Shown here piece by piece: positions 1 through 64,000 of a stretch of DNA of 64,000 nt. Position 1 is the first letter of the stretch. Each line of letters begins with the position of its first letter. Origin of the DNA: Candidatus Falkowbacteria bacterium. Its GTDB lineage: Bacteria; Patescibacteriota; Patescibacteriia; CAIXNZ01. The notes under the pieces are model-generated. The model was not told where the DNA came from. It was given only the letters and a program-made list of their open reading frames with translations, and did no database searches. The translations under genes and the position numbers were made by a program. Location of the stretch: NCBI GenBank assembly GCA_963774955.1, contig CAVZGV010000003.1:128771-192770 (forward strand). Reading direction: 5' to 3'.

Positions 1-1
1 T

Positions 2-214
2 TTTAACGGGCCATTGGGTAAAATAAAACTGGAATTTGTCAGTAAGCCGTTGGTGTTGTCAAAAAATGTTCATTACTCCAAAAGGATGGGGGATACGGCC
101 AAGGTAGATTACGTAACTTCGGATACCGAGAAGACTAATACGCTTTTCGCTTACAAATGGAATCCAGCCGGTGAAATTTGGGAAGAAATAAACGCCGCCT
201 CATTTGATCAATAG
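2..214 (+). CDS. 3' end of a CDS entering from upstream of the window; hypothetical protein fragment
   Basis: Frame stays open back to position 2 (the annotated M at 14 is a TTG). No recognisable motif. Confidence 0.3.
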   Translation, partial: FNGPLGKIKLEFVSKPLVLSKNVHYSKRMGDTAKVDYVTSDTEKTNTLFAYKWNPAGEIWEEINAASFDQ

Positions 215-262
215 TTTTTACATAAGTTTTTAGTTTTTAATTATTAGTTTTTAGCTATTTTT

Positions 263-601
263 ATGTTTTGGTCCAAAGAAGTTAATAAAAAAGAAATTAT
301 CAATTGGGGCTTAGGCGGCGCTTTAGCCGAAATTGCTTATGTCCTGATGATCGCGTTATTAATCCAAGGCCTGAATAATGTTATGACCCAGGCTTCTCCA
401 ATTTTAAGCATTGCCTTTTTTCTGTTGCTTCTGGTCTTTAGCGTGGCTATGTCCGGCATTTTAGTCTTTGGTTATCCGGCTTATCTGGTTTATCAGAAAA
501 AAATCAAAGAGGCGATGGCAACTTTGCTGGTAACCTTTATTACCTTTATAGTCGGATTTGCGGTTTTAATTCCAATAATTTATTTTATTTCTAAATATTA
601 A
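263..601 (+). CDS. small integral membrane protein, unknown function
   Basis: Intact 112-aa ORF with about 3 hydrophobic helices. Confidence 0.45.
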   Translation: MFWSKEVNKKEIINWGLGGALAEIAYVLMIALLIQGLNNVMTQASPILSIAFFLLLLVFSVAMSGILVFGYPAYLVYQKKIKEAMATLLVTFITFIVGFAVLIPIIYFISKY

Positions 602-611
602 TAAAAAAATC

Positions 612-1358
612 ATGGAGCTTTTTATTTTCTTGGTAGTCGTCTTCGGAATTTTGATCTTAAGCTTTTTACGCCAGATCAACCAGTATGAGCGTGGGGTTAT
701 GTTTACTATGGGTCGTTATTCAGGTACTAAAAATCCTGGCTGGCGTATAGTAATCCCGATTTTTCAGAGCCTGCGTAAAGTGGATATGCGTTTAAAAGCG
801 GTTGATGTGCCTGATCAGGAGGCGATTACCAAAGACAATGTATCGTGCCAAATTAATGCAGTAATTTATTACAGAGTTTCGGATTCTGCCAAAGCAATAA
901 TTGAAGTGGAGAATTTTTATTACGCTGTTTCTCAATTAGCTCAGACTACAATGCGTAATGTTGTCGGCGCGGTTTCTTTGGATGAATTATTATCTCAAAG
1001 AGATCAGGTCTCTGAAAGAATTAAGGAATTAGTTGATAAGGCCAGCGATCCCTGGGGAATTGATGTCCAATCTGTTGAATTAAAAGATATTGTTTTACCT
1101 GAAAGCATGAAAAGAACCATGGCCAAACAGGCTGAAGCTGAAAGAGAAAAAAGAGCTGTTATTATCAATTCTGAAGGTGAGGTTTTGGCCGCTGAAAATA
1201 TTTCCAAAGCAGCTCAAACGCTTGCAGCTGCACCTGGCGCTTTACATTTGAGGACTTTAAATTCAATTAATGATATTTCTTCAGATCAATCTAATACTAT
1301 TGTTTTTGCCGTTCCTTTGGAAGTTTTAAGGGCAATTGAAGGAATGAGTAAAAAATAG
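612..1358 (+). CDS. SPFH/band-7 (stomatin/prohibitin-like) membrane protein
   Basis: N-terminal TM helix followed by an SPFH core (YYRVSD...VENFYYAVSQLAQTTMRNVVG...ELLSQRDQVSERI) and a C-terminal coiled coil. Confidence 0.8.
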   Translation: MELFIFLVVVFGILILSFLRQINQYERGVMFTMGRYSGTKNPGWRIVIPIFQSLRKVDMRLKAVDVPDQEAITKDNVSCQINAVIYYRVSDSAKAIIEVENFYYAVSQLAQTTMRNVVGAVSLDELLSQRDQVSERIKELVDKASDPWGIDVQSVELKDIVLPESMKRTMAKQAEAEREKRAVIINSEGEVLAAENISKAAQTLAAAPGALHLRTLNSINDISSDQSNTIVFAVPLEVLRAIEGMSKK

Positions 1359-1460
1359 AAGTTGCAAGTATATTACAAAGAAGCTCCTCTTTCGGAGCTT
1401 CTTTAGTTTTGGGGATATATTTTCCTTTTATTTGTGCCTAAAATTTGCTAAAATATATGT

Positions 1461-3260
1461 ATGTTAGACTTAACGCGCTGGAAAAATAAGAAGAAAGTCC
1501 CGGGCAGTAAAAGCTTGGAACCCAGAATTAAGGTATTAGCCATTTGTTTGGTTCTTTTTGGCTTATTAATCATTGGTAAGTTGTTTGATTTTCAGGTTTT
1601 AAAGTTTGAATTTTACGCAGCTTTGGCCTCTGACCAACATGAAGTGTATAAGAAGCTTTTTCCGGCCCGAGGTTCAATCTATGTCAAAGATAAGGGTAGC
1701 TCGATCTTGGCAGCTGAAGAAAATTTGTATCCTTTAAGTATTAATAAAGATTATAATTTGGTTTATGGCCAGCCTAAATTTTTAGAACAAAGCCCTGAGG
1801 ATGTGGCAACTTTATTGGCGCCTATTTTAGAGCCTGACCAGATAAAACGCGAGGAATTAATCAAGGAATTAGTGGCTAAATTATCTAAAACAGATGATCC
1901 TTATGAACCGTTAGTTCATAAAGTCGAGGATAGCCAGGCTGAATTGATTAATAATCTCAAACTTAAGGGGATTAAAACTTCCAAGGAAACATTCAGATAT
2001 TATCCGGAAAATAATATTGGCGCCAATATTTTAGGCTATGTCGGCTTTGCTGATGACGGTACCAGAAAAGGTTATTATGGAATTGAAGGCTATTTTAATA
2101 AAGAATTGGCCGGCAGACAGGGTGAAATTCAGTCAGAAAAAGATATTACTGGGACCTTGATATCAGTGGGTGAAAGAAAATTTGTTCAGGCCAAAGACGG
2201 AGATGATATTGTTTTGACTATTGATAAAACTGTGCAATTTGAAGTCTGCAGTCAGTTGAATCAGCACGCTAAAGTGGTGGAAGCTGACAGTGCGGCAGCT
2301 ATAGTCATGAATCCGCAAACTGGTGAAATTATTGCCATGTGTTCCTGGCCTGATTTTGACCCCAATGATTATGGTAAAGTCACTAACCCTGCTGATTTTA
2401 AGAATTTGGCGGTTTATGATGCCTATGAGCCCGGTTCGATTTTTAAACCTATAACCATGGCAGCTGCACTGGATTTGGGCAAGATAACACCCGAAACAAC
2501 CTTTATTGATGAAGGTGAAGTAAAAATTGATGAATTTACTATCCGCAATTCTGATAAACGGGCTCACGGTAAAATGACCATGACTCAAGTTTTGGAAAAT
2601 TCTTTAAACTTGGGTACTATTTTCGCTATGCGCCAGATGGATCATAAAGATTTTCGCAGATACGTAGAAAAATTCGGGTTTGGCAAAGAAACCGGTATCG
2701 AACTGCTTGAAAGTGAAGGAAATATTGCCGCCATGCAAAAAAAGAGTGAGATCTTTTTTGCTACCGCTTCATTTGGCCAGGGGATAACGGCTACGCCCCT
2801 GCAGATGGTTCAGGCCTTTTCAGCCATTGCTAATGGTGGTAAACTGGTGAAACCTTATATTGTTGAAGAGATCAGGAAAACCGAAGGTATTGTCATTAAA
2901 ACAGAAAGACCCGAGCCGATTCAGATAATATCTTCAAGGACTGCGACGCTCCTAACCGGTATGCTGGTTTCTGTTATCAAAAATGGTCAGGGTAAAAAGG
3001 CGGCAGTGCCCGGGTATTATATGGCCGGCAAATCCGGTACGGCTCAAATAGCCAATTATGAAGCCGGCGGTTATTATGCCAATAAAACCAATCATTCATT
3101 TATCGGCTTTGCCCCGATTCGTGATCCGGCTTTTGTCATGATTATCAAATTTGAAAATCCTAAAAAAGGAAGCTTTGCTGAAAGTACCACTATGCCTGTT
3201 TTTTCACGTATCTCCAAATTTTTGTTGGATTATTATCATGTGGTACCGGATGATATCTAA
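1461..3260 (+). CDS. ftsI: class B penicillin-binding protein (FtsI/PBP2-type transpeptidase)
   Basis: N-terminal TM anchor and transpeptidase motifs SIFKP (SxxK), SxN region and KSGT (GKSGTAQ). Lies next to murF in dcw-like order. PBP2 versus PBP3 cannot be resolved by eye. Confidence 0.8.
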   Translation: MLDLTRWKNKKKVPGSKSLEPRIKVLAICLVLFGLLIIGKLFDFQVLKFEFYAALASDQHEVYKKLFPARGSIYVKDKGSSILAAEENLYPLSINKDYNLVYGQPKFLEQSPEDVATLLAPILEPDQIKREELIKELVAKLSKTDDPYEPLVHKVEDSQAELINNLKLKGIKTSKETFRYYPENNIGANILGYVGFADDGTRKGYYGIEGYFNKELAGRQGEIQSEKDITGTLISVGERKFVQAKDGDDIVLTIDKTVQFEVCSQLNQHAKVVEADSAAAIVMNPQTGEIIAMCSWPDFDPNDYGKVTNPADFKNLAVYDAYEPGSIFKPITMAAALDLGKITPETTFIDEGEVKIDEFTIRNSDKRAHGKMTMTQVLENSLNLGTIFAMRQMDHKDFRRYVEKFGFGKETGIELLESEGNIAAMQKKSEIFFATASFGQGITATPLQMVQAFSAIANGGKLVKPYIVEEIRKTEGIVIKTERPEPIQIISSRTATLLTGMLVSVIKNGQGKKAAVPGYYMAGKSGTAQIANYEAGGYYANKTNHSFIGFAPIRDPAFVMIIKFENPKKGSFAESTTMPVFSRISKFLLDYYHVVPDDI

Positions 3261-3339
3261 CCAGCTTTGAGCATTGAGCTTTGTGTTTAGAGCTTTTGCC
3301 CTAAGCCCATAGCCCTAAGCTTTAAGCCATTATTTAAAT

Positions 3340-4725
3340 ATGAATCAACGAAATATGTCCGCCAAAGGCGGATCCGCCTCTGGCGGAAAAAAAATACTTC
3401 AAAACATCTTGCGCGATCTAGCCGGAAAAATCTTGAGTTATTTTGCGCGGAAAATTTTGCAAAAATATAAACCGGAAATTGTGGGCATTACCGGCAGTGT
3501 CGGCAAAACTTCAGCTAAAGAGGCGATTTATGCTGTTTTGTCGTCTCAATTTAATGTGCGTCAGAATATTAAAAGCTATAATAATGAAATCGGCACGCCG
3601 TTGACTATAATTGGAGAAGAAACAGGCGGCCGGTCAATTTTCAAATGGCTTAAGGTTTTTTATACTGTTTTTAAATTATTGATAATTAAGGCTAATAATT
3701 ATCCACGGATTTTGGTCCTGGAAATGGGTGCTGATAAAGTCGGTGATATTGAATATCTGGTTAAATTAGCCCCGCCTAAAATCGGGGTTTTAACTGCTAT
3801 AACCGAATCCCATTTGCATATGTTTAAGGACCTAAAGGGAGTTTTAAAGGAAAAGGAAAAGATTGTTACAACCTTACCAAAGGAAGCTGCTGCCTTGCTC
3901 AACGCCGATGATGAATATGTTATGAGTGTGAAAAATAAAATTAAAGCCCGCGTTTTGACTTATGGTTTTGGCGACGAGTCTAATATCAAAGCCGGCGAGA
4001 TTTTATTTACCGGCTTGGAACAGGATTTTTGCGAGACTCAGTATGACTGGGAATGTAAAACCTGGGGTACAAATTTTAAAGTAACTTATAATGGCTCATC
4101 CGTGCCGGTATTTTTACCGCATTGTTTCGGCAAACAGCAGGCTTATGCGGCTTTGGCCGGAATTGCGGCTGGCTTGGTTTATAAAATGAATCTGGTTGAT
4201 ATTGCCGATGCTTTAAAGGAATTTCAGCCGCCTAAAGGCAGAATGAATTTGATTGCCGGGATTAAATATACCCTGATTGTAGATGATACCTATAATTCAT
4301 CTCCGGTGGCGGCTAAGGCAGCGTTGGAAATGTTACAGTCAATAAATTTACCGGCTGGTAAAAGAAAAATCGCTGTTTTGGGAGATATGCTGGAATTAGG
4401 TGACCGCTCAGAATCAGCTCATAGGGAGATAGGATTTAAAGTAGTTGAGTATGGACTTGATAATCTGGTGGCAGTTGGCAAAGAAGCGAAATTAATAGCC
4501 GAGGCAGCCAAAGAAGCCGGCATGCCGGCGGAAAATGTTGAATATTTTGAGGACCGAGATAAGGCCGGTATTTATGTCCAGAATTTGATTGAGAAAGGCG
4601 ATTTGATTTTGGTCAAAGGTTCTCAAGGTATAAGAATGGAAAAAATTGTTCTGGAAATTATGGCAGAGCCTTTAAAGGCAGGGGAGTTGTTGGTCAGGCA
4701 GACAGGGGAATGGCTTAATAAATAA
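3340..4725 (+). CDS. murF: UDP-N-acetylmuramoyl-tripeptide--D-alanyl-D-alanine ligase (MurF), short N-terminus
   Basis: Mur-ligase P-loop ITGSVGKTS, DDTYNSSP (E. coli DDSYNANV) and C-terminal GDMLELG. The first 14 codons are encoded by the double-hairpin repeat cassette. Confidence 0.85.
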   Translation: MNQRNMSAKGGSASGGKKILQNILRDLAGKILSYFARKILQKYKPEIVGITGSVGKTSAKEAIYAVLSSQFNVRQNIKSYNNEIGTPLTIIGEETGGRSIFKWLKVFYTVFKLLIIKANNYPRILVLEMGADKVGDIEYLVKLAPPKIGVLTAITESHLHMFKDLKGVLKEKEKIVTTLPKEAAALLNADDEYVMSVKNKIKARVLTYGFGDESNIKAGEILFTGLEQDFCETQYDWECKTWGTNFKVTYNGSSVPVFLPHCFGKQQAYAALAGIAAGLVYKMNLVDIADALKEFQPPKGRMNLIAGIKYTLIVDDTYNSSPVAAKAALEMLQSINLPAGKRKIAVLGDMLELGDRSESAHREIGFKVVEYGLDNLVAVGKEAKLIAEAAKEAGMPAENVEYFEDRDKAGIYVQNLIEKGDLILVKGSQGIRMEKIVLEIMAEPLKAGELLVRQTGEWLNK

Positions 4726-4940
4726 GTCTAAAGTTTAAAGTCTAAAGTCTGAAGTTTGGAAAATTATTTTAAGGCTTGAAATTTTTTTATTTTAGTGTAA
4801 GATATAACAATATTCAATAACCAATAACTCAATAATCAAACAATAATTAATACCGAATAAGAAAATGTTTTTTTAAATTTTGTTATTTGGTATTTAGATT
4901 TGTTTGGAGCTTGAGATTTGGTTATTGGTTATTAAAGCTA

Positions 4941-5013
4941 GGGCCTCTTCGTCTAGTGGCTAGGACGCATGGTTCTCATCCATGTAACAGGGGTTCGATT
5001 CCCCTAGGGGCTA
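4941..5013 (+). tRNA. tRNA-Glu (anticodon CUC)
   Basis: Hand-folded cloverleaf: acceptor GGCCTCT/AGGGGCT (2 G-U pairs), D arm GTC-TAGTGGCTAG-GAC, anticodon arm CATGG-TTCTCAT-CCATG, T arm AGGGG-TTCGATT-CCCCT. Aligns to E. coli tRNA-Glu. Confidence 0.75.
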
Positions 5014-5027
5014 TTATAAAAAGTTCT

Positions 5028-5094
5028 TCCGCCATAGGCGGACCCGCCTCTGGCGGGCATCCTGGTAATAGGGGTTCGATTCCCCTTGGCGGTA
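5028..5094 (+). ncRNA. degenerate tRNA-like element (tRNA 3'-half copy fused to a double GC hairpin)
   Basis: T arm identical to tRNA-Glu (AGGGGTTCGATTCCCCT). Acceptor-like pairing TCCGCCA/TGGCGGT. Only about 67 nt, with the D and anticodon arms replaced by two 6-bp hairpins (TCCGCC-ATA-GGCGGA, CCCGCC-TCT-GGCGGG). Confidence 0.3.
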
Positions 5095-5146
5095 TTAGCA
5101 ATATTTACTCTCAGACTCAAGGGTCTTTTTTTGTTTATTTGTAGCT

Positions 5147-5181
5147 TGACAAATGTGGTTTTTTTTGTTAAGTTTAGTTGA
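5147..5181 (+). promoter_or_regulatory. candidate sigma70-like promoter for the island operon (TTGACA-17-TAAGTT)
   Basis: TTGACA at 5147-5152 and a weak -10 after 17 nt. Followed by the nested hairpin at 5240-5270 and RBS AAGGGAGG. Confidence 0.3.
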
Positions 5182-5290
5182 TTCCCTGAAGAAGGGAAGA
5201 ATTTTGTTTTTTGATAAAAAAATAAGGATTTCAAAGACAACCCACCTACGCTCCTTTGGAGCTATGGTGGGTAAAAGGGAGGACAAGAAA

Positions 5291-5743
5291 ATGCCGTGTA
5301 ACATTGGTTATCGGGTGTATGCTCCGATCAAGATTCCGGCCCCAGTGCCCCAGGAATTCAAAAGCAGGACTGAGGCGCCGAAAATTGACGCTGAGCTTCT
5401 GGACAGATTAGGGGAATCAGATCCCGTATTCTGTGAGTGGCTCAAAGCCTTGGATATTAAACCTTTGCTGCAGCAGGCCCTGGAACGGGCTTTGACTAAA
5501 GTAAAAATTACCAAGACTCTGAAAGTTCAGATTTCTGATGCTGGCTATCTGGAGGCACAGGCCAGTTTTATTGGCGAGGCGCAAAAAGCCAAGCTGGAAA
5601 AATTGTCCGGCCAGGTCGCTTCCCAGTTTCAACTGGAAGTCATGAAAATGATTGCTGAGCTTTTGGACTATGAGACAGCCGTGACCGAAGATAAAAACGG
5701 CGGCTGGGTAATCGAAGGAGAAAAAAATGAGCAACGTTCATAA
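5291..5743 (+). CDS. hypothetical protein (island gene 1), helical
   Basis: Strong RBS AAAGGGAGG then ATG at 5291; the track ORF 5153..5743 extends upstream via an alternative start. Stop overlaps the next start (ATGA), indicating coupling. Confidence 0.5.
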   Translation: MPCNIGYRVYAPIKIPAPVPQEFKSRTEAPKIDAELLDRLGESDPVFCEWLKALDIKPLLQQALERALTKVKITKTLKVQISDAGYLEAQASFIGEAQKAKLEKLSGQVASQFQLEVMKMIAELLDYETAVTEDKNGGWVIEGEKNEQRS

Positions 5744-5960
5744 GTATCTGAAGATCAGCAAAAGTCCTGACGGGAAAGACGGCCTGGAATTTGAACATTT
5801 TGAAAGTCAGGAAGCTGCTGACCAGGAACAGGACAGGTTTGTTGCCTTGGCTCAGGCGCTGGGTCTGGAAATCAAAGTCAGCAAAGCCAGAAAAGGCGGA
5901 CAGCCGATTGCCGGCAATACAGTCCATAAGGATTTTCTACCCGGTCGCAATCGGACTTAA
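5727..5960 (+). CDS. hypothetical small protein (island gene 2)
   Basis: RBS GAAGGAG, 77 aa. Overlaps the upstream stop and sits 12 nt before the AAA gene. Confidence 0.45.
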   Translation: MSNVHKYLKISKSPDGKDGLEFEHFESQEAADQEQDRFVALAQALGLEIKVSKARKGGQPIAGNTVHKDFLPGRNRT

Positions 5961-5972
5961 GAGGAGAAGACA

Positions 5973-7928
5973 ATGACAGCGAAGAAAAAAGAAAGGTTTG
6001 AACCGGAGAATGCATTGCCGCTCGTGCCCATCTGGCTGAGCGAACAAATTATCTGTCCGTTTCAGTCGGGCATTGCCTCAGTTTTTCTGCTTCATGGCGA
6101 TATCGGAGGCCTGGTGGCTAATCCGGACAGGGAAGACGATCCGGATGAAGACAAATACATTACGCTGCCCGAATTTTTCCAGAGGATTTTTTCCGAAAGG
6201 GAAATGGTCATCTTCTATGACATCGCCAACGGTCTGCGCTTTTTGACGCCGGAAATGAAAAATATTTTCCGGCAAAAAGTCGGACTGGACAGCGCACCGA
6301 CAGGTTCTGCTGACGCAATTGCCGCGGCCAAAGCCCAGCTTAAGGCCAAACAGGCTCTGCCGCGTGATGTGGAAAGCTGCCTGCCCCTGATTGATAAGGT
6401 TTTGAAAACCATGAACAATGTGGCAGTCATTATCCAATCGGCTCATTTTATTGCGCCGACTTCAAGTGGTGTGGCCTTACCGCCTAACGAACGGGTTAAT
6501 ATTGAAACGCTGCGCAACTGGATTCAGTCTGCCAATATCAGGAAAAGTAAAAATGTGGTTTTGCTGCTGACTGACCAGTCGGCCAAAGTGAGCTCGGAAC
6601 TGCGGCAAAGCGGTTCGGAACTGATCACGGTTTTTATTCCCAAACCCAATTTTCAGGAACGGCTGGACTTTATCCAGTCAATCGCAGTCAACGCCGAGCA
6701 GGCGGAAGCTTTATTTAAGAGGCTGAGAGAGCACGAAAGCAAACTGAAAGGGCTGGGGCCGGCCTCATCCAAACGAGCTACTCTTGAATCTGAAGTTAAT
6801 GAGATTCAGGAAGCGCTCGATGAGCTCCCGATCGCCATCGATCTGCCCAAGGACTTTGATTCCAAATCCATGGCAGTGGCCACGCAAGGCATGAATCTGC
6901 GTCAGATCCGGGATATTTTCCTGGAAAGCTCCAAAAGCGGCAAAGCCATTGACCTGGATTATGTCCGCCGTAGAAAGCAGGATATTCTCAATAGCGAATA
7001 CGGGGATGTCATGGAAGTCGTGGAACCTAAACGCGGATTGGAAGACATCGGCGGCATGGAACACATCAAGGTTTATTTTTCTCGCGTGCTGTCAGCCATT
7101 CGCCAGGGTGAATCCCGGCTGGTACCTATGGGTATCACGCTGATGGGTCCGCCGGGTACTGGCAAAACAGCCTTGGTTGAAGCTCTGGCTTTTGAGGCCA
7201 AGTTCACTTTTGTTAAAACCAAAAGCATTCGTTCCATGTGGGTCGGCGAATCCGAAGCCCGTCAGGAAAAACTGATTTGGGGTTTGCGCGCTCTGGCGCC
7301 GGTCGTGGTCATGAATGACGAGGCTGATTTGAACGAAGCCAACCGCGACGCGCCCAAAGGCGATTCCGGAGTTTCCGAACGCCTGATGAAGATGTGGATG
7401 GAACTGCTGTCAGATCCGAAAATCCGTGGCCAGATCATTGTCATCAACTGCACCAACCGGCCTGACCGGATTGACGCGGCGCTCAAGCGCAGTGGACGCA
7501 GTGATGAAAGATTGCTTTTGCCCATGCCTTCACAGGCTGAGCGGGAAGCAATTTTTCAGGTGATGATCAAGCGGCATCAGATTCCGACCAGTTTGAAGGA
7601 GTTTTCGGGCTTTGCCCAAAGCACCTCTGACCTGTCCGGAGCTGATCTGGAAAACGTGGTCCTTCGCGCTTACAGCTTTGCAGCTGAAAAGGGTAAAAAG
7701 GTCATTGACGAAGAATGCCTGCAGGAGGCGATCAGGGATTTTATTCCCAGCGCCAGTCAGGAAGCGATTGACCGGATGACTTTGTACGGCTTGTCTGAAT
7801 GTTCTTCGCGCCGGCTTTTGCCTCCCAATGCCAAGGAAATCCTGATCAAGATCATGCAGCGTCGGCTGGTGCCTGAACAGGACGAAATCGTCGCGCTGAT
7901 CAAATCACGCAAGATCGTGGAGTTGTAA
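5973..7928 (+). CDS. two-domain classical AAA ATPase: degenerate N-terminal domain plus active CDC48/FtsH-clade domain
   Basis: Walker A GPPGTGKT, SxWVGESE, Walker B MNDEADL, second region of homology TNRPDRIDAALKRSGRSDERL. The N-terminal half has a P-loop-less relic VFLLHGDIGG. Confidence 0.85.
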   Translation: MTAKKKERFEPENALPLVPIWLSEQIICPFQSGIASVFLLHGDIGGLVANPDREDDPDEDKYITLPEFFQRIFSEREMVIFYDIANGLRFLTPEMKNIFRQKVGLDSAPTGSADAIAAAKAQLKAKQALPRDVESCLPLIDKVLKTMNNVAVIIQSAHFIAPTSSGVALPPNERVNIETLRNWIQSANIRKSKNVVLLLTDQSAKVSSELRQSGSELITVFIPKPNFQERLDFIQSIAVNAEQAEALFKRLREHESKLKGLGPASSKRATLESEVNEIQEALDELPIAIDLPKDFDSKSMAVATQGMNLRQIRDIFLESSKSGKAIDLDYVRRRKQDILNSEYGDVMEVVEPKRGLEDIGGMEHIKVYFSRVLSAIRQGESRLVPMGITLMGPPGTGKTALVEALAFEAKFTFVKTKSIRSMWVGESEARQEKLIWGLRALAPVVVMNDEADLNEANRDAPKGDSGVSERLMKMWMELLSDPKIRGQIIVINCTNRPDRIDAALKRSGRSDERLLLPMPSQAEREAIFQVMIKRHQIPTSLKEFSGFAQSTSDLSGADLENVVLRAYSFAAEKGKKVIDEECLQEAIRDFIPSASQEAIDRMTLYGLSECSSRRLLPPNAKEILIKIMQRRLVPEQDEIVALIKSRKIVEL

Positions 7929-7937
7929 AGGACGAAA

Positions 7938-7979
7938 GCCCCGCACCTCCCGCGTCGCGGGATGGTGCGGGGTTTTCTC
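7938..7979 (+). terminator. nested GC hairpin plus U-run between the AAA and vWA genes (attenuator or partial terminator)
   Basis: CCCCGCACC-[TCCCGCG T CGCGGGA]-GGTGCGGGG followed by TTTTCTC. Confidence 0.5.
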
Positions 7980-8010
7980 AGCATTAATCGGTAAACAAAG
8001 GAGGTAGAAA

Positions 8011-9030
8011 ATGGGTGGTCCTTCAGGTAAGTTTTATGACAGGGATGTGAGTGATAGAAGTAGCCGGACATCAAGCGGTACTTCTCAGGTTTCTGAAGAA
8101 GCCATGTCCCGCTCAAGAGTTGATGCCTCGCTTTTGCCCAAGGGACGGGAATTGGTCTGCAATGCCAAAAGTCCTTTGGTCTATGCTTTTGACGTAACCG
8201 GTTCAATGGGTAATTTGCCCAAGATCATTTATGACAAGATGCCCATGATTGCCGGACAGCTGGTGGAACAGGGTTATCTTGATGATCCCATGATCAGTAT
8301 TGCCGCTGTCGGCGACATCGAGTCGGATCTGGCACCTATTCAGATCGCGGATTTTTCTTTGATCCGCGCCCTGGATACCTGGCTGCAGAAGATCTGGCTG
8401 GAAGGCAATGGCGGCGGACAGGCCAAAGAATCTTATGAATTTACGGCCTATTTCTACGCCAGAATGTTCAAGATGCCCAAGGCAGTCACGCCATTTTTCC
8501 TCTTTACCGGAGACGAAGGTTTTCGGGAGGAATTGCTGGTCAATGACCTGAAAGCCCATTTTGGTGGAGAACATCAGAAAGTCAGCGCCTTTACCATTTT
8601 CGAGGAGCTCAAGAAGAAGTTCTTCGGCAATGTCTATCTGATCCATCGGAAATATGAGCGTTCGGAAAATGCCAGCATCGTCAGACAGTGGCAGGAAGCT
8701 CTGGGCAAAGAACGGGTGATTGATCTGCCCGAGGATCTGGCCATTGCCGATCTTACTCTGGGGCTTTTCGCAGTCACCGTCGGCGGTCGTACCCTGAAAG
8801 ATTACCTCAAGGAAATGAAGGAGAGGGAACAGACCGAAGACCGTATCAAGAAAGTCGGCAAGGCTCTGGAAGTCGTGGCCAGTCTGGCCAAGTCAAAGCC
8901 GGCTGACGCAGACGAGGAAAAAAATTCCGCGGCTGATGATGACGACGATAACAAGCCGACCAAGTCGGACAAACCAAAGCCGACTGATAAAAAGAAAAAA
9001 CCCGGCGGGAAAAAGCCCGGCCGGTTCTAA
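8011..9030 (+). CDS. von Willebrand factor A (vWA) domain protein with a charged low-complexity tail
   Basis: MIDAS motif in LVYAFDVTGSMGN (DxTGS). C-terminal D-rich then K/P-rich tail. RBS AAAGGAGG. Confidence 0.7.
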   Translation: MGGPSGKFYDRDVSDRSSRTSSGTSQVSEEAMSRSRVDASLLPKGRELVCNAKSPLVYAFDVTGSMGNLPKIIYDKMPMIAGQLVEQGYLDDPMISIAAVGDIESDLAPIQIADFSLIRALDTWLQKIWLEGNGGGQAKESYEFTAYFYARMFKMPKAVTPFFLFTGDEGFREELLVNDLKAHFGGEHQKVSAFTIFEELKKKFFGNVYLIHRKYERSENASIVRQWQEALGKERVIDLPEDLAIADLTLGLFAVTVGGRTLKDYLKEMKEREQTEDRIKKVGKALEVVASLAKSKPADADEEKNSAADDDDDNKPTKSDKPKPTDKKKKPGGKKPGRF

Positions 9031-9050
9031 GCTCTAAATTTTAGAGACTC

Positions 9051-9078
9051 AATCAGTTTGGGGCAACCCAAACTGATT
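9051..9078 (+). promoter_or_regulatory. perfect 12-bp stem with GCAA tetraloop in the vWA to PK-like intercistronic spacer
   Basis: AATCAGTTTGGG-GCAA-CCCAAACTGATT. Preceded by the small palindrome CTCTAAA-T-TTTAGAG. Confidence 0.45.
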
Positions 9079-9138
9079 CTACTCTGGAATTTATGGTAAT
9101 GAACATTGAAACTCAAAAAAATTAAGGAGGGAACAGAG

Positions 9139-10062
9139 ATGTCTAAGAGTGCCACGGTTAGAATCATGGCGACTTTAGCGCCTTATGTTGACCATCGGGC
9201 CGAAATCATCGGTCATCCTTTGGTTAAGGAATTGCGCCTGAATACGGTCATGCCCATTGCCGAGCCCAAACTGGAACTTCTGACTCGGCTCAAACATGAA
9301 TGCGGAAAAAAGAAGCTGTGGCTGGATCTGAAAACCAGGCAGCTGCGCATCACCAAATTCGCCTATCTGCCGTATGCCTATGTGGAACTCAGCCACAGAA
9401 TCAAGGTTGATCTGCCGGCCACGATCTACTTCAAAGATGGTACTGCCAAAATCGTGGAAATTTTCAACGGCAATAAGTTGATTTTGGCTGAACGGCCCAT
9501 GCGGGTTGTCGGCGAAGGCGAACCCGTCAATATTCTGGATCCGTCATTGCAGATTGAAGGTTTTTTAACTGACAATGATCGGGAATACGTAGCGGCGGCT
9601 AAAAAACTCGGATTGCATGATTACATGCTCTCATTCGTAGAAAGCGGTAATGATTTGCGGGAACTTTGGCAGCTTGATAATGAAGCCAAACCAATACTTA
9701 AGATCGAATCACTGCGCGGCTTGGATTTTTTGTCGAATTACCGTCAGGTTTTTCACACTAATATGCGCCTGATGGTTGCCCGTGATGATCTTTACATCAA
9801 CATGGGTGAGCAGAAAACAGATATGCTGCGCGCACTAGCCGCGATTATTAAAAATGATCCGCGGGCATATTGTGCCTCTCGGCTGCTGACTTCGTTGGAA
9901 GAAAAGGATGAAGTCGCCTTGCAGGATCTGTCTGATTTGCAGCTGATGCTGCTGTCCGGCTACCGGAGGTTTTTGCTGAGCGACATGCTGTGCTTTCACC
10001 ACGCGTCTTTTACCAAAACCATGGCCGTGCTCAGTGAATTTTTTCCGGGCGGGAGGTTCTAA
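9139..10062 (+). CDS. pyruvate-kinase-like TIM-barrel domain protein (PK/HpcH/PEP-utilizing superfamily) lacking PK C-domain
   Basis: KIESLRGLD...MVARDDLYINMGEQK resembles PK (S)KIENQEG...MVARGDLG. Start taken at the ATG after RBS AAGGAGGG; the track ORF starts 33 nt earlier. Confidence 0.5.
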   Translation: MSKSATVRIMATLAPYVDHRAEIIGHPLVKELRLNTVMPIAEPKLELLTRLKHECGKKKLWLDLKTRQLRITKFAYLPYAYVELSHRIKVDLPATIYFKDGTAKIVEIFNGNKLILAERPMRVVGEGEPVNILDPSLQIEGFLTDNDREYVAAAKKLGLHDYMLSFVESGNDLRELWQLDNEAKPILKIESLRGLDFLSNYRQVFHTNMRLMVARDDLYINMGEQKTDMLRALAAIIKNDPRAYCASRLLTSLEEKDEVALQDLSDLQLMLLSGYRRFLLSDMLCFHHASFTKTMAVLSEFFPGGRF

Positions 10063-11507
10063 TGCCCAAGAGTAAAGTTTTCATTGTTACGGATTTGGGC
10101 CTCGGTGACGCCGGTAAAGGTACTATCGTAGATTATCTGGCCCGGCATCATCCGGTTAAATCAGTAATCAGATTCAATGGCGGTCCGCAGGCAGCCCACT
10201 GTGTGGTCACTGCTGACGGCCGTCACCATGTCTTTGCTCAGTTTGGTTCCGGTTCTTTTTCCGGCGGGGTGGAAACTTTCTTGTCTGGCCAGATGCTGGT
10301 GGAACTGGAAAATCTGATGGTTGAAAATGAATACCTGATTGGGGCAGGCATTAAGGACGGCTTTGAACGTTTAACGGTTGATCCGTCTGCCTGTCTGGTT
10401 ACGCCGGCTCATAAAATGCTCGGTCAGCTCAAAGAAATCAAGCGCGGCTCAAAGCGCCTTGGTTCCTGCGGTATGGGCGTCGGCGAGGCTGCCAAGGATC
10501 GGGCTGATAAGTCTGCGATTACTGTCGCTGACTGTCTTGATAAAGCCGGTTTGAAAATAAAACTGGCCAGGCAATTTGAAACAAAGTTCCGTCAGGTACA
10601 GCCCCTGATGAAAGGCAATCGTTCAGCCAAGGCAGGCAAGCTTTATCACTATTTCCAAGAGCGCTTGAACCCTGTTGAGCTGGCTGAGATTTACCACGGG
10701 ATAGTTAGCCGTCTGCGCTTGGCGCCCTCGGCAAAATACCTGAGCCCCGGACAATTAAACGGCGCAAACCTGATTTTCGAAGGTGCCCAGGGTGTCCTGC
10801 TTGATCATGAATATGGCTTTTATCCCTATGTGACCAAAACCCGTTCGACCGGTCAGAATGCTTTGGCTTTATTGCAGTCAGCAGTCGACAGCATTGAGCT
10901 TGAAAAGTATTTTGAGATCAGTCGGGTCGGGGTGATCAGGGCTTATGGCCATCGGCACGGTGCTGGGCCGTTTGTCAGTGAAAGTCCCAGGCTGAGAAAA
11001 TACTTTCAGGATAAATTCAATCTGACCAATTCCTGGCAGGGAAAATTCCGGGTCGGCTGGCTGGATATGATTACTCTCAATTACGGTCTGTTCATCAACG
11101 GGGGAGTTGATTATCTGGCTTTAACCAATCTGGATCAGCTGAGCGGTTTGGCCAGGATCAAGGTCTGCGTGGCCTATAGCTACCAGGGCGATTTAAGTCA
11201 GCTGGATAAGTTCTTTATCTGGAAGAAAACCGGAGAAAATCAGGCCATAATCTATGCCATCAAAAAAGCTGATCCGCTTTTGATTGGCACTGGTCAATTG
11301 GCTGAACTGCTCCTCAGGTGTAAGCTGGGTAAGTGGCTGGAATTTCCAGGCTGGCAGCAGGATATTTCCCGGGTGAAAAAGCTGGCTGATCTGCCGCGCC
11401 AGGCTAGGGGATTTCTGACTTATCTGCAGAATCCGACGGCTTTGTATAAGCCGATCAAAATCATTTCAGTCAATGCGACTGAAGAAGGGAAAATATGGAT
11501 CGACTAA
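10062..11507 (+). CDS. divergent adenylosuccinate synthetase (PurA/PurZ-like) homolog
   Basis: P-loop GDAGKGT (PurA GDEGKGK), FEGAQGVLLD (FEGAQGTLLD), GAGPF, GWLD. GGHNAGH is changed to GGPQAAH, and TTGRRRR to NSWQGKFR. Start overlaps the upstream stop (TAATG). Confidence 0.75.
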   Translation: MPKSKVFIVTDLGLGDAGKGTIVDYLARHHPVKSVIRFNGGPQAAHCVVTADGRHHVFAQFGSGSFSGGVETFLSGQMLVELENLMVENEYLIGAGIKDGFERLTVDPSACLVTPAHKMLGQLKEIKRGSKRLGSCGMGVGEAAKDRADKSAITVADCLDKAGLKIKLARQFETKFRQVQPLMKGNRSAKAGKLYHYFQERLNPVELAEIYHGIVSRLRLAPSAKYLSPGQLNGANLIFEGAQGVLLDHEYGFYPYVTKTRSTGQNALALLQSAVDSIELEKYFEISRVGVIRAYGHRHGAGPFVSESPRLRKYFQDKFNLTNSWQGKFRVGWLDMITLNYGLFINGGVDYLALTNLDQLSGLARIKVCVAYSYQGDLSQLDKFFIWKKTGENQAIIYAIKKADPLLIGTGQLAELLLRCKLGKWLEFPGWQQDISRVKKLADLPRQARGFLTYLQNPTALYKPIKIISVNATEEGKIWID

Positions 11508-11533
11508 GCTCCGCTATGCGGAGCTTTTTATTT
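11506..11533 (+). terminator. rho-independent terminator closing the island operon
   Basis: AAGCTCCGC-TAT-GCGGAGCTT followed by TTTTATTTT. Confidence 0.65.
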
Positions 11534-11561
11534 TGGGGAGAAATTTTTGTCCCCAGGTTAT

Positions 11562-11589
11562 TTGACAGATTTCAGGGGCGTGCTATAAT
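11562..11589 (+). promoter_or_regulatory. near-consensus sigma70 promoter (TTGACA-16-TATAAT) upstream of the ArsR gene
   Basis: Exact -35 and -10 hexamers. Confidence 0.6.
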
Positions 11590-11616
11590 TTAGACAGTTA
11601 TCTAAATATCTAATAA

Positions 11617-11883
11617 TTGGCTATGAATTTACATAATACAATCTCTGCCTTGGCTGACCCGACCAGACGAAAAATTCTGGAGCTTTTAAAAAAAGAGGAT
11701 ATGCCTGCCGGCCAGATTAATAAGCATTTTCAGATTACGGCGCCGTCTTTGACCCATCATTTGAATATTTTGCGCCAGGCTGATTTGGTAACCAGCCAAC
11801 GGCAGGGGCAGGAAATTATTTATTCCCTGAATTTAAGCGTGTTTGAAGAAGTGGCTCAGGCGCTTATTAAATTTTTTCAATAA
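11617..11883 (+). CDS. ArsR/SmtB-family HTH regulator (SdpR-like)
   Basis: ALADPTRRKILELL...GQINKHFQITAPSLTHHLNILRQADLV is a winged HTH. Confidence 0.75.
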   Translation: MAMNLHNTISALADPTRRKILELLKKEDMPAGQINKHFQITAPSLTHHLNILRQADLVTSQRQGQEIIYSLNLSVFEEVAQALIKFFQ

Positions 11884-11924
11884 GAAATTAAAAATTGATA
11901 ATTAAAAATTAATAATTTGTTTAT

Positions 11925-12599
11925 ATGTCTAATCCCATCAAGCCAAGTTTAAAAACAGAAATCATTCCGCTTCTTTTAATTATTATTTCTGTTGTGACTG
12001 CATTTTATTTTTATGCCAATTTCCCGGAACAGGTTCCTCTGCATTGGAATTTTAGCGGCCAGGTGGACGGCTGGGGCAGTAAAATTACCGGTGCCTTTGT
12101 TTTACCGATTGTAATTTTAGCAATGTACCTGATGTTTCTATTGATTCCTTATCTTGATCCGAAAAAAGATCGCTATGAACAATTTGTTAAAGTCTATCAT
12201 ATTTTTAAAAACTACCTCATAGGCTTCATGGTTTTGGTTTATTTGGTTACTGGGCTGGCCGGGCTAGGTTATGATGTGCCGGTCGGCATAATTATTCCGG
12301 TTGGCGTAGGCATTTTATTTATTTTGATTGGCAATTACATGGCCAAGATAAAAATGAATTGGTTCATGGGGATCAGAACACCCTGGACCTTATCATCCGA
12401 AGAAGTTTGGAATAAGACACATCGCATGGGCGGCAAGATATTTATTCTCGGCGGAGCTTTGATAATTTTGACTGGCTTTGCCCCTCTAAATTGGCGATTA
12501 CCCAGCTTTATTCTGACTATGATATTATTGGTATTTGGCACCATTGGGTATTCATATATAGTTTATCGCCAGGAAAAAAATAACAAATCAGTTCAGTAA
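11925..12599 (+). CDS. SdpI/YhfL-family membrane protein (DUF1648-SdpI-like)
   Basis: Multi-TM protein with the motif GIRTPWTLSSEEVWNKTHR. Paired with the upstream ArsR, as in sdpR-sdpI. Confidence 0.5.
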   Translation: MSNPIKPSLKTEIIPLLLIIISVVTAFYFYANFPEQVPLHWNFSGQVDGWGSKITGAFVLPIVILAMYLMFLLIPYLDPKKDRYEQFVKVYHIFKNYLIGFMVLVYLVTGLAGLGYDVPVGIIIPVGVGILFILIGNYMAKIKMNWFMGIRTPWTLSSEEVWNKTHRMGGKIFILGGALIILTGFAPLNWRLPSFILTMILLVFGTIGYSYIVYRQEKNNKSVQ

Positions 12600-12606
12600 T
12601 AAAAAA

Positions 12607-12628
12607 TCCCGCTTCCGAAGAAGCGGGA
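12607..12628. terminator. bidirectional terminator between convergent genes
   Basis: TCCCGCTTC-CGAA-GAAGCGGGA flanked by A-run and T-run. Confidence 0.6.
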
Positions 12629-12651
12629 TGGGCGCTGAATGATCTTTGAGA

Positions 12652-12891
12652 TCACCAGTCGTCATAATGACCCGGCCAGCCGGCGCCAATGCCTGGATTC
12701 GAATGCGTCTCTGGTCTTGTGGCTTCCATGTAGATGGCCAGAATCAAGGGAATCGCCAGGAAGAGTATGCCTCCGCTTAGGTTATACCACAGAGGTATAT
12801 CCCTATTGAAGAAAAAAAGTTTTTCCCCGATTCCTAGCCAGCACGCAAATAACATAAATCCGCTCGTAAGCATTGCCAGAAAAGCTCCCAT
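12652..12891 (-). CDS. small membrane protein, unknown function
   Basis: RBS AAGGAGGG upstream on the minus strand; 2-3 TM helices. Confidence 0.45.
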   Translation of the reverse strand: MGAFLAMLTSGFMLFACWLGIGEKLFFFNRDIPLWYNLSGGILFLAIPLILAIYMEATRPETHSNPGIGAGWPGHYDDW

Positions 12892-13091
12892 GTTTTTGCC
12901 CTCCTTTTTTGCAGTCTAATTGAAAATACAGATAACTGCCATCTTAATTATTACGATATTCTTATCTTAGCAGGGTGTCAAGTTGCCATATAAGATAATG
13001 CATTTATCGGCTTTATAAAACCGGAAAAACCTGATACAATTATAGAAACACATATAATTAACTTAAAACGTCTAAAAAGTAAGTAAAAATT

Positions 13092-14913
13092 ATGTCTTGG
13101 ATTTTAAATACTTTAAAGAAATTAGCTAAAAAGAAAAGTTTTTGGATTATTTTGGTTATTGCCATTATTGCAGTAATTCTTATTTTTAACGCGACTAAAG
13201 GCAAGAAAACTGTTTATACGATGGAAACGGTTAAACTGGGCAATCTAGTTCAGACAGTATCAGAAACAGGTACGGTGGAATCAGCTTCGGCCATTGATCT
13301 GAATTTTAAAGGCAGCGGCAAGTTGGTTGACTTGAATATTAAAGAAGGTGATCAGGTTGAAGCCGGTGATCTACTGGCGCGTTTGGATGCCGGAGCTTTG
13401 GAAATTGCCGTGCGACAGTCACAAGCTAATGTTGATATTGCTCAGGCTAATTTAAATAAATTATTGGCCGGCGCCAGCACGGAAGATCTTAAAGTTACCG
13501 AAGAGACGGTTAATAATGCCAGAATTGCTTATGCCAATGCCAAGAATAATTATGATAATTCTTTGTTGAAAATTGACGCTGAGACTACGACTTATGAGCA
13601 GGCAGTGACAGCAGCGCAAACAAGCTTGGATAATACTAAAAATTCTTATGATAAAACCGTGGCTGATGCCAGACAGAATTTACTCACCACTTTGCGCAAC
13701 AAAGCCAATGTGGCCAACACCAGCTTGGATTTTATTTATTACCAATATAATAATTTGAACAATGTCAGTGACCAACAGGCCAAGTCCAATACCCTCTGGT
13801 CATATAATTTAGCCATGGATAATAAAACTAAATTGGTTAATTATTTGAATAAATCAGACCAGTCCATGAGTGAAGATGAAATCAGTCAGGCGAGTGCGAC
13901 TGCCATTACTCTTTTTGAGCAAATTAATGACAGTTTAAACAATCTTTTTAATGCTATCAGCTCCTCTGTCATTGATGCCCGTTTTTCGCAAACTTTGGTT
14001 GATAATGCCAAGGCTTTAGTTAAGAGCCAGCAGGCTGCAGACAGCGCCAATTTGTTGGCTTTACAATCAGCTGATCAGGCCTATAAGACAGCCAAATTGA
14101 GTTATACCAGCGCGGTTGATAATGCGACTTCTAATCTGACCACAGCCCAAAATAACCTTAATTCCGTCTTGGCCAATAAAGATGTTTCTTTGGTTTCCGC
14201 CAAAGCGACTTTGGATTCTGCTTTAGGCGCCTATAATCTGGCCCAGGCTCAATTGGCCTTCAAAGAGGCTAAACCCCGACAGGTGGATATCTCTTATTAT
14301 CAGGCTCAGGTAAATCAGGCTGTGGCTGCCAGAGATTTAGCTTTGAACAATTTGAAGGATTATGTTATTTATGCGCCTACAGACGGAGTGATTACTTTTG
14401 TAAATTACAAATTAGGCGAGCAAATCGGTATGGCTACGACTGCAAAACCGGCAATTGCCATTATTGGCAATAGTGATTTCCAGATTAAAGTTGATGTGCC
14501 GGAATCAGATATTATTAAAATTAAAGTCGGTAATGAAACCAATATCACGTTGGATGCTTATGGCAGTGACATTATCTTTAAGGGTAAAATAATATCTATT
14601 GATCTGGCTGAGACTGTGATTCAGGATGTGGTTTATTACAAAATTACTGTGGAACTGGAGCCGACTGACAAGGAAATTAAATCCGGCATGACTGCCAATG
14701 TCGATATTATCACGGCTACCGTCGAAAATGTTCTGTATTTATCGAACCGTACGATTAAAACAAGATACTGACGGCCAAAAATATGTGGAAGTTAAAAAAT
14801 TTGGCGGTGGAGAGGAAATAATTAATATTGAAATCGGCATCAGGGCTGATACCGGTACAGAAATTATAAGCGGTTTAAAAGACGGCCAGGAGGTGATTGT
14901 TTCTAAAAAATAA
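13092..14913 (+). CDS. HlyD/MacA-type periplasmic adaptor of an ABC efflux system; C-terminus frameshifted near 14760
   Basis: TM anchor, long coiled coil, beta-barrel (YVIYAPTDGVITFV). The C-terminal lipoyl-like segment DTDGQKYVEV...GLKDGQEVIV continues in the +1 frame (track ORF 14698..14913). Confidence 0.6.
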
Positions 14914-14922
14914 TAATACTGT

Positions 14923-15651
14923 ATGGAGAAAAAAGTACTAATAAAATTAGACAATCTTAAAAAAGATTATGTTAATGATGAAGTGGTTACCCATGTTTTG
15001 AAAGGCATTAATTTGGAAATTAATACAGGGTGAATTTGTGGCTATTATGGGTCCGTCCGGTTCAGGTAAATCAACGCTGATGCATATCATGGGTTTTTTG
15101 GATAAGCTGACTACTGGCAAATATTTATTCAAAGGTAAGGATGTTAGTAATCTGTCTGATGATGAATTGGCTGAAATCAGAAATGAAGAAGTCGGTTTTA
15201 TTTTTCAGGCTTTTAATCTGCTTACAGCGTACCAGTGTTTATGATAATGTGCGTTTGCCTTTGACTTATAGCAATAAAAAAATTTGATAAAGATAAAGTC
15301 ATTACTGCCATTAAATCAGTTGGTTTGTATCATCGTTTGAATAATTTATCCAATCAGCTTTCCGGCGGTGAAAAACAAAGAGTGGCGATTGCCCGCGCTT
15401 TGGTCAATGATCCGTCAATTATTTTTGCAGATGAACCGACCGGTAATTTGGATTCCAAATCCGGCAAACAAATCATGGAGATTTTGCAGGATTTAAATGA
15501 AGAAGGTAAAACTATTATTTTAGTTACTCATGAAAAATATACGGCAGAACATGCCCGCAGGATTATTAAAATCGTTGACGGCGAAATTATCGATGATTAT
15601 CAGGTTAAAGAGCGCTTGATTGCCAGATTAGAAAAAGATTTAACCAAATAA
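14923..15651 (+). pseudogene. MacB/LolD-type ABC ATPase, at least 3 frameshifts
   Basis: Walker [10 protein letters not shown] in one frame, [15 protein letters not shown] and the D-loop in another. Stops between fragments. Confidence 0.7.
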
Positions 15652-15654
15652 TTT

Positions 15655-16880
15655 ATGGAATTGGCTTCTAGCTTAAGAATTGCTTTTACCGGTTTGAAGT
15701 CAAAAAAGACCCGAACATTTTTAACAATGCTCGGGATTATTATTGGCATTTCTTCGGTTATTATGATTATTTCCGTAGGCGCCGGTGCTCAAAGTTTGAT
15801 TTTAAATCAGATTAAAGCTTTGGGTTCAAATCAAATTTCAATTTTTCCTGGTGCTTCAGAAGAATCAGGTCCGCCACCCAGTGTTTTTGGTTCAGCCAAT
15901 ACCAGTTTGAAAATTGATGATATGGAGGCTCTTGATAAACGTCAAAATGTGCCCAATGTCGTGGCTGTTACTTATTATGTCCGTGGTACTGGCTACCATG
16001 ATTTGGCAGGACAATGAATATAACGGTACTTTTGTGGCCACTACAGCCAGTTATCCGGTTGTTCATGATATTAGCGTGGCTGAAGGTCGTTTTATTGATT
16101 CAGATGAGGAAAAAGATCTGGCCAAAGTGGTTGTTTTGGGCGCCAACGTTAAAGCAAGAACTTTTTGGTGATAGCAGATCCTTTGGGTCAGATGATTAAA
16201 ATAAAAAAACATCAGTTTCGGGTTATTGGCGTTATGGCTAAAAAGGGGACTTCTGGTTTTGAAAATCAGGATAATTATGTTTTTATTCCGATTTCAACCG
16301 GCCAAAAAATAATGTTAGGTATTGATTATGTTTCCTTGGCCAGGGTCAAAGTCAATTCGCAGGATAATGTTGATCAGGCAGTTGAGGATATTAAGGCTGT
16401 TTTGCGGGACAGACATAATTTGGATCGCAATGAACTGGATGATTTTACTGTTCGAGCCCAGGCTCAGGCTATTGAAATTTTTTCTTCAATTACTGATTCT
16501 TTAACTTATTTTTTGGCAGCTATTGCCGCGATTTCACTTTTGGTCGGCGGTATCGGTATTATGAATATTATGCTGATTAGTGTGACTGAAAGAACCAGGG
16601 AAATCGGCTTAAGAAAAGCTTTGGGCGCCAAAAGATACAAATATTTTGCAGTCAATTTTTAATTGAATCAATTGCCGTAACTTTGGCCGGCGGAATTATC
16701 GGTATTATTTTTGGATTAGCGGTTTCTTTTTTAGTGGCTTTGATTGCCAGACAGTTGGGTTATGATTGGGATTTGTCATTTCTATTTTCCTCAATATTTT
16801 TTCCTGTACAATTTCCATTTTAGTCGGTTTATTTTTCGGCCTTTACCCGGCCTTCAAAGCCTCGAGAATTAAATCCGATT
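15655..16880 (+). pseudogene. MacB-type FtsX permease copy 1, multiple frameshifts
   Basis: N-terminal TM (TFLTMLGIIIGISSVI), MacB periplasmic domain pieces, and C-terminal FtsX helices spread over 3 or more frames. Confidence 0.6.
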
Positions 16881-16942
16881 GACAGGCTTTGCAATATGAA
16901 TAATATTGGTTAATTAGTTTATTAGTATAATTGGTTATTAGA

Positions 16943-18203
16943 ATGTTTAGAGAATACAAAAATCAATAGAAATAGCCAGGCTGCGATTATACGCCATAAA
17001 TTGCGGGCTGTTTTGACGATTTTGGGCATCACAGTCGGTATTACTGCGGTGATTGTGGTTTTATCTGCTGGTAAAGCAATTGAAGTTATTTATTACTAGC
17101 CAGGTAACTCAGTTTGGCACTGATTGGGTTGAGGTTGAAGTTAAAGTTCCGGCAACCGGCCATGCTTCGCTGGAAAATGCCGGTGGTATGGCTCAGGGCA
17201 TTACCATTACGACCATAAAAGAAAAAGATGCAGAGGAAATTAAAAAGTTTCCAATATTACTGATGTCTATGCCGGTATCAGTCGGCCAGGAAGTTGTGAC
17301 TGTATGAAAATAAAAATAAGATAGCCATGATTTTTGGCGTGACTGAAGGTTTTAGTCGAGTGGATACCGGTGAAATAAATGAAGGACGATTTTTTACTGA
17401 AGCAGAAGATAAGGGCTTGGCCCGGGTGGTAGTTTTAGGCAGTAAGCTCAAAGAAACTTTGTTTGGCGACGAAGACGCTATCGGTAAAACTATTAAAATT
17501 AAAAAATATAATTTTAAAGTAATCGGGGTGATGGCCGAGCGGGGTAGTGCCGGTGTTTTTTCCATGGATGATTTGATTATTATGCCTTTGCGAGTCTTTG
17601 CAAAAATTGATTCAGGGTATTGATTATGTCTCGTTTATTATTGGCAATATGAAGGATAAGTCTTTGGGGAGGAGACGGTTGATGATTTGACTTTATTTAT
17701 TGCGCGATCTACATGATATTACTGATCCTAGTCTGGATGATTTTGCCGTCACGACAGCTGATCAGGCCATGGATATGATTGGATATTATTACCGGGGCGA
17801 TTAAAATTTTACTTTTATGCTCTGGCCTCGAATTTCCTTGGTTGTCGGTGGGGTGGGGATTATGAATGTCATGTACGTTTCAGTGGCTGAACGTACTTTT
17901 GAAATCGGTTTGCGCAAGGCCTTGGGCGCAAAAAATGCTGATATTCAAAGCCAGTTTTTAACTGAAGCCGTGTTTATCACTTTTTTGGGCGGTATCTTTG
18001 GTATTATTTTGGGGGTGTTTATAACCTGGCTAATCAGCTATGTGGCCACTAACTTTTTAAATTTTGACTGGCAGTTTTATTTTTCAATCTCATATTTACT
18101 TTTAGCTTCCGGCATTTCTATTTTTGTGGGATTGGTTTCCGGCCTGTACCCGGCGCGCGCAGCCGCGAATTTGGATCCGATGGTGGCGCTGAGGAAAGAA
18201 TAG
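16943..18203 (+). pseudogene. MacB-type FtsX permease copy 2, multiple frameshifts
   Basis: LRAVLTILGITVGITAVIV N-terminus, periplasmic-domain fragments (track ORFs 17053.. and 17327..) and an intact C-terminal FtsX piece at 17817..18203. Confidence 0.6.
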
Positions 18204-18273
18204 GTTACAAATCTACAAATATTGTAACAAATGATTACAAATTTTATAATCCATTGAAAAAATAATTTGATTT

Positions 18274-18894
18274 ATGAATTTTTTGGCAAAAATTAAAAAT
18301 GTATTTAAATCTCCTGAGCAAAAGTTTTGGGACTGGTTTTGTGATAATTCAGAGAAGTATTATTCTTCAAGTCGTTCGGATGAAAATTTGTTAAAGGAGC
18401 TGTCTGATAAATTAAAACAAATTGATACAAATTTTTGTTTTGAAATGAGCAGTGTAATGAAAAATGGCAAGCGGGAACTTGTGATATCCGCCGATGGGAT
18501 AAAAACATCGTTCCCGAAATTAGTTGATTTTGTCGCGCTTGCTCCGGATCTGGAGAAATGGGAGATTTTTCCGTTTAGGCAAAGAACTAAACTTCCGGAC
18601 GATATGCAGATAGCGATTGGTAATATAAAACTGAATTTCTCAGATATTTATTTTAATTATGAATTGGCCGGTGAAAAATTGAATTTACTCATGTATGCGA
18701 AAGATTACGATGAGAAAAATGACGCCTATAAGCAGGCAATTTATATTATTCTAGATACAACCTTAGGGGAGTATGATCTTGAAATGAAAATAGGCAAGAT
18801 AAGCTTCTTTAAATTAGAGGATAATTTGAAAAATGATTTATTGCCTTTGAGTCGGTTGCCTATGATAGTGGATAATTATTTTAATAAGGGTTGA
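18274..18894 (+). CDS. hypothetical protein, AT-rich
   Basis: Intact 206-aa ORF; no motif recognised. Confidence 0.45.
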   Translation: MNFLAKIKNVFKSPEQKFWDWFCDNSEKYYSSSRSDENLLKELSDKLKQIDTNFCFEMSSVMKNGKRELVISADGIKTSFPKLVDFVALAPDLEKWEIFPFRQRTKLPDDMQIAIGNIKLNFSDIYFNYELAGEKLNLLMYAKDYDEKNDAYKQAIYIILDTTLGEYDLEMKIGKISFFKLEDNLKNDLLPLSRLPMIVDNYFNKG

Positions 18895-19068
18895 TTTTTT
18901 GTAAGCATAAAATTTTTAATTGACATAATCTGGTCAGGCGAAAGCTTGACCTTTTAAAATTTTTGTTTTAAGATGTTTGAGAAAGAGTGGGGAAGGAAAA
19001 TAATCCCGACTCTCAAGACAGCATCGTCTATCTTTGATAATAATTTTCAATTTGCTAAGGAGGAACGG

Positions 19069-19428
19069 ATGAAAGAAAAAGAGGAAAAGATTTTCAGACT
19101 ACGAACATCTTGTGGCGTCGCAGTGGTTAGAGCTGAAAGTGCGGAAGAAGCTGCGGTTTTGCTTCTGCAATATGAAAAAGAAGTCAAGATGGATCGTTCT
19201 TTGGCGTTTTCAGCTGTTTCATCTAAACAAGGTACGACGCGCTTTCTGCACTTAATTAAAGATGAGTCTAAATTCCAAAGGGGGAGTAAGTGGGACGGTA
19301 ATGATCACTTGTTGTTGACTGGCGGATTGGTAAGTTGTTTGGAAGAACTTCCGAGTGATGAAGGCGTATTGGCCTATTTTTCTGAGGAATCTCGAGACTC
19401 TGTTTTCGCAGAGCCAGAAGGGTTCTAA
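19069..19428 (+). CDS. hypothetical protein
   Basis: Strong RBS AAGGAGGAACGG then ATG at 19069; the track ORF starts at 18973. Putative TTGACC-17-TAAGAT promoter at about 18938-18966. Confidence 0.45.
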   Translation: MKEKEEKIFRLRTSCGVAVVRAESAEEAAVLLLQYEKEVKMDRSLAFSAVSSKQGTTRFLHLIKDESKFQRGSKWDGNDHLLLTGGLVSCLEELPSDEGVLAYFSEESRDSVFAEPEGF

Positions 19429-19458
19429 ATGCCTAGCCATCGCGTATTCCGCGGATTT

Positions 19459-19497
19459 CCCCGTTCAGGTTTATATCTGGCGGGGATTTTTTATTTA
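19459..19497 (+). terminator. rho-independent terminator
   Basis: CCCCG..CAG/CTG..CGGGG hairpin followed by ATTTTTTATTT. Confidence 0.5.
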
Positions 19498-19524
19498 AGA
19501 GTATGTGTCTGAATCGGGGTCGCT

Positions 19525-19561
19525 CCAAGGTTCGACCTCCAAATTGGAGGTCGAACCTTGG
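19525..19561. repeat. 37-bp perfect palindrome (18-bp arms)
   Basis: CCAAGGTTCGACCTCCAA-A-TTGGAGGTCGAACCTTGG. Confidence 0.8.
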
Positions 19562-19590
19562 ACAGGGGATTCCCGTAATTTATTGAGCCG

Positions 19591-19617
19591 TTAGCACTCG
19601 TACTTGACGACTGCTAA
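19591..19617 (+). promoter_or_regulatory. CIRCE operator (HrcA binding site) overlapping a TTGACG-17-TATACT promoter
   Basis: TTAGCACTC-N9-GACTGCTAA versus consensus TTAGCACTC-N9-GAGTGCTAA. -35 at 19604-19609 and -10 TATACT at 19627-19632. Confidence 0.7.
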
Positions 19618-19815
19618 CAGTTGCATTATACTGTAAGTAAAGTTAGAATCAGGATTTAAGGGGAATAAATGCAGCTATAATAACCAATAATCAAATTTCA
19701 AATATCAAATAAATATCAAATCCCAAATTACAAAATTTAAAATGTTTGTATATTGGTGCTTGTAATTTGTAATTTATTTGGAGCTTGTGATTTGGAACTT
19801 GTGATTTGAATAAAT

Positions 19816-20511
19816 ATGAATGATCGTCAAAAGAAGTTACTTAATTTAATAATAAATGAGCATATCCAGACTGCCGAACCCGTGGGCTCTGGTTTTTTGG
19901 TGGCCAAAGGCGGCATGGATGTGTCTTCGGCTACGATCAGGAATGAAATGGCGGATTTGGAAAAAGAAGGCTTTATTTATCAGCCTCATACTTCGGCCGG
20001 ACGGGTGCCGACTGAAAAAGGTTATCAGTTTTATGTAGATAATTTTGTAGAAAAGCGGGAAATAAAAGCCACCTGGCGCAAGTCATTTGAACTGGTCTTG
20101 AAGCAAAAAATCGATGATGATGAATTGCTGAAAAATCTGGCTAAGACTGCAGTGGAATTGGCTGACGCCACGGTCATAGTCGCTTTTGATAAGGAACATA
20201 TTTACTATACCGGTTTGTCAAATTTATTTAAAAAACCGGAATTTGCCGACCAGAATGTTATCTGCAATATTTCTGAAGTTATCGATCATCTCGATGATAA
20301 GATTAGCAAGATTTTTGATAAGGTTAACAAGGTTGAAGTTTTGATTGGTTCCAAAAATCCTTTCGGTGATGATTGCTCCTCGATTTTTGGCCGATATTTT
20401 TTAAAGGACAAGTCAGCCGGGTTATTCATTATTTTGGGTCCCAAGCGTATGGATTATAATAAAAATTTGGCCTTGGTGGAATTTATAAGTAAGTCTTTAA
20501 CTAAGGTATAG
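19816..20511 (+). CDS. hrcA: heat-inducible transcription repressor HrcA
   Basis: N-terminal wHTH LLNLIINEHIQTAEPVGSGFL. Sits between CIRCE and grpE. Confidence 0.85.
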   Translation: MNDRQKKLLNLIINEHIQTAEPVGSGFLVAKGGMDVSSATIRNEMADLEKEGFIYQPHTSAGRVPTEKGYQFYVDNFVEKREIKATWRKSFELVLKQKIDDDELLKNLAKTAVELADATVIVAFDKEHIYYTGLSNLFKKPEFADQNVICNISEVIDHLDDKISKIFDKVNKVEVLIGSKNPFGDDCSSIFGRYFLKDKSAGLFIILGPKRMDYNKNLALVEFISKSLTKV

Positions 20512-20610
20512 ATTCTACAGATTACAGATCTTTACAGATATACGAATCGGGATAAGTTCCTCTCGCAATCTGTATATCTGTACAAATCTGTAATCTGTAG
20601 TAACAAATTT

Positions 20611-21087
20611 ATGTCAGACGAACAAACACAACCAAATAATTCAGAAGAGATAGAAAAGCTCCAAACCCAATGTGAAGAGTATCTCAACGGTTGGAAACGG
20701 GCCACGGCTGATTACCAGAATTTAAAAAAGGAAACAGAAGAGAAACAGAAATCTTTTTTTAATATGGCTAATGCGGCTTTATTGACCCAGATCCTGCCGA
20801 TTTATGATAATCTGAAAAAAGCGCTGGCAACTTTGCCGACAGAAAATAATGACGCCTGGGCCGAGGGTATCAAGGCTATAAAAAATCAGTTTGAGAGTTT
20901 TCTGAAAGCTTACGAAATTGAAGAGATAAAAACAGTCGGCGAAAAGTTCAATCCGGAATTTCATGATGCTGTCAGTAAAGAAAAAAAAGAAGGTGTTGAG
21001 GCGGATATGATTATCAGCGAGGCCGGACCTGGTTATCTGATTAAAGGTAAGGTGCTAGTCCCGGCGAAAGTGGTAGTGAGTGAATAA
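20611..21087 (+). CDS. grpE: nucleotide exchange factor GrpE (short form)
   Basis: Coiled-coil N-terminus with KRATADYQNLKKETEE and a C-terminal beta domain. Confidence 0.8.
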   Translation: MSDEQTQPNNSEEIEKLQTQCEEYLNGWKRATADYQNLKKETEEKQKSFFNMANAALLTQILPIYDNLKKALATLPTENNDAWAEGIKAIKNQFESFLKAYEIEEIKTVGEKFNPEFHDAVSKEKKEGVEADMIISEAGPGYLIKGKVLVPAKVVVSE

Positions 21088-21255
21088 GTAGAAGTTAGGA
21101 ATCCAATTGCTTCGAGTTACGATTACGTAATTGGGAACTTTCTCAAGGAAAGTGGAATCCGAGACTACGTGATTCCGCATTTGAGGTGCATAAGCCATAT
21201 TAATTTAAATAATTTGCCCGAACTCTTGCGAGCTCGGGCTTGGTGCAGAAACTTT

Positions 21256-21576
21256 TTAAGCTTCTTTGATTTTAGCAGTCGTATCCAGGAATAATTTAGG
21301 GCTTCCGGCTTCGGTCTCGATGACGATGGGAATGGTGACTCGCTTGTCACCAGGCAATGTGAACATTGCTTTGGTCGTGGCGCGTCGTCCATCTTTGATC
21401 AGTCCCAGTTCATAGAGAGGTACGCCGTTGACGATGATTTTGGCGATTTTTCTCTGGGTTTTTTTGTCCCAATGGTCCGGCGCTAACTGCCGGGTGGTTT
21501 CGATCAAATTGTCGTCCACGCCCCAAAGTTGTCCGCCAAGCCTACCGCCATTATTCCTTTTCACCATCTCGCACAT
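21256..21576 (-). CDS. hypothetical protein, GC-rich, inserted antisense between grpE and dnaK
   Basis: Strong minus-strand RBS AAGGAGGG and terminator hairpin GCCCGAGCTCGCAAGAGTTCGGGC. Composition visibly GC-richer than the flanks. Confidence 0.5.
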   Translation of the reverse strand: MCEMVKRNNGGRLGGQLWGVDDNLIETTRQLAPDHWDKKTQRKIAKIIVNGVPLYELGLIKDGRRATTKAMFTLPGDKRVTIPIVIETEAGSPKLFLDTTAKIKEA

Positions 21577-21917
21577 AAAGTACCCTCCTTCGCAACCGTG
21601 TTTTCTTGTCCCTGCCTAAAAAAGTTTTCCGCTTTAAAAAAGAACTTAGGTCATCTGCTTACCCCCTTCATTTGAAAATTATATTTGAATCATTGAAAAG
21701 CAAGCATTACTAATTTAATATAACTGAGAATGGTTGTTTTTGTCAAGGGGAACAGTGGAAAATTGGTTGAAAATGGCGAATAGCTAATTAGCTCAAGTAG
21801 ACACTTGTGGGTAAACCAAATAAGCCAATAATAGGCTATCTGACTACAAGCTTGGATTAGAAATTGAGATAAATTTATTTGCCATTTAGGCTTAAACTTG
21901 GATTTAATTATTATTAA

Positions 21918-23900
<1,983 letters not shown>

Positions 23901-23967
23901 GTGCTTGATATCCGTAGCTCGTAAGAGCGAAGGATAGGAGTTTGAGGAAGAGAAATAATTAGATTTT

Positions 23968-24567
23968 ATGCCTAATTTGGAACAACTTAGTTTGGGAACA
24001 ATTGAAGCTAAAAATGAGCAGAGAGCGAAAGAAATTTTAGCTGATTTAGATTTGAAAATAGAGGATTTGAAGGGTAGGAAGATTTTAGATATTGGTGCCG
24101 GCAATGCGGAAATTGCTAAGGTTTTAAATAATAAGGGGGCTAAAGTTTTTTCTTTGGAAATTAATTTGGAGTCTGTAAAAAAAGAATACCAGGATTTTTC
24201 AGCAGAAGGCGCTAATTATGTCCAGGCAAAGGCGGAAAAAACGCCGTTTAAGGACGAAGTATTTGACTTGCTAATTTCTCATGGTAGCCCTCCCATGACT
24301 AGCCCAACAAAAGAAGAAATAGCGGCTGTAATTAAAGAGGGATATAGAGTATTAAGTAAAAAAGGTGAATGGCGCATCGGCAAAGGTTATTTAAATGCTG
24401 CAGCTTTTACAGATTTGAATTTACCCGACAATTTACCTTTTAAGGAAAGAGTAAAAATAATTAAAGATAATTCTTTAAGTTACTTAAAAAGTATTTGGTC
24501 TGGCCAAGTTGAAGAAATTCAAAAAGGTGAAAATCTGGATGAAATATTTTATCGTTTAGTTAAATAG
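23968..24567 (+). CDS. class I SAM-dependent methyltransferase
   Basis: Motif I ILDIGAGNAEIA. Confidence 0.6.
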   Translation: MPNLEQLSLGTIEAKNEQRAKEILADLDLKIEDLKGRKILDIGAGNAEIAKVLNNKGAKVFSLEINLESVKKEYQDFSAEGANYVQAKAEKTPFKDEVFDLLISHGSPPMTSPTKEEIAAVIKEGYRVLSKKGEWRIGKGYLNAAAFTDLNLPDNLPFKERVKIIKDNSLSYLKSIWSGQVEEIQKGENLDEIFYRLVK

Positions 24568-24598
24568 AGACAAATATGAATTATTAATAAATTGTTTT

Positions 24599-24883
24599 AT
24601 GGAAAATCAACCAAACCAAATCAACATCAAAATCACCGACGAAGTTATGGAAGGACGATATGCCAATATGATGCGAGTGTCGCATACCAAGGAGGAGTTT
24701 ATTTTGGATTTTGCCAACATTGTGCCGCCGCAGGGGATAATGACGGCCAGGGTGATTACCAGCCCGGGGCATATGAAACGGATTATTAAGGCCTTGCAGG
24801 AGAATCTGGAGAGGTATGAAAAGTCGTTCGGAGCCATTGATGAAGCCGAAGCGCCGAAGGGGATTCCTTTTCCGAACGTTTAA
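24599..24883 (+). CDS. DUF3467-like small protein
   Basis: YANMMRVSHTKEEFILDF...ITSPGHMKRIIKALQENLERYEKSFG. Confidence 0.4.
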   Translation: MENQPNQINIKITDEVMEGRYANMMRVSHTKEEFILDFANIVPPQGIMTARVITSPGHMKRIIKALQENLERYEKSFGAIDEAEAPKGIPFPNV

Positions 24884-25373
24884 AAAAAAGTTTGTCATAC
24901 CGACCGAAGTGGAGGTATCCCTTAGGTCATTGAGGGATTTCTCGGCTACGCTCGAAATGGGTAAATGGTACAAACTGGTTGGTGAAAAGAATCCACAGGG
25001 ATTATCTTGGTTAAGAATGCGTCTAAACGGAGCTACAATTACGCAAGAATTACTGGGTAACAATTAACAAATGGAACATAAATATTTCAGATTTTCATAA
25101 GTGGGAAGAAAATGGCGGTTTAAGCTCGACTGACATTAAATTACAAACTAAAAGAGTAATTTCTCCCGACATGATTTAGGAATATCGCCAAAAACGAATA
25201 AACTTGAAGGATATTTTTCCGTTTAAAAAGATTGTATCCACATTCAGGATTAAGCAAAGATAACAAAACAATTACATTAGCTGGTATATTCATTTCAAAA
25301 ATCATTAATTCACCAACCAGTTTGGACCCCTTATACCCGAAATGACAAAAACAAACTTTTTTAGGATAATTCT

Positions 25374-25682
25374 ATGCGTGAATACAATTTCTATGTTTAC
25401 ATCATGGCCAGTGATAGCGGAACATTGTATGTCGGCGTGACTAATAGCCTGGAACGGCGTGTCTGGGAACATAAAAACGGTATTCTGCCCGGCTTTACAA
25501 AGCGTTATTCCTGTCATAAACTGATTTATTTTGAACAATACGATTATATAGAAGATGCCATTGCCCGTGAAAAACAATTAAAACGATGGCGCCGGGAAAA
25601 GAAACAAAATTTAATCAAGACTTTGAATCCTTCATGGAAAGATTTAAGCGCAGATTGGTATAAACAAATTAATTTTAAATAA
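25374..25682 (+). CDS. stand-alone GIY-YIG (URI-domain) nuclease-family protein
   Basis: YVYIM..SGTLYVGVTNSLERRVWEHK and REKQLKRWRREKK. Confidence 0.8.
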   Translation: MREYNFYVYIMASDSGTLYVGVTNSLERRVWEHKNGILPGFTKRYSCHKLIYFEQYDYIEDAIAREKQLKRWRREKKQNLIKTLNPSWKDLSADWYKQINFK

Positions 25683-25688
25683 TATATT

Positions 25689-26885
25689 ATGTCTTCATTT
25701 GAATCAAATGAACAACCTCAAAACGGCTTTGATTATGTCCTGGCCGCTGATTTGGTGCGGCAGAAAATTGAATTTGAAAACAGCACGGACAAGAAATTGA
25801 AATCACAGCTGAAAAATAAGATTAAGGAAAATTTCGGCAGTATTGATACGCTTAAGCCGGAGAAAACTACGCCGACCAGGAAAATTTTTGAATTGGAAGT
25901 GGAACGACAGCGCCTTTTAAGCGCCCAGACCAATGGCGAACAGCCAGAAATTATCAGCACCCGTGAGATTGATTATGATCCGGCCCAGCAGCTTTTTATT
26001 TTTGAAGCCAAAGGCGGTTATAAGGTCAAACGCACTGCCGGTGATCTGATCAGTGATATTAATTGGGGACTTTATTATAATGTTGATAAATTGAAGGCCC
26101 AGCCGGAAATGGCGGAATTCATTAAAATTTACAAAGCCAAGATTTTTGACGCCAAGCTGGATGAAATTGAGGAAGAACAGTTGTTAATTGAAAGATTGGA
26201 AATTGATAAGGTCGGGAATCATGATTCCAACGTCGGCAAGGCTTATCTTAAAGCCTATGAAGCCTTGAAGAAAAGACAAGCTAAAAGAACCAAAGGGGAA
26301 ACTGATACTGAACTGGCTTCGGGTTTTGCTTTTGAAAGAATGATCAATTGTTTGCTGACCAAAGTGGCTTATGATTTGGGGGTTAAATGGGATTTTGATG
26401 TCAGACAGGCGACGGCTGATGATGATATTATCAATAAAATCGATGTGATTCTGGAATTTGTCAATAAACGACGCGGTGTGGGCGTGGAAAAAGAGCCGAC
26501 TGCCGCTGATCTGAAAAAAGGTTATCAGGTTACGTTGATTACTTCCGGGACAACTGAATTCAAACATAAGCAGGACCAGGTCAGAAAACAACAGGCCAAT
26601 TTTCAGCAGGCCAAAGCGCGCGGAGAAAAACCGCCGGTGGACGATTTGATTCTGATTAATCCCGGTGAGGAATTTGAAGATGTGGCTTCAACCTTAAAAA
26701 TTTGGAATAAGCAGGGTATGGCGGCCGGCGGACCGGAAAACTTTTTATCGATTGAACGTACGGTGGAAAAGTATTTGCGGGATATTTTTAAAGGCACCAA
26801 GCTAGATTTTGATAAGAATCCAGAATTCTTAGATGAAATCAAACAGAGTTTTAAGGCTAAGGGGATGAAGGAATCGGATAAATAA
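25689..26885 (+). CDS. hypothetical protein
   Basis: Intact 398-aa ORF, charged and helical; no motif recognised. Confidence 0.45.
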   Translation: MSSFESNEQPQNGFDYVLAADLVRQKIEFENSTDKKLKSQLKNKIKENFGSIDTLKPEKTTPTRKIFELEVERQRLLSAQTNGEQPEIISTREIDYDPAQQLFIFEAKGGYKVKRTAGDLISDINWGLYYNVDKLKAQPEMAEFIKIYKAKIFDAKLDEIEEEQLLIERLEIDKVGNHDSNVGKAYLKAYEALKKRQAKRTKGETDTELASGFAFERMINCLLTKVAYDLGVKWDFDVRQATADDDIINKIDVILEFVNKRRGVGVEKEPTAADLKKGYQVTLITSGTTEFKHKQDQVRKQQANFQQAKARGEKPPVDDLILINPGEEFEDVASTLKIWNKQGMAAGGPENFLSIERTVEKYLRDIFKGTKLDFDKNPEFLDEIKQSFKAKGMKESDK

Positions 26886-27028
26886 GGAATCGGTTTAAAG
26901 TTTAATGGCTACGATGCTCGTATCGTTTAGAGGTTGTGTCTTTCGTCCTAAAAAATCACCTTACCGTTTGACGCCTAACCATCCGGGCTTCGTTACCCTA
27001 ACCGTTTAACGTTTTACTATTATCAATT

Positions 27029-28141
27029 ATGTCCAAAGACTACTACAATATACTCGGCGTGGGTAAAACCGCGTCCAAAGAAGAAATCAAAAAGGCCTTT
27101 CGGGAAAAGGCCCATCTTTATCATCCTGATAAACCGGGTGGTGACGAGAAAAAATTTAAGGAAATTAATGAAGCTTATCAGGTTCTGGGTAATGATGAAA
27201 AGCGCCAGCAGTATGACCAGTTTGGCTCTGATTTTGCTCAGCAGGGCGGTTTTGGCGGTGGTATGGGCTGGGAGGACTTTATGCGTCAGGCCAGACAGGG
27301 CGGAGGCTCTTACAGCAATGTTGATTTTGATATGGGTGACTTAGGCGATATCTTGGGTGAAATGTTCGGCGGTGGGTTCGGGTTTGGCGGCGGCGGCAGA
27401 CGTAAATCTACGACTCGAGGCCGTGATATTGAAATTGACCTGACCTTGGATTTTAAAGACGCAGTCTTTGGCTCAGATAAACAGTTGGAAATGAATAAAT
27501 TAGTTACCTGTGAACATTGTCACGGCAATGGTGCTGAACCAGGCACTAAGATAAATGCTTGTAAAATCTGCGACGGCCAGGGAGCAGTTCGTAAAATGCA
27601 GAGGACGATTTTAGGCAATATCCAGACCATGGCTGCTTGTTCTGAGTGCCACGGCGAAGGTAAAACAAATGAAAAAAATTGTATTCAATGCGACGGCCAG
27701 GGCCGTAAAAAAGAAAACGTTAAAATTGAGATTAAAGTTCCGGCCGGCATGAATAATGGTATGAGCCTGAAAATGACCGGACAGGGTGAGGCCGGTATTA
27801 AAGGCGGTAAGACAGGCGATTTGTACATACATATTCACGTGAAGCCTGATCCTGATTTTAGACGTGAAGGCGATGATATTTTAACTCAACTTGATATAAG
27901 CTTTTCCCAGGCGGCTTTGGGCGCCAAGGTTCCGGTCAAAACCATTGACGGTGATGTTGATCTGAAAATTCCGTCCGGGACCCAGTCGGGCAAAGTCTTT
28001 ATTTTAAAAGGCAGGGGCGTGACCCGTTTTCAGCATTATGGCCGCGGCGATCAATTAGTTGAGGTGATTGTCAAAACTCCTGATAAATTAAATAAAAGAC
28101 AAAAGGAACTCTTGGAAGAATTGGGAAAGGAGGGGATTTAA
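27029..28141 (+). CDS. dnaJ: chaperone DnaJ
   Basis: J domain with HPD (YHPDK), G/F-rich linker, four CxxCxGxG zinc-finger repeats and a C-terminal domain. Confidence 0.9.
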   Translation: MSKDYYNILGVGKTASKEEIKKAFREKAHLYHPDKPGGDEKKFKEINEAYQVLGNDEKRQQYDQFGSDFAQQGGFGGGMGWEDFMRQARQGGGSYSNVDFDMGDLGDILGEMFGGGFGFGGGGRRKSTTRGRDIEIDLTLDFKDAVFGSDKQLEMNKLVTCEHCHGNGAEPGTKINACKICDGQGAVRKMQRTILGNIQTMAACSECHGEGKTNEKNCIQCDGQGRKKENVKIEIKVPAGMNNGMSLKMTGQGEAGIKGGKTGDLYIHIHVKPDPDFRREGDDILTQLDISFSQAALGAKVPVKTIDGDVDLKIPSGTQSGKVFILKGRGVTRFQHYGRGDQLVEVIVKTPDKLNKRQKELLEELGKEGI

Positions 28142-28231
28142 AGCGCTCGGGTTGTCAACATATATATTCTGTAGGGAACGGTTTCGACCGTTCCCTACAT
28201 GTTTTTAAACATGCCAACCCGAGCGCTTTTG
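28142..28231 (+). terminator. compound nested-palindrome terminator after dnaJ
   Basis: Outer 13-bp arms AGCGCTCGGGTTG/CAACCCGAGCGCT enclose the inner perfect hairpin GTAGGGAACGGT-TTCG-ACCGTTCCCTAC, then a T-run. Confidence 0.6.
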
Positions 28232-28300
28232 TGTTTGGTAAAAATAGATATTTTATGCTAAAATAAGCACAGGCAGGGTAATCCTGTTAATTTTGTAATT

Positions 28301-29777
28301 ATGAGTCCAGAACCGCAAAGTATAGCCAAAAATACAACTTTTTTAACTGTAGCTTATATTTTTCAGAAAGTATTTGCTTTTGTTTATTTTACCCTGGTGG
28401 CCCGCTTTATCGGCGCTACTGATATCGGTGTCTATACTTTTGCCATATCTTTAACCACGATTTTTTCTGTGTTTATTGATTTTGGTCTGTCCAGTGTTTT
28501 GGTCCGTGAGGCTGCCAAGTTTAAAGACAAGGCCAACGAGTATCTTAATAATATTATCTCCGTTAAAATTATTCTGGCGGTTTTGTCGTATCTGGCTGTT
28601 GCCGCGGTAATTAATCTGTCAGGCAAGCCGGCAATCAGTCAGACTATGGTTTATTTGGCCGGGTTGGTCATGATTTTGGATTCTTTTACTTTGGCCTTTT
28701 TTGCGGTTTTCCGCGCTTACCAGAATTTGAAATATGAAGCCATTGGTATTGCCATTAATCAGATCGTAATTTTAGTCGTCGGCTTGGCCGGTATTTACCT
28801 GAAATTTCCTTTATATGTTCTGGTCTTGGCGCTTTTAGCCGGCAGTACCTTTAATTTTTTATATTCCTTAATTCTGCTCAAAGTAAAACTGAAGTTCAAT
28901 TTTAAATTGCTCTGGGATAAACCGATATTAAAGACTTTATTTAAAATTGCCTTACCTTTTGCTTTAGCCGGTATCTTCGTCCGTGTCTACAGTTATATTG
29001 ATCAGATTTTATTGTCGGTTTTAATCGGGGATCAGGCTTTGGGCTGGTATTCCGTGCCATATAAAATTACATACGCCTTTCAGTTTGTGCCCGCAGCTTT
29101 TGCAGCCGCGATTTACCCGGCCATGAGCGACTGTTTTGTCAGCAATAAGGAAAAACTGAAAATTATTTTTGATAAGTCCATGTATCTGCTGATTATTTTG
29201 TCAGTGCCGACCGCGGTCGGTATCGCCTGCCTGGCTGATAAAATAATCCTGTCTTTATATACTGCGGAATTCAGCCCGTCAATTTTAGCCCTGCAGATTT
29301 TTATCCTGGCGGTCATCCCGATATTTTTAAATTATCCGGTAGGTTCACTTTTAAACGCCTGCGACCGGCAGGCCAGAAATACTTTTAATATGGGGCTGAC
29401 TATGGTTCTGAATATTATTTTAAATCTGATTTTGATCCCTTATTATCAGCATGTGGGCGCGGCTCTGGCGGCGTTGACCAGCCTGACTGTTTTATTTATT
29501 TTAAACTTGGGTCAGGCGCCGAAGATTATAAGTTATGACGCCAGGTATTTGGCTATTAAGTCAGCCAAGTCGATTTTTGCTGCCTGCGGTTATGGCCGCT
29601 TTGATTTTATTTTTTAAAACGCAATTACATTTTATAATTTTAATAATAATGGGGGCAGCTGTTTATCTGGGCATTATGTATGTGATTAAAGGTTTTACCA
29701 AAGCAGACGTCTTATTTTTATGGCAGGCCATATTTAAAAAAGCTGTGCCGAGTGAGGAGGAGACTCTAAAAACATAG
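28301..29777 (+). CDS. Wzx-like polysaccharide flippase (MOP family); last 2 TM helices in shifted frame
   Basis: Twelve or more TM helices with typical MOP flippase topology. A C-terminal helical hairpin continues in track ORF 29535..29777. Confidence 0.55.
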
Positions 29778-29782
29778 GGCTC

Positions 29783-29864
29783 AAACGGCTGTTGTTTACG
29801 GACGGTAGAGACACGGTTAACCGTGTCTCTACATCGCGGGTTAATAAACGGCAGCCGTTTTCGC
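29783..29864. repeat. nested palindromic intergenic element
   Basis: Outer AAACGGCTG/CAGCCGTTT around the inner perfect GTAGAGACACGG-TTAA-CCGTGTCTCTAC. Confidence 0.6.
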
Positions 29865-29880
29865 CCGACAATTAAATTTT

Positions 29881-30997
29881 ATGAAAAAAACTTTACTTAT
29901 TACCATTGATTTTCCGCCGCAAAAGGGCGGGGTGGCCACATATTTAAGCAATTTGTGTCGTAATTTTGATTCCGGTAAAATTGTGGTTTTGGCCAATAAA
30001 CAGGAAGGGGCTGAACATTTTGATAATAAGCAGCGCTATAAAATAATCAGGGCTCGGCTATTTTGTAAATTTTTCTGGCCGGCGTGGTTACGAACTTTGC
30101 GTCAGGCTAAAAAAGTAATCCGTAAGGAAAAGATTGAACAAATTTTAATTTCACATGTTTTACCCATGGGCTATATTGCTTTACTATTAAAACTGCCCTT
30201 TGTTGTCAGTTTGCACGGTTATGATGTTTTGGCCGCGCAAAAAACCGACTGGAAAAAATATTGGCTGCTGAAAATTTTAACCAAAGCCAAGGCAATTATT
30301 GTTAACAGTAATTTTACTGAAAAAGGAAGTTTTAAAATTGGGTTTGTCTGAACAAAAAATTACTTTGGTTTATCCGTGTCCCAATATAAAGCCGGAAGAT
30401 TTGAATTCCCAGGAGCGTCAGACCTTAAAAACTGAATTGGAACTGCACGGCAAAAAAGTACTTTTATCAGTCGGCCGCTTAGTTCCACGCAAAGGATTTG
30501 ATAAGGTGATTGAGTCATTGTCCGAAGTTATTAAGAAAGTGCCGAATTTACAATATTTAATTGTTGGCAATGGACAATATAAAGATGACCTAGAAAAACT
30601 GGCTTTAAATTTAAAAGTTTTGGACCATTTGACTATTTGCGAAGATATTCCCGATACCAACTTGCCGTCCTATTATGATCTGGCAGATGTTTTTATCATG
30701 CCGGCACGGCAGATTGATGTTTGTGACGTGGAAGGCTTTGGCATTGTCTATCTGGAAGCCAATTCATTCGGCAAACCGGTCATTGCCGGTAAAAGCGGGG
30801 GAGCCAGCGAAGCGGTTATAGACGGCCAAACAGGACTTTTGGTTGATCCGGCCAATGTGAGTGATATTGCTAAGGCGATTACCCAGTTAATGACTAATCA
30901 GGAGTATGCCATGAAATTGGGTGAAAATGGCAAGGCTCGAGTTATGAATGAATTTCAGTGGCTTTTACAAGTTGAGAAATTAAAAAATATATTATGA
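29881..30997 (+). pseudogene. GT4-family glycosyltransferase with one frameshift near 30325
   Basis: N-terminal GT4 domain (track ORF 29881..30351) and C-terminal EX7E-type domain (30299..30997) in different frames. The break is at an A-run. Confidence 0.6.
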
Positions 30998-32097
30998 ATG
31001 AAAAGCCTAAATTGAATATCATCATGTTTAACATGTCCCGTTACAGCGACTGGCAAAAGGGGATTGCCAACCGCAATTATCATGTTTTGCATAATTTGGT
31101 AAAAAATGATCAGGTCAATAAAATCATTGCCGTTGATTTTTTGCCGTTTAACTGGAAAATGGCGGTTAAAACATACATTAATGACCAGATATTTAATGAC
31201 GCGCGCGGTGAAATAATTTATGGCGACCTGACTTCTCGCTGTTGGCAGGTAAGCAGTAAAATCTTGGTTTATTCGACTATTGATTCTGTTTTAAAGCCTA
31301 AACGCATAATCAATGAACTGAAACGGATTGTAACGGAACAGGATATGGAGGAAAATTTACTGATCTGGAGCTATAATCCTATGTATACTGATTATTTTAA
31401 AAAATTTACGAACGCGCTTTATGTCTTTGATGCGGTTGATGACTGGCTCAGTCATTCCAGCTATAAAAAATATGAGAAAATTTTACGGGGCAATTATGAA
31501 ACCATTAAGGCCAAGTCTGATTTGATCTTTACGGTCTCTGAATATTTACGTGACAATTTATTTGATAAGCAAAACCATGTTCACTGGCTGCCTAATGCGG
31601 TTGATTTGGAGTTTTTTCAGAATGAAACTAAAGCTCATCCGCTGCTGGAAAAATTTCCGCATCCTGTGGTCGGGTTTTTGGGGATTTTGCAGGATAGGGT
31701 TGATACCAAAATTATTGAATATTTAGCGGCCAATAATCCAGAGATGTCGGTTGTTTTGGCCGGGCCTGTGTGGAAAAATTTTTCCACTAAAGAATTAAAT
31801 AAATACAGCAATATTCATTTCTTGGGGCCAATTAAACATTGGGAGATTCCCCAACTTTATAACGGTTTTGATGTCGGGATTATACCTTATAAAACCAATA
31901 AATTCGTAAAATCAACCGATCCCATGAAGTTTTATGAATATCTGGCAGCTAATTTGCCGGTTGTATCTACAGCTGTGCCCGGAGCTGACCGTTTTGGGGA
32001 AATGGTCCTGGTGGCTAATTCTCCGGAGCAGTTTAGTGACGCGGTTGAGCAGTCCTTATCGGGTGAACGTGATATTTTGAAAGGACGAAAGATATAA
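30994..32097 (+). CDS. glycosyltransferase (GT1/GT4-like C-terminal fold)
   Basis: GFLGILQDRVD...AGPVW...IPYKTNKFVKSTDPMKFYEYLAANLPVVST. Confidence 0.55.
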   Translation: MNEKPKLNIIMFNMSRYSDWQKGIANRNYHVLHNLVKNDQVNKIIAVDFLPFNWKMAVKTYINDQIFNDARGEIIYGDLTSRCWQVSSKILVYSTIDSVLKPKRIINELKRIVTEQDMEENLLIWSYNPMYTDYFKKFTNALYVFDAVDDWLSHSSYKKYEKILRGNYETIKAKSDLIFTVSEYLRDNLFDKQNHVHWLPNAVDLEFFQNETKAHPLLEKFPHPVVGFLGILQDRVDTKIIEYLAANNPEMSVVLAGPVWKNFSTKELNKYSNIHFLGPIKHWEIPQLYNGFDVGIIPYKTNKFVKSTDPMKFYEYLAANLPVVSTAVPGADRFGEMVLVANSPEQFSDAVEQSLSGERDILKGRKI

Positions 32098-32174
32098 AAT
32101 GCTGGAGAAGAATACCTGGCAGGTAAGGGTGGGAGAAATGCTGGATTTGATTTGCGAAAAATTATAAACTGCGT

Positions 32175-32213
32175 CCCTGTAGGCGACCCCGCGTCGCGGG
32201 GTCGCCTACAGGG
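32175..32213. repeat. 39-bp perfect GC-rich palindrome immediately upstream of the GT2 gene
   Basis: CCCTGTAGGCGACCCCGCG-T-CGCGGGGTCGCCTACAGGG. Shares the core CCGCGTCGCGG with the hairpin at 7938. Confidence 0.7.
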
Positions 32214-32224
32214 GGAACGAATGT

Positions 32225-33094
32225 ATGCAACTATCAATAATAATCGTTAATTGGAACGTCAAAGATCTGCTGCGCAAAAACTTACAGTCGATTTTTAAGT
32301 TGACTCAGGGTTTGGAGTTTGAAGTTATTGTGGTTGATAACGCCTCTAAAGACGGGTCAGTCGCTATGGTTATGTCAGAATTTCCCCGGGTAAATTTGAT
32401 TGCCTCCAATGAAAATTTAGGTTTTGCTAAAGGCAATAATCTGGCCTTGGAGCAGGTAACGGGGAAGTATGTTTTATTTATGAATCCGGATATGGAGTTA
32501 ACGGAAAATAGTTTTAAAGTTTTAATTGACTGGATGGAATTAAACTTGAAAATTGATTTAGGTACTTGCCAGCTCACTTATCCTGACGGTACCAGGCAAA
32601 ATAATATCAAAAATAACCCGAGACTGTGTGATCAGCTTTTAATTTTATTGAAACTGCATCATTTAATTCAACCCAAGTGTTTGAAAAAATATCTGGCCAA
32701 AGATTTTGATTATACTAAGGAACAAGAAGTAAAACAAATTATGGGCGCATTTACTTTGGTGAAAAATGAAGTTATCCGTGACTTGGGCGGCTGGGATGAG
32801 GATTATTTTTTATGGTGGGAGGATTTGGATTTGTGCACGCGAGCGCAGGCTAAGGGCTATCAGATTTGGTACACACCCCAAACCAAAGTGATTCATTATG
32901 AAGCCAAGAGTTTTGAACAGGAATTAAGTTTGATAAAGCAAAAAAGATTTAACAGGGGCATGGCTTTCTATTTCTTGAAGCACAATGGTTTAATAAGTTA
33001 TATAGTTGTAAAGTTGTTAAGTTTAATTAGTTTGGGGTTGGCCTGGGTTAGTCAGGTATTTAAAGTAAAGCCCAAACCGCAGTCGAAAATATAA
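32225..33094 (+). CDS. GT2-family glycosyltransferase (rhamnosyltransferase-like)
   Basis: LSIIIVNWN...VIVVDNASKDGS...ENLGFAKGNN and a DxD-containing core. Confidence 0.8.
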   Translation: MQLSIIIVNWNVKDLLRKNLQSIFKLTQGLEFEVIVVDNASKDGSVAMVMSEFPRVNLIASNENLGFAKGNNLALEQVTGKYVLFMNPDMELTENSFKVLIDWMELNLKIDLGTCQLTYPDGTRQNNIKNNPRLCDQLLILLKLHHLIQPKCLKKYLAKDFDYTKEQEVKQIMGAFTLVKNEVIRDLGGWDEDYFLWWEDLDLCTRAQAKGYQIWYTPQTKVIHYEAKSFEQELSLIKQKRFNRGMAFYFLKHNGLISYIVVKLLSLISLGLAWVSQVFKVKPKPQSKI

Positions 33095-33167
33095 ATCTAC
33101 AGATTACAGATAAATACAGATATACAGATGGCTTTATCAATTCGTGGATTCGCATGATAATTCGCAT

Positions 33168-33420
33168 AATAAAAAAAGCCCCGCGACTGCAGGGCGAGAA
33201 AAAGGAAGGCTTGGAGCGGATACTCGGCACAGGACTATGTTTCCTGGGGAGGTCATTTTTTGGGTCAATCAATTAATAAACCACCCATCGGTGGAAAATG
33301 ACATTCCAACCACTCCCTGTCCGAGAAGAGCCCGATACGATTTGTATCTTTCCCTTGGAAAACTTTGTGGCCACAATTTGCGGGCATTGTTTCCGAAAGC
33401 GCTCTTATTCTCCAAACCTG
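33168..33420 (-). ncRNA. candidate small non-coding RNA (about 250 nt), identity unknown (6S-like closing stem?)
   Basis: Minus-strand consensus promoter TTGACA-17-TAACAT (plus 33426-33454). Minus-strand terminator GCCCUGCAGUCGCGGGGC plus U-run (plus 33167-33194). No credible ORF. The 5' GGUUUGGAG can pair with the 3' CUCCAAGCC. Confidence 0.3.
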
Positions 33421-33504
33421 ATTTGATGTTAACAAAAATAAGCAATATTGTCAAGAGCAGTAAAAAGTTAAAATAAAAAAGGCCCCACCGATACTGCTGG
33501 TGGG

Positions 33505-33845
33505 GCAAAAAACTTACCCTATGATCACTCGGGTAAGTGTACCCTGGGATGCTCTATCCCTGGGGTGGTTCCATTTATTTTCAACCTGGATTTTCCAGGG
33601 AAAATTCGGCCGGGCTGAGATGATGGGTCAACTGGTATCTTCCATTCCCGCGTGCTCCTGCTCGCGGGCGAAGAATATCCAATCGAGGCGGCTGCCCTTT
33701 GGGAGTGTGCACCTTCCCAAAGCTTTTCCATTTCCCATCTGAGTGGACATGCCAAGGCAATAAGCCCAGACACCTTCCTCAATAATCGCTTACCTCCTTG
33801 ACGAGGATCAGCGCTCCCTCTTCTCAGCCAATTTGGAATGTTGAT
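33505..33845 (-). ncRNA. GC-rich structured RNA of about 340 nt, possibly RNase P RNA (rnpB)
   Basis: Minus-strand promoter TTGACA-17-TACATT (plus 33849-33878). Tandem minus-strand terminators (plus 33512-33538 and 33482-33506). Only spurious overlapping ORFs. Motifs resemble the RNase P P4 halves: GAGGAAGGUGUCUGGGCU near the 5' end and CAGCCCGGCCGAAU near the 3' end. Confidence 0.35.
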
Positions 33846-35412
33846 GAAAATGTATCATAAATTAATAAATTTGTCAATACAAATTATGTTTAATATCGCA
33901 GTTAAATTACTAAAAAAGGACATATTCAGGCTTATTTTAGCCATTTTTGTTATTGAAATGCTTTCTTTAATCAGCTTTAAGCTAGCCTGGTTATCAGGCA
34001 TATTCCTGGTCTTGGTGGCAATTGGCGTGCTTTTATTCACTTTATATAAGCTGGAATATGGTCTATTGATAGCTTTGGCTGAACTGATGATCGGGTCACA
34101 GGGGTACTTGTTTTACCTGGATTTGCCGGGTTTCAGAGTTTCCATTCGTTTGGTAATATTTTTGATCGTCTTTTTTGTCTGGCTGGTAAAATATGTCCTT
34201 GTCCCTTGCGCCGGCAAAAAAGTGTGCCCCTTATGGTGGGGGCTTAATTTACATAAGAATAACAGACTGGTGCAAACTTTCGGATTATTATTACTTTTTA
34301 TTGCCTTTGGTTTTATAAACGGTATCTGGCATCAACATGGAATAAAAAATGTGTTCTTTGATTTTAACGGTTATTTGTATTTCGGCTTGTTCTTTGTTTT
34401 TCTGGAAGTTTTTAAATCCAAGCGTCAGGTTGATAATTGCCTTAAAGTTTTTTGGGCTGCTTTGACTTATATTTCCCTGGAAATATTTGCGCTTTTATAT
34501 ATATTTTCTCACGGCCTCCCTTATGTCACCGACTTCGTCTATACCTGGATTAGAGATACGCGGGTAGGGGAGATTACTTATGCCGGCGGTAATTTTTTTC
34601 GAATATTCTTTCAATCCCAGAGTTGGAGTTTGATCGCTGTTTTTGTTTTGGCCATGCTGATTTTAATGATAAAATTCCGAAGCAGTGAGTGGCCGGCTGC
34701 AGTCTGGAAATCCAAATGGCCGTCACTTTTTTGCCTGTTGGTTACGGTGGAAGCTTCCATTCTAATCTCTTTTTCCCGATCATTTTGGCTTGGAGGTCTG
34801 GTCGGACTTTTGGTCCTGGCCGTATATTTAATTTTTATTGCCAAGCTTGGCCTGAAAAAATTGATCCAGTCAGCCGGAATATTAGGGGCTTCGGGTATTT
34901 TAAGCGTAATTATAGTCCTGGTGATTGTTAATTTCCCCATACCGAAACCTTCAGGTTTATTTTCCGCTGATATGTTTAAAGATCGTTTGGCCATGATTTC
35001 CGGGGAAGCCGGAGTGTCCAGCCGTTGGAATTTACTGCCGGTTTTGATTAATAAAGTCAAAGAAGCACCTTTGCTAGGCAGTGGTTTTGGGACGACAGTG
35101 ACTTACAAAACTGAAGATCCGCGCATCAGGAACGCAGATAATCCCGACGGCAATTATACGACTTATACTTTTGAATGGGGTTATTTGGATACAGTGACCG
35201 AAGTCGGTATAATTGGCGCCTTGGTTTATTTGATATTGATAGGACAAATAATGTATTCAGGCTGGAAAATAAGAAAAAATTTTATCGTTGCCGGATTTTT
35301 AATAGGTTTAATAGTTCTAATGGTAACTCATGCTTTTAGTCCGTATTTAAATCACCCATTGGGCATCAGCTATATTATGCTGTGCGCGGCCATTTTTAAG
35401 GTTGATCTTTGA
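33838..35412 (+). CDS. O-antigen ligase/polymerase-like (Wzy_C family) membrane protein; start uncertain
   Basis: Ten or more TM helices and a Wzy_C-like loop FEWGYLDTVTEVGIIG. The first codons overlap the divergent ncRNA promoter. Confidence 0.55.
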   Translation: MLMKMYHKLINLSIQIMFNIAVKLLKKDIFRLILAIFVIEMLSLISFKLAWLSGIFLVLVAIGVLLFTLYKLEYGLLIALAELMIGSQGYLFYLDLPGFRVSIRLVIFLIVFFVWLVKYVLVPCAGKKVCPLWWGLNLHKNNRLVQTFGLLLLFIAFGFINGIWHQHGIKNVFFDFNGYLYFGLFFVFLEVFKSKRQVDNCLKVFWAALTYISLEIFALLYIFSHGLPYVTDFVYTWIRDTRVGEITYAGGNFFRIFFQSQSWSLIAVFVLAMLILMIKFRSSEWPAAVWKSKWPSLFCLLVTVEASILISFSRSFWLGGLVGLLVLAVYLIFIAKLGLKKLIQSAGILGASGILSVIIVLVIVNFPIPKPSGLFSADMFKDRLAMISGEAGVSSRWNLLPVLINKVKEAPLLGSGFGTTVTYKTEDPRIRNADNPDGNYTTYTFEWGYLDTVTEVGIIGALVYLILIGQIMYSGWKIRKNFIVAGFLIGLIVLMVTHAFSPYLNHPLGISYIMLCAAIFKVDL

Positions 35413-35509
35413 GCCACTCTATGGTAAGTTTAAGCTGTTAATTAAGCTACAAATATACAAATTATTACAAATTTGTATTCATTTGTATTTATTTGTATAT
35501 TTGTAACCT

Positions 35510-37312
35510 ATGTTAAATAGTCAAACCGATGAAATAAAATCAAAGGTGGATATTGTAGATATAATATCCGAATACGTCCAGCTCAAGCAGGCCGGAGCCA
35601 ACTGGAAGGCTCCGTGTCCTTTTCATAATGAAAAAACTCCTTCTTTTATGGTTTCCCGAGATAAGCAGATTTTTCATTGTTTCGGCTGTGGGGAAGGCGG
35701 TGATATCTTTACCTTTGTCCAAAAAATTGAAAATGTTGATTTCCCGGAAGCGCTCAATATGCTGGCGCAAAAAGCCGGGGTGAAATTGACCAAGGTTGAT
35801 CCGGCCACAGTTTCCCAAAAGACCAAGTTGATGGATATTTGCCGTTTATCCGCGGAATTTTTTCATAAGGCTCTTTTAAATTCCAAAGAAGGCCAGCTTG
35901 CCCGTAATTATATTACTAAGCGACAGTTAAAGCCTGAAATTGTTGAGGAATTCAAAATTGGTTATGCGCCTGATTCCTGGGATTTGCTTTTAAATTTATT
36001 ACGTAAAAAAGGCTATAAAGATAATGATATTTTATTAGCCGGCATGGTGGTGAAAAATGACCGTGGCCAGCTTTATGACCGTTTCAGGCAACGGCTGATG
36101 TTTCCGATTTTTGATCACAACAGCAATATCGTCGGGTTTACCGGCCGAATTTTGGATGAAAGCAAGGCCAATCAGGGCGGTAAATACGTGAATACTCCGC
36201 AGACTTTGATTTATAATAAAAGCCTGCTGGCTTATGGCTTGGATAAAGCCAAATCAGAAATCAAAAAACAGGATTTAGTCGTAGTCGTCGAAGGCAATAT
36301 GGATGTGGTGGCTTCGCATCAGGCTGGTGTTAAAAACGTGATTGCCTCTTCCGGTACGGCTTTGACACTGGAACAATTGAAAATTTTACAGAGATATACC
36401 AATAATATCGCTTTATCTTTTGACGCTGATCTGGCCGGACAGGTGGCGGCTGAACGTGGTATTGATACAGCTTTATCTTTGGGCATGAATATTAAAGTTA
36501 TTACTTTGCCCAAGGAGATTAAAGGCAAGGTGATCAAAGATCCTGACGATTGTCTTAAAGAAGGGGTGGAATACTGGCAGCAGTCTATTAGCCAGGCCAA
36601 AACTATAATGCAATTTTATTTTGATAAAGTTTTTGTGCAATTTGATAATAATAATCCGCAGGCCAAAAAGGAAATAGCCGCCAAGCTGTTAAAACAGCTG
36701 GCTAAATTAACCGACAAAGTGGAACAAAATCACTGGCTGGGTAATTTAGCGGAAAGGCTGGATGTGCCGCTGACAATTTTGCGGGAAACTTTTAATAATT
36801 ATTTGGATAAAGCCACCGTCCCTCAGCAGCAAATAAAAATTGAGCCTTCAATCCGTAAAAATAGGGAGGAACTTCTGGCCGATCAGCTTTTGGCTTTAGC
36901 CCTGAAATATCCGGAAAACCTGCCTTATATTATCGATCATACTGAAAAAGAAATTATAACCGAGCCTAAGATGGCGAGGGTTTACACCGAGCTTGTTTTA
37001 TACTATAATAAAAGCAATAAGTTTGTTTATTCTGAATTTGAAAAAATATTATCAGAACAAGACAAAGAACTCAGTAATCTACCGGCGACCTTAATGCTTT
37101 TAGCGGACAAGGATTTTTTTGATTTTACTGAGGACAAGATTAAGAGTGAAATAATGAATATAGTAAAAGAATTAAAAAAGAGTCTGCTCAGCCATAAGCT
37201 AAAACAAGTCCAGAAACTCCTAAGCGAGGCGGAAAAAAATAAAGATCAGAAGCAACTGGAGGAATTGGCCAGAGATTTTTCCGCTTTATCCGAACAATTA
37301 CAAATATTATAA
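35510..37312 (+). CDS. dnaG: DNA primase DnaG
   Basis: Zinc ribbon CPFHNEKTPSF...HCFGCG, TOPRIM VVVVEGNMDV and C-terminal helical domains. Confidence 0.9.
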   Translation: MLNSQTDEIKSKVDIVDIISEYVQLKQAGANWKAPCPFHNEKTPSFMVSRDKQIFHCFGCGEGGDIFTFVQKIENVDFPEALNMLAQKAGVKLTKVDPATVSQKTKLMDICRLSAEFFHKALLNSKEGQLARNYITKRQLKPEIVEEFKIGYAPDSWDLLLNLLRKKGYKDNDILLAGMVVKNDRGQLYDRFRQRLMFPIFDHNSNIVGFTGRILDESKANQGGKYVNTPQTLIYNKSLLAYGLDKAKSEIKKQDLVVVVEGNMDVVASHQAGVKNVIASSGTALTLEQLKILQRYTNNIALSFDADLAGQVAAERGIDTALSLGMNIKVITLPKEIKGKVIKDPDDCLKEGVEYWQQSISQAKTIMQFYFDKVFVQFDNNNPQAKKEIAAKLLKQLAKLTDKVEQNHWLGNLAERLDVPLTILRETFNNYLDKATVPQQQIKIEPSIRKNREELLADQLLALALKYPENLPYIIDHTEKEIITEPKMARVYTELVLYYNKSNKFVYSEFEKILSEQDKELSNLPATLMLLADKDFFDFTEDKIKSEIMNIVKELKKSLLSHKLKQVQKLLSEAEKNKDQKQLEELARDFSALSEQLQIL

Positions 37313-37393
37313 TTAAAAGATATACGATATATAGTTTGGGATTTAAGCTCAGCTTCTATCTTAAAACTTATATCTTCAAGCCACTCAAATAAT

Positions 37394-38626
37394 ATGTCTA
37401 AGAAAATATCCGTGAAAAAAGGAAAAACAAAAGCTAAAGTTTTCAAAAAGCCAAAAAAGTTTAACCCTAAGAAAAAGAGGCTGGCGCATAAGCCGAAAAA
37501 ATCAAGTTCAGCCCTCCGGTCTAAAAAAAGTGAGGTAGTCAGACCGACGGAGGAACAACTGCAGCATCTTTTGGATAAAGGGCGCGGCCGTGGCTTTTTA
37601 ACTGAGCAGGAAATCCTTCATGTTTTTCCGGAAGTAGAAGAATACCTTGATATCTTTGAAAATTTTTTACAACAGCTGGAAGATCAGGCGGTTCAGATCG
37701 TGGCTTTAAAAGGCGGCATGCTGAGCACGTCAAAAGAAAAGGAAGAAATGATGGAGAAAGCCGGGATGGCCAAGGATAAAAAGAAATTTGACATATCTGA
37801 AATATCCGAGGATTCCATCCAGATGTATTTAAGGGAAATCGGCAAGGTCCCGCTTTTATCATCAGAAGAAGAAATGACTTTGGCGCGGCGCAAGGATAAA
37901 GGCGATAAAGAAGCCTTTAAAAAAATAATTCAGGCCAATTTGCGTCTGGTGGTTTCGATTGCCAAAAAATTTGTAGGTAAAAGCATGTCTCTTTTGGATT
38001 TAATTCAGGAAGGTAATATCGGCTTATTTAAAGCCGTGGAAAAGTTTGATCCCAAAAAAGGTTATAAGTTTTCCACTTATGCCACCTGGTGGATCAGGCA
38101 GGCGATTACGCGTTCATTGGCTGACCAGTCAAGAACTATTCGTATTCCGGTTCATATGGTGGAAACAATTAATAAATTCCAGCAGGTTCAGCGCCGCTTG
38201 ATTCAGGATTTGGGTCGCGAGCCTTTGCCTGAGGAAATTGCCGCGGAAATGGGCGAGGATATTGATAAAGTTCGTCACATTATTAATATTTCCCAGGAAA
38301 CCATATCTTTGGAAACTTCAGTCGGTGAAGACGAAGAAGATTCTACTTTGGAAGATTTTATTGAAGACGTGAAAAATATGACACCTGACCGCGCTGCGGC
38401 CCTGGAACTTTTACGTGATTATGTCAGGGGAATTATCAGTGAATTGTCTCCCCGTGAACAAAAGATCTTGGAAATGCGCTTTGGTCTAACAGACGGTGTG
38501 GCTCATACCTTGGAAGAAGTCGGTCAGGAATTTGACGTTACCCGCGAACGTATCAGACAGATTGAAGCCAAAGCCTTGGAAAGGATTAAACAGCACGCCG
38601 GCATTGAAAAATTAAGGGATTTTTAA
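37394..38626 (+). CDS. rpoD: primary sigma-70 factor RpoD with K-rich N-terminal extension
   Basis: Region 1.2, region 2 ([14 protein letters not shown]), regions 3 and 4.2. Follows dnaG. Confidence 0.9.
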
Positions 38627-38636
38627 AATAAATACC

Positions 38637-38663
38637 CAGCCTTTCGCGAAAGGCTGGGTGTTT
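38637..38663. terminator. bidirectional terminator
   Basis: CCCAGCCTTTCGCGAAAGGCTGGG followed by TGTTTTGTTG. Confidence 0.6.
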
Positions 38664-38676
38664 TGTTGTTTGATAA

Positions 38677-39102
38677 TTACGGCGTGATAATAGTGCCGCT
38701 TGGAGGAGTCTCCGGAATTTGCACCTGTGATTCAGCCTCACGAATTCGTTCCAGAATATCAGCATGTTCCAGCAGCCACGCTTCCATAGAAGCATTGTTG
38801 TTGGCAATGAAGACTTCTTCAGCGATTTTGGGGTGGATATAGGGCAGGGGTTTGGGGCTGAGGTGCCCATCCTCCTGCAAAATGCCGACTGCATGGGCAA
38901 ATTCTTTGACGGCAAAGAAGTTCATCATGCCTCTGCAGCATTTGAATTCAGCCTCAATCATACAGGCTTCATAGAGGATCTGCTGAGACAGGCCTCCCTT
39001 TTCAATCTCTTCCTTGATTTTTTTGATGAAGATCTGGCAAGCCTCGGCCAACGTTTTGGCGTCAGCCACTCTGTCCATCGCAATGATCACTCGATACATT
39101 GT
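38677..39102 (-). CDS. hypothetical protein (about 141 aa)
   Basis: Minus-strand RBS AAGGAGGAGACA then ATG at 39102; the track ORF extends to 39300. Downstream of the PEP-utilizing gene on the same strand. Confidence 0.45.
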   Translation of the reverse strand, partial: TMYRVIIAMDRVADAKTLAEACQIFIKKIKEEIEKGGLSQQILYEACMIEAEFKCCRGMMNFFAVKEFAHAVGILQEDGHLSPKPLPYIHPKIAEEVFIANNNASMEAWLLEHADILERIREAESQVQIPETPPSGTIITP

Positions 39103-39208
39103 CTCCTCCTTTTTGTTTCGGACGTTCCTAATACATATTAAATTATGAATAGGATTTAAGCTGATAAATAAAAAAGCGGGCTTTCCCTGATGGGATTGCC
39201 CGCTTAAG

Positions 39209-40957
39209 TTATTTTGAGAGATGTAGCAGCAGTTTTTCAAGGTAGGCATGCAAACCGCTGTTCCAAATATTATCATCAATGGCCCAATCGCCGTTGGCAA
39301 TCACGACTTTTAAACTGGTTATGAATCCAGTAAGGCCGCATTCAGCGACGATTGTCTCATCCAATCGGAGAGGATCAAACCCGAGAGGATTATCATCTGG
39401 CGCCAGAGCATAATGAACGTTGTAGAAATGTGAGGCTTTTTCAGCCTCGAAATTTTCAAGCTCTAGCGCACTTGACCTCAGGATATTTGACCATTCACGT
39501 ATCTGAAAGAGTGAATAGTCGTTTGGCTTGGCTTCCTTGGACACATAGACATAACCTTCATTTTTGACCGCATCAATCATAACTTCGACCGCAGTCTCCC
39601 AGATGGTTATGACATTATTGGTGTAACCGGCCATGGCTCCTGGTAGGGAGAATAAGGGGGTAGGATCAAATTCTCCGCCCAGGAAAAGAATTTTACTTCT
39701 TTTACAAAGCTGGGCAAAATGGGTAGCACCTGTGCCAATAGAATGATCAGCTTGACTCATGCCTGCTTGGGCAAGCATTAAGTGCTGTTCTGGAGTGTAG
39801 GTTATCTGCTTTTCAATAACAGCTGCAGCCTGGCTGAAATGCCGAAAAGCAAGTCGATGGCCCCGGTGATTGATATCCGCAAGTTGCGATAAAGCATCCT
39901 GGGGTACAATCAAAAGGTGGTCCTTTAGTGATTCGTTCAGATGTCCTAAGGCTAGGGAGATTTCTGGTGACCATTCATGAACATAGACAATACCTTTACA
40001 GGTTGCTTGCCCTGAATGGAGCACATCATTTGATTTTAGGAGCAGGAAATAGCCGCTGCTATCAAAAGATACGTTGCCGGGAAGTTGATCTTCATAGTCT
40101 GCGCATTGGACAATGAATATTTTATCTCCGTTAATCGACCACTCCAGATAAAAACCACCTTGTTTTTGGAGTTTGGCCAATTTGTCGAAAAGACTGTTGA
40201 AGGCTGTAAACCCGCGGGCAAGCTCAACGTGGATTTCTGAATATTGAGTATGTATTTGCTTAATCTTGCCCTCTAAGGAAATCGCATCTGCAAACTCCTG
40301 ATCCCACATTTCCCTTTGAAAATGCTGAAAATTTTCTGTAGGGAAATTGTAGATGATGCCGCTGCCAGTGACCGCTTGGGTCCCGAGGCCGATTACCGCC
40401 CGAACTGTTGCCAGACCGTTGTATGATGTGTAAGCAACTCCGGACAATGCCGGCAGGTAATGGTTTTCAAAATTGAAACCAATGACCGGTTGAATCAGGA
40501 TGGCCATGCCGATCGGTGAATTATTTTTGACTCGCCAAAGTTTGGCGTCATTGGTGAATTCGCTGGCGTAGACTGAAAGCTCGCAACTCCATAGGTTTTG
40601 CAGGTCCTGATGCCTGTTTCCGGTCGGCAGGAAAAATTCCGTTTTGTATATGCCAATGCCGCCGCATTCGGACAGGGCTGAAGAACGAACCGCATAAGGT
40701 GTGCCGATCTCCAACTTATCCAGAATTTTTTCATTAAGGGACAAAAGAAAATCAGGGCAATTATTCTTTTCGATTTGTTCCGTCGGTTCTTCAAAGTTTA
40801 ATTGCTCGGTCAACTGGTCGAAAATTCCAGTGGCAATTACGATTCCTTCGGGAATTGACAGCCCTATTTTCGTCAGGAGTTTTGCATGCTGATTTAAATC
40901 ATCAGCTTTTAGTCCAAGCTTGCCGGTGCCGAAGACTTCAAAAAGTCCTTGCTTCAT
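39209..40957 (-). CDS. PEP-utilizing enzyme family protein (PPDK/PEP synthase N-terminal ATP-grasp domain plus C-terminal region)
   Basis: FGTGKLGLKADDLNQHAKLLTKIGLSIPEGIVI and YAVRSSALSECGG match the pyruvate,water-dikinase N-domain signatures. Possible swivel-like GTGATHFAQL. Confidence 0.55.
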   Translation of the reverse strand: MKQGLFEVFGTGKLGLKADDLNQHAKLLTKIGLSIPEGIVIATGIFDQLTEQLNFEEPTEQIEKNNCPDFLLSLNEKILDKLEIGTPYAVRSSALSECGGIGIYKTEFFLPTGNRHQDLQNLWSCELSVYASEFTNDAKLWRVKNNSPIGMAILIQPVIGFNFENHYLPALSGVAYTSYNGLATVRAVIGLGTQAVTGSGIIYNFPTENFQHFQREMWDQEFADAISLEGKIKQIHTQYSEIHVELARGFTAFNSLFDKLAKLQKQGGFYLEWSINGDKIFIVQCADYEDQLPGNVSFDSSGYFLLLKSNDVLHSGQATCKGIVYVHEWSPEISLALGHLNESLKDHLLIVPQDALSQLADINHRGHRLAFRHFSQAAAVIEKQITYTPEQHLMLAQAGMSQADHSIGTGATHFAQLCKRSKILFLGGEFDPTPLFSLPGAMAGYTNNVITIWETAVEVMIDAVKNEGYVYVSKEAKPNDYSLFQIREWSNILRSSALELENFEAEKASHFYNVHYALAPDDNPLGFDPLRLDETIVAECGLTGFITSLKVVIANGDWAIDDNIWNSGLHAYLEKLLLHLSK

Positions 40958-41114
40958 TGTGATTCCTCCTTCCGTTTCTGCGTTTTTAAATGAACATTAT
41001 GTTTTCAAAAACTTACCAAAAAGTACATAAAAAGTCAATTGTTTCCTCAATTTGTCGAGATACTAAAAAACCTTACTAAGCCTGAGCAAAGTAAGGTTTG
41101 CATTCCGATAATTA

Positions 41115-41270
41115 TTAGCCGCCGCAACCGGCACAATAATCAGACGTGTGCGCAGCCGGGTTGCACGGACTGATGCCGTCGAGACAAAACACTCTGGTTT
41201 TGGGTTTTCGTGCTGTTTGAGAAAGCTTTTCCTTTTTACGTTTCTCCCTAGATTTTTTGACTTTGTCCAT
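41115..41270 (-). CDS. 51-aa Lys-rich/Cys-rich small ORF directly downstream of tRNA-Asn
   Basis: RBS GGAGGA 7 nt before the ATG. MDKVKKSREKRKKEKLSQTARKPKTRVFCLDGISPCNPAAHTSDYCAGCGG. Below the 60-aa track cutoff. Confidence 0.3.
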   Translation of the reverse strand: MDKVKKSREKRKKEKLSQTARKPKTRVFCLDGISPCNPAAHTSDYCAGCGG

Positions 41271-41334
41271 GATCTTATCCTCCTTATTGATCGTGTTCTT
41301 GCCTACTAATAAGTAACATGGTTTTGTATTGTTG

Positions 41335-41406
41335 CTCCGGGGGTGGGATTCGAACCCACGACCAATTGATTAACAGTCAACTGCGCTACCGCTGCGCTAC
41401 CCCGGA
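41335..41406 (-). tRNA. tRNA-Asn (anticodon GUU)
   Basis: Hand fold: U1-A72 acceptor TCCGGGG/CCCCGGA, D arm GCGC-AGCGGTA-GCGC, anticodon arm GTTGA-CTGTTAA-TCAAT, T arm GTGGG-TTCGAAT-CCCAC, discriminator G. Matches E. coli tRNA-Asn architecture. Confidence 0.8.
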
Positions 41407-41551
41407 AGATTTAATAACCAATCATAACATGAATGATAAATAAAAAAACCGATTGGTTTTCAGTTTCTAAGGAAATAATATCATAAAATAAAAGGGCAGT
41501 CAATAACAGCAGAATCTTATAATATTTACGAAATTTTATAATCCAGGTGGC

Positions 41552-43012
41552 TTAGAGTGTGCCCAGATCAAGCGTTTGCGTAATCTTGATTTGATCAACA
41601 AATTCATAGGCATGGCTGACCAAAATCAGGGCGCCGGCATAGTCATTTAAGGCTTTGGCAATTACGGGCAGATGCCTGAAATTAATATGGTTGGTCGGTT
41701 CATCCATGATCAAGAGTCCTGGTTTTTGTAAAACAAATCTGGCATAACAGAGCAAACCTTTTTGACCTTCGGACAGGGATCCGACTTTATTTCTTAAAAT
41801 TTCAGAGGATAATAAAAATTGTGCCGCGGTCGCATAAATAGTTTGATTGAAGGGGATATCCATCATTTCTTCCAGCGCCTGATAAGCAGTTTTATTGAAA
41901 TCAAGTCCGGAAAAATCTTGCTGATAATAACCGATGGTAATATCTTTGGATATTTGGGCGCCTGGTTCACTACCTTCGGCCAGAGCTTTTAATAAAGTAC
42001 TTTTGCCGATGCCGTTGGGTCCTTTGATTAAAAGTTTTGATTTGGTATGAATTTCGATGGGATTAGTCAGCGTTTTTTTTACTGCTTTATGATTAATCAT
42101 TACACCAACAGACTTGATTTGAGCAATTACTCCGACCAAATCCGGCTGAACAGGGATGGTAAAATTATTGATAGTTCTGTCTTCCTGTCTTTCGTCTACT
42201 ATTGTTTCTTCGGCATCTTCCACTTGATCCCGCAATTTGCTGGCTAAGCGGCGCATTTTACCGCCTTTGTTGGCAAAAAAATTAATTTTTTCTTTGCGAT
42301 CCTGGATACTTCTTTTTAATTGGGCATTCTTAGCCCGTTCTCGTTCAATCTGGGCTTCAATTTCAATCAGTACGTCATAATAGTTGCCAACATATTGCTC
42401 GACTTTTTGGGTATAAGAATCCAGATAAAGCACGCCGTCGGTAAAAGTATTGAGAAAATCAGCATCATGAGAAATTACCAGGCAGGTTTTGGGATATTCC
42501 ACCAGGAAGTCGGTCAGATGTTTAATGCCAGCACTGTCTAAATTATTGGTGGGTTCGTCCAGTAATAAAATATCAGGTTCTTGAATTAAGGCATAGGCCA
42601 AAAGCAGTCGCGCCTGCTGACCGCCGGAAAATTGAATTATCTTGCGATCAAGCGGAGCACTCAAGTGAACAATGTCTAAGACCTTTTTAATTTTTTTGGG
42701 CAGATCATAGATTTTTTTAGCAAAAGCATCGCTAAAATATTCTTCAATGGTTTTGTCCATGTTTTCCCGATTCATGACCTGCAAGGCAATGGCAATGGTC
42801 GTGCCGGGGGTAACTGAGACCTGACCTTCGTTAGGTTTCAAATCCCCGGTAATTAATTTGAAAATAGTACTTTTACCCGCGCCGTTTTGGCCCATGATGG
42901 TGATTTTGGTATTTTCGCGCACAGAAAAACTAGCCTCGGTTAAAATGGGCTTGTTTTTATCGTAGTGAAAAATTACTTCGTTAAAGCGGATAATGACATT
43001 ACCTGGATTCAT
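41552..43012 (-). CDS. ABC-F family ATPase (tandem NBDs, no TMD)
   Basis: Two Walker A motifs (GQNGAGKST, GPNGIGKST) and two signature motifs (LSGGQQARL, LSEGQKGLL) with a charged linker. Confidence 0.8.
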   Translation of the reverse strand: MNPGNVIIRFNEVIFHYDKNKPILTEASFSVRENTKITIMGQNGAGKSTIFKLITGDLKPNEGQVSVTPGTTIAIALQVMNRENMDKTIEEYFSDAFAKKIYDLPKKIKKVLDIVHLSAPLDRKIIQFSGGQQARLLLAYALIQEPDILLLDEPTNNLDSAGIKHLTDFLVEYPKTCLVISHDADFLNTFTDGVLYLDSYTQKVEQYVGNYYDVLIEIEAQIERERAKNAQLKRSIQDRKEKINFFANKGGKMRRLASKLRDQVEDAEETIVDERQEDRTINNFTIPVQPDLVGVIAQIKSVGVMINHKAVKKTLTNPIEIHTKSKLLIKGPNGIGKSTLLKALAEGSEPGAQISKDITIGYYQQDFSGLDFNKTAYQALEEMMDIPFNQTIYATAAQFLLSSEILRNKVGSLSEGQKGLLCYARFVLQKPGLLIMDEPTNHINFRHLPVIAKALNDYAGALILVSHAYEFVDQIKITQTLDLGTL

Positions 43013-43163
43013 AGTTAGAAGATTATAATAAAGAATACAGATATTCTACCAGAAATTAAGCGTTAAGTCAATTATGTGGACAGGGTAGGTTGTATTATGA
43101 AGCGATTTGTCCTAAACTATAAAATAGCTTCTCAATCCTTGAATCTATAAGCTTTCATTAATT

Positions 43164-44360
43164 ATGAAAAAAATCATTTTAATTCTAGTTATTATTTTAA
43201 TCTTGGCCGGAGTGGGCTGTTTTTTTGTTTGGCAAAAAGTGGCCAGTTATTTTGTTTTGCCCCAGGCCGGTGATTCTTTGGCCGGTCAGCAGGAAGATCA
43301 GATTGAGAAGATGATTGCTGAACGCAGAAAGCAAAGTTTGAATTCTGATGATACTGATCCCTTTGGCGCTGACGGCATTGTTAAAATATTATTTGTTGGT
43401 CTGGATAATCGCATCGGTGAAACTAATGGTCATTGTGATGCTATTCAATTAATTGAAATAAATAAAATAAAACAAAAGATTACTGTTACGGCAGTGCCGC
43501 GCGGAACCTATTCTCCTTTGCCGGGCACTGGTCATTTGCCGACTGATTATTATGTCTCCAAGTCATGTGAAGTGGGAGGCTTAGATTATGGGGTTAAACA
43601 GATGGAAAAAATATTGGGCCAAAAAGCAGATTATTTGGTTTTTGTCGGATTTTCCCAGGCCATGGGTATTTTTAGACAGCTTGATTTGCCGGCTGAAGAA
43701 ACTATGCAGTGGCTGAGGATGCGTCAGGGCTATGCCATTGGTGAACCGCAAAGGGCCAAAAATCATTCCACTTTTATTAAACAGATGATAGTTAAATACG
43801 CGCCGCAACTGGAGTCAAAGACAAATTTGGCCCTAGGCTATGTGCTCTTTAAATTGGTTAAAACTGATTTAACTTTGAATCAGACTTTAAAATTAGCCAA
43901 TGCTGTAGTGACAATTGATCCTGCCGCACATTCTGAACGTATTCAGCTCTTAATGCGGCCGGCGTATGATGTCCAAGACATCAGTTATGACCCGACGACG
44001 ATAAATGATCATATTAATTCTTTGCTTAAGCCGATTGCCAAAGCTATTCCTGAAGGCGCGTATACAGGCGAAACTTTTGAAGAAAGCCAGCAGAAAGTAC
44101 TGGATGATATTAATCACGGGCTGGAAGATCCTGAATTTGTTGACTGGGCATATAGTAACTATGTCTGGCTGCAGATTGAAGATGAGACGCAGCGGGAAAC
44201 CAAGCATTTTGAAATTATGCAAAAATACATTGACTCGTTGGAGTCCGCTGATGAGAAAAATTTGGTAATTACAGATTATATAATTGAAATGGAAGACTTG
44301 GGCAAGGCTGATTGGGCTCAAAAGGGGAAGGAATGGCTGGAAATTAATACTTCTAAATAA
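43164..44360 (+). CDS. LytR-CpsA-Psr (LCP) family protein, membrane-anchored
   Basis: N-terminal TM helix followed by ILFVGLDNR...CDAIQLIEIN...TAVPRGTY...GGLDYGVKQMEKILGQKADYLVFVGF. Confidence 0.5.
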   Translation: MKKIILILVIILILAGVGCFFVWQKVASYFVLPQAGDSLAGQQEDQIEKMIAERRKQSLNSDDTDPFGADGIVKILFVGLDNRIGETNGHCDAIQLIEINKIKQKITVTAVPRGTYSPLPGTGHLPTDYYVSKSCEVGGLDYGVKQMEKILGQKADYLVFVGFSQAMGIFRQLDLPAEETMQWLRMRQGYAIGEPQRAKNHSTFIKQMIVKYAPQLESKTNLALGYVLFKLVKTDLTLNQTLKLANAVVTIDPAAHSERIQLLMRPAYDVQDISYDPTTINDHINSLLKPIAKAIPEGAYTGETFEESQQKVLDDINHGLEDPEFVDWAYSNYVWLQIEDETQRETKHFEIMQKYIDSLESADEKNLVITDYIIEMEDLGKADWAQKGKEWLEINTSK

Positions 44361-44400
44361 AAAATATCCCTTTGCGGTTATTAATTTAATAAGTACAAAT

Positions 44401-44494
44401 AAAAAAGACAAACCTATTTAGGGAGGAGCCGATAATCCTAACTTCATGGATTCCACGCTTCTCTCTGAATGACAACTTGCGGTTTGTCTTTTTT
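44401..44494. repeat. ~95-nt hairpin-bounded repeat element, copy 1 (bidirectional terminator position)
   Basis: 13-bp terminal inverted repeats AAAAAAGACAAACC/GGTTTGTCTTTTTT around a 66-nt core containing ATGGATTCCACG and CTCTGAATGACA. Homologous inverted copy at 62258-62350. Confidence 0.6.
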
Positions 44495-45029
44495 ATTTAT
44501 GACGATTTTTCAAATGTCTCCAAACATACCAGACAATTGCAGCAATGACCAGAATCAGCATCAGCAGATCAAAATTGTGCAAAGTCTTTTGAATCTGTTC
44601 CCAGTTATTGCCCATTTTCACGCCCAGCCAGGTAAATAAAATGCACCAGGGCAGGGCGCCGATAAAAGTATAAAATGAGAATTTTTTCAAATCCATTTTG
44701 GCGATACCGGCAGGGAAGGATATATAAGTTCTGATTACCGGCAGTAATCTGCCGAAAAAGACTGTCCAGTCGCCGTATTTTAAAAACCATTTATCAGCCA
44801 GATTCAGATCATGGCGGTAAATTAAAATATATTTACCGTATTTTTCAATTAAGGGGCGGCCGCCTTTGGCGCCTATCCAGTAAGCCAACCAGGAACCGAC
44901 TAAATTGCCCAAAGCGCCGATTATAGCCACCAGCCAAAAGTTTAATTGTCCGCTGGCTACTAAAAAGCCGGAAAAAGGCATGATTACTTCTGAAGGCAGG
45001 GGAATACCGCAGGATTCCACCAGCATCAA
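44493..45029 (-). CDS. DedA/SNARE-associated family membrane protein
   Basis: GRLLPVIRTYISFPAGIAKMD...FIGALPW. Confidence 0.7.
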   Translation of the reverse strand: MMLVESCGIPLPSEVIMPFSGFLVASGQLNFWLVAIIGALGNLVGSWLAYWIGAKGGRPLIEKYGKYILIYRHDLNLADKWFLKYGDWTVFFGRLLPVIRTYISFPAGIAKMDLKKFSFYTFIGALPWCILFTWLGVKMGNNWEQIQKTLHNFDLLMLILVIAAIVWYVWRHLKNRHK

Positions 45030-45183
45030 TAAAAAAAACCGCCATAACCAATATGGCTGATGATAAAAATTACGATTTGTGCCAAAATGGCGATAAGGTC
45101 TGCTATCATGTAATCATTATAATAAATTTTAATCTTTTGGTTAAGATTAAAGATAAATGTTTTTTGTGGTACAATATAAACAT

Positions 45184-45420
45184 ATGGCTTTTAAAGAGAA
45201 AATCAGCAGATCAATTATTAAGTCAGTTACCTTCAGGCTTTTGATTATTTTATCTGACGCAATTATCATTTTTGCTATTACCAGGCGGTATGATATAACC
45301 GTCGGCGTGATTTTCTTTTCCAATTTATCAAGCACTCTTTTGTATTTTTTTCATGAGCGGGCTTGGAATAAAGTTCACTGGGGCAAAGAAAAAAATCTAA
45401 GTAGAGAGCTTTCTGGTTGA
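45184..45420 (+). CDS. DUF2061-like small membrane protein
   Basis: SIIKSVTFRLL...LYFFHERAWNKVHWGKE. Confidence 0.45.
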   Translation: MAFKEKISRSIIKSVTFRLLIILSDAIIIFAITRRYDITVGVIFFSNLSSTLLYFFHERAWNKVHWGKEKNLSRELSG

Positions 45421-45521
45421 GATATTCGGCTAGTTAAGCCAAGATGCTTGACAAATAGTTGTCATAATCAGTAGGTTTGATAAAGTAAAGATATAATCTT
45501 AATTCTTAACTTATTACGCTT

Positions 45522-45974
45522 ATGATCGTTAAGAACATAATGAAAAGAGATGTTTTTACCATTCCGCATACTGCCACTTATTATCAGGCTGCCAAAATTT
45601 TGCATGAACATAATATTACCGGGGCACCGATTGTTGACGATGACAATACATTAATAGGCATGATAACGGAAAAAGATTTATTCAAGGTCCTTTATCCTTT
45701 CTATAAAAGCTATTATGAAAATCCTGAATTGTATTCTGATGCTTTTGACAGGGAAAGTAAAGCCAGTGAAATCAGGGATAATAAAATAGAACAGTTTTTT
45801 TCCAGGGAAATAAATACAGTCACGCCTGATACTCCTATTATGAAGGCCGGTGCCATCCTGATTGCCAAAGGTATTCATCGCATGCCGGTAGTAGATGCTA
45901 AAGGGAAAATAGTCGGCATTATTAGCCGCGGCGACATCTTCGGTGAGGTCTTGAAAATGAATTTTGGATTTTAA
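45522..45974 (+). CDS. CBS-pair domain protein
   Basis: Two CBS repeats (HNITGAPIVDDDNTLIGMITEKDL; IHRMPVVDAKGKIVGIISRGDI). Confidence 0.8.
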   Translation: MIVKNIMKRDVFTIPHTATYYQAAKILHEHNITGAPIVDDDNTLIGMITEKDLFKVLYPFYKSYYENPELYSDAFDRESKASEIRDNKIEQFFSREINTVTPDTPIMKAGAILIAKGIHRMPVVDAKGKIVGIISRGDIFGEVLKMNFGF

Positions 45975-45984
45975 GTATATATCA

Positions 45985-46016
45985 AACAGCTCCGGGTTTT
46001 CGGAGCTGTTTTTTTT
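45985..46016 (+). terminator. rho-independent terminator, followed by extended -10 promoter (TGcTATAAT) for the P-type ATPase
   Basis: AAACAGCTCCG-GGTTTT-CGGAGCTGTTT followed by TTTTT, then TGCTATAAT at about 46030-46038. Confidence 0.55.
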
Positions 46017-46047
46017 GCCGCCTAAAACTGCTATAATATAAGTAAAT

Positions 46048-48588
46048 ATGTCCAATAATAGTATTATAAAATATATTGATTTTAAGCCGGAAGAGGTTTA
46101 TCGTGTTTTGAAAACAAATCCGGCTGGTTTAGCGTCTTTGGAAATAAAAAAACGGCAAAAGTTATACGGTAAAAATGAAATCAAGGGTAAAAAACAAATT
46201 ACCGCGTTGGGAATTTTTATTTCTCAATTTAAAAATCCCTTGATCCTTATTTTGTTATTAGCCACTCTAATCTCAGGTTTTTTGGGTGAGTATGTTTCTG
46301 CCGTTATAATTTTCGTGATGGTTTTCGTGTCGGCGATTTTAGCTTTTATTCAGGAATATAATTCAGAAAAAATCATTGAGGCTTTGAAAAATAAGGTGGC
46401 TTTGCAGGCCAGTGTACTCCGGGGCGGTAAAATAAAAAATATAAATACCGCTCAATTAGTTGTTGGCGATATTGTGCTGTTGCAGGCCAGTTCCATTATC
46501 CCGGCTGATTTGCGTTTAGTTGAAACCCATAATTTAGCCGTTAATCAGGCAGTATTAAGCGGGGAGGCTTTCCCGGTGGAAAAAGATGCGGCAGCCTTGG
46601 AAAATTGTCAGCAGGTGATTGACGCCGCCAATTTGGTTTTTTGTGGCAGCCATGTGGTCCAGGGGTCTGGTAAAGGCATTGTAGCGGCTATTGGCTCGGC
46701 TACATTTTTGGGCCAAACAGCACAATTGCTTTCTTCAATCGAACCAGCGTCAGAATTTCAAAAAGGTATTTCTCAATTCGGGTATTTTTTGTTTAAAATT
46801 ATTATTTTCTTCTCTTTTGCTGTTTTTTTAATATTAGCCGTAGCTAAAGGCAATTGGCTGGAGGCCCTGCTTTTTTCTCTGGCTATTGCTGTGGGTATTT
46901 CTCCTGAATTATTGCCGATTATCATTACGATAAACCTATCTCGCGGCGCCCGGTTAATGGCCAAAAAAAATGTGGTGGTAAAGCGTTTAATGGCCATTGA
47001 AAACTTAGGTAATGCTGACGTGCTTTGCACTGACAAAACCGGGACATTGACCGAGGGTAAGGTTGAACTTAAGGATTATTTTGACTTTGCTGGCCATAAA
47101 AATGAAAACGTTTTGATTTTAAGTCAGCTTTGTAACACTTATGCTATTGATAGTCAGTCCTCTGCTAATCCTTTAGATTTGGCTATTATTAATTATGCCC
47201 AAAAATATAATAATAAAAAAACGGGTTATGTTATTGCGGATAATATACCTTTTGATTTTTATCGCCGCCGCATGAGTGTGATTCTGGAAAGACAAGGACA
47301 AAGAGAATTAGTTTGCAAAGGCGCGGTTGAAGAAGTCTTGGATACTTGCGGTTTTATTCTCGTCGGTAAGAAGATTGAGAACATTGTTGATCATTTAACA
47401 GCGGTTAGGGATAAAATTAAGAATTTGGAAGATCAAGGCTATCGCCTGATTCTGATTGCCAAAAAGCAAATTGACCGCAAGGAGAAATATATGATAGCCG
47501 ATGAGTCGGCTTTGATTTTGGAGGGTGTTTTAACTTTTATTGATCCTCCGAAAAAGACGGCCGCCGCTTCAATCCGCACTTTTTATGATCTTGGTGTCAA
47601 TGTTAAAATATTAACCGGAGATAGTGAATTAGCGACTAAGCGTTTATGCCAGGAAATCGGACATACTTATAGTAAACTGCTTACAGGTTCAGAAATCGAT
47701 AAAATGTCTGATCAGAAATTACAGAAAATAGTTTTTGCTGTTGATGTCTTTGTCAAGGTAACACCTGAACATAAATTGCGTATCGTTAAAGCCTTAAAGG
47801 AAATCAGGCATAATGTGGCTTTTTTGGGCGATGGCGTCAATGATGCGCCTGCTTTACGTGCGGCTGATGTCGGTATTTCCGTTGACAGCGCTGTGGACGT
47901 GGCCAAGGAAGCGGCAGATGTTATTTTGCTTAAAAGGGATCTTAATGTTTTAATTGACGGTATTAAAGAAGGCAGGAAAACTTTTGGTAATACCTTGAAA
48001 TATATCCTTTGCACTATCAGTTCGAATTACGGTAATATGTTTACGGTAGTGGGAGCGGCGTTATTTTTACCATTTATTCCTATGCTGCCTGTTCAGGTCA
48101 TTTTGTTGAATTTTTTAAGTGATGTGCCGATGTTGGCAATTGCTACTGATGAAGTTGACGAGGAATATATTAAAAAACCTAAACAGTGGGATATTAAAAA
48201 AATAAGGAAGTCGATGAATTATTTTGGCTTGTTATCTTCGCTGATGGATTATGTAACTTTCGGCTTTTTGATCCTTATTCTCCATGCGCCGATGGCAGTG
48301 TTTCAGGCCGGTTGGTTTTGGCAGTCATATTTGACTGAGGTCTTGTTGATTTTTGTCATCAGAACGAAGAAATGGTTTTGGCAAAGTTCGCCCAGCAAAG
48401 CTTTAAGCATTGGTAGCCTGATCACTACGCTTATCGTTATTGTTATCCTGTTTAGCAGCCTGGGCCAATATTTCGGTTTCGGAGTTTTGAGGCTTTGGCA
48501 GGCAGCTGTAATTGTCGGTATAGCCATATTTTATTTTGTCATGGTGGAATTTGTAAAAAAATATGTTTATAAGAAATTCGATATTTAA
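46048..48588 (+). CDS. mgtA: P-type ATPase, probably Mg2+-importing MgtA-type (P3B)
   Basis: DKTGTLT, TGD, GDGVNDAPAL and 10 TM helices. Subfamily call is tentative. Confidence 0.7.
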   Translation: MSNNSIIKYIDFKPEEVYRVLKTNPAGLASLEIKKRQKLYGKNEIKGKKQITALGIFISQFKNPLILILLLATLISGFLGEYVSAVIIFVMVFVSAILAFIQEYNSEKIIEALKNKVALQASVLRGGKIKNINTAQLVVGDIVLLQASSIIPADLRLVETHNLAVNQAVLSGEAFPVEKDAAALENCQQVIDAANLVFCGSHVVQGSGKGIVAAIGSATFLGQTAQLLSSIEPASEFQKGISQFGYFLFKIIIFFSFAVFLILAVAKGNWLEALLFSLAIAVGISPELLPIIITINLSRGARLMAKKNVVVKRLMAIENLGNADVLCTDKTGTLTEGKVELKDYFDFAGHKNENVLILSQLCNTYAIDSQSSANPLDLAIINYAQKYNNKKTGYVIADNIPFDFYRRRMSVILERQGQRELVCKGAVEEVLDTCGFILVGKKIENIVDHLTAVRDKIKNLEDQGYRLILIAKKQIDRKEKYMIADESALILEGVLTFIDPPKKTAAASIRTFYDLGVNVKILTGDSELATKRLCQEIGHTYSKLLTGSEIDKMSDQKLQKIVFAVDVFVKVTPEHKLRIVKALKEIRHNVAFLGDGVNDAPALRAADVGISVDSAVDVAKEAADVILLKRDLNVLIDGIKEGRKTFGNTLKYILCTISSNYGNMFTVVGAALFLPFIPMLPVQVILLNFLSDVPMLAIATDEVDEEYIKKPKQWDIKKIRKSMNYFGLLSSLMDYVTFGFLILILHAPMAVFQAGWFWQSYLTEVLLIFVIRTKKWFWQSSPSKALSIGSLITTLIVIVILFSSLGQYFGFGVLRLWQAAVIVGIAIFYFVMVEFVKKYVYKKFDI

Positions 48589-48609
48589 ATGCTCTCAAGA
48601 GAATAATTT

Positions 48610-49134
48610 ATGGGTACAATAATTTTATTTGTGTTGTTTATTCTTATCGCTACTGCGGCTCTTGCCGGAATATCTTTTGCGCCCTGGGTTCCTGCCTGGA
48701 AGAAAGATTTACCCAGGATTTTTAAATTAGCCGATATAAAGCCCGGTCAGGTTTTTTATGAACTGGGTTGCGGGGACGGCCGACTGATTTTTTATGCCAG
48801 TAAAGTATGTCAGGCAAAGGCTATTGGATTGGAGATCTCTTTACCTATGTTTTTGATCTGTAAATTCCGCCAGATATTAAAGCGTGATAAAAACGTGACT
48901 TTTAAATACAAAAATTTATTTAAGCAAAATTTAAGCGATGCCGATGTGGTTTATTTTTTCGGTATGCCTGATAAAATAAGCAAAAAACTGAAGAAGAAAC
49001 TGGAAAATGAATTAAAGCCAGGCACCAGAGTGATATCATATGCTTTTGCTATCAGCGGCTGGGAGCCTGAGACGGTTTCAAAGCCAGGACCTGTGGATAT
49101 CGCAATTTATTCATATATTATGGGCAAAATATGA
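48610..49134 (+). CDS. membrane-anchored class I SAM-dependent methyltransferase
   Basis: N-terminal TM helix and motif I ELGCGDGRLIFYAS. Confidence 0.55.
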   Translation: MGTIILFVLFILIATAALAGISFAPWVPAWKKDLPRIFKLADIKPGQVFYELGCGDGRLIFYASKVCQAKAIGLEISLPMFLICKFRQILKRDKNVTFKYKNLFKQNLSDADVVYFFGMPDKISKKLKKKLENELKPGTRVISYAFAISGWEPETVSKPGPVDIAIYSYIMGKI

Positions 49135-49215
49135 GGCTTGACACGGGCTTGAAAATTTTTTACTATATATTATATCCTATATGGGATAATCTAATTATTA
49201 AATAAAAAAGAAATT

Positions 49216-49404
49216 ATGTCTGAGGTAATTTCTATGGCAGATGAATTAATTTTGAATTCAGCCATGTTATTGGCAGATGAAGATGATGAAGAAGCAGAAG
49301 AAGCGGAAGAAGTTGAAGAAGATGATGATGCTGCTGATGATGATGAAGAAGCTGATGATGATGAAGTTGATGAATCTGACGAAGAAGAAGAAGATAACGA
49401 ATAA
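49216..49404 (+). CDS. 62-aa hyper-acidic small protein (40-residue D/E tail)
   Basis: Own AT-rich upstream region and a strong terminator at 49412-49440 (AAAAAGGGCGCTAAGTACGCCCTTTTTT). Non-periodic codon usage argues against a simple tandem repeat. Confidence 0.4.
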   Translation: MSEVISMADELILNSAMLLADEDDEEAEEAEEVEEDDDAADDDEEADDDEVDESDEEEEDNE

Positions 49405-49537
49405 ATATAAAAAGGGCGCTAAGTACGCCCTTTTTTGTTTTTTTAAACTAAATCCTGTGGGGTTTCCAAATCGCCATATATTTGCTAAACTGGCTAATAT
49501 AGATAAGTTGAATTACTTAGTAAAATTTACTAAAATT

Positions 49538-50140
49538 ATGAAAAAATATTATCTTATCGGCAGTGTTTTATTGGGAACCGTTATATTAACGGTAGTAATT
49601 ATTATGGGGGTATTAACCTGGCAAAAGTCCAGTCATGACCAAGTCTTGTCCGAAATAAGAGATCAGGTTGTGGCGGAAGAGAAGATTAGCCCTGCTAATA
49701 ATGAGTACTTCAAAGTAAAACGCAGCGAGACCAATGATCTTTATTATTACGCGGCTGACGGCAAAAGATATGTTTTTCCGACCATTGATGTTTATCGTTC
49801 CTGGTATGGAAATTTTATGATCGAAAATTTGAAAATTGCCGATTTGCAGACCCTCTACCAAACTCCCTTGGGCGGGAATGTGACTTTCCGTCCCGGCAGT
49901 TTAATGAAAACACCATCCATACCTTCAATTTATTTGGTTATAAAAAACGGATTGATCAGGCCTTTTGCCAGCCAGCAGCTTGTAGCTGAAATTTACGGCA
50001 GTGATTGGAGTAAAAAGGTCTATGAATTGCCGGAATATTATTTCAGCCAGTATCAGCTGGGAGAACCGATTAGTACCCTCAAAGACGTCCCGGCGATATC
50101 TTCTGAGATAAATATTAATCAGGATAAGGGGTTGGAGTAA
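49538..50140 (+). CDS. membrane-anchored hypothetical protein
   Basis: Start at MKKYYLIGSVLLGTVILTVV. The track ORF 49277..50140 has a K/M-rich N-terminus that is the alternative frame of the acidic gene. Confidence 0.45.
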   Translation: MKKYYLIGSVLLGTVILTVVIIMGVLTWQKSSHDQVLSEIRDQVVAEEKISPANNEYFKVKRSETNDLYYYAADGKRYVFPTIDVYRSWYGNFMIENLKIADLQTLYQTPLGGNVTFRPGSLMKTPSIPSIYLVIKNGLIRPFASQQLVAEIYGSDWSKKVYELPEYYFSQYQLGEPISTLKDVPAISSEININQDKGLE

Positions 50141-50142
50141 TT

Positions 50143-51345
50143 ATGGTTCAATCAGATATGTCCCGCAAAGCGGGATCCGCCGTTGGCGGAAAAAAAATAT
50201 TTTTAGTCTTAGTTAATATTGCCTTAATTTGCGTTATAGTAATTACGGTTTTTTATTTGTTTTCCAGGCGCACTGAGCTTTTTGCCCAGAGCAGTTTGTC
50301 GTTCGGCAACAAAATTTTAAATGTTAATATACCAGGTCAAATTAAGGAAATAAAAAGAGCCAAGCCGGTGGAGAGGGAAGTTAAGGCCATATATTTAACC
50401 TCTTACTCAGCCAGTGTTCCGGACAGAGTTGATAATTACATTGGACTGATCAAGAAAAGCCAAATTAATGCCGTGGTTATAGATATCAAAGATTATTCCG
50501 GACAGATTGCTTATGACAGCAAGGTTCCGTTGGTTGAAGAATTGCAGACCGACCGCAATCTGATTAAGGATTTATCAGGGGTTATTAAAAAATTTCACGA
50601 TAATGATATTTATGTCATTGCCAGGCAGACAGTCTTTCAGGATCCGGAACTTTCAGGTAAAAAGCCCGAATGGGCGGTTAAAAATTCCGCGACCGGCGGA
50701 GTTTGGAAAGATAATAAGGGACTGGGCTGGTTAGATGCTTCAAAACAGGAAGTCTGGCAATATAATATTGATATTGCCAGAGAAGCAATCAGGCTGGGTT
50801 TTGATGAAATTAATTTTGATTATATCCGTTTTCCTTCCGACGGTCCGATGAAACTGATGCAGTTTAGTAATATGAATGGACGAACTAAAGCTGAAGTCAT
50901 GACGGACTTTTTTAAATATTTATATGAAAATTTAAAATCAGAACCGGCCTATATATCCGGGGATTTATTCGGCTTTACGACTGAACGTACCGATGATATG
51001 AATATCGGTCAGCAGATTGAAGACGCGGCTTTATATTTTGATTATGTCTGTCCCATGGTTTATCCGTCACATTATCCCAGCGGTTATCTGAATCTGAAAA
51101 ATCCAGCGGCCGAACCTTACAAAGTAGTAAAATTCGCTTTAACCAAAGGCGAGGAAAGTTTAGCCTTAGTGCCAGATGTCCGCGCCAAAATTAGGCCGTG
51201 GCTGCAGTCTTTTGATATGGGAGCCGTATATACCTCGGCTATGATTGAAGATCAGATTCGGGCAGGCCAAGAAGCCGGCAGTTACGGCTATTTGCTCTGG
51301 AATGCCAGGAATGTCTATAAATATCTGCCTGCGGTAAAAAAGTGA
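50143..51345 (+). CDS. membrane-anchored putative glycoside-hydrolase-like TIM-barrel protein (GHL10/DUF4015-like)
   Basis: TM helix plus KAIYLTSYSAS...INAVVIDIKD...FDEINFDYIRFP. The N-terminal 19 codons come from the double-hairpin cassette. Confidence 0.4.
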   Translation: MVQSDMSRKAGSAVGGKKIFLVLVNIALICVIVITVFYLFSRRTELFAQSSLSFGNKILNVNIPGQIKEIKRAKPVEREVKAIYLTSYSASVPDRVDNYIGLIKKSQINAVVIDIKDYSGQIAYDSKVPLVEELQTDRNLIKDLSGVIKKFHDNDIYVIARQTVFQDPELSGKKPEWAVKNSATGGVWKDNKGLGWLDASKQEVWQYNIDIAREAIRLGFDEINFDYIRFPSDGPMKLMQFSNMNGRTKAEVMTDFFKYLYENLKSEPAYISGDLFGFTTERTDDMNIGQQIEDAALYFDYVCPMVYPSHYPSGYLNLKNPAAEPYKVVKFALTKGEESLALVPDVRAKIRPWLQSFDMGAVYTSAMIEDQIRAGQEAGSYGYLLWNARNVYKYLPAVKK

Positions 51346-51380
51346 TATAATGCAATTAATAATCGTTAATATCAATATTT

Positions 51381-52382
51381 ATGAACAATTTTAAATACGT
51401 TTTGGCCGTTATTATCGGGGCGATTGTGATTATTTCTATCAACCCGAGATTTTTTATACCAATACTGATCATTTTAATAATTTTTTATAAACCGATTTTA
51501 CAATTAATCAATAAATTTATGCCTATGGGACAAACTTTTGATTATGCCAAGGTTGTTGGCGATAAGGTTAAACTAGGTTCCAAAGTGGTTATTGGTGTTA
51601 TTATTGCCGTTATTTTAATAATTATTTTAGTCAGGTCTATTATAGTTATTCCAGCCGGCTATACTGGGGTTTATCACTTATTTGGACGGGTAACTGATCA
51701 GCCAATTAGTTCTGGCCTTCATTTGGTCATACCGTTGGCAAAGGTGGAAATGATGAGCATCAGGACTGAACAATATACCATGTCTGTTGTTTCAAGCGAA
51801 GGTCAAAAATATGGTGATGATTCCATTGATGCGTTGACTAAAGAAGGGTTGAAGGTGAATTTAGACATAACCGCCTTTTATCATTTGCAGGAAAATAAAG
51901 CACCTGAGGTTTTTAAAACTATTGGCTTGAATTATGATGAAAAGATTGTCAGGCCCGAAGTTCGCGGCGCTATCCGCGATGTTATCGCGCTTTACGATGC
52001 CAAAGATATTTATTCAGAGAAAAGGCAGGAAGCAACTGATAAGATTGAAGAAAGGTTGAAAAATTCTTTGAATATCCGAGGAATAGAATTGGAACAGGTG
52101 ATTTTGCGCAATGTCGCTTTGCCGCCATTATTAACTCAGGCTATTGAAGCTAAACTAACAGCGGATCAGGAAGCGCAGAAGTATGATTTCATTCTGCAGA
52201 AAGAAACCAAAGAAGCGGAAAGAAAAAGGATTGAAGCAGCCGGCCAGCGTGATTCCCAGAAAATCATTAATGAAAGCTTGAGCAATCAGTATTTACAGTA
52301 TTTATATATTCAAAATTTGCAAAATCGACCCGGTACGATTTATGTGCCCTATGATTTGCCTTTATTTAAAGGGATACAATAA
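51381..52382 (+). CDS. SPFH/band-7 (HflC/prohibitin-like) membrane protein
   Basis: Two N-terminal TM helices, an SPFH core and a C-terminal coiled coil (QAIEAKLTADQEAQKYDF). Confidence 0.75.
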   Translation: MNNFKYVLAVIIGAIVIISINPRFFIPILIILIIFYKPILQLINKFMPMGQTFDYAKVVGDKVKLGSKVVIGVIIAVILIIILVRSIIVIPAGYTGVYHLFGRVTDQPISSGLHLVIPLAKVEMMSIRTEQYTMSVVSSEGQKYGDDSIDALTKEGLKVNLDITAFYHLQENKAPEVFKTIGLNYDEKIVRPEVRGAIRDVIALYDAKDIYSEKRQEATDKIEERLKNSLNIRGIELEQVILRNVALPPLLTQAIEAKLTADQEAQKYDFILQKETKEAERKRIEAAGQRDSQKIINESLSNQYLQYLYIQNLQNRPGTIYVPYDLPLFKGIQ

Positions 52383-52417
52383 TTATTGATATAAATTAAT
52401 TTATTAATTTAATCTTT

Positions 52418-54799
52418 ATGAAAAAAACAAAAATCATCTTGAGTCTTATCATTCTGGTTTCATCTGTCGCTATCGGCGGTTTGAGTTCAATGGTTTCAGC
52501 GCAAACCGTTCCCTCAATCATTGATATTAACGACGGCACAAATTATTCCGGAAATTCCAAAACATTATATGCAACTACTTATATTGAAGCCACTTGCTCT
52601 TTAGCCTATAGTAAAAATTCAGATACCAGTAATGGTACTACGGTTTTGGGCGGTGTGGTCCAGACTCCGACTGCGACCAATGACGGTAAATATTATTATG
52701 CCTTCAATTTAACAGGATTGGATGGGGTTTCTATTTATTATTACAAAGTAATGTGCACGGCTAATGGTCAAACTGATGTTAGCACCATTAGAACCTTAAC
52801 TGTTCAAGGATCAACCCAGATAATTATTGATATTAACGACGGCATAAGTTATTCCGGATATAGTAAAACAATATATGCAACTTCTTATGGCCAGGCCACT
52901 TGTTCTTTGGCTTACGGCAAGAATTCAGATACCAGTAATGGCACTACAGTTTTAGGCGGTGTTGTTCAGACTCCTGCAGTGGGCAATGACCAGAAATATT
53001 ACTATGCATTTAATTTAACAGGTTTGGACGGTGTTTCAGTTTATTATTACAAAATAATGTGTACTGCCAGCGGACAAAGTGATATAAGTACTATTAAAAT
53101 TCTGAGCCCAATAATTACGAGTAAAGTCTTTAATGGTGACGGGACATATGATATTAATGCCGGTGACAGGGTAAAATTAAATAATGGAGCAACTATTGAA
53201 CCTATTTTTTATACTTCGGGAGATTTTTTAAATGTAAAATTTGATGTTTATGACAGCAGTTTAATTAAAATAGGTACGAGCGATTTTACCAGGACAGCTT
53301 GGTCAGCATTGAGTTATGCTGTCGGCAGCTATAAAATGCAATTTAAAGTTAATTCAGCCGGCTCTTCATCAGGCAAATATTTTGGCAATATCACCTTTAC
53401 TAGCGTTAGCGCGAATGCTTTTGAAATTACAAGCGTCAGGGTTGATAAATTAGATGCAGTGGGTAATCCCGCTGAAGACGTGCGCAGTTTTAGTATCACT
53501 GCTAATCAGCAATTTACTAATTTGCAAATTACGCTCTATGAATTGCCAAGTACGACCTCTTATTTTACTTTAAATGTACCAGGAACTGCTTCTTCTGTTT
53601 ATGTCAGCCCAGGGAATTGGCCAAAAAAATTAAATCCCAATAAAACATATAAATATGTGATCAGCGCTAAGAGCACTCAAACGGCTGAAACTGATACTTA
53701 TGAGAGTACTTTTACCTCCAGTAATTTTACTTCAGAGGGCGATACCATTACTCAAATTACTATTTTGACTCCTAACGGAGCAGAAAATTTTGTTCAGGGT
53801 AATCTTAATCGCATCAGCTGGTCAGGTGGAACGGAAAAGGTTCAAATTGGCGTATTAAAAGGTGCGTCCGTGACAGCTGACGCAACCGGCAATTTATTGG
53901 GCTGGATTAATACTAATTTAACACCTAATAGCAGCACTTATTGGGATGGCAAAAACATTTGCGATTTAATAGGTACTACCTGCTGGGATCTGGCTGCCGG
54001 AAGTTATAAAATAGTAGGCGTATCCAAAGATAAGGACGGAAATTATTTATTAAATTATCCCGGCAATCTGGATATTAGCGATAACGCTTTTAATATTATT
54101 GCCCCTCCGGCGTCAGTTCCTATTACCTCTGGACAGGAAAATATTTATATTCAAAGGATTAAAGAATTGGAATACCGCATTTCTGAACTGGAAAATCAGG
54201 TTACTGCTTTGGCCCAAAAAACTTTTACCTATAGAAATCAAAATTTGATTGGTCGTACTGCCGGCAGAATTCTTTTACAGGTTGAAACTAACGGGCAGGC
54301 CTGGTATTTGGATCCTGTAACTGCAAAAAGATATTATTTGAAAGACGGTAATTCCGCCTATATAGCCCTAAACGCTTTTGGTTTGGGGGTCACGAATAAT
54401 GACTTGGCCAAAATCCCTATTGGCGTAGAATCAAGATTTCAATTGAATGACGGTGACGGCGACGGGTTGGCTGATAATTTGGAAAGAGCGATTGGAACTA
54501 ATCCTGGGGATTCAGATTCTGATGATGACGGTTTTTCTGATGGTGAAGAGGTTAAAAGCGGTCATAATCCCTTAGGCGCTGGTAATTTAAATTTGGATTA
54601 TAACTTAGCCACTAAATTAAAAGGGAAAATTTTATTGCAGGTACAATCTAAGGGTGAGGCTTGGTATGTGAGTCCGGTAGACAGTAGAAGATATTATTTG
54701 GGTGACGGTGAATCCGCTTATCAGATCATGAGATTTTTAAGTCTGGGTATTACCAATGATAATTTGAATGAAATTCCGGTTGGCAGTTTAAATTATTAA
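52418..54799 (+). CDS. secreted cell-surface protein with internal repeats
   Basis: Signal/TM sequence, 2 x ~100-aa repeats (IIDINDG..YSG.SKT.YAT.Y..ATCSLAY.KNSDTSNGTTVLGGVVQTP), an Asp-rich TSP3-like DGDGDGLADN...DSDSDDDGFSDGEE segment, and 2 x C-terminal repeats (GKILLQV...EAWY..PV...RYYL.DG.SAY). Confidence 0.6.
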   Translation: MKKTKIILSLIILVSSVAIGGLSSMVSAQTVPSIIDINDGTNYSGNSKTLYATTYIEATCSLAYSKNSDTSNGTTVLGGVVQTPTATNDGKYYYAFNLTGLDGVSIYYYKVMCTANGQTDVSTIRTLTVQGSTQIIIDINDGISYSGYSKTIYATSYGQATCSLAYGKNSDTSNGTTVLGGVVQTPAVGNDQKYYYAFNLTGLDGVSVYYYKIMCTASGQSDISTIKILSPIITSKVFNGDGTYDINAGDRVKLNNGATIEPIFYTSGDFLNVKFDVYDSSLIKIGTSDFTRTAWSALSYAVGSYKMQFKVNSAGSSSGKYFGNITFTSVSANAFEITSVRVDKLDAVGNPAEDVRSFSITANQQFTNLQITLYELPSTTSYFTLNVPGTASSVYVSPGNWPKKLNPNKTYKYVISAKSTQTAETDTYESTFTSSNFTSEGDTITQITILTPNGAENFVQGNLNRISWSGGTEKVQIGVLKGASVTADATGNLLGWINTNLTPNSSTYWDGKNICDLIGTTCWDLAAGSYKIVGVSKDKDGNYLLNYPGNLDISDNAFNIIAPPASVPITSGQENIYIQRIKELEYRISELENQVTALAQKTFTYRNQNLIGRTAGRILLQVETNGQAWYLDPVTAKRYYLKDGNSAYIALNAFGLGVTNNDLAKIPIGVESRFQLNDGDGDGLADNLERAIGTNPGDSDSDDDGFSDGEEVKSGHNPLGAGNLNLDYNLATKLKGKILLQVQSKGEAWYVSPVDSRRYYLGDGESAYQIMRFLSLGITNDNLNEIPVGSLNY

Positions 54800-54815
54800 G
54801 ATTAATTGTATTTTT

Positions 54816-55019
54816 ATGAAAGATTTAAAAAATGTGATCAGTAACGGCATTGAAATGGAAGATGACTTTATCAAGACTTATATGGCTGTGATCAAGGACG
54901 AGGGGTTTGCCCAGTATTTCGACACCAATCAGGGCAAAGCTGAGGAAATGCTTCAAACGTTAATTAAAGAAAGCACCTGGCATAAACAAGTGCTTGAGGA
55001 TATCTTGAAAACTTTATAA
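54816..55019 (+). CDS. small hypothetical protein
   Basis: Intact 67-aa ORF. Confidence 0.35.
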   Translation: MKDLKNVISNGIEMEDDFIKTYMAVIKDEGFAQYFDTNQGKAEEMLQTLIKESTWHKQVLEDILKTL

Positions 55020-55037
55020 AGATTAACTTAATTCTAT

Positions 55038-55226
55038 ATGGCCGACCGTGAAATAGTTTTAGACATCTTAAAAGACGCGCTTAAACGAGAAAAACAAGCT
55101 GAAGATAATTGTGAGGAAATTTTAGTGCATCTCAAGAAAAACGGTTTTACGAACGCAATTGAAAAAATAAAAAATGACGAACATCACCATCAGCAAATCG
55201 TCAGAAAATTAATGGATATGATTTAG
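55038..55226 (+). CDS. small hypothetical protein
   Basis: Intact 62-aa ORF. Confidence 0.35.
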   Translation: MADREIVLDILKDALKREKQAEDNCEEILVHLKKNGFTNAIEKIKNDEHHHQQIVRKLMDMI

Positions 55227-55304
55227 TTTCTGGTCTGAAATCCGCTGCCGTAAGGTGGCGGGTTTTTAGTTGTCAAAACAAGTAAAAGTTGCTAAATTAT
55301 ATGT

Positions 55305-55895
55305 ATGCTCAAACAAAATGACAAGTCTACCTCAATTTTTTTAGGCACAATCATAAAGGTAGTGCTTAATTACCTCAGGTACTCCCAGATGGTCTGGATG
55401 ATAGTTTTCTGGGCCATGTTTTTGTTTGTGTTTTTCCTGACCATGATTTTTGTGGTTATATCGTCACGGCCAGAATTACTTACTAATGCTTTGAATTATC
55501 TGATCAGACTTTTTAATATCCGGGATTTACATGTTGACACTGTCTGGGGCAAGGAAGAAATTTTGTGGGCCTATGGGATTCTATCAATGGTTGTTTATGC
55601 GATTGTGGCTTTGTTTAAATTAATATTTAACCTTAAATTCACCTTGAATCTCAAGCAAAAGATTGTTTTATTTGTCGGTCTAATCGGCTGTATGACCGGC
55701 TTAATGTTCGTTTTTATATCTTTGGCCTATTTTTTCTCCCATGACAGCATTTACCTTGGTTATTATGGGTTAATAGTCTTTTTCGCTATTTGTACTCTTG
55801 GTACAAGTCTTTATTATTTATTGGTCAGTTGGGTCATAGATTTTGTCATCAAGATCATTGATTATAATTTAGAGCGTAATAGCGTATTAAAATAA
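55305..55895 (+). CDS. integral membrane protein, unknown function
   Basis: 196 aa, 5-6 TM helices. Confidence 0.45.
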   Translation: MLKQNDKSTSIFLGTIIKVVLNYLRYSQMVWMIVFWAMFLFVFFLTMIFVVISSRPELLTNALNYLIRLFNIRDLHVDTVWGKEEILWAYGILSMVVYAIVALFKLIFNLKFTLNLKQKIVLFVGLIGCMTGLMFVFISLAYFFSHDSIYLGYYGLIVFFAICTLGTSLYYLLVSWVIDFVIKIIDYNLERNSVLK

Positions 55896-55896
55896 T

Positions 55897-58323
55897 ATGG
55901 CTGAAGTAACACCGATGCTCAAACAATACCGGGCGATCAAGGATCAGCATAAAGACTGTATCCTGTTTTTTCGCTTGGGAGATTTTTATGAAATGTTTGG
56001 CCCCGATGCCATGGAAGCTTCTAAAATTTTAAATATTACTCTGACCGCCCGAGGCAAGGGGACTGTTAATGAAGTGCCCATGTGCGGGGTGCCCTATCAT
56101 GCTGCCGAAGGCTATATTGCCAAATTAACCAGAGCCGGGAAGAAGGTCGCGATTTGCGAACAAATGACTGACCCGAGTTTGCCTGGTATTGTGGAACGGG
56201 ATGTGATCAGGATAATTACCCCGGGGACAACTTTGGATAATAATATTTTGGATAATAAAAGAAATAATTATCTTGTTTCTTTGGTGAACAAGGATAATCT
56301 TTGGGGTTTAGCTTTTGTGGACTTAACTACCGGCGAATTTAAGCTGGCGGAAATCCGCAAGCTGGATGATTTGATTAATGAACTTGGCAGAATCATGCCC
56401 ACGGAAATTATAGTCACTCCTGATTTGCATGAAAATTTGCAGCTAGTTACCAAACTAAAAAATTTAAGCAGCGTAAATATATTTTATCCCGCGATTTTCA
56501 AGTCAGCGCCTGAAACCTTACTGGAACATTTTAAAGTAAAATCCCTGCAGAGTTTTGGTATTGAGAAATCTTTAATCGGGCTTGAGGCGGCCGGTAATTT
56601 GGTTAATTACTTGAAAGATACCCAGAAAACTTCCCTGGAACATATTAATAAACTTGGCTCTCTACAATATTTCCGATTACATGATTCTGGATGAGGCCAC
56701 GATTCGAAATTTGGAACTTTTATATACTTATCAGCTTTTTGAACAAAAAGGATCTTTAATTTCCATTCTTGATCAGACGCAAACCGGTATGGGCGGTCGG
56801 CTTATTGCGCAACTGGCTTTTACATCCGTTAATTAAGGCTGAAAAGGTTCAGGCGCGTTTGGAAGCAGTTGCGGAATTTTATAATAATTTAGATTTGCGG
56901 GAAAATCTGAAAGGCGAATTGAAGAATATGGCTGATATTGAACGTCTGATCGGTCGGTTGGGCTGTAAGCGAGCAAATGCGCGTGATTTGGTTAATCTGA
57001 AAAACTCTTTACAGCAAATTCCGCAGATTAAGAGTCTGGCTTAAAAATTGTGATTCAAAATTATTAAAGGATAGTTATAAATATTTGGATGACCACAAAG
57101 AAGTCGTTGAATTAATCCAAAAATCAATTGCGGAAGATCCGCCTTTAATTAATTACTGACGGCGGCATGATTGCTGACGGTTATAATTCAGAACTTGGAT
57201 GAATTAAGGAAAATTTCAACTTCCGGTAAAGATTGGCTCAGTGATTTACAAACCCGGGAGGCGCAAAGAACCGGAATTTCTTCCTTAAAAGTTAAATTTA
57301 ATAAAATATTCGGTTATTACATTGAAGTTACCAATTCCAATTTGGCCCAGGTACCGACTGATTATACCCGCAAGCAAACTTTAGTTAATGCGGAGCGATT
57401 TGTGACGCCGGAACTGAAAGAATACGAACAAAAGGTTTTGGGCGCTCAGGAACAGATTATCGAAATAGAACAACGTCTATTCTGGGAAATACGAGATGCA
57501 GGTGGCCAAACATTTTGAAGCCATTCAGGCCACTGCGCAGGTTTTGGCTCAGCTGGATGTGCTTCTGAATTTTGCCAATATCGCTTTATTGAATAATTAT
57601 GTTAAACCTGAAATAAATGACGGGGGAGTGGTAATAATTAAAAATGGACGTCATCCGGTGATTGAAAAGTTACTGACCGAAGAATCTTATGTGCCCAATG
57701 ACGGTCTATTTAATCATGAAGACCATCAGTTGATTTTACTGACCGGCCCTAATATGAGCGGTAAGTCCAGTTATCTGCGCCAGACTGCCTTGATTATTTT
57801 ATTGGCGCAGATCGGTTGCTTTGTTCCGGCTGAGGCAGCTAAGATTGGAATAGTTGACAGAATTTTTACCCGTGTCGGCGCGTCTGATAATTTAATCCGC
57901 GGCCAGTCAACTTTTATGGTGGAAATGCAGGAAGCAGCCAATATTTTAAATAATGCCACCAGTAAAAGTTTTATTGTCCTGGACGAACTAGGCAGGGGAA
58001 CCTCAACTTACGACGGTGTGTCCATTGCCTGGGCCATTGTGGAATTTATTTATAAAAATATCAAAGCCAAGACTTTATTTGCCACGCATTATCATGAATT
58101 GATTGATTTAGTGGCCAAGCTTGATAAAGCCAAGAATTACTGTGTCAGTGTTAAAGAAACAGATACTGGTGTTATCTTTTTACGTAAAGTTATGCCAGGC
58201 GGGATTGACCGTTCCTATGGCATTGAAGTCGCTAAGTTGGCCGGCCTGCCCAAGGCTTTGACGGATAGGGCGTATGAAATTTTGGCGGAGCTAGAAAGTG
58301 AAATTAAAATAACGAAAAAATAA
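55897..58323 (+). pseudogene. mutS: DNA mismatch repair MutS, at least 5 frameshifts
   Basis: N-terminal mismatch-binding domain (TPMLKQYRAIKDQHKDCILFFRLGDFYEMFG), connector, lever/clamp and an intact C-terminal ATPase ([13 protein letters not shown]; DELGRGTST) spread over 5-6 frame segments (track ORFs 55897.., 56654.., 56769.., 57171.., 57496..). Confidence 0.8.
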
Positions 58324-58379
58324 ACCGCTGGGCAACCGGCGGTTTTATATTTGACAGCAATTATCTTGTCTGCTAACAT
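58323..58379 (+). promoter_or_regulatory. terminator-promoter module A (hairpin AAACCGC-N9-GCGGTTT then TTGACA-17-TAACAT)
   Basis: Same module is repeated at 59192-59250. Near-consensus promoter. Confidence 0.55.
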
Positions 58380-58410
58380 GATAAATCAAAAGACAAAGGA
58401 GGACTTGCTA

Positions 58411-58851
58411 ATGGATTCAATGTTTTGGGTTTATGTTACAGTCGGGTTGATTTTTGTGACAGTTGCGGTAGCAATCAAGAGCATATATTACACCAGCAAT
58501 GTAAGACAGAAATACAGTTGGACATTGTATAGTCTGGTGATCGCCTCTGTCTGTTTGGTCAATCTTTTGGTCATTCAGAGATTTTTTAACCAACTTGGAT
58601 TGTTTCAGACGCACGGATCGATCATCTTATTCTGTACATACGCACCCTATGCGTTATGGGCTTTCTCCCTATATTTTTTGAGAAACACTGCTCAGGCCAT
58701 GCACAAACAGGATTTTCATAAAACTCATTTTTCCAGCATTTATGCTTTCAACATGATCCTGCTAGCAGTAATGATACCATTGGCGCATATATTTTTTGCC
58801 TATGTAAATTCTGTCATCCATCCGTTGTCCAACCAGCTGATGCTGATTTAA
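58411..58851 (+). CDS. integral membrane protein (about 4 TM helices), unknown function
   Basis: RBS AAAGGAGG then ATG at 58411. The track ORF starts at the -35 TTG. Confidence 0.5.
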   Translation: MDSMFWVYVTVGLIFVTVAVAIKSIYYTSNVRQKYSWTLYSLVIASVCLVNLLVIQRFFNQLGLFQTHGSIILFCTYAPYALWAFSLYFLRNTAQAMHKQDFHKTHFSSIYAFNMILLAVMIPLAHIFFAYVNSVIHPLSNQLMLI

Positions 58852-58957
58852 CCTTTTAGTCATTAAAAAACGCCAGGATACCTTGGCGTTTTTCTTTTAT
58901 TGACAAAAATGAAAAATACTGATATTTTAAATCAAGTCCTGACAGGAGGTACAAATC

Positions 58958-59188
58958 ATGACTATAAAAAGAACGGATAGAAATATAAAAGGACATCATG
59001 TCTTTAAAAAACAAAATCCAACCAAAGCAAAAGTTGTTTGTAGTCGCTGTGCTGACATTTGTTGCATGCGCAATATTACACCGACTTGGGCCTTGCCTAC
59101 TGAAGCAAGCCATGGGGCGATCAAACATTATACTTGTGAGGAAAGGGTTGTGGATAGGGGCATGGTCAGAAAAGGACTTTGTGCCTGA
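58958..59188 (+). CDS. small basic Cys-motif protein, paralog A
   Basis: RBS CAGGAGG, own terminator-promoter module upstream (58869-58928). Motif VVCSRCADICCMRNITPTWALP...TCEE. Confidence 0.5.
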   Translation: MTIKRTDRNIKGHHVFKKQNPTKAKVVCSRCADICCMRNITPTWALPTEASHGAIKHYTCEERVVDRGMVRKGLCA

Positions 59189-59273
59189 GCAAAACCGCTA
59201 ATAAATTTGGCGGTTTTATATTTGACAAATCTCTTTAAATCTGGTAAATTTAGTTACCACAGGAGGGACAAAA

Positions 59274-59507
59274 ATGTCGAAAAGAAAAAGGTTGATTTTG
59301 AGAAGAAACTGGATAGAGCATCAACGGTTCTTTCATAAGTTTCCGCCCAATGGGCCAGTCTATTGCAGCCGCTGCGCAGATGTCTATTGTTTGCGGAATA
59401 TTACTCCGACCAGGCTTTTGCCTCGCGATTCAAAACTTGGCAAATTGCGACAGCGGACCTGCAAGGAAATGCTTCGGGACAGAGCTTTGCCCGTTGATTT
59501 GGGCTGA
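59274..59507 (+). CDS. small basic Cys-motif protein, paralog B
   Basis: RBS AGGAGGG, own terminator-promoter module (59192-59250). Motif VYCSRCADVYCLRNITPTRLLP...TCKE. Confidence 0.5.
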   Translation: MSKRKRLILRRNWIEHQRFFHKFPPNGPVYCSRCADVYCLRNITPTRLLPRDSKLGKLRQRTCKEMLRDRALPVDLG

Positions 59508-59520
59508 AAGGGGAGAATCA

Positions 59521-59748
59521 ATGACTTTGATGATATCGGTAGTTAAAATTGTTTTGTTTCTCGTTTGTCTTTATATCATTTCAACCGTATTATTGCTGAT
59601 AGCTGAAGCAACTTTGCAGTCCTATCGGTCCCATGTTTGGTCCGGCAGGCAGTATCCTTTTGACTTGGCTAGTATTTATAAGCATTTGCCATCTGCCTGG
59701 AAAGTGGTTAAAAACTGGCCGATTGAGTGTCTGGAAATCCTGTTTTAG
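59521..59748 (+). CDS. small membrane protein (75 aa)
   Basis: RBS AAAGGGGAG then ATG at 59521; one TM helix. Confidence 0.4.
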   Translation: MTLMISVVKIVLFLVCLYIISTVLLLIAEATLQSYRSHVWSGRQYPFDLASIYKHLPSAWKVVKNWPIECLEILF

Positions 59749-59783
59749 CCGGATTATTCGGTATAAATTTTTAGGGAGGGAAA

Positions 59784-60050
59784 ATGAATTTGCTACTTCT
59801 TTTAGGGCTGCTGGCATATTTGGCCGTCATGGTGCGCATCAGCGTCCCCAGGATTCGGGAAGTGATGCAATTACGTGAAGATAAAAGGCATTATTCGAAA
59901 AATTTTAATGCCGGACAGCTTGATCACGTGGAAATGCTTTTGAGCCACCGAACCAGCAGCTTGGCATTTATCATTTTTTCTTCGTTGGTAATAACCCTGA
60001 TGGTTATTTTAATAATCTTCATGGGTGACCTTCCGAACTCTACTTTTTAG
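59784..60050 (+). CDS. small membrane protein (88 aa, 2 TM)
   Basis: RBS GGGAGGG upstream. Confidence 0.4.
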   Translation: MNLLLLLGLLAYLAVMVRISVPRIREVMQLREDKRHYSKNFNAGQLDHVEMLLSHRTSSLAFIIFSSLVITLMVILIIFMGDLPNSTF

Positions 60051-60100
60051 CCCTGCTTAATCGCGGGGTTTTTAAATTTATTTAAAATAAAAAAACACCC

Positions 60101-60286
60101 TCAGACTAAGTCTTTGGGTGTTTGGCCTTGCTTCTTTTGACCTTGATACTTATTCAGGCATTTGACACAGCTGATTTCTCCGGTATAGAAATAGCGGTAA
60201 AGAGTGCCATGACAATGTTCACAAGGAGTATCGGTTTTAACTACTTTATGAGTTAAATAATAGCCCATAATTAATTTTTCTTTCAT
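60101..60286 (-). CDS. small zinc-ribbon protein (CxxC...CxxC)
   Basis: Minus-strand RBS GGAGGTAGCAA then ATG. CEHCHG...CVKC. Minus-strand terminator at 60085-60120. Confidence 0.5.
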   Translation of the reverse strand: MKEKLIMGYYLTHKVVKTDTPCEHCHGTLYRYFYTGEISCVKCLNKYQGQKKQGQTPKDLV

Positions 60287-60433
60287 TTGCTACCTCCATT
60301 GTAATGATTTTTTAGTATATCGTAAGTTGAAAAAAAAGTCAATAATTGATATTGTTACATATATACAAATCAGCTACGAATTTACAAATATAGTAATTTT
60401 TTTAAAAAATTCGTAGATCTGTATCTTATCCGT

Positions 60434-60463
60434 TCCGCGTAGCGGAATGCCGCTCCGCGGCGT
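60434..60463 (+). promoter_or_regulatory. double GC hairpin immediately upstream of mutL (same family as at 3358, 5028 and 50161)
   Basis: TTCCGC-GTA-GCGGAA followed by GCCGC-TCC-GCGGC. Confidence 0.45.
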
Positions 60464-60477
60464 AAATTAGTAACAAT

Positions 60478-62259
60478 ATGACTAAGATTCAACGTTTAGA
60501 TCAAGATTTAATCAATAAAATTGCTGCCGGCGAGGTTGTCGAGCGGCCGGCTTCAGTTGTTAAAGAGTTGGTCGAGAATTCCATTGACGCCGGTGCTGAC
60601 CAGATTGCTATCGACTTGGAGAAAGGTGGTATTGATTTGATAGTAATTACTGATAATGGCAGCGGCATGAGCAGGGAAGACGCCGAACTTGCAGTTGAGA
60701 GACATGCGACTTCAAAGATTACCAAACTTGATGATCTTTTTGATATTCAAACCATGGGTTTTCGCGGGGAAGCTTTGGCCAGCATATCTGCTGTCGCCCA
60801 ATTTACTTTGGAAACCAAAATTAAAGAGAGCATTGAAGGCACTAAGTTGCTTATGGCTAATGGCAAATGGCAAATAGCTTCATGCGGATGTCCCAAAGGT
60901 ACAAAAATAGCAATTAAAGATTTGTTTTACAATGTGCCGGCGCGCAAGAAGTTTTTAAAAACTCCGCTGACCGAGTACAATCATATTTTAGAAATTATTA
61001 CGGCGTTTGGTTTAATCCAACCTCAAATTAGTTTTAAACTGACTCATAATAAGGTTATGGTTTTAAATTTATCCAAAACAGATAATTGGCTTGATCGGGT
61101 TAAACAGGTTTTGGGTCAGGATCTGGCCAAGGATTTAATTGAAATCAAACAGCCGGGTACAATTGAAATTTCTGGGTTTGTGGGCAAACCGCAAATCGCT
61201 CGCCAAAACCGTAAGTCCCAGTTTGTATTTGTGAATAATCGTTATGTCAGCGATTATCTGATTGCCAAGGCGGTCAAAGAAGCTTATGGCAGTTTGATCC
61301 CGCGGGAATTAAATCCTGTTTTTGTATTAAGCTTGAACTTGCCGTCAAAGATGGTTGATGTCAATGTGCATCCGCAAAAAGCCGAAGTGAAATTTGCCAA
61401 TTCTAATGAAGTTTATTCTGCTGTGTTGCAGGCAGTTCAGAGATTTTTAGCCCAGAATATGACCGTCGCTCAATATCAGGTTGAAGCGCCAGCTAACGGC
61501 AAGCTTTATACTTTAAAATCACAACCTGAAGCACGTGAATATAAACCCGCGGTCAGTTACCAGTCGCATTTTCAAAATATTAAATCCCAGCCTGGGACTT
61601 CATCTCAGGCTTTGGAATTCTCCAAACAGATCTTGAAGGATGATTTTGCTGAACAAAAAGACCAGCAAAATATCGGGGACTGGAAATTACTGGGTCAGAT
61701 TCATAATGCTTATCTTTTAGTTGATTCTCCTAGCGCGATTTTGATCATTGACCAGCATGCGGCTGCGGAACGTTTGCTATATGAGCGATTTAAAGCTGAA
61801 TATGACAATCACGGCATCAAGTCCCAAAAATTACTCTTGCCTTTGAATCTGGAATTGTCACATCGAGAAGTGGAGGTTTTAAATCAGAGTTTGGAATTTT
61901 TGAAACATCTGGGTTTTGATATAGAAATTTTCGGGGCTAATACTTTCAAGGTCAATGCTGTGCCGCAGGAACTGGATAAACTGGATGTTAAGGCGACAAT
62001 TTTAGGCTTAATTAATGATTTGGAAGTCAATGATTTTGATAAAGCCAAGTCAGTGGAAGACAAAAAAGATTTGATTATCAAATATGCCGCTTGCCGCGGT
62101 GCCATTAAATTTCAGGACAAACTGGAATCAGAAGAACAAATTAAATTGCTAGAAGATGTTCGAGATATGAAGGATAAAATAAATACCTGCCCGCATGGTA
62201 GACCTTTTATTATGGAGCTGACCATGGATCAGTTGGCTAAAAATTTTAAGAGGAAATAA
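60478..62259 (+). CDS. mutL: DNA mismatch repair MutL
   Basis: GHKL ATPase motifs (ELVENSIDAGA; DNGSGM; GFRGEAL) and the C-terminal dimerisation domain. Confidence 0.9.
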   Translation: MTKIQRLDQDLINKIAAGEVVERPASVVKELVENSIDAGADQIAIDLEKGGIDLIVITDNGSGMSREDAELAVERHATSKITKLDDLFDIQTMGFRGEALASISAVAQFTLETKIKESIEGTKLLMANGKWQIASCGCPKGTKIAIKDLFYNVPARKKFLKTPLTEYNHILEIITAFGLIQPQISFKLTHNKVMVLNLSKTDNWLDRVKQVLGQDLAKDLIEIKQPGTIEISGFVGKPQIARQNRKSQFVFVNNRYVSDYLIAKAVKEAYGSLIPRELNPVFVLSLNLPSKMVDVNVHPQKAEVKFANSNEVYSAVLQAVQRFLAQNMTVAQYQVEAPANGKLYTLKSQPEAREYKPAVSYQSHFQNIKSQPGTSSQALEFSKQILKDDFAEQKDQQNIGDWKLLGQIHNAYLLVDSPSAILIIDQHAAAERLLYERFKAEYDNHGIKSQKLLLPLNLELSHREVEVLNQSLEFLKHLGFDIEIFGANTFKVNAVPQELDKLDVKATILGLINDLEVNDFDKAKSVEDKKDLIIKYAACRGAIKFQDKLESEEQIKLLEDVRDMKDKINTCPHGRPFIMELTMDQLAKNFKRK

Positions 62260-62350
62260 AAGACAAGCAGTCTAGGTGTCATTCAGAGTGCAACGTGGAA
62301 TCCATTAAGTCCTGGATCCTTTGCTCCGCTCTGGATGACTGCTTGTCTTT
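62258..62350. repeat. ~95-nt hairpin-bounded repeat element, copy 2 (inverted orientation), terminator after mutL
   Basis: Terminal inverted repeats AAAGACAAGCAGTC/GACTGCTTGTCTTT. The core reverse-complement shares ATGGATTCCACG...CTCTGAATGACA with copy 1. Confidence 0.6.
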
Positions 62351-62456
62351 TATTTTTGCGTAAAAAATGGTATAATATAATAAGATTTTGGATTATAGAT
62401 TTTAGGTTTTAGTTTGGATCCAAAATCTAAAATCTAAAACACTAAAATCCAATCTT

Positions 62457-63155
62457 ATGCCTAAGAAAAAAAATATAATCCCAGTTCATCCAATGGAAAA
62501 AGCCATTCCTTTAAATAAAATGTCAGATATTACCTGGCGCATTTTTCGCATTATGGCTGAATTTGTGGAGGGCTTTCAGTTTTTATCGCAGTTTCATAAA
62601 GAAGTCACTATTTTCGGTTCAGCACGGTTGGATTCCAAATCAAAATGGTCCAAAGAAGCTGAAAAGCTTGGAGGCTTATTGGCTAAAAGCGGTTACTCAG
62701 TCATTACCGGTGGTGGACCAGGTATTATGGAATCGGGGAATAAGGGCGCTTTTAAAGTTAATCCCAGTAAATCAATCGGTATTAACATCCAATTACCCAC
62801 AGAACAACGGACCAATCCTTTTGTCTCTAAAAGTAAAGGGTTCTATTATTTTTTCACCAGAAAAGTCATGTTGGCGGCGTCAGCGCAATCATACATATTT
62901 TTTCCCGGTGGTTATGGTACAGCCGATGAATTTATGGAAATTCTGGTTTTGATACAGACCAAAAAGATGCAAAAGATTTCCATGATTTTAGTCGGCAAGG
63001 AATTTTGGACTCCTTTGGTTGATTGGTTTAAAAAAACCATGTTAGATAAATACCAGACCATTAACCCTGAGGATTTGAAATTGTTTAATATTGTTGATAA
63101 GGCCGAAGATGCCATGAAGATAATTAAGAAGTCACGGGAAAGAACGATTTTTTAA
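62457..63155 (+). CDS. LOG-family protein (TIGR00730; cytokinin riboside 5'-monophosphate phosphoribohydrolase-like)
   Basis: VITGGGPGIMESGNKGA and PGGYGTADEFMEIL. Confidence 0.8.
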   Translation: MPKKKNIIPVHPMEKAIPLNKMSDITWRIFRIMAEFVEGFQFLSQFHKEVTIFGSARLDSKSKWSKEAEKLGGLLAKSGYSVITGGGPGIMESGNKGAFKVNPSKSIGINIQLPTEQRTNPFVSKSKGFYYFFTRKVMLAASAQSYIFFPGGYGTADEFMEILVLIQTKKMQKISMILVGKEFWTPLVDWFKKTMLDKYQTINPEDLKLFNIVDKAEDAMKIIKKSRERTIF

Positions 63156-63294
63156 ATAACAAATATTAAATAACAAATCACAAATAAGCATCAAATCTCA
63201 AATTTTAAATTTTAAACAGTTTGAAGTTTTGGGGTTTGATTATTGAAATTTATTTGGAGCTTGTAATTTGTGATTTGGTGCTTTTATGTAAATT

Positions 63295-64000
63295 ATGTCA
63301 ATTATTACTAAAATAAAAGCAACTTCGGACTTGAAGTCTGACATCAAGAAATTAATCCAACCAATCATCGGCGATCTTGCCAGCTTTATCAAACCCACTG
63401 ACCGGGTTTTACTCAAACCGAATTTTAATACGGCTGATCCTTTTCCCGGCTCAACAGCTATTGATTTTTTACAGGCAGTAATTGAAGTTTTTAGCGAGGC
63501 CAAGCCCAAGGAACTTATTGTAGGTGAATCATGCACCTATTTTTTAAATACTGAAAAAGTTTGTCAGGCCAAAGGCGTCCCGGCCATCATGGAAAAATTT
63601 AAAGTTACCTGGCACAATTTTGAAAGCGGGGAGTGGGTGAAAGTAAATATTCCGGGTGGTAAATATTTTAAAAGCATTAAAATTCCTAAACTAATTCAGG
63701 AGGTTGATAAACTGATTTTATTGCCTTGCTTGAAAACTCATTTTTTGGCTGCCTATACCGGCGCTCTAAAAATTAATATTGGAATGCTCAAGCCCTCGTT
63801 ACGGGGACGCTTGCATTTGAATCATTTGCAGGAGCGAGTGGCTGAAGTCGCTTCGGTTTTTAAACCAGATTTGATTATCATGGACGGACGCAAGTGTTTT
63901 ACCGAAGGCGGGCCTGATAAAGGCAAAGTGGAAGAGCCAAATATATTAATGGCCGGGAATGACATGGTGGCTGTTGATGTGGAGGGCATTAAAATTTTAC
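63295..64000 (+). CDS. DUF362-like protein, 3' end outside the window
   Basis: VLLKPNFNTADPFPGSTAIDFLQAVIEVF; the ORF is open to the window end. Confidence 0.45.
   Translation, partial: MSIITKIKATSDLKSDIKKLIQPIIGDLASFIKPTDRVLLKPNFNTADPFPGSTAIDFLQAVIEVFSEAKPKELIVGESCTYFLNTEKVCQAKGVPAIMEKFKVTWHNFESGEWVKVNIPGGKYFKSIKIPKLIQEVDKLILLPCLKTHFLAAYTGALKINIGMLKPSLRGRLHLNHLQERVAEVASVFKPDLIIMDGRKCFTEGGPDKGKVEEPNILMAGNDMVAVDVEGIKIL

Follow-up and report, generated by a model that had tools for sequence, protein, structure and literature searches.

Rickettsia palindromic elements (RPEs) are selfish palindromes of about 100-150 bp, confined to Rickettsia, that lie in frame within protein genes, where the extra peptide is tolerated, and also occur in non-coding DNA. 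The double-hairpin elements of Allomyces and chytrid mitochondria, and the yeast GC clusters and 'byp' elements, are short, GC-rich adjacent hairpins in AT-rich genomes. Copies are scattered over spacers and RNA genes, occasionally also coding genes, and their mobility has been inferred from presence and absence. These organellar elements are lineage-specific and vary in length (about 26-80 bp); to our knowledge, their means of movement is still unresolved. The REP, BIME and REPIN sequences mobilised by RAYT are GC-rich palindromes of 20-40 nt, often paired, and an enzyme supplied in trans has been proposed to act on them as folded single strands. Finally, the palindrome-associated elements (PATEs) derived from IS200/IS605 have hairpin ends, insert without target duplication and show scarless empty sites, as seamless excision would leave.

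The window analysed here, a 64-kb stretch of DNA with a GC content of 40%, comes from a Parcubacteria-like CPR genome and encodes proteins whose nearest relatives are named Candidatus Parcubacteria. It contains four copies of a 30-bp unit in which two hairpins with GC stems of 6 bp and loops of 3 nt follow one another without a gap (6-3-6/6-3-6). We consider it probable that this unit is a selfish mobile DNA element of miniature size, defined by its structure, and that the four loci are copies of it. The 30-mer shares the RPE features listed above, but is far shorter, probably has no sequence similarity to RPEs and is spread over many phyla. It likewise has the form and dispersal of the mitochondrial elements, from which it differs in its fixed length of 30 bp, its location in bacterial chromosomes and its single sequence across phyla; the analogy is one of form only. 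With frame 0 open in nearly every copy, there is no need for translational bypass of the kind found in Magnusiomyces. A GTAG or CGTC tag marks the end of REPs, which are extragenic and species-specific (PMC3733652); the 30-mer has the ends T-T-T/TCCGCC and GGCGGA/A-A-A with neither tag, is often intragenic, as are copies 1 and 3 of the window, and is found in many phyla. No RAYT (TnpA_REP) gene was found within the 64-kb window. The likeness to PATEs extends to hairpin ends, insertion without target duplication and scarless empty sites. PATEs insert 3' of a fixed tetra- or pentanucleotide; a TATG stands before the sites of the 45-bp module described below, while the family in general shows only T-rich and A-rich flanks. 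The 30-mer leaves no room for guide sequences between a cleavage site and the hairpin, its flanks are symmetric, its spacer copies have no orientation bias, and no tnpA was seen in the window. Nor does it show the terminal inverted repeats with target-site duplication, or the size, of a MITE.

All four hairpin pairs quoted in the earlier note are present in the window, and they exceed chance expectation in both shuffles and Markov simulations. The pattern TCCSSCNNNGSSGGAYCCGCCNNNGGCGGR matches copies 1-3, with 0.00 matches expected from 100 dinucleotide shuffles of the window. GC-rich hairpins with 5-bp stems and 3-nt loops number 17 against 4.4 expected, and directly abutting pairs number four against none in 150 Markov simulations. 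The consensus, t-T-t TCCGCC-NRA-GGCGGA / TCCGCC-TYN-GGCGGA a-A-a, makes the 30-mer nearly palindromic overall, with a 6-3-6 palindrome in each 15-mer and a further one of 14 bp, AGGCGGATCCGCCT, at the centre. Across 126 sites among the matches listed, T stands at flank position -2 in 79% of copies and A at +2 in 84%. In the loops, 95% have A at position 9 and 96% have T at position 22; full complementarity between the two loops is limited to 17 of these 126 copies.

Copies 1-3 form one sequence family, scoring 45-56 bits against a covariance model (R1) that was built from 72 distinct database copies. Copy 4, which the earlier note had counted in the same family, shares the layout and is an exact 30-nt insertion, but has different stems and gives no match to R1 at E<=10 (whole window, filters off). 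Its sequence was given correctly, though its start is best placed one base earlier, at 60433-60462. The same search of the whole window revealed no convincing copy beyond 1-3; weak matches at 36081, 23734 and 63562, apparently due to chance or to low-complexity coding sequence, were rejected. Pairs of the same geometry with other stems occur in the database loci, for example with CCACCC (L086), TCAGCC (L109), TCCGCT (L032) and CCCTCC (L073). Six non-canonical abutting pairs at the exact spacing were counted, five of them in the database loci and the sixth being window copy 4; by our own estimate, about 0.1 would be expected. Copy 4 is a member of this looser class, which has the same architecture and non-canonical stems. 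The positions of the copies and their associated features are collected in Table 1.

Table 1. Copies of the 30-bp element in the window, with the leaders, genes and tRNA segments that adjoin them.
Feature	Position	Strand	Evidence
Copy 1, TCCGCC-AAA-GGCGGA/TCCGCC-TCT-GGCGGA, canonical 30-mer	3358..3387	+	R1 55-56 bits; absent from L121/P0003
Copy 1 as murF codons 7-16, SAKGGSASGG	3358..3387	+	Reading of ORF
15-nt leader AATCAACGAAATATG of the murF module	3343..3357	+	Exact 45-bp gap in L121 (DNA alignment A1)
murF ATG, followed by the 45-bp module and then an A-run	3340-3342 (ATG); 3388-3395 (A-run)	+	
Copy 2, TCCGCC-ATA-GGCGGA/CCCGCC-TCT-GGCGGG	5028..5057	+	R1 49-50 bits; L123 arrangement homologous
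Copy 2 site, TTCT/CAT, anticodon loop of a tRNA-Glu(CTC) gene	5028..5057	+	In-silico removal restores tRNA
3' half of the disrupted tRNA-Glu(CTC)	5058..5094	+	Anticodon-loop 3' part, T arm, acceptor strand TGGCGGT
Intact tRNA-Glu(CTC) with another acceptor stem, directly upstream of copy 2 (context, not element)	4942..5013	+	ARAGORN and Rfam
Copy 3, TCCCGC-AAA-GCGGGA/TCCGCC-GTT-GGCGGA	50161..50190	+	R1 45-46 bits; L126/P0122 empty
Copy 3 as codons 7-16 of a membrane-anchored DUF4015/GHL protein, SRKAGSAVGG	50161..50190	+	
15-nt leader GTTCAATCAGATATG of the DUF4015-gene module, directly after the ATG at 50143	50146..50160	+	Alignment A2
Copy 4, TTCCGC-GTA-GCGGAA/TGCCGC-TCC-GCGGCG, diverged stems	60433..60462	+	Alignment A4; no R1 match
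Copy 4 position, spacer 15 nt upstream of the mutL ATG (60478)	60433..60462	+	

The element is present or absent at one and the same site between close relatives, and it lands in protein genes, tRNA genes and spacers. Empty sites were found in close relatives (82-86% protein identity) at murF, at the DUF4015 gene and upstream of mutL. The inserted block is exactly 30 bp or, right after the ATG of murF and of the DUF4015 gene, 45 bp (the 15-nt leader plus the 30-mer). MurF in the window begins MNQRNM-SAKGGSASGG-KK; most of its orthologs begin M-KK-ILQ, and a few begin M(NQQNM)SAKGGSASGG-KK. DNA alignment with an ortholog that is 86% identical (L121/P0003) revealed an exact 45-bp gap, corresponding to AATCAACAAAATATG plus the 30-mer, directly after the ATG and before the A-run, with homologous DNA on both sides. 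The murF site is filled in L122, L123, L124, L134 and L140. A single clade of the MurF tree mixes four orthologs with a filled site and six with an empty one, which needs either several precise losses or several gains at one site. The DUF4015 protein, which is glycoside-hydrolase-like and has the N-terminus MVQSDM-SRKAGSAVGG-KK, has an 84% identical ortholog that is empty and begins M-KKLFLV (L126/P0122), and a 67% identical ortholog (L125/P0140) with the canonical module MNQQNMSAKGGSASGG at the identical point. Upstream of mutL, three empty relatives whose MutL proteins are 82-84% identical (L149, L150 and L151) read CCG/TAG where the window reads CCG/TTCCGCGTAGCGGAATGCCGCTCCGCGGCG/TAA, a difference of exactly 30 nt. 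The description of the copies as lying at gene 5' ends requires some adjustment, as copies 1 and 3 are within the first codons of their ORFs and not upstream of them.

The leader of the murF module recurs at other genes (L125:10004 and L126:388), and a third gene carrying the 45-bp module was found at L126:385. A metagenome scan with the leader returned 19 matches, 17 of them by chance and two in further real murF orthologs, indicating that the 45-bp module is lineage-restricted. All sites of the 45-bp module in the Parcubacteria relatives, and that of one plain 30-mer, follow a TATG. Identity across five orthologous murF copies is 96.7% in the stems and 94.7% in the leader, compared with 73% in the loops and 79.6% in the next 27 coding nucleotides. 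This conservation fits both a host-level nucleotide constraint and repeated site-specific re-insertion from slightly different masters. The module at ATG/AAAAAA sites would be a lineage-specific derivative in which the leader keeps a distance of about 18 nt between the start codon and the hairpins behind it, such that initiation would remain possible; it may represent the local co-option of a conserved copy.

Copy 2 interrupts the anticodon of a tRNA-Glu gene. It begins 14 nt after the intact tRNA-Glu(CTC) and abuts a second T-arm/acceptor segment. The tRNA-Glu anticodon loop is split into GTTCT before the copy and CATCC... after it, and the 5' half of this tRNA is missing from the window. Both halves are present at locus L123, each abutting a copy of the element, and L124:2851-2923 is an intact, uninterrupted ortholog of the same tRNA. 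When the 5' half from L123:4059-4093 is joined to the 3' half from the window with the element removed, ARAGORN identifies a 72-nt tRNA-Glu(ctc); no tRNA is called by ARAGORN in the joined halves with the element left in. The region of copy 2 was also considered as a complete, odd tRNA, a reading rejected in favour of half a tRNA-Glu interrupted in the anticodon. At the Saccharibacteria locus L010 the element occupies the identical tRNA site, and at L107 it lies in the D-loop of two tRNA-Arg fragments.

The compensatory changes reported in the earlier note are real and, across 72 distinct copies, support base pairing. Its division of the unit into two tandem hairpins agrees with the covariation but not with the minimum-energy folds of copies 1, 2 and 4, each of which is one long hairpin; copy 3 folds as two. 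Canonical copies thermodynamically favour the single long hairpin, at -22 to -26 kcal/mol. In the 72 distinct copies, a sample drawn by sequence pattern in which counts are of sequences and not of independent events, the tandem fold pairs 99.1% of cells and has 40 double-change cells in nine pairs (covariation score 0.157), while the long fold pairs 96.1% of cells and has 11 double-change cells (score 0.070), with its outer pair unpaired in 15 sequences and wobble in 14. This covariation favours the tandem fold over the long one. Among the matches listed, the closing pair of hairpin 2 (positions 16/30) is TA in 93 copies, CG in 25, TG in four and CA in four. Copy 2 is a variant with C-G closure of the second hairpin, and copy 3 has compensatory changes in its first.

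Compensatory stem changes are also expected of an RNA (or single-stranded DNA) structure selected by the host for translation initiation, mRNA stability or RNA processing, the copies being kept because they are functional. The better conservation of the murF stems and 15-nt leader than of the loops and neighbouring coding DNA agrees with this, as do the two stem changes in the L124 murF copy, both of which give G-U pairs on the sense strand, and the location of three of the four window copies no more than 20 nt from a start codon. Against it, the copies in murF, in the DUF4015 gene and upstream of mutL are missing from close relatives with no other change, gene context is not shared among copies, and copies occur at any point of a protein, in spacers and within tRNA genes, the last being destroyed by the insertion. 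There is also no Rfam family match: only tRNAs reach the gathering score in the window, and between 3300 and 5150 no match covers the whole element at E<=10. Weak matches at 5043-5095 and 5046-5093 (E 1.4-1.6) are centred on the tRNA half and clip the 3' end of copy 2. An intrinsic (Rho-independent) terminator was rejected since, on either strand, a T-run precedes the element and an A-run follows it. We therefore regard host selection of an RNA structure as unlikely to account for the family.

Far less probable still is an operator, in which a dimeric or tetrameric protein would bind TCCGCC/GGCGGA half-sites in double-stranded DNA. The palindromic 15-mers and the 14-bp palindromic centre have the symmetry of such a site, and the stem sequence itself, beyond its pairing, is highly conserved across phyla. 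However, both arms change together (TCCCGC/GCGGGA, TCCGCT/AGCGGG, CCCTCC/GGAGGG, and C-G for T-A at 16/30), which a half-site reader would not tolerate; a change like TCCCGC/GCGGGA is expected to disrupt any half-site read by its sequence. Moreover, about half of the copies among the matches listed lie within coding sequence, and copies are present or absent among close relatives. The earlier note had offered a dedicated regulatory signal or an operator as explanations, and neither is supported by copies that occur anywhere in proteins, tRNA genes and spacers and come and go between relatives.

Copies and covariation beyond the four in the window were both found. A pattern scan of 185,579 species-representative genomes matched the 30-mer at at least 120 loci and at least 126 distinct sites. 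The carriers among the matches listed belong, by record label, to many CPR lineages, Omnitrophota, Kiritimatiellae, Planctomycetota, Verrucomicrobiota, Lentisphaerae, Ignavibacteriota, Bacteroidota, Chloroflexota, Firestonebacteria, and some Firmicutes and Proteobacteria, with locus GC from 0.35 to 0.70. Among these matches, the flanks of dispersed copies are unrelated and the stems are alike across many phyla. Mis-binning of CPR contigs is made less likely by host-specific contexts, for example the C-terminal domains of type IX secretion in Ignavibacteriota and Bacteroidota. The 30-mer is absent from 72,556 PLSDB plasmid records and 50,697 GenBank phage records, and has three matches in the 2.9 million contigs of IMG/VR. 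For stems to be identical across phyla, horizontal transfer would have to be very wide or a host factor would have to be conserved. The miniature mobile repeat that the earlier note had listed as one possibility is supported by the precise empty and filled sites, the insertion in a tRNA anticodon, and the occurrence at at least 120 loci with unrelated flanks.

Another explanation is a signal for DNA uptake or recombination that molecular drive has multiplied in bacteria with natural competence. CPR bacteria are thought to rely on DNA uptake, and a reading-frame preference with a spread over coding and non-coding DNA is also seen for uptake sequences. The copies described here, however, are 30-bp insertions and not motifs arisen by point mutation, unrelated phyla carry the identical sequence, and the density of about one per 16 kb in the window is far below that of known uptake sequences (roughly one per kb). 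We give this explanation very little weight.

Returning to the mobile element, the manner of insertion can be described from its sites. Among the matches listed, identical flanking 2- to 5-mers, as expected of a target-site duplication, were found at only 0-2 of 126 sites, and the empty/filled alignments at murF, the DUF4015 gene and mutL revealed no target duplication. The flank preference is symmetric, T-rich before the element and A-rich after it, and a one-sided target preference was rejected. No orientation bias was found in spacers, where eight copies run with the neighbouring genes and 11 opposite, offering no support for a strand-specific route of the IS200/IS605 type. About 24% of copies lie at the apex of flanking inverted repeats compared with 14% in controls; insertion at the apex of longer inverted repeats applies to a minority of copies and is no general rule. 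A Pfam search of the approximately 50 larger ORFs of the 64-kb window found no transposase, nuclease, HUH, GIY-YIG or HNH domains. An autonomous element bounded by single hairpins was also considered and rejected, as the candidate pair in L050 lies in uvrC with no transposase.

We propose that a trans-acting enzyme recognises the folded hairpin pair and moves the element, since the architecture is kept when the stem sequences change. The two-fold symmetry of the element and its flanks, together with the lack of orientation bias in spacers, suggests that this putative enzyme would itself be symmetric (two-fold) and would recognise structure. Insertion would be random and followed by purifying selection that removes insertions at intolerant positions and in the two frames other than S-A-x-G-G-S-A-x-G-G, which would explain the excess at N-termini, linkers and spacers.

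More tentatively, the family can be viewed as a possibly undescribed class of ultra-small mobile DNA: a 30-bp, structure-defined unit that crosses many phyla by means of a predicted hairpin-specific enzyme without target duplication, routinely writes S-A-x-G-G-S-A-x-G-G into proteins, and may have some copies co-opted. No description of it was found in the literature searched, the coverage of which was incomplete, and the strings match cloning primers and artificial linkers only; the family seems to be undescribed, unusually small and unusually widespread. If confirmed, it would be among the smallest and most widely distributed mobile elements known, and would give the double-hairpin and GC-cluster elements of mitochondria a counterpart in bacteria. 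It would also point to a putative enzyme that recognises folded DNA hairpins for seamless insertion or removal, and account for SAxGGSAxGG, a low-complexity segment that recurs in proteins predicted from CPR and other uncultured bacteria. The copies show remodelling of tRNA genes and gene starts in these small genomes, and are a practical marker of start-codon errors in gene calling and of alignment artefacts in the phylogenomics of these lineages.

Within proteins, the 30-mer reads S-A-x-G-G-S-A-x-G-G in frame 0, and P-P-x-A-D-P-P-x-A-E and R-x-x-R-I-R-x-x-R in the other frames, with an identical set of three frames from both strands. As its length is a multiple of three and the strands read alike, a single frame encodes S-A-x-G-G-S-A-x-G-G, a peptide that is small and flexible. 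Among the matches listed, 53 copies fall in frames free of stops over at least 300 codons, and 46 of these read in frame 0 (p ~1e-15), an in-frame placement like that of RPEs. Open frames of at least 200 codons contain 70 of the 127 copies among these matches, 56 of them in frame 0. For 26 of the 127 there is no open frame of at least 100 codons, likely an excess over the small non-coding fraction expected in such compact genomes. The coding sites include N-termini, the DnaJ G/F region, the E2 lipoyl linker, valyl-tRNA synthetase, UvrC and secretion-tail domains, and the in-frame insertions relative to orthologs are of 10 or 15 residues. Coding copies have a 25:9 bias in orientation, which can be explained by selection on the peptide (Ser/Lys over Phe/Arg).

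Two further explanations, both highly improbable, concern the coding copies and the origin of the records. One is an N-terminal peptide tag, M-N-Q-x-N-M-S-A-K-G-G-S-A-S-G-G-K-K, selected at the protein level, for which one 15-residue N-terminus is common to MurF, the DUF4015 protein and a third protein, but the non-synonymous changes in copy 3 keep its pairing (A to R with G to A), synonymous sites are frozen in a 40% GC genome, and tRNA genes and spacers also carry copies. The other is an assembly or sequencing artefact, in keeping with the fact that all 80 carrier records among the matches listed are MAGs or SAGs, but frame selection is not expected of an artefact and the element recurs in independent NCBI, ENA, JGI and Logan assemblies, including a 1.6-Mb contig. 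Separately, one coding copy (L030:1239) contains an in-frame TGA in a gene that is otherwise intact, so that ribosomes or RNA processing may be able to skip the element.

Copies of the element, a double hairpin read as miniature mobile DNA, also occur beside or within broken tRNA genes at database loci from other genomes (L-handles). At L123, two GGTTCT-element-CATCCT copies, which are the two halves of one disrupted tRNA-Glu, enclose an intact tRNA-Glu and a small ORF that resembles GIY-YIG proteins by eye. This segment looks like a cassette substituted for the broken tRNA via recombination at the element. L107 contains two tRNA-Arg 5' fragments in tandem, each with the element in its D-loop, upstream of an intact tRNA-Arg(tcg). 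The Saccharibacteria locus L010 carries a tandemly repeated tRNA-Glu-like unit with the double hairpin in its anticodon loop, at the same TTCT/CAT site as in the window; further single TCCGCC hairpins lie in its D-loop and at its 5' end.

Within protein-coding genes, the element occupies the same protein-domain position in independent genomes, both in ValRS and in T9SS secretion tails. These shared positions suggest that insertion favours a TTT/AAT-type hot spot or that duplication of the domains has spread the element. One canonical copy, in the Bacteroidota MAG locus L030, has an in-frame TGA in loop 1. The secretion-tail ORF that contains it is otherwise intact (NYPNPF/SA*GGSAFGG/NPETK...), with 73 open codons in frame downstream of the TGA-bearing copy. 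Recent knock-out, read-through and bypass are all possible explanations of this codon.

Locations of the element copies and other features (in the residue motifs, slashes mark element boundaries and two dots between slashes the element)
Feature	Locus	Position	Context or basis
tRNA-Glu halves and enclosed genes	L123	4059-4563	
tRNA-Arg 5' fragments	L107	2392-2560	
tRNA-Glu-like unit	L010	1-240, minus strand	
Element with in-frame TGA	L030	1239-1268	
Element in ValRS	L043; L053	4924 (L043)	GYF/../NPD
Element in T9SS secretion tails	L041, L060, L098; L030, L056		PNPF/../NP and F/../..LASGVYFY
Spacer repeats	window	3261-3330	
Spacer repeats	L122/L123	upstream of murF	
Spacer repeats	L077, L100, L120		
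Additional murF segment	window	3415-3438	
GC hairpin, first	window	7941-7970	
GC hairpin, second	window	32176-32206	
macB/ftsX, apparently split	window	15655-18200	Pfam
dnaK, apparently split	window	21930-23571	Pfam
GT4 glycosyltransferase gene, apparently split	window	29881-30994	Pfam
mutS, apparently split	window	55897-58320	Pfam

Spacers of the window genome and of the genomes of L122, L123, L077, L100 and L120 contain imperfectly palindromic, short-period, low-complexity repeats, such as gagcattgagctttg...ccctaagccc and gttacaggtttcaggtt, and at some Omnitrophota loci the element is central within them. The window murF has an additional 24-nt in-frame stretch encoding DLAGKILS, which is missing in every ortholog compared (the first 60 N-termini listed). 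It looks as if the next codons, YFARKILQ, were duplicated in tandem and the DLAGKILS copy then diverged.

Four genes in the window each appear to be broken into two or three successive ORFs. They are either real pseudogenes or the product of frameshift errors in the assembly, which is long (source contig 565,549 bp). Two longer GC hairpins have the core CCCGCGTCGCGGG in common. The second is without a T-run; the first looks like a terminator, since an ORF stop precedes it and a T-run follows.

Follow-up and report, generated by a model that had tools for sequence, protein, structure and literature searches.

Two of the enzymes considered here have well-described counterparts in E. coli. PurA carries the motifs G-A-T-T-G-R-R-R-R and I-G-T-T-G-R, and PykF, a canonical pyruvate kinase (PK), has a regulatory C domain. 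NAD reconstitution pathways of phages (bioRxiv 10.1101/2024.02.11.579819; PMC13464706) set a precedent for counter-defence by rebuilding nucleotides. In a 64-kb stretch of DNA from a Candidatus Falkowbacteria bacterium (64,000 nucleotides, hereafter the window), relatives of PurA and PK are encoded together with a vWA protein and an AAA ATPase, and no published description of this module was found in the literature. The locus is best explained as a rare but conserved accessory operon, acquired recently, whose core is a MIDAS-containing vWA protein with a truncated PK-like enzyme. Its relatives in bacterial and archaeal NAD-synthesis operons and in large phages suggest an undescribed regulated route that rebuilds adenine nucleotides.

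The island (5291–11507) is a single co-oriented gene block directly 3' of a tRNA-Glu gene (Table 1). Its GC content is 49.8%, against 39.2% in the remaining window and 39.4% for the chromosome, and 461 other 6.2-kb intervals had a mean of 39.4%, a standard deviation of 1.3% and a maximum of 42.1%, which places the island ~8 standard deviations out. Codon usage is not uniform either, GC3 being 0.50–0.59 in the island genes and 0.31–0.45 in the flanking genes. A GC-richer block that begins after the tRNA and ends at a terminator had been noted in the first-pass annotation, and windowed GC bears this out. Because GC lies 8 standard deviations off and GC3 is shifted, the island must have been acquired horizontally, as had been proposed; its PK-like protein is also 58–61% identical to PK-like proteins encoded at loci of ~70% GC in Planctomycetota and Myxococcales. 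In most other carriers the GC of the cassette is host-like.

Table 1. Features of the island and its edges, with coordinates in the window.
Feature	Position	Strand	Evidence or remark
tRNA-Glu (anticodon CTC)	4942..5013	+	ARAGORN; Rfam RF00005 58.7 bits; left edge of insertion region
tRNA-like remnant, acceptor-like stem and T arm, without D arm	5030..5106	+	direct repeat, folding
N-terminal two thirds of 227-aa alpha+beta protein, 150 aa, split gene	5291..5743	+	aligns to homologue residues 1-150
C-terminal third of same 227-aa protein family, 77 aa	5727..5960	+	overlaps preceding ORF by 17 nt
Tandem AAA ATPase, 651 aa	5973..7928	+	PF00004 90 bits, residues 389-517
Strong intergenic hairpin, AAA/vWA spacer	7931..7979	+	-40.4 kcal/mol, z -5.8, then UUUUC
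Cytosolic vWA protein, 339 aa	8011..9030	+	vWA fold by modelling
Second strong intergenic hairpin, vWA/PK-like spacer	9031..9097	+	-33 kcal/mol, z -5.2
Truncated pyruvate-kinase-like TIM barrel, 307 aa	9139..10062	+	PF00224 33.4 bits (cut-off 30)
Divergent PurA-like GTP-type ligase, vWA-linked 'WQG' clade, 481 aa	10062..11507	+	PF00709 253 bits
Intrinsic terminator, closes operon and GC-rich block	11506..11533	+	9-bp stem, 6 GC pairs, then TTTATTTT; fold 11506-11526 and T run
ArsR-family HTH	11617..11883		genuine gene, host composition
SdpI	11925..12599		genuine gene, host composition

Housekeeping genes flank the island: ArsR, SdpI and HlyD lie downstream, and PBP2 and MurF lie on the opposite side. 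The SdpR/SdpI-like pair reported downstream is present as an ArsR-family regulator and SdpI, but it is host DNA outside the island and does not belong to the system. An integrase or flanking direct repeat was looked for around the island and none was found, in agreement with the first reading as to the integrase. The 3' half of the tRNA-Glu gene is duplicated (4977–5025 and 5058–5106, a direct repeat 80% identical), and the tRNA-like remnant was called by neither ARAGORN nor Rfam. Adjacency to a tRNA, which had been noted here, is not a family trait across the related loci.

The six ORFs amount to five functional units, the first two encoding halves of one protein. The 'two small proteins' announced earlier belong to one family, which most other genomes encode as a single fused protein (222–228 aa), with the conserved N-terminal motif MPC(D/N)IGY; two close relatives also have the 150-aa ORF. 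This first ORF starts at 5291 behind the ribosome-binding site AGGGAGG and not at 5153, as the database gene call agrees, and it had no match in Pfam, NCBIfam, PHROG or PADLOC. The genes are as tightly coupled as had been described: in addition to the overlap of the first two ORFs, GAGGAG lies in the 12-nt gap ahead of the AAA gene, and the PK-like and PurA-like genes meet in a TAATG overlap. Hairpins occupy both long spacers. The one between the AAA and vWA genes was equalled in stability by 0 of 200 shuffles and also gave a terminator-like match; it is a putative internal attenuator or RNA-stabilising element.

The domain calls for the AAA, vWA, PK-like and PurA-like proteins were all upheld by profile, structure-database and modelling searches. 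'Two-domain AAA' is correct insofar as an AAA-like but degenerate N-terminal half, without the Walker A lysine, precedes an active classical Cdc48/VAT-D2-like module at residues about 343–601, which matched the D2 domains of VAT, Cdc48 and p97 in the PDB (E 1e-54). The two halves align with each other by hhalign (probability 74%, E 2.7e-5), in register across the sensor and lid region. The vWA protein has no Pfam match, and its fold is predicted at high confidence, with a complete MIDAS site (D61-x-T63-G-S65, T166, D168) that is invariant; the tail at its N terminus (MGG..YDRDV) is conserved, and the C-terminal one is disordered and rich in Lys and Asp.

In the PK-like enzyme the B domain is shortened and the C domain of PykF is absent, and the catalytic and metal residues are present: R32, N34, D66, K68, R73, K220, E222, R244 and D246 of PykF are invariant, and T278 is Ser. 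Its ATG start at 9139 follows AAGGAGG by 8 nt, and the database gene call is likewise 307 aa. It falls far under the cut-offs of the NCBIfam PK models, at about a tenth. Of 185,579 species genomes only 112 carry the gene, and a set of 1.84 billion proteins contains 278 representatives of the family. The PurA-like ligase scores 213 and 199 bits with the NCBIfam purA models (cut-offs 402 and 396) and 65 bits with the PurZ model (cut-off 300); the PurZ-diagnostic Ser is Asp, and the earlier statement that this is not the PurZ/DatZ/MazZ cluster stands. The GDxGKG motif with the catalytic Asp is kept in 35/35 cellular and 31/31 viral sequences, as are, on mapping to E. coli PurA, the equivalents of His41 and Gln224 and the guanine-specifying Asp of TNLD. 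Where PurA has its two motifs given above, the PurA-like ligase has x-[WFY]-Q-G-x-x-R and G-S-C-G-x, respectively. Replacements affect the aspartate loop and two ligands of the IMP phosphate, and the residues for GTP and phosphotransfer are present.

Patescibacteria have a minimal nucleotide metabolism, the 64-kb window holds no other PurA or PK homologue, and the Pfam families are those of PurA and PK, all of which would fit plain housekeeping purA and pyk genes in a reduced genome, odd only in appearance. We give this hardly any credence, given scores that reach roughly half of the curated cut-offs for PurA and a tenth of those for PK, the replaced ligands, the missing C domain, the foreign GC and GC3, the scarcity of the PK-like gene and its coupling to a vWA gene (72/81 loci). 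With GC so far off, a rare family and scores under the curated cut-offs, the operon is not housekeeping.

This coupling emerged from a neighbourhood survey of 81 loci that encode a PK-like protein, 79 of them in GTDB species genomes and the other two in phage genomes, across bacteria, archaea and phages. With few exceptions the vWA gene immediately precedes the PK-like gene in the same orientation, and the conserved core is vWA then PK-like. It is not the AAA/vWA pair that had been named as the chassis, as an AAA ATPase occupies the regulator slot in 10 loci and a Ser/Thr kinase (STK) in 30, with the 227-aa protein in 8. Both AAA and the 227-aa protein are confined to a minority variant. NadE occupies the ligase slot in 34 loci, with the glutaminase domain retained, and a PurA-like ligase does so in 31; NMNAT lies upstream in 40, usually with the NadE type. 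The function had been expected to centre on nucleotides, and relatives are indeed embedded in NAD-synthesis operons: PncB-PncA-Nudix-PnuC-NadR-NMNAT-STK-x-vWA-PK-NadE-NadB-ARH-NADK in an archaeon (L031), NrtR-NMNAT-STK-vWA-PK-PurA-ARH-PncA in a member of the Parcubacteria (L048) and STK-vWA-PK-PRPP synthetase-NAD kinase at a third locus (L085). The window-type variant (227-aa protein, AAA, vWA, PK, PurA) has no NAD gene within 8 kb at any such locus, hence its link to NAD is by family association only.

We tentatively read the operon as a phosphoenolpyruvate-powered, vWA-regulated module that would rebuild adenine nucleotides or NAD, which is quite possible if short of probable. Judging by its conserved catalytic residues, the PK-like enzyme would turn NDP into NTP (GTP or ATP) with phosphoenolpyruvate. 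Residue mapping suggests that the PurA-like ligase would spend GTP in phosphorylating IMP or a closely similar 6-oxopurine-type nucleotide and swap the oxygen for an amine; because the aspartate loop is replaced, free L-aspartate in its classical binding mode is probably not the donor. The vWA protein is the hub of the module, and strict gene adjacency and the covariation of its tail with ligase type suggest that the ligase may need it as an obligate partner and be switched by it, via the MIDAS and/or the N-terminal aromatic-acidic tail. From the mutually exclusive gene content, this switch would be worked here by the tandem AAA unfoldase and the split 227-aa protein, and by the kinase in other variants. 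The net effect would be that adenine nucleotides are supplied or rebuilt under regulation by a module that powers itself, in parallel with the sister operons, which have the same vWA-PK core between NMNAT and NadE and would rebuild NAD. For NadE-type operons 'NTP supply' is an incomplete rationale, because PK cannot turn the AMP derived from NadE and NMNAT into ATP.

All 25 NadE-partnered vWA proteins start MYSW..D, while 48 of 51 PurA-partnered ones start MG..[YWF]D and 0/51 MYSW; this could be mere co-inheritance of two subfamilies. It would also fit a ligase (PurA-like, or NadE in sister operons) that acts on or through the vWA tail, for instance by joining purine C6 to its terminal amine in a protein-nucleotide conjugate to be processed by the AAA ATPase or kinase. 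Such chemistry is in our view very improbable. In its favour are the strict adjacency of the vWA and ligase genes and a tail that is conserved from Met1 onwards and whose class tracks ligase type perfectly; Met removal from the Met-Gly starts would leave an N-terminal Gly, and the ligase has lost the Arg that binds the aspartate beta-carboxylate as well as its Thr-Thr pair; hadacidin, a glycine derivative, is a classical ligand of the aspartate site in PurA. However, one window-type homologue starts MAKDSYDRDV and so has no Gly2, the glutaminase domain of the NadE partners implies free ammonia as the nucleophile, the aromatic-Asp motif is explained equally well as a MIDAS ligand, and the tail covariation may be phylogenetic.

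Phage records gave 220 vWA-like and 240 PurA-like matches, ~200 of each from cluster C mycobacteriophages. In Tonenili the kinase (gp106), vWA (gp105) and PurA-like (gp104) genes are neighbours, and vWA and PurA-like genes are also adjacent in Vibrio phage Va1 and Rhizobium phages. The PurA-like gene immediately follows vWA in 30 of 31 IMG/VR viral contigs, with a kinase before vWA in 12, and many vWA-bearing contigs are 100–500 kb long. One 139-kb contig has STK-vWA-PK-PurA, and a 485-kb phage carries DnaJ-STK, vWA and PK beside an ADP-ribosylglycohydrolase. The PK-like gene hardly occurs in phages, with one instance in 2.9 million IMG/VR contigs and one in 50,697 phage records. Since phages almost always carry vWA and PurA-like genes without it, PK is dispensable for the ligase.

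The near-universal pair in cluster C mycobacteriophages, its recurrence in other phages and viral contigs, the gene content of the 485-kb phage and the foreign composition of the window copy are consistent with a phage-type counter-defence or takeover module, domesticated or left by a mobile element, that restores ATP or NAD pools drained by abortive-infection systems such as NADases, ATP nucleosidases or adenosine deaminases. The PurA-like ligase would re-aminate IMP-type products, the PK-like enzyme recharge NTPs, and vWA with kinase or AAA sense or gate. The chemistry overlaps with that of the adenine nucleotide or NAD module; the beneficiary would be the invader rather than the cell. This origin is rather unlikely: phage structural, integrase and replication genes are absent around the island, most cellular cassettes match host GC and reside in NrtR-type NAD operons, PK-like is almost missing from phages, and neither the AAA N-terminal half nor the 227-aa protein has a phage counterpart.

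A role in defence or toxicity had also been suspected, in which the PurA-like and PK-like enzymes, switched on by an AAA/vWA sensor, would produce a nucleotide that is modified, is toxic or serves as a signal. The patchy cross-phylum distribution and recent transfer, the ligase's remodelled substrate pocket, which would suit an unusual product, and the swapping of regulator (AAA or STK) and ligase (PurA-like or NadE) genes, a hallmark of conflict systems, agree with it. It is nevertheless a distinctly unlikely role, and not one of a named defence system, as the first pass had recognised: PADLOC was silent on the vWA, PurA-like and small proteins, and its weak AAA matches to the IetA and TRIP13 models cover the generic ATPase core only. 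The operon has no effector (nuclease, pore former, NADase or protease) and no defence-gene neighbours in the window, most carriers have it at host-like GC, relatives form part of biosynthetic NAD operons alongside NMNAT, NadE, PncAB and NrtR, and the vWA and PurA-like pair is itself phage-borne. Two general observations run counter to the metabolic reading: plain metabolic enzymes do not usually have an obligate adaptor, and the AAA, vWA and Ser/Thr kinase domains are common features of NTP-dependent conflict systems too.

The six ORFs at 5291-11507 make up a real, recently acquired operon, which belongs to a conserved and undescribed family of vWA-centred nucleotide-ligase modules found in cells and in large phages. 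The first-pass annotation had reported a switch to GC-richer sequence beside tRNA-Glu, and windowed composition bears this out: sliding GC rises from 0.35-0.41 to 0.47-0.55 across approximately 5000 to 11500, then falls back to 0.36. The island as a whole has a GC content of 49.8%, against a mean of 39.4% (sd 1.3%, maximum 42.1%) in 461 other 6.2-kb windows of the same 64 kb, and GC3 is also raised (0.50-0.59 in the six island ORFs vs 0.31-0.45 in flanking genes). In most carriers of related cassettes the GC of the cassette equals that of the host (difference <0.05), hence the excess of 0.10 seen here marks a recent transfer into this lineage. The tight coupling of the ORFs described from the sequence is present as well (a 17-nt overlap, a 12-nt gap with GAGGAG and a TAATG overlap), as are the hairpins in the two long spacers, both of them strong, and the terminator. 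Coordinates are collected in the table.

Features of the island and its immediate surroundings, in window positions
Feature	Position	Strand	Remarks
tRNA-Glu(CTC)	4942-5013		
tRNA-like element	5030-5106		diverged copy (80%) of the 3' half of tRNA-Glu at 5058-5106
227-aa protein, first part	5291-5743	+	150 aa
227-aa protein, second part	5727-5960	+	77 aa
AAA ATPase	5973-7928	+	651 aa
Hairpin	7931-7979		-40.4 kcal/mol, z -5.8, then UUUUC
vWA protein	8011-9030	+	339 aa
Hairpin	9031-9097		-33 kcal/mol, z -5.2
PK-like protein	9139-10062	+	307 aa
PurA-like ligase	10062-11507	+	481 aa
Terminator	11506-11526		

Both flanks have host composition, with housekeeping genes upstream (an SPFH protein, PBP2 and MurF) and an ArsR-type HTH protein, SdpI and HlyD/MacB remnants downstream. 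The flanking genes, like the nearest homologues, look patescibacterial. The MacB/FtsX-type ABC transporter 3' of the HlyD-like gene (14771-18203) consists of many short same-strand ORFs, with MacB_PCD pieces at 15655-16017 and 16165-16662, an FtsX piece at 17817-18203 and no intact ATPase ORF, and looks like a decaying pseudogene cluster. The tRNA-like element has an acceptor-like stem, a T arm and a short GC hairpin, lacks a D arm and is not callable as a tRNA; it may be the scar of an earlier integration or excision at tRNA-Glu. A classical tRNA-targeting integrative island was rejected, as no integrase-like ORF was found around the island, no direct repeats flank it, and the tRNA adjacency is not kept in relatives. 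A prophage remnant was also rejected: the flanks carry no phage genes, and neither the N-terminal half of the AAA protein nor the 227-aa protein has a phage or BFVD counterpart. Structured RNA families in the spacers were likewise dismissed, the only Rfam match being tRNA.

To place the operon among its relatives, homologues of 20 gene families were tabulated in 81 loci with the PK-like gene, 79 of them from GTDB species genomes and two from phage genomes. A vWA gene is found in 72/81, nearly always directly upstream of the PK-like gene on the same strand; an NMNAT-like gene is found in 40, NadE in 34, the PurA-like gene in 31, a Ser/Thr kinase (STK) in 30, the AAA ATPase in 10 and the 227-aa protein in 8. 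The commonest architecture is NMNAT-(STK)-vWA-PK-NadE, and a second is (PRK-like kinase)-STK-vWA-PK-PurA-like. The third, 227-aa protein-AAA-vWA-PK-PurA-like, is that of the window and recurs in nine further species (four Myxococcales, two Planctomycetota, one deltaproteobacterium and two Falkowbacteria), with the split form in Saccharibacteria. Across the loci, the PurA-like gene alternates with NadE, and the AAA gene with the STK gene. In small-genome organisms, Pfam annotation of the neighbours places the block within NAD operons. An archaeal MAG (L031, 1817-18112) carries the 14 genes PncB-PncA-Nudix-PnuC-NadR-NMNAT-STK-unknown-vWA-PK-NadE-NadB-ARH-NADK, where ARH is an ADP-ribosylglycohydrolase; a Parcubacteria genome has NrtR-NMNAT-STK-vWA-PK-PurA-ARH-PncA, and a nanoarchaeon has STK-vWA-PK-PRPP synthetase-NAD kinase. 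The island is most safely placed among nucleotide or NAD salvage/reconstitution operons, with a new PurA-like subfamily. Even if it proved to be only a salvage operon, NAD operons would share a general feature that calls for explanation, a vWA-PK core inserted between NMNAT and NadE, which is found in dozens of genomes.

The island ligase shares its fold and family with PurA (EC 6.3.4.4), scoring 253 bits against PF00709 (gathering cut-off 27) and matching PDB PurA chains down to E 1e-38, while it scores below the curated PurA equivalogs (PRK01117, 213.5 vs 402; TIGR00184, 198.7 vs 395.55). The residues that serve GTP binding and phosphotransfer are kept, namely the P-loop GDxGKG with Asp13 and Lys16, His41, Gln224 and the guanine-specifying Asp333 of (T/N)KxD, with Asn in place of Lys331; the roles given for these E. 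coli PurA residues are taken from the established structural literature. Changed, by contrast, are the nucleophile loop and the IMP-phosphate ligands. In place of the aspartate loop (Thr300, Thr301, Arg303, Arg305), W-Q-G-x-F-R is found in 35/35 cellular and in the aligned viral members, so that G-A-T-T-G-R-R-R-R-T-G-W of E. coli reads N-S-W-Q-G-K-F-R-V-G-W in the window protein. The IMP 5'-phosphate ligands T128-T129 are Ser-Cys, the second a near-invariant Cys (G-S-C-G); the Arg143 position is variable across the clade and Lys in the window, and there are two insertions relative to PurA. The Asp P-loop, the [WFY]-Q-G motif and G-S-C-G are common to all PurA-likes, viral and cellular, which form one clade that is always linked to a vWA gene; this linkage sets it apart from PurA. 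Plain housekeeping purA and pyk genes, with which the Pfam families agree and the equivalog scores and the remodelled pocket do not, are a highly improbable explanation. At one Myxococcales locus (L004, 10924-15285) the PurA-like ORF runs on for ~970 residues with a bacterial Ig-like (Big_5) domain, giving 1453 aa; this was set aside as uninformative, being possibly a real fusion, a frameshift or a gene-call artefact.

To our knowledge, PurA chemistry has so far been represented by only two enzymes, PurA itself and the Z-genome enzyme PurZ. PurZ and PurZ0 resemble the island ligase in being phage-borne PurA paralogues, and the PHROG of the window protein (phrog_1211) has a PurZ-style name. PurZ has Ser where PurA has Asp13 (bioRxiv 10.1101/2025.10.22.683976); the window protein reads GDAGKG at this site, and Asp is found in 66/66 relatives. 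The NCBIfam PurZ model gives 65.1 vs 300 bits, and domain searches found none of the companions datZ, mazZ and dpoZ in any of the six island ORFs. On these three grounds a PurZ or Z-genome cluster was rejected, in agreement with the first-pass annotation, which had set the operon apart from the PurZ/DatZ/MazZ cluster. In a 2026 survey of phage PurA homologues, non-PurZ sequences serve as an outgroup only. The locus defines a third coherent PurA clade, with a remodelled nucleophile pocket and an obligate protein partner.

The PK-like protein, 307 aa long vs ~470 in pyruvate kinase, has the TIM-barrel A domain (PF00224, 33.4 vs a cut-off of 30). Every catalytic, Mg and PEP residue is kept: R32, N34, D66, K68, R73, K220, E222, R244 and D246 of E. 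coli PykF are invariant in the family, and the proton donor Thr278 is present as Ser. Unlike pyruvate kinase, it has no C-terminal allosteric/tetramerisation domain, ending at the equivalent of PykF residue ~345; its B domain is reduced by ~35 residues, and other residues stand in place of the K+ ligands S36 and T67. Against the PK equivalog models its scores lie below threshold (31 vs 306 and 41 vs 432 bits). The family is small and distinct, with 262 homologues among 5.8 billion clustered proteins, 278 representatives among 1.84 billion, and presence in 112/185,579 GTDB species genomes. Its hosts are Patescibacteria, Chloroflexota, Acidobacteriota, Planctomycetota, Myxococcota, Spirochaetota, DPANN archaea and Methanosarcinales. 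The window protein is 58-61% identical to Planctomycetota and Myxococcales proteins, whose loci have ~70% GC.

The first two ORFs are two parts of one protein of 222-228 aa, which is fused in most other genomes. Two close relatives (83-86% identity) have the 150-aa split form as well, and a Saccharibacteria genome (L025, 5390-5400) splits the protein at the same residue as the window (5727-5743); in all four the site reads …EGEK(N/H)E followed by MSNVHKY…. The nucleotide context differs: the window has an A7 run there and the Saccharibacteria genome does not. The shared split in relatives, and its different nucleotide context in Saccharibacteria, argue for an inherited split and against a sequencing error; the sequences would fit either a conserved split or recoding. 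In the 651-aa ATPase, a single active AAA module of the classical type (residues ~343-601) resembles D2 of VAT, Cdc48 and p97 (E 1e-54). The ATPase belongs to the classical clade, with PF00004 and AAA_lid_3, and its best PDB matches are VAT, Cdc48 and p97 D2. When its two halves were compared by hhalign, the N-terminal one matched the sensor and lid region of the C-terminal one in register (probability 74%, E 2.7e-5). The N-terminal half lacks the Walker A lysine, so the protein is a dead-plus-live tandem AAA protein.

The 339-aa vWA protein had no sequence match in Pfam, NCBIfam or PDB. Its predicted fold is the vWA alpha/beta fold, and the vWA domains of BchD and NorD are among its structural matches. 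The MIDAS motif DxSxS...T...D is present, with D61, T63, G64, S65 and D168 invariant and T166 in at least 90% of 47 sequences, and D.[TS]GS is seen in most relatives. Conservation begins at the very first residue (N-terminal peptide: GGPSGKFYDRDV). NadE-partnered proteins start with MYSW(D/G)xD in 25/25, while PurA-partnered ones, cellular and viral, start with MG(G)...[YWF]-D in 48/51 and with MYSW in 0/51; the window protein starts with MGGPSGKFYDRDV. The class of the tail follows the type of ligase, a pattern that co-inheritance alone could produce. An aromatic-Asp motif is a typical MIDAS ligand, as in the logic of integrins and their ligands. By analogy, that of the tail could be a MIDAS ligand, or equally a ligase docking peptide, a kinase substrate or a handle for the AAA motor. 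That the ligase is protein-directed, with the vWA tail as its target, would sit well with the tail-ligase pattern; co-inheritance would yield the same pattern, and we consider this explanation improbable. A longer vWA form (475-532 aa), with an N-terminal extension of ~170 residues, occurs at nine loci (L015, L016, L018, L028, L029, L048, L051, L058 and L070); the two members scanned (L048 and L070) had no Pfam match, and a regular expression did not find the MIDAS motif in this form.

Both the vWA and the PurA-like protein also occur in phages. Searches with the vWA-like protein gave matches in 220 phage records, among them 201 of Mycobacterium, 10 of Rhizobium and 6 of Vibrio phages, and those with the PurA-like protein in 240. 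In phage Tonenili the gene order is Ser/Thr kinase (gp106), vWA (gp105) and 'PurA-like' (gp104), and in Vibrio phage Va1 the vWA gene is followed by an 'adenylosuccinate synthase'. In IMG/VR, 31 viral contigs carry the vWA gene; the PurA-like gene is directly next in 30/31, the remaining contig ending there, and a kinase lies upstream in 12/31. One of these contigs (139 kb) reads STK-vWA-PK-PurA, and the PK-like gene is otherwise nearly confined to cells. The trio of cluster C mycobacteriophages (Bixzunavirus) has the gene order of the island, a vWA protein of the same family (31% identity over 57% of the query, E 9e-24) and a ligase of the same PurA-like clade (39% identity, MWQGKFRQGHLD motif), and differs from it in lacking the PK-like, AAA and 227-aa proteins. 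The trio is annotated solely as hypothetical protein, kinase and PurA-like, and literature searches found no functional study of it. The clade is thus carried, under the labels 'PurA-like' or 'hypothetical protein' only, by >200 sequenced mycobacteriophages and many uncultured large phages. NAD and ATP depletion, and their reconstitution, are a central battleground of phage-bacterial immunity. A counter-defence module on the phage side is consistent with this carriage, and less so with the PK-like gene being nearly confined to cells and with the cellular NAD operons; we regard it as unlikely. In the uncultured 485-kb phage LR745208.1 (L001, 6794-15155), a DnaJ domain is fused to the STK directly upstream of vWA and PK-like genes; these are followed by genes for a Thg1-like tRNA-His guanylyltransferase, an HNH endonuclease and an ADP-ribosylglycohydrolase.

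Paired AAA and vWA proteins are known from several machines, including the MoxR-vWA pairs RavA-ViaA, CbbQ-CbbO and NorQ-NorD, the Mg-chelatase BchI-BchD, Rea1/midasin, and Cdc48/proteasome with Rpn10. The island likewise pairs the gene of an ATPase ring with an adjoining gene for a MIDAS-vWA adaptor, and by analogy the vWA protein may dock on a client enzyme which the ATPase remodels or activates. It differs from the MoxR-vWA pairs in that its ATPase, whose first domain is dead, falls in the classical Cdc48/VAT clade and outside MoxR (AAA_3/AAA_5), and from these machines generally in that the AAA protein is optional, most members of the family having an STK instead, and in that the presumed clients are nucleotide ligases. 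Membership in any listed named defence system was rejected, in line with the first-pass annotation, which had recognised no named defence operon. In PADLOC-DB 2.0 the vWA, PurA-like and small proteins had no match, only the AAA core matched the IetA and TRIP13 models, as a generic AAA protein would, and the PK-like protein had one weak match to a candidate model (PDC-M11A, E 0.0028). A defence system that produces an unusual nucleotide would agree with the changed ligase pocket; set against these searches and the NAD-operon context, it is distinctly unlikely.

There are also parallels in NAD metabolism. Like NARP1-3, the family consists of small gene sets common to phages and cells, with the theme of rebuilding an adenine-containing cofactor, and its sister operons hold NMNAT, NadE, PncA/B, PnuC, NadR and ADP-ribosylglycohydrolase. 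NARP3 is composed of PnuC and a NadR-like protein (PMC13464706). None of the domains of the NARP-defining enzymes (Adps and Namat; Nampt and NMNAT; PnuC and NadR-like) was found in the island, and NARPs as described have no vWA, PK-like or PurA-like proteins. The closest literature is the prediction by Iyer et al. 2022 (PMC9503650) of ARG-centred NrtR/vWA systems that counter viral ADP-ribosylation, in NAD/ADPr-linked operons combining NrtR-type regulators, an ADP-ribosylglycohydrolase and a vWA 'peptide-binding chaperone'. ARH and NrtR do recur near the vWA-PK core, but ARH is found in only 3/81 loci and is absent from the window, and pyruvate kinase, PurA and adenylosuccinate do not occur in that paper; it is a different system. 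Full-text literature searches found no description of a module of vWA, PK and PurA-like/NadE.

Through the neighbourhoods of its family, the clade is linked both to NAD and adenylate metabolism and to the way in which CPR and DPANN organisms manage their nucleotides, which is poorly understood. In the mechanism we propose, the PK-like enzyme would make NTP from PEP, and the PurA-like ligase would use GTP to activate a 6-oxopurine-type nucleotide and aminate it, with a donor other than aspartate bound in the classical pocket. The vWA protein would bind and gate the ligase, a gate that would be flipped by the tandem AAA ATPase and the split 227-aa protein here, and by the Ser/Thr kinase elsewhere. 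Together these steps, which we put forward tentatively as a real possibility, would supply adenine nucleotides in a regulated and self-powered manner, as a counterpart to the NAD synthesis of the sister operons. A bolder joint reading, unlikely to hold as a whole, is that the 'WQG' PurA-likes are a new enzyme class which, with the PEP-driven PK-like enzyme and the vWA switch, constitutes an unrecognised adenylate/NAD reconstitution system. In a GTP-dependent reaction, these ligases would aminate or amidate a nucleotide, and the nucleophile would be something other than free aspartate. It might be ammonia, converting IMP to AMP in one step; or the reaction would be NaAD to NAD, as an analogue of NadE in the same operon slot; or the nucleophile would be the N-terminal amine of the vWA partner. 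Either an AAA unfoldase or a Ser/Thr kinase would operate the vWA switch, and the system would be common to CPR bacteria, DPANN archaea, several large-genome phyla and hundreds of large phages. Each island protein is small and soluble-looking, and the enzymology is directly testable.

Three minor observations concern individual loci. In the archaeal MAG L031, the gene of a second PRK-like kinase is found on the opposite strand; next comes a gene for the large subunit of RuBisCO, which suggests a link to the archaeal AMP/nucleotide-salvage RuBisCO pathway. A PHP-domain phosphoesterase (~296 aa) is encoded just upstream of the module in three unrelated loci (L021, 5000-5890; L026, 7991-8884; L084) and may be another accessory component. 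In a Saccharibacteria MAG (L009, 883-7728) the core is amplified in tandem, in the order NMNAT, vWA, vWA, PK, PurA-like, vWA, PK, and the third vWA protein has a different tail class, MSES..DY, the same as that of the 485-kb phage LR745208.1.

Follow-up and report, generated by a model that had tools for sequence, protein, structure and literature searches.

A Cdc48-like tandem AAA ATPase and an unannotated vWA-like protein in a horizontally acquired cassette with pyruvate-kinase-like and PurA-like enzymes

Introduction

To our knowledge, AAA+/vWA pairs are remodelling or cofactor-insertion machines, and nearly all those characterised use MoxR-type motors. The locus described here, from a Candidatus Falkowbacteria bacterium, raises the question of what a classical-clade AAA ATPase does beside a vWA-like protein. 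The two genes lie on the plus strand at 5973-7928 (651 aa) and 8011-9030 (339 aa) of the window, by which we mean the whole 64,000-nucleotide stretch of DNA analysed. Neither open reading frame is a product of chance: each is matched over its full length by hundreds of homologues, at 50-88% identity.

Results

The two genes belong to a horizontally acquired cassette

The first-pass annotation had treated these genes as an ATPase:vWA pair. Both genes are real, but they are two of the five or six genes of a horizontally acquired cassette, in which the most constant partner of the vWA-like protein is a PurA-like enzyme. Gene A and the tandem AAA come first, followed by a terminator and then by the vWA-like, minimal pyruvate-kinase-like (PK-like) and PurA-like genes:

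5291-5743, plus strand: gene A, N-terminal part, 150 aa, beginning MPCNIGY (homology to gene A of relatives)
5727-5960, plus strand: gene A, C-terminal part, 77 aa (alignment to the last third of gene A in relatives)
5973-7928, plus strand: tandem classical AAA ATPase, 651 aa (Pfam, NCBIfam, family alignment, AF2 model, Foldseek, hhalign)
7931-7979, plus strand: nested GC hairpin and TTTT, intrinsic-terminator-like (RNAfold, shuffles, consensus scan)
8011-9030, plus strand: vWA-like protein, 339 aa (structure, homologues, phrog_2971)
9049-9080, plus strand: perfect 12-bp hairpin (AATCAGTTTGGG GCAA CCCAAACTGATT) in the vWA/PK-like interval, with no T run after it (read from the sequence)
9139-10062, plus strand: minimal pyruvate-kinase-like TIM barrel, 307 aa (Pfam PK barrel; ATG at 9139, reading frame opening with TTG at 9106)
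10062-11507, plus strand: PurA-like enzyme of the 'WQG' clade, 481 aa (Pfam Adenylsucc_synt, E 5.8e-75)
11506-11535, plus strand: cassette-end terminator, AAGCTCCGC TAT GCGGAGCTT, then TTTATTTT (terminator-like scan and GC drop)

The cassette forms an island (~5291-11526) of about 46-55% GC in a genome of ~38% GC, and GC content falls from ~47-55% to 36% at its 3' end (~11506-11535); no integrase or flanking repeats were found bordering it. This five-gene cassette is uncharacterised and has spread horizontally. A literature search on its components found no biochemical or genetic data for any of them, and neither the vWA-like protein nor gene A matched a Pfam or known-defence family. In PADLOC-DB 2.0, no known anti-phage system had all its components matched by the cassette proteins; the AAA core alone matches the IetA and TRIP13 models, and the vWA-like, PurA-like and gene A proteins are without a match.

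In relatives, gene A is a single protein of 216-239 aa preceding the AAA. The N-terminal part in the window corresponds to its first two thirds and has no Pfam or PDB match, and the alignment of the C-terminal part includes FEHF and G.PI...H.H. The two parts share 17 nt at GGAGAAAAAAATG, an A7 run occupies 5721-5727, and the split and its junction recur in a locus from another sample (L113), whose AAA is 88% identical to that of the window. Among relatives, MPC[DN][IL]G is invariant at the N-terminus, including Cys3; the H.H motif is conserved, and several proteins carry a His-rich tail, for example HGHSHGHTHKHGHGHDHEH.

A classical AAA ATPase with a degenerate D1 and an active D2

The 651 residues form an AAA ATPase of the classical clade, whose degenerate D1 is followed by an active D2:

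6030-7007, plus strand: degenerate D1, aa ~20-345 (structure model and hhalign)
6081-6110, plus strand: D1 relic VFLLHGDIGG, aa 37-46 (ORF translation)
7008-7742, plus strand: active D2 module, aa ~346-590 (Pfam and motifs)
7146-7169, plus strand: D2 Walker A GPPGTGKT, aa 392-399 (motif)
7236-7247, plus strand: D2 pore loop MWVG (motif)
7317-7322, plus strand: D2 Walker B DE (motif)
7452-7511, plus strand: D2 SRH with R506 and R509 (motif)
7743-7925, plus strand: helical C-terminal extension (structure model)

It matches Pfam AAA (PF00004) over aa 389-517 at E 1.9e-25 (cut-off 21 bits), together with an AAA lid, and its best NCBIfam and Pfam matches, to FtsH, CDC48 and PAN, are confined to aa 345-590. 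In an alignment of 34 family members, Walker A (G392-K398), Walker B (D449, E450), sensor 1 (T494, N495) and SRH residues R496, R499, R506 and R509 are all invariant, in line with the first-pass annotation of a CDC48/FtsH-type module with GPPGTGKT, an SRH and arginine fingers. In pore loop 1, M422, W423 and G425 are invariant and V424 nearly so; an aromatic-hydrophobic-Gly pore loop 1 is a mark of substrate-threading unfoldases.

VFLLHGDIGG had also been read as the relic of an inactive D1 in a tandem AAA protein, and structural prediction agrees that the N-terminal half is AAA-like. The AF2 model (pLDDT 87) has a strand and helix order in this half that fits AAA, Foldseek superposes 590-670 columns of the model on D1-D2 of Cdc48/p97 with E 5e-22 and TM scores up to 0.54-0.58, and hhalign aligns D1 with D2 at E 1.1e-4, keeping register over beta4/sensor-1, SRH, beta5 and lid. 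One relative has an AAA-lid Pfam match immediately N-terminal to D2.

Membership of established families was rejected for Cdc48/p97 (TIGR01243; 108 bits against a cut-off of 803, over aa 352-590 only, and with no Walker A in D1), for FtsH (TIGR01241; 113 bits against 600, AAA core only, with no Peptidase_M41 match) and for the MoxR/BchI clade, the window protein having no AAA_3, AAA_5 or Mg_chelatase match. In relatives, bpMoxR (E 0.07-0.13) and AAA_5 (E 0.006-0.02) all stay under their cut-offs. The comparison once suggested, with BchI/BchD, CoxD/E, NorQ/D and MoxR-vWA pairs, yields no kinship, and the ATPase is not MoxR-like (bpMoxR E ~0.1).

A vWA fold recognised by structure

8011-8046, plus strand: N-terminal MGG...YDRD motif
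8191-8205, plus strand: DVTGS (DVTGSM = aa 61-66)
8410-8439, plus strand: GGGQ..ESYE loop
8506-8517, plus strand: TGDE
8914-9027, plus strand: disordered basic tail, ending KKPGRF

The 339-aa protein, which ends in ...DDDDDNKPTKSDKPKPTDKKKKPGGKKPGRF, matches phrog_2971 (function unassigned in PHROG) and has no Pfam, NCBIfam, PADLOC or PDB sequence match; Pfam vWA models gave no match to 36 family members even at E<=10. By structure only, it is predicted to have a vWA fold. The AF2 model (pLDDT 85, with disordered N- and C-termini) matches integrin beta I-like, ITIH1 and vWF A1/A3 domains in the PDB (Foldseek, E ~1e-5, probability 1.0), and its BFVD matches are almost all annotated VWFA. D61, T63, S65 and D168 are invariant and stand, with canonical spacing, at the ends of strands beta1 (D61-x-T63-x-S65) and beta4 (D168). 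The earlier description of DVTGSM as the MIDAS-like site of a vWA protein thus stands for the fold and these four residues, but the MIDAS Thr position, at the GGGQ..E140-S141 loop, has no clear equivalent.

A likeness of the tail to the acidic, proline-rich linker between the AAA-like and vWA domains of BchD had been suggested as well, but we find none: this low-complexity segment is C-terminal to the vWA domain, basic and Lys/Pro-rich, it varies across 36 homologues, and the poly-Asp run occurs in the window protein only. Since the tail motif and the MGG N-terminus are also present in relatives without AAA or without PurA-like genes, neither terminus is specific to those partners.

A terminator-like hairpin at the AAA/vWA junction

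A nested GC hairpin with a U-run had been noted between the two genes, and folding upholds it: RNAfold gives -40.4 kcal/mol against a mean of -19.2 in shuffles (z-score -7.4; 0/200 as stable), the core GC stem spanning 7938-7972 and TTTT following at 7973-7976. A consensus scan lists 7938-7976 as terminator-like, the overall count of such elements (12 against 9.1 in shuffles) not being above shuffles. At the same junction, 12 Patescibacteria relatives have non-homologous hairpins with long T runs, usually then TTGACA. The T run in the window is short (4 T), and the closest relative has CTCAAC in place of T's after the 3' half of its hairpin, as far as that is visible. These sequence comparisons support the view that the hairpin may act like a terminator, recurring in relatives at this junction. 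Most transcripts would then end 3' of the AAA gene and, since the 31 nt preceding the vWA-like start in this window leave no room for a promoter, read-through would set the expression of the vWA-like, PK-like and PurA-like genes; GGAGG at 8000-8004 lies upstream of the vWA-like ATG at 8011.

A minimal pyruvate-kinase-like protein and a divergent PurA-like enzyme

The PK-like protein matches PF00224 with 33.4 bits (cut-off 30 bits; E 3.3e-8), lacks the C-terminal regulatory domain and, aligned with yeast PK, keeps K-I-E and A-R-D-D-L, equivalent to K240/E242/D266 (catalytic Lys and metal ligands). At 307 aa and 31-41 bits against equivalog cut-offs of 306-432, it is not a full-length pyruvate kinase; a marginal PADLOC match to PDC-M11A (E 0.0028, 14.7 bits) is not evidence of membership. 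An AAGGAGG ribosome-binding site precedes its start at 9139, and its stop overlaps the PurA-like start in TAATG.

The PurA-like protein is likewise outside the named families, scoring 199 and 214 bits for PurA (TIGR00184 and NF002223; cut-offs 396 and 402) and 65 bits for PurZ (NF038379; cut-off 300). It has the fold of PurA and phage PurZ and keeps GDAGKG (GDxGKG), the His41 equivalent, FEGAQG with the Gln224 equivalent, GWLD and xLD with the Asp333 equivalent. Unlike them, it has Q for N38, has lost K331, and carries GSCGMGVG (GSCGxGxG) for GTTGRGIGP and NSWQGKF-R (N..WQG..-R) for GATTGRRRR. The L-Asp-binding TTGR (Thr300/Thr301/Arg303) is thereby SWQGK in the window, and all ~80 vWA-linked PurA-like homologues, phages included, have [WF]QG there, rarely with another residue before QG; the IMP-phosphate TT motif is also replaced in every one. 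Loss of TTGR is not proof that aspartate use has been lost.

The conserved core is the vWA-like gene and a nucleotide-modifying enzyme

Gene A, AAA, vWA-like, PK-like and PurA-like genes are linked in Patescibacteria, Planctomycetota, Myxococcota, Gammaproteobacteria and Acidobacteriota, and linkage is kept where the order is rearranged (L018, L021 and L026). The AAA is present in 29 of ~30 informative close-clade loci and in none of the distant clade, and most of the vWA-like family has neither AAA nor gene A; these two genes are an add-on of one sub-clade only. The most constant neighbour of the vWA-like gene is not the AAA but the PurA-like gene, adjacent to it in three phage genera (phages Tonenili, Va1 and RHph_Y65), in 29 of 30 IMG/VR contigs and in most bacterial loci. 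The conserved core is a vWA-like protein with a nucleotide-modifying enzyme, nearly always of a distinct PurA-like clade. This module comprises ~1,300 clusters at 50% identity, with linkage also in megaphage contigs. The distribution of the cassette is patchy and cross-phylum, at 50-65% identity.

In approximately half of the phage loci the place of the AAA is taken by a J-domain Ser/Thr kinase, which lies directly upstream of the vWA-like gene in 15 viral loci, and phage copies sit among nucleotide-metabolism genes (NrdD/G, PRTase, NMNAT, PNK). Two Asgard loci retain the vWA-like and PK-like genes and have ThyA-like and QueC-like genes instead of the PurA-like gene. At one locus, L077, the vWA-like and PK-like genes stand beside a canonical PurA, a pairing that fits ordinary AMP synthesis.

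Discussion

Comparison with known systems

Like Cdc48/p97/VAT, the ATPase stacks two AAA modules, and its D2 combines Walker A and B motifs with an aromatic pore loop, an SRH and a pair of Arg residues; unlike them, it has no N-terminal double-psi-barrel domain, its D1 lacks Walker A (LHGDIGG) and the D1 lid carries a coiled-coil insert of ~60 aa. The MoxR-vWA and chelatase pairs (RavA-ViaA, CbbQ-CbbO, NorQ-NorD, CoxD-CoxE, BchI-BchD, CobS-CobT) also have an AAA+ motor encoded beside a vWA/MIDAS adaptor and tied to a specific enzyme, but the cassette motor is of the classical clade, and the vWA-like protein is too divergent for Pfam vWA models and usually occurs without AAA. D2 matches IetA profiles of the IetAS system, an AAA with the protease IetS (PADLOC E 2e-17; NCBIfam 53 bits against a cut-off of 510, AAA core only), but IetS is absent from the cassette.

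CbxX, the red-type Rubisco activase, belongs to the classical AAA clade and acts on a metabolic enzyme by pulling on its C-terminal tail. The cassette resembles it in that a classical AAA, equipped with a pore loop, is encoded next to metabolic enzymes, and in that a disordered C-terminal tail could be threaded; CbxX, however, works with one AAA module and without a vWA adaptor, whereas the cassette AAA is tandem and its client only putative. The TerY-P triad, reportedly described by Anantharaman et al. in 2012, combines a vWA protein with a Ser/Thr kinase and a PP2C phosphatase. It recalls the phage loci in which a Ser/Thr kinase directly precedes the vWA-like gene; there, however, a J domain is part of the kinase, PP2C was not observed and the third partner is PurA-like, and the window has an AAA rather than a kinase.

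A possible gated module for a non-canonical nucleotide

It seems plausible, though we would stop short of calling it probable, that the cassette is a gated module in which an AAA-remodelled vWA-like, PK-like and PurA-like assembly makes a non-canonical nucleotide. The PurA-like enzyme would use GTP to phosphorylate a purine nucleotide at its 6-oxo group, as its P-loop and the Asp13, His41 and Gln224 equivalents suggest, and would then couple the intermediate to a nucleophile other than L-aspartate, given W-Q-G in place of the Thr300/Thr301/Arg303 motif, its product being a non-canonical purine nucleotide. The PK-like protein, putatively coupled to it in translation, might make GTP from GDP and phosphoenolpyruvate, or phosphorylate the product as far as the triphosphate. 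The vWA-like protein would bind a partner through its MIDAS-like site, and the AAA hexamer (dead D1, active D2, M-W-V-G pore loop) would engage a tail or a bound partner and, by remodelling the complex, turn the enzyme module on or off; the J-domain kinase, recruiting host Hsp70, could be the equivalent gate in about half of the phage loci. On synteny alone, we infer that the AAA, vWA-like and PurA-like proteins may be in contact.

Weighing the alternatives

Ordinary purine salvage, in which the PurA-like and PK-like enzymes supply AMP and regenerate NTP for a reduced Patescibacteria genome or for phages, with the vWA-like protein as scaffold and the AAA as quality-control unfoldase, would explain the retention of most PurA catalytic motifs, the canonical PurA of L077 and the nucleotide-metabolism neighbours of the phage copies. 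We consider it unlikely: the aspartate-binding TTGR and IMP-phosphate TT are replaced in every vWA-linked PurA-like protein, the scores of 199-214 bits stand against purA equivalog cut-offs of 396-402, purB is absent from the cassette, the Asgard loci exchange the PurA-like gene for ThyA-like and QueC-like genes, and the cassette has foreign GC and a patchy cross-phylum spread. The patchy, mobile, phage-and-cell distribution fits phage-host conflict or nucleotide/nucleic-acid modification rather than housekeeping AMP synthesis.

That the locus encodes an AAA+/vWA chaperone for metal insertion or cofactor assembly (like BchI/BchD, CobS/CobT, CoxD/CoxE, NorQ/NorD), with gene A as metal carrier and the PurA-like or PK-like protein as client, is an improbable reading. 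The pairing of an AAA with a vWA protein bearing MIDAS-like residues speaks for it, as do Cys3, H.H and the His-rich tails of gene A, which are typical metallochaperone features. The ATPase, however, is not of the MoxR/BchI clade, the cassette contains no chelatase H/CobN-type or metalloenzyme client gene, most of the vWA-like family has neither AAA nor gene A, and the basic C-terminal tail is unlike the BchD linker; for PurA and pyruvate kinase, moreover, loosely bound Mg2+/K+ suffices. Very improbable, in our judgement, is an autonomous Cdc48/Rpn10-like unfolding pair with purine genes adjacent by coincidence and a hairpin that is REP-like or mRNA-stabilising. Tandem AAA proteins in which D2 is active and D1 is not do act as unfoldases by themselves, and the short T run, the relative's hairpin without one and the near-shuffle count of terminator-like elements suit this reading; against it, the AAA is linked to vWA-like, PK-like and PurA-like genes in ~29 loci of at least five phyla despite order changes, and unrelated hairpins with long T runs recur at the junction of the 12 relatives.

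Implications

The gated-module reading can be carried further, to a tentative and rather doubtful proposal: that the vWA-like protein and the 'WQG' PurA-like enzyme form an unrecognised, widespread two-gene module (found across many bacterial phyla, in large and jumbo phages and, as a variant, in Asgard archaea) that makes an N6-substituted or otherwise 6-modified purine nucleotide with an amine other than aspartate, as a weapon, signal or nucleic-acid modification in phage-host conflict, with interchangeable protein-remodelling gates: in cells the Cdc48-like AAA and gene A, in phages the J-domain kinase together with Hsp70 of the host. Many phage genes annotated as 'adenylosuccinate synthetase' or in PurZ style (PHROG 1211) have probably been misnamed where they belong to the 'WQG' clade.

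The cassette couples a Cdc48-like tandem AAA to an unannotated vWA family, and the linkage of that family to divergent PurA spans Bixzunavirus mycobacteriophages, large Vibrio and Rhizobium phages, megaphage contigs, Patescibacteria, Myxococcota, Planctomycetota and others. If the PurA-like enzyme does make a new purine nucleotide, the PurA/PurZ story would gain a branch, and a new nucleotide-based mechanism of offence or defence could follow. More than 1,000 'hypothetical' phage and bacterial genes thereby gain a testable context.

Layout and borders of the cassette

The cassette coincides with an island of raised GC, at 46-55% between 5000 and 11499 against about 38% for the window, with an abrupt fall at 11500. 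All of its genes lie on the + strand, and every string quoted in the first-pass annotation was recovered from the window at the position assigned to it. The features are as follows.

5291-5743, +, gene A, N-terminal part (150 aa)
5727-5960, +, gene A, C-terminal part (77 aa)
5973-7928, +, AAA ATPase (651 aa)
7931-7979, hairpin between the AAA and vWA-like genes
8011-9030, +, vWA-like protein (339 aa)
9049-9080, hairpin between the vWA-like and PK-like genes, with a perfectly paired 12-bp stem and a GCAA loop, not followed by a T run
9139-10062, +, pyruvate-kinase-barrel-like (PK-like) protein (307 aa)
10062-11507, +, PurA-like protein (481 aa)
11506-11535, terminator at the cassette end

The island is preceded by host-type genes (PBP2, MurF) and a tRNA-Glu (4942-5013), and followed by an ArsR/SdpI pair with its own consensus promoter. 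Directly past the cassette terminator, upstream of the ArsR-family gene, this promoter (11562-11589) matches the sigma-70 consensus at 12/12 positions (TTGACA, 16 nt, TG, TATAAT). Neither an integrase nor flanking direct repeats were found at the island borders, where the sole repeat is the 3' half of the tRNA-Glu, with a second copy 81 nt downstream, both copies being on one side of the island. This repeat, which comprises the anticodon stem, T arm and acceptor 3' strand, runs from 4977 to 5025 and recurs at 5058-5106 with 80% identity, just before the higher-GC island; the second copy was not called as a tRNA by ARAGORN or Rfam. The duplication may be the scar of an integration event.

Gene A is a single protein of 216-239 aa (about 225) in relatives, with 64 homologues confined to this cassette. 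No domain was found across these homologues, and gene A had no match in Pfam, NCBIfam or PADLOC. The family has an invariant MPC[DN][IL]G start, FEHF and a C-terminal G.PIP..H.H motif, with His-rich tails in some relatives. In the window the gene is split into two ORFs with a 17-nt overlap at GGAGAAAAAAATG (5714-5745), which includes an A7 run (5721-5727), and the split point reads GGA-GAA-AAA-AAT-G; the other 64 family members are unsplit. The split is real rather than a sequencing error, because L113, an independent contig from another sample whose AAA is 88% identical, has the identical split and junction. Slippage by +1 on AAA-AAT would rejoin the two parts into one protein; this slip and an internal GGAG-N7-ATG restart could both operate.

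The hairpin between the AAA and vWA-like genes has a predicted stability of -40.4 kcal/mol (z -7.4), and the terminator scan lists it as terminator-like, with a short T run. Only 31 nt, RBS included, separate it from the vWA start, and a scan of this gap for promoter-like sites found none. Twelve Patescibacteria relatives have a GC hairpin unrelated to this one at the start of the AAA-vWA spacer; after it come a long T run and, usually, TTGACA. This recurrence is an argument for two transcription units, [A-AAA] and [vWA-PK-PurA-like]; in the window, expression downstream of the hairpin would depend on read-through. In the nearest relative (end of L113 and start of L114, sample ERZ27247924), the assembly breaks exactly inside this hairpin, and the visible 3' arm (CGCGTCGCGTGGTGCAGGGC) is related to that of the window and followed by CTCAAC, not T's.

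The AAA ATPase has a degenerate first module

Residues 389-517 of the ATPase match Pfam AAA (E 1.9e-25), with an additional lid match. Since its top NCBIfam matches (FtsH, CDC48 and PAN) extend over no more than aa ~345-590 and score well under the family cut-offs, the protein is a classical-clade AAA that is a member of none of the three. In an alignment of 34 members, comprising homologues 50-88% identical, the active module (D2) has invariant Walker A (G392-K398), Walker B (D449, E450), sensor 1 (N495) and second region of homology (R496, R499, R506, R509) residues, as well as a pore loop 1 in which M422, W423 and G425 are invariant and V424 is nearly so.

The proposal that a degenerate AAA domain (D1) precedes this module is supported by several lines of analysis. 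In the AF2 model (pLDDT 87, pTM 0.82), aa 20-345 form a second alpha/beta-plus-helical module, and a Foldseek search aligned the whole chain with Cdc48/p97 D1-D2 over 590-670 columns (E 5e-22; TM 0.54 query-normalised and up to 0.58 target-normalised). An hhalign comparison of D1 with D2 columns (E 1.1e-4) paired VVLLLTDQSAKVSSELRQSGSELITVFIPKPNFQERLDFI of D1 with IIVINCTNRPDRIDAALKRSGRSDERLLLPMPSQAEREAIF of D2 and also aligned both lids, and one relative has a Pfam AAA-lid match at aa 267-304. Of the VFLLHGDIGG relic, the family conserves F38..G42-D43 and no P-loop.

A large family of vWA-like proteins

The vWA-like protein and 36 relatives had no match in Pfam, NCBIfam, PADLOC or PDB sequences, and PDB sequence/profile searches with this protein and with gene A returned noise only; its sole family match is PHROG 2971 (function unknown). 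The family is large: among 1.84 billion representatives, its profile has 1,710 matches with E<=1e-3, of which 1,312 reach E<=1e-10. The AF2 model (pLDDT 85) has vWA topology, and matches integrin beta I-like domains, ITIH1 and vWF A1/A3 in the PDB (E about 1e-5) and almost exclusively VWFA-annotated entries in BFVD. Invariant D61-x-T63-G64-S65 follows beta1 and invariant T166-x-D168-E169 follows beta4; between them, ahead of alpha3, is an invariant loop, G134-G135 ... E140-x-Y142. As modelled, the motif spacing matches a MIDAS, with the Thr position ambiguous. The N-terminal MGG..[YF]YDRD is invariant in the family, an MGG start being present in 97/149 best representatives. In Leptospira and Nannocystis members (L053 8995-10467; L076 9001-10512), the domain holds an insert of ~150 aa, …IWNNRNDLDLHI.PPSGE…GGWLDVDMN…, and the gene just upstream in Nannocystis punicea encodes a reverse transcriptase.

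The C-terminal tail is disordered and Lys/Pro-rich, and ends in K-K-[PKR]-G-R-[ILVF](F) or [DSG]-W-K-L. The first-pass annotation had likened it to the acidic-proline linker of BchD, a likeness that was rejected on both position and composition, the poly-Asp run being confined to the protein of the window. Nor is the basic ending an AAA-specific docking signal, as AAA-less relatives have like ends (G-R-[ILF] or W-K-L). The idea that the PurA-like enzyme uses the invariant N-terminal Gly as its amine is weakened by the persistence of MGG in Asgard and Nannocystis members without a PurA-like neighbour. In the window, PGGRF of the PK-like protein and KKPGRF of the vWA-like protein resemble each other, a likeness that is not conserved.

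The PurA-like and PK-like enzymes

The PurA-like protein stays below the cut-offs of both related families: it reaches 199-214 bits where purA requires 396-402, and 65 bits where PurZ requires 300. We aligned it with E. coli PurA, using a reference sequence that agrees with PDB alignments, and compared ~80 vWA-linked homologues.

Residues of canonical PurA and their state in the vWA-linked ('WQG') clade
P-loop GDEGKGK: GDxGKG kept
His41: kept
FEGAQG (Gln224): kept
GWLD-type motif: kept
Asp333: usually kept
Asn38: Q
GTTGRGIGP: G-S-C-G-x-G-x-G
GATTGRRRR: N..[WF]-Q-G..-R, with a one-residue deletion; rarely another residue before Q-G
Lys331: lost

In work by Honzatko and Fromm, Thr300, Thr301 and Arg303 of E. 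coli PurA reportedly recognise L-aspartate, and Thr128 and Thr129 the IMP phosphate. We infer from the alignment that phosphoryl-transfer chemistry is probably retained and the second substrate changed. Only L077 in the set bears the canonical PurA signature; it has a true PurA (Pfam E 6e-145), encoded upstream of paired vWA-like and PK-like genes. In a Myxococcales MAG (L004 10362-14723), a long extension that includes a Big_5 (bacterial Ig-like) domain is fused to the C-terminus of the PurA-like protein, giving 1,453 aa in total.

The PK-like protein consists of a minimal barrel and lacks the regulatory C domain; its K-I-E and A-R-D-D-L motifs align with Lys240, Glu242 and Asp266 of yeast PK. 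Its stop overlaps the PurA-like start (TAATG) in the window, and 4-nt overlaps are found in L004, L005 and L007, which suggests that expression of the two genes is coupled.

Gene neighbourhoods across bacteria, archaea and phages

To compare gene order, we searched 112 fetched loci with the window proteins (tBLASTn) and drew on gene calls. In the close clade (vWA identity >45%), which spans Patescibacteria, Planctomycetota, Myxococcota, Gammaproteobacteria and Acidobacteriota, gene A and the AAA, vWA-like, PK-like and PurA-like genes are linked in about 29/30 informative loci, with permuted order in L018, L021 and L026. In distant bacterial members, such as those of Leptospira, Nannocystis relatives, Polyangiaceae and Uabimicrobium, the PurA-like gene lies directly 3' of the vWA-like gene, and AAA and gene A are absent. 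A PurA-like gene likewise comes directly after the vWA-like gene in Mycobacterium phage Tonenili, Vibrio phage Va1 and Rhizobium phage RHph_Y65, and in 29/30 IMG/VR contigs, the remaining one being truncated. Immediately upstream of the pair, 15 viral loci (L001 3706-4779, L108 3135-4181 and 13 further IMG/VR loci; about half of the phage loci) encode a fusion of a J-domain (HPD motif) and a Ser/Thr kinase, as in Tonenili gp106 (Pkinase E 8.5e-9, DnaJ E 1e-3). In two Asgard MAGs (L045 9001-15022; L047 2115-8412), a vWA-like protein with a C-terminal zinc ribbon is followed by ThyA-like, QueC-like and PK-like genes and then by alkaline phosphatase, a version of the module in which the nucleotide-modifying enzymes differ. 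Across the bacterial, phage and Asgard loci, the constant partner of the vWA-like protein is therefore a nucleotide-modifying enzyme, and AAA and gene A form a lineage-specific accessory module, with the J-domain kinase at the equivalent position in phages.

Other genes also occur in these neighbourhoods. A Nealsonbacteria locus of the close clade (L007 8952-13808) has an insert between the vWA-like and PK-like genes encoding a Y1 (IS200/IS605-type) transposase, an 809-aa CN_hydrolase/NAD-synthase (NadE)/NMNAT-like fusion and two unknown genes. In three IMG/VR contigs (L104 12041-13486 and two other viral loci), the vWA-like/PurA-like pair is followed ~3 kb downstream by a gene for a Ro60/TROVE-like protein that itself contains a vWA motif.

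A possible mechanism

Alongside the observed domain architectures, conserved motifs, synteny and hairpin (stable, and recurrent at the AAA-vWA junction), we propose that the PurA-like enzyme would make a non-canonical purine nucleotide, and that the PK-like protein would recycle GDP or triphosphorylate this product. The vWA-like protein may act as a MIDAS adaptor or regulatory subunit, and the pore of AAA D2 would remodel either this protein or a partner bound to it; in phages, Hsp70 recruited via the J-domain kinase could do the remodelling job of the AAA. The cassette would work in the manner of AAA+/vWA remodelling pairs, whereas membership tests placed it outside the MoxR/BchI-type systems, with which it had been compared at first, and outside Cdc48, FtsH, IetAS, PurA and PurZ.

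No description of the vWA-like/PurA-like pairing was found in the searchable literature, whose coverage leaves out subscription journals; a search on PurA homologues in defence and on AAA/vWA conflict systems returned nothing relevant, and a dZ metaGPA preprint and a jumbo-phage review make no mention of the pair. The cassette has foreign GC, is spread across phyla at 50-65% identity, has neighbours that vary (STAND-like, kinase, reverse transcriptase and transposase genes) and is present in large phages, traits that would point to conflict or modification biology over housekeeping. The AAA/vWA feature is real, and the newer ground may be the nucleotide chemistry of the cassette.
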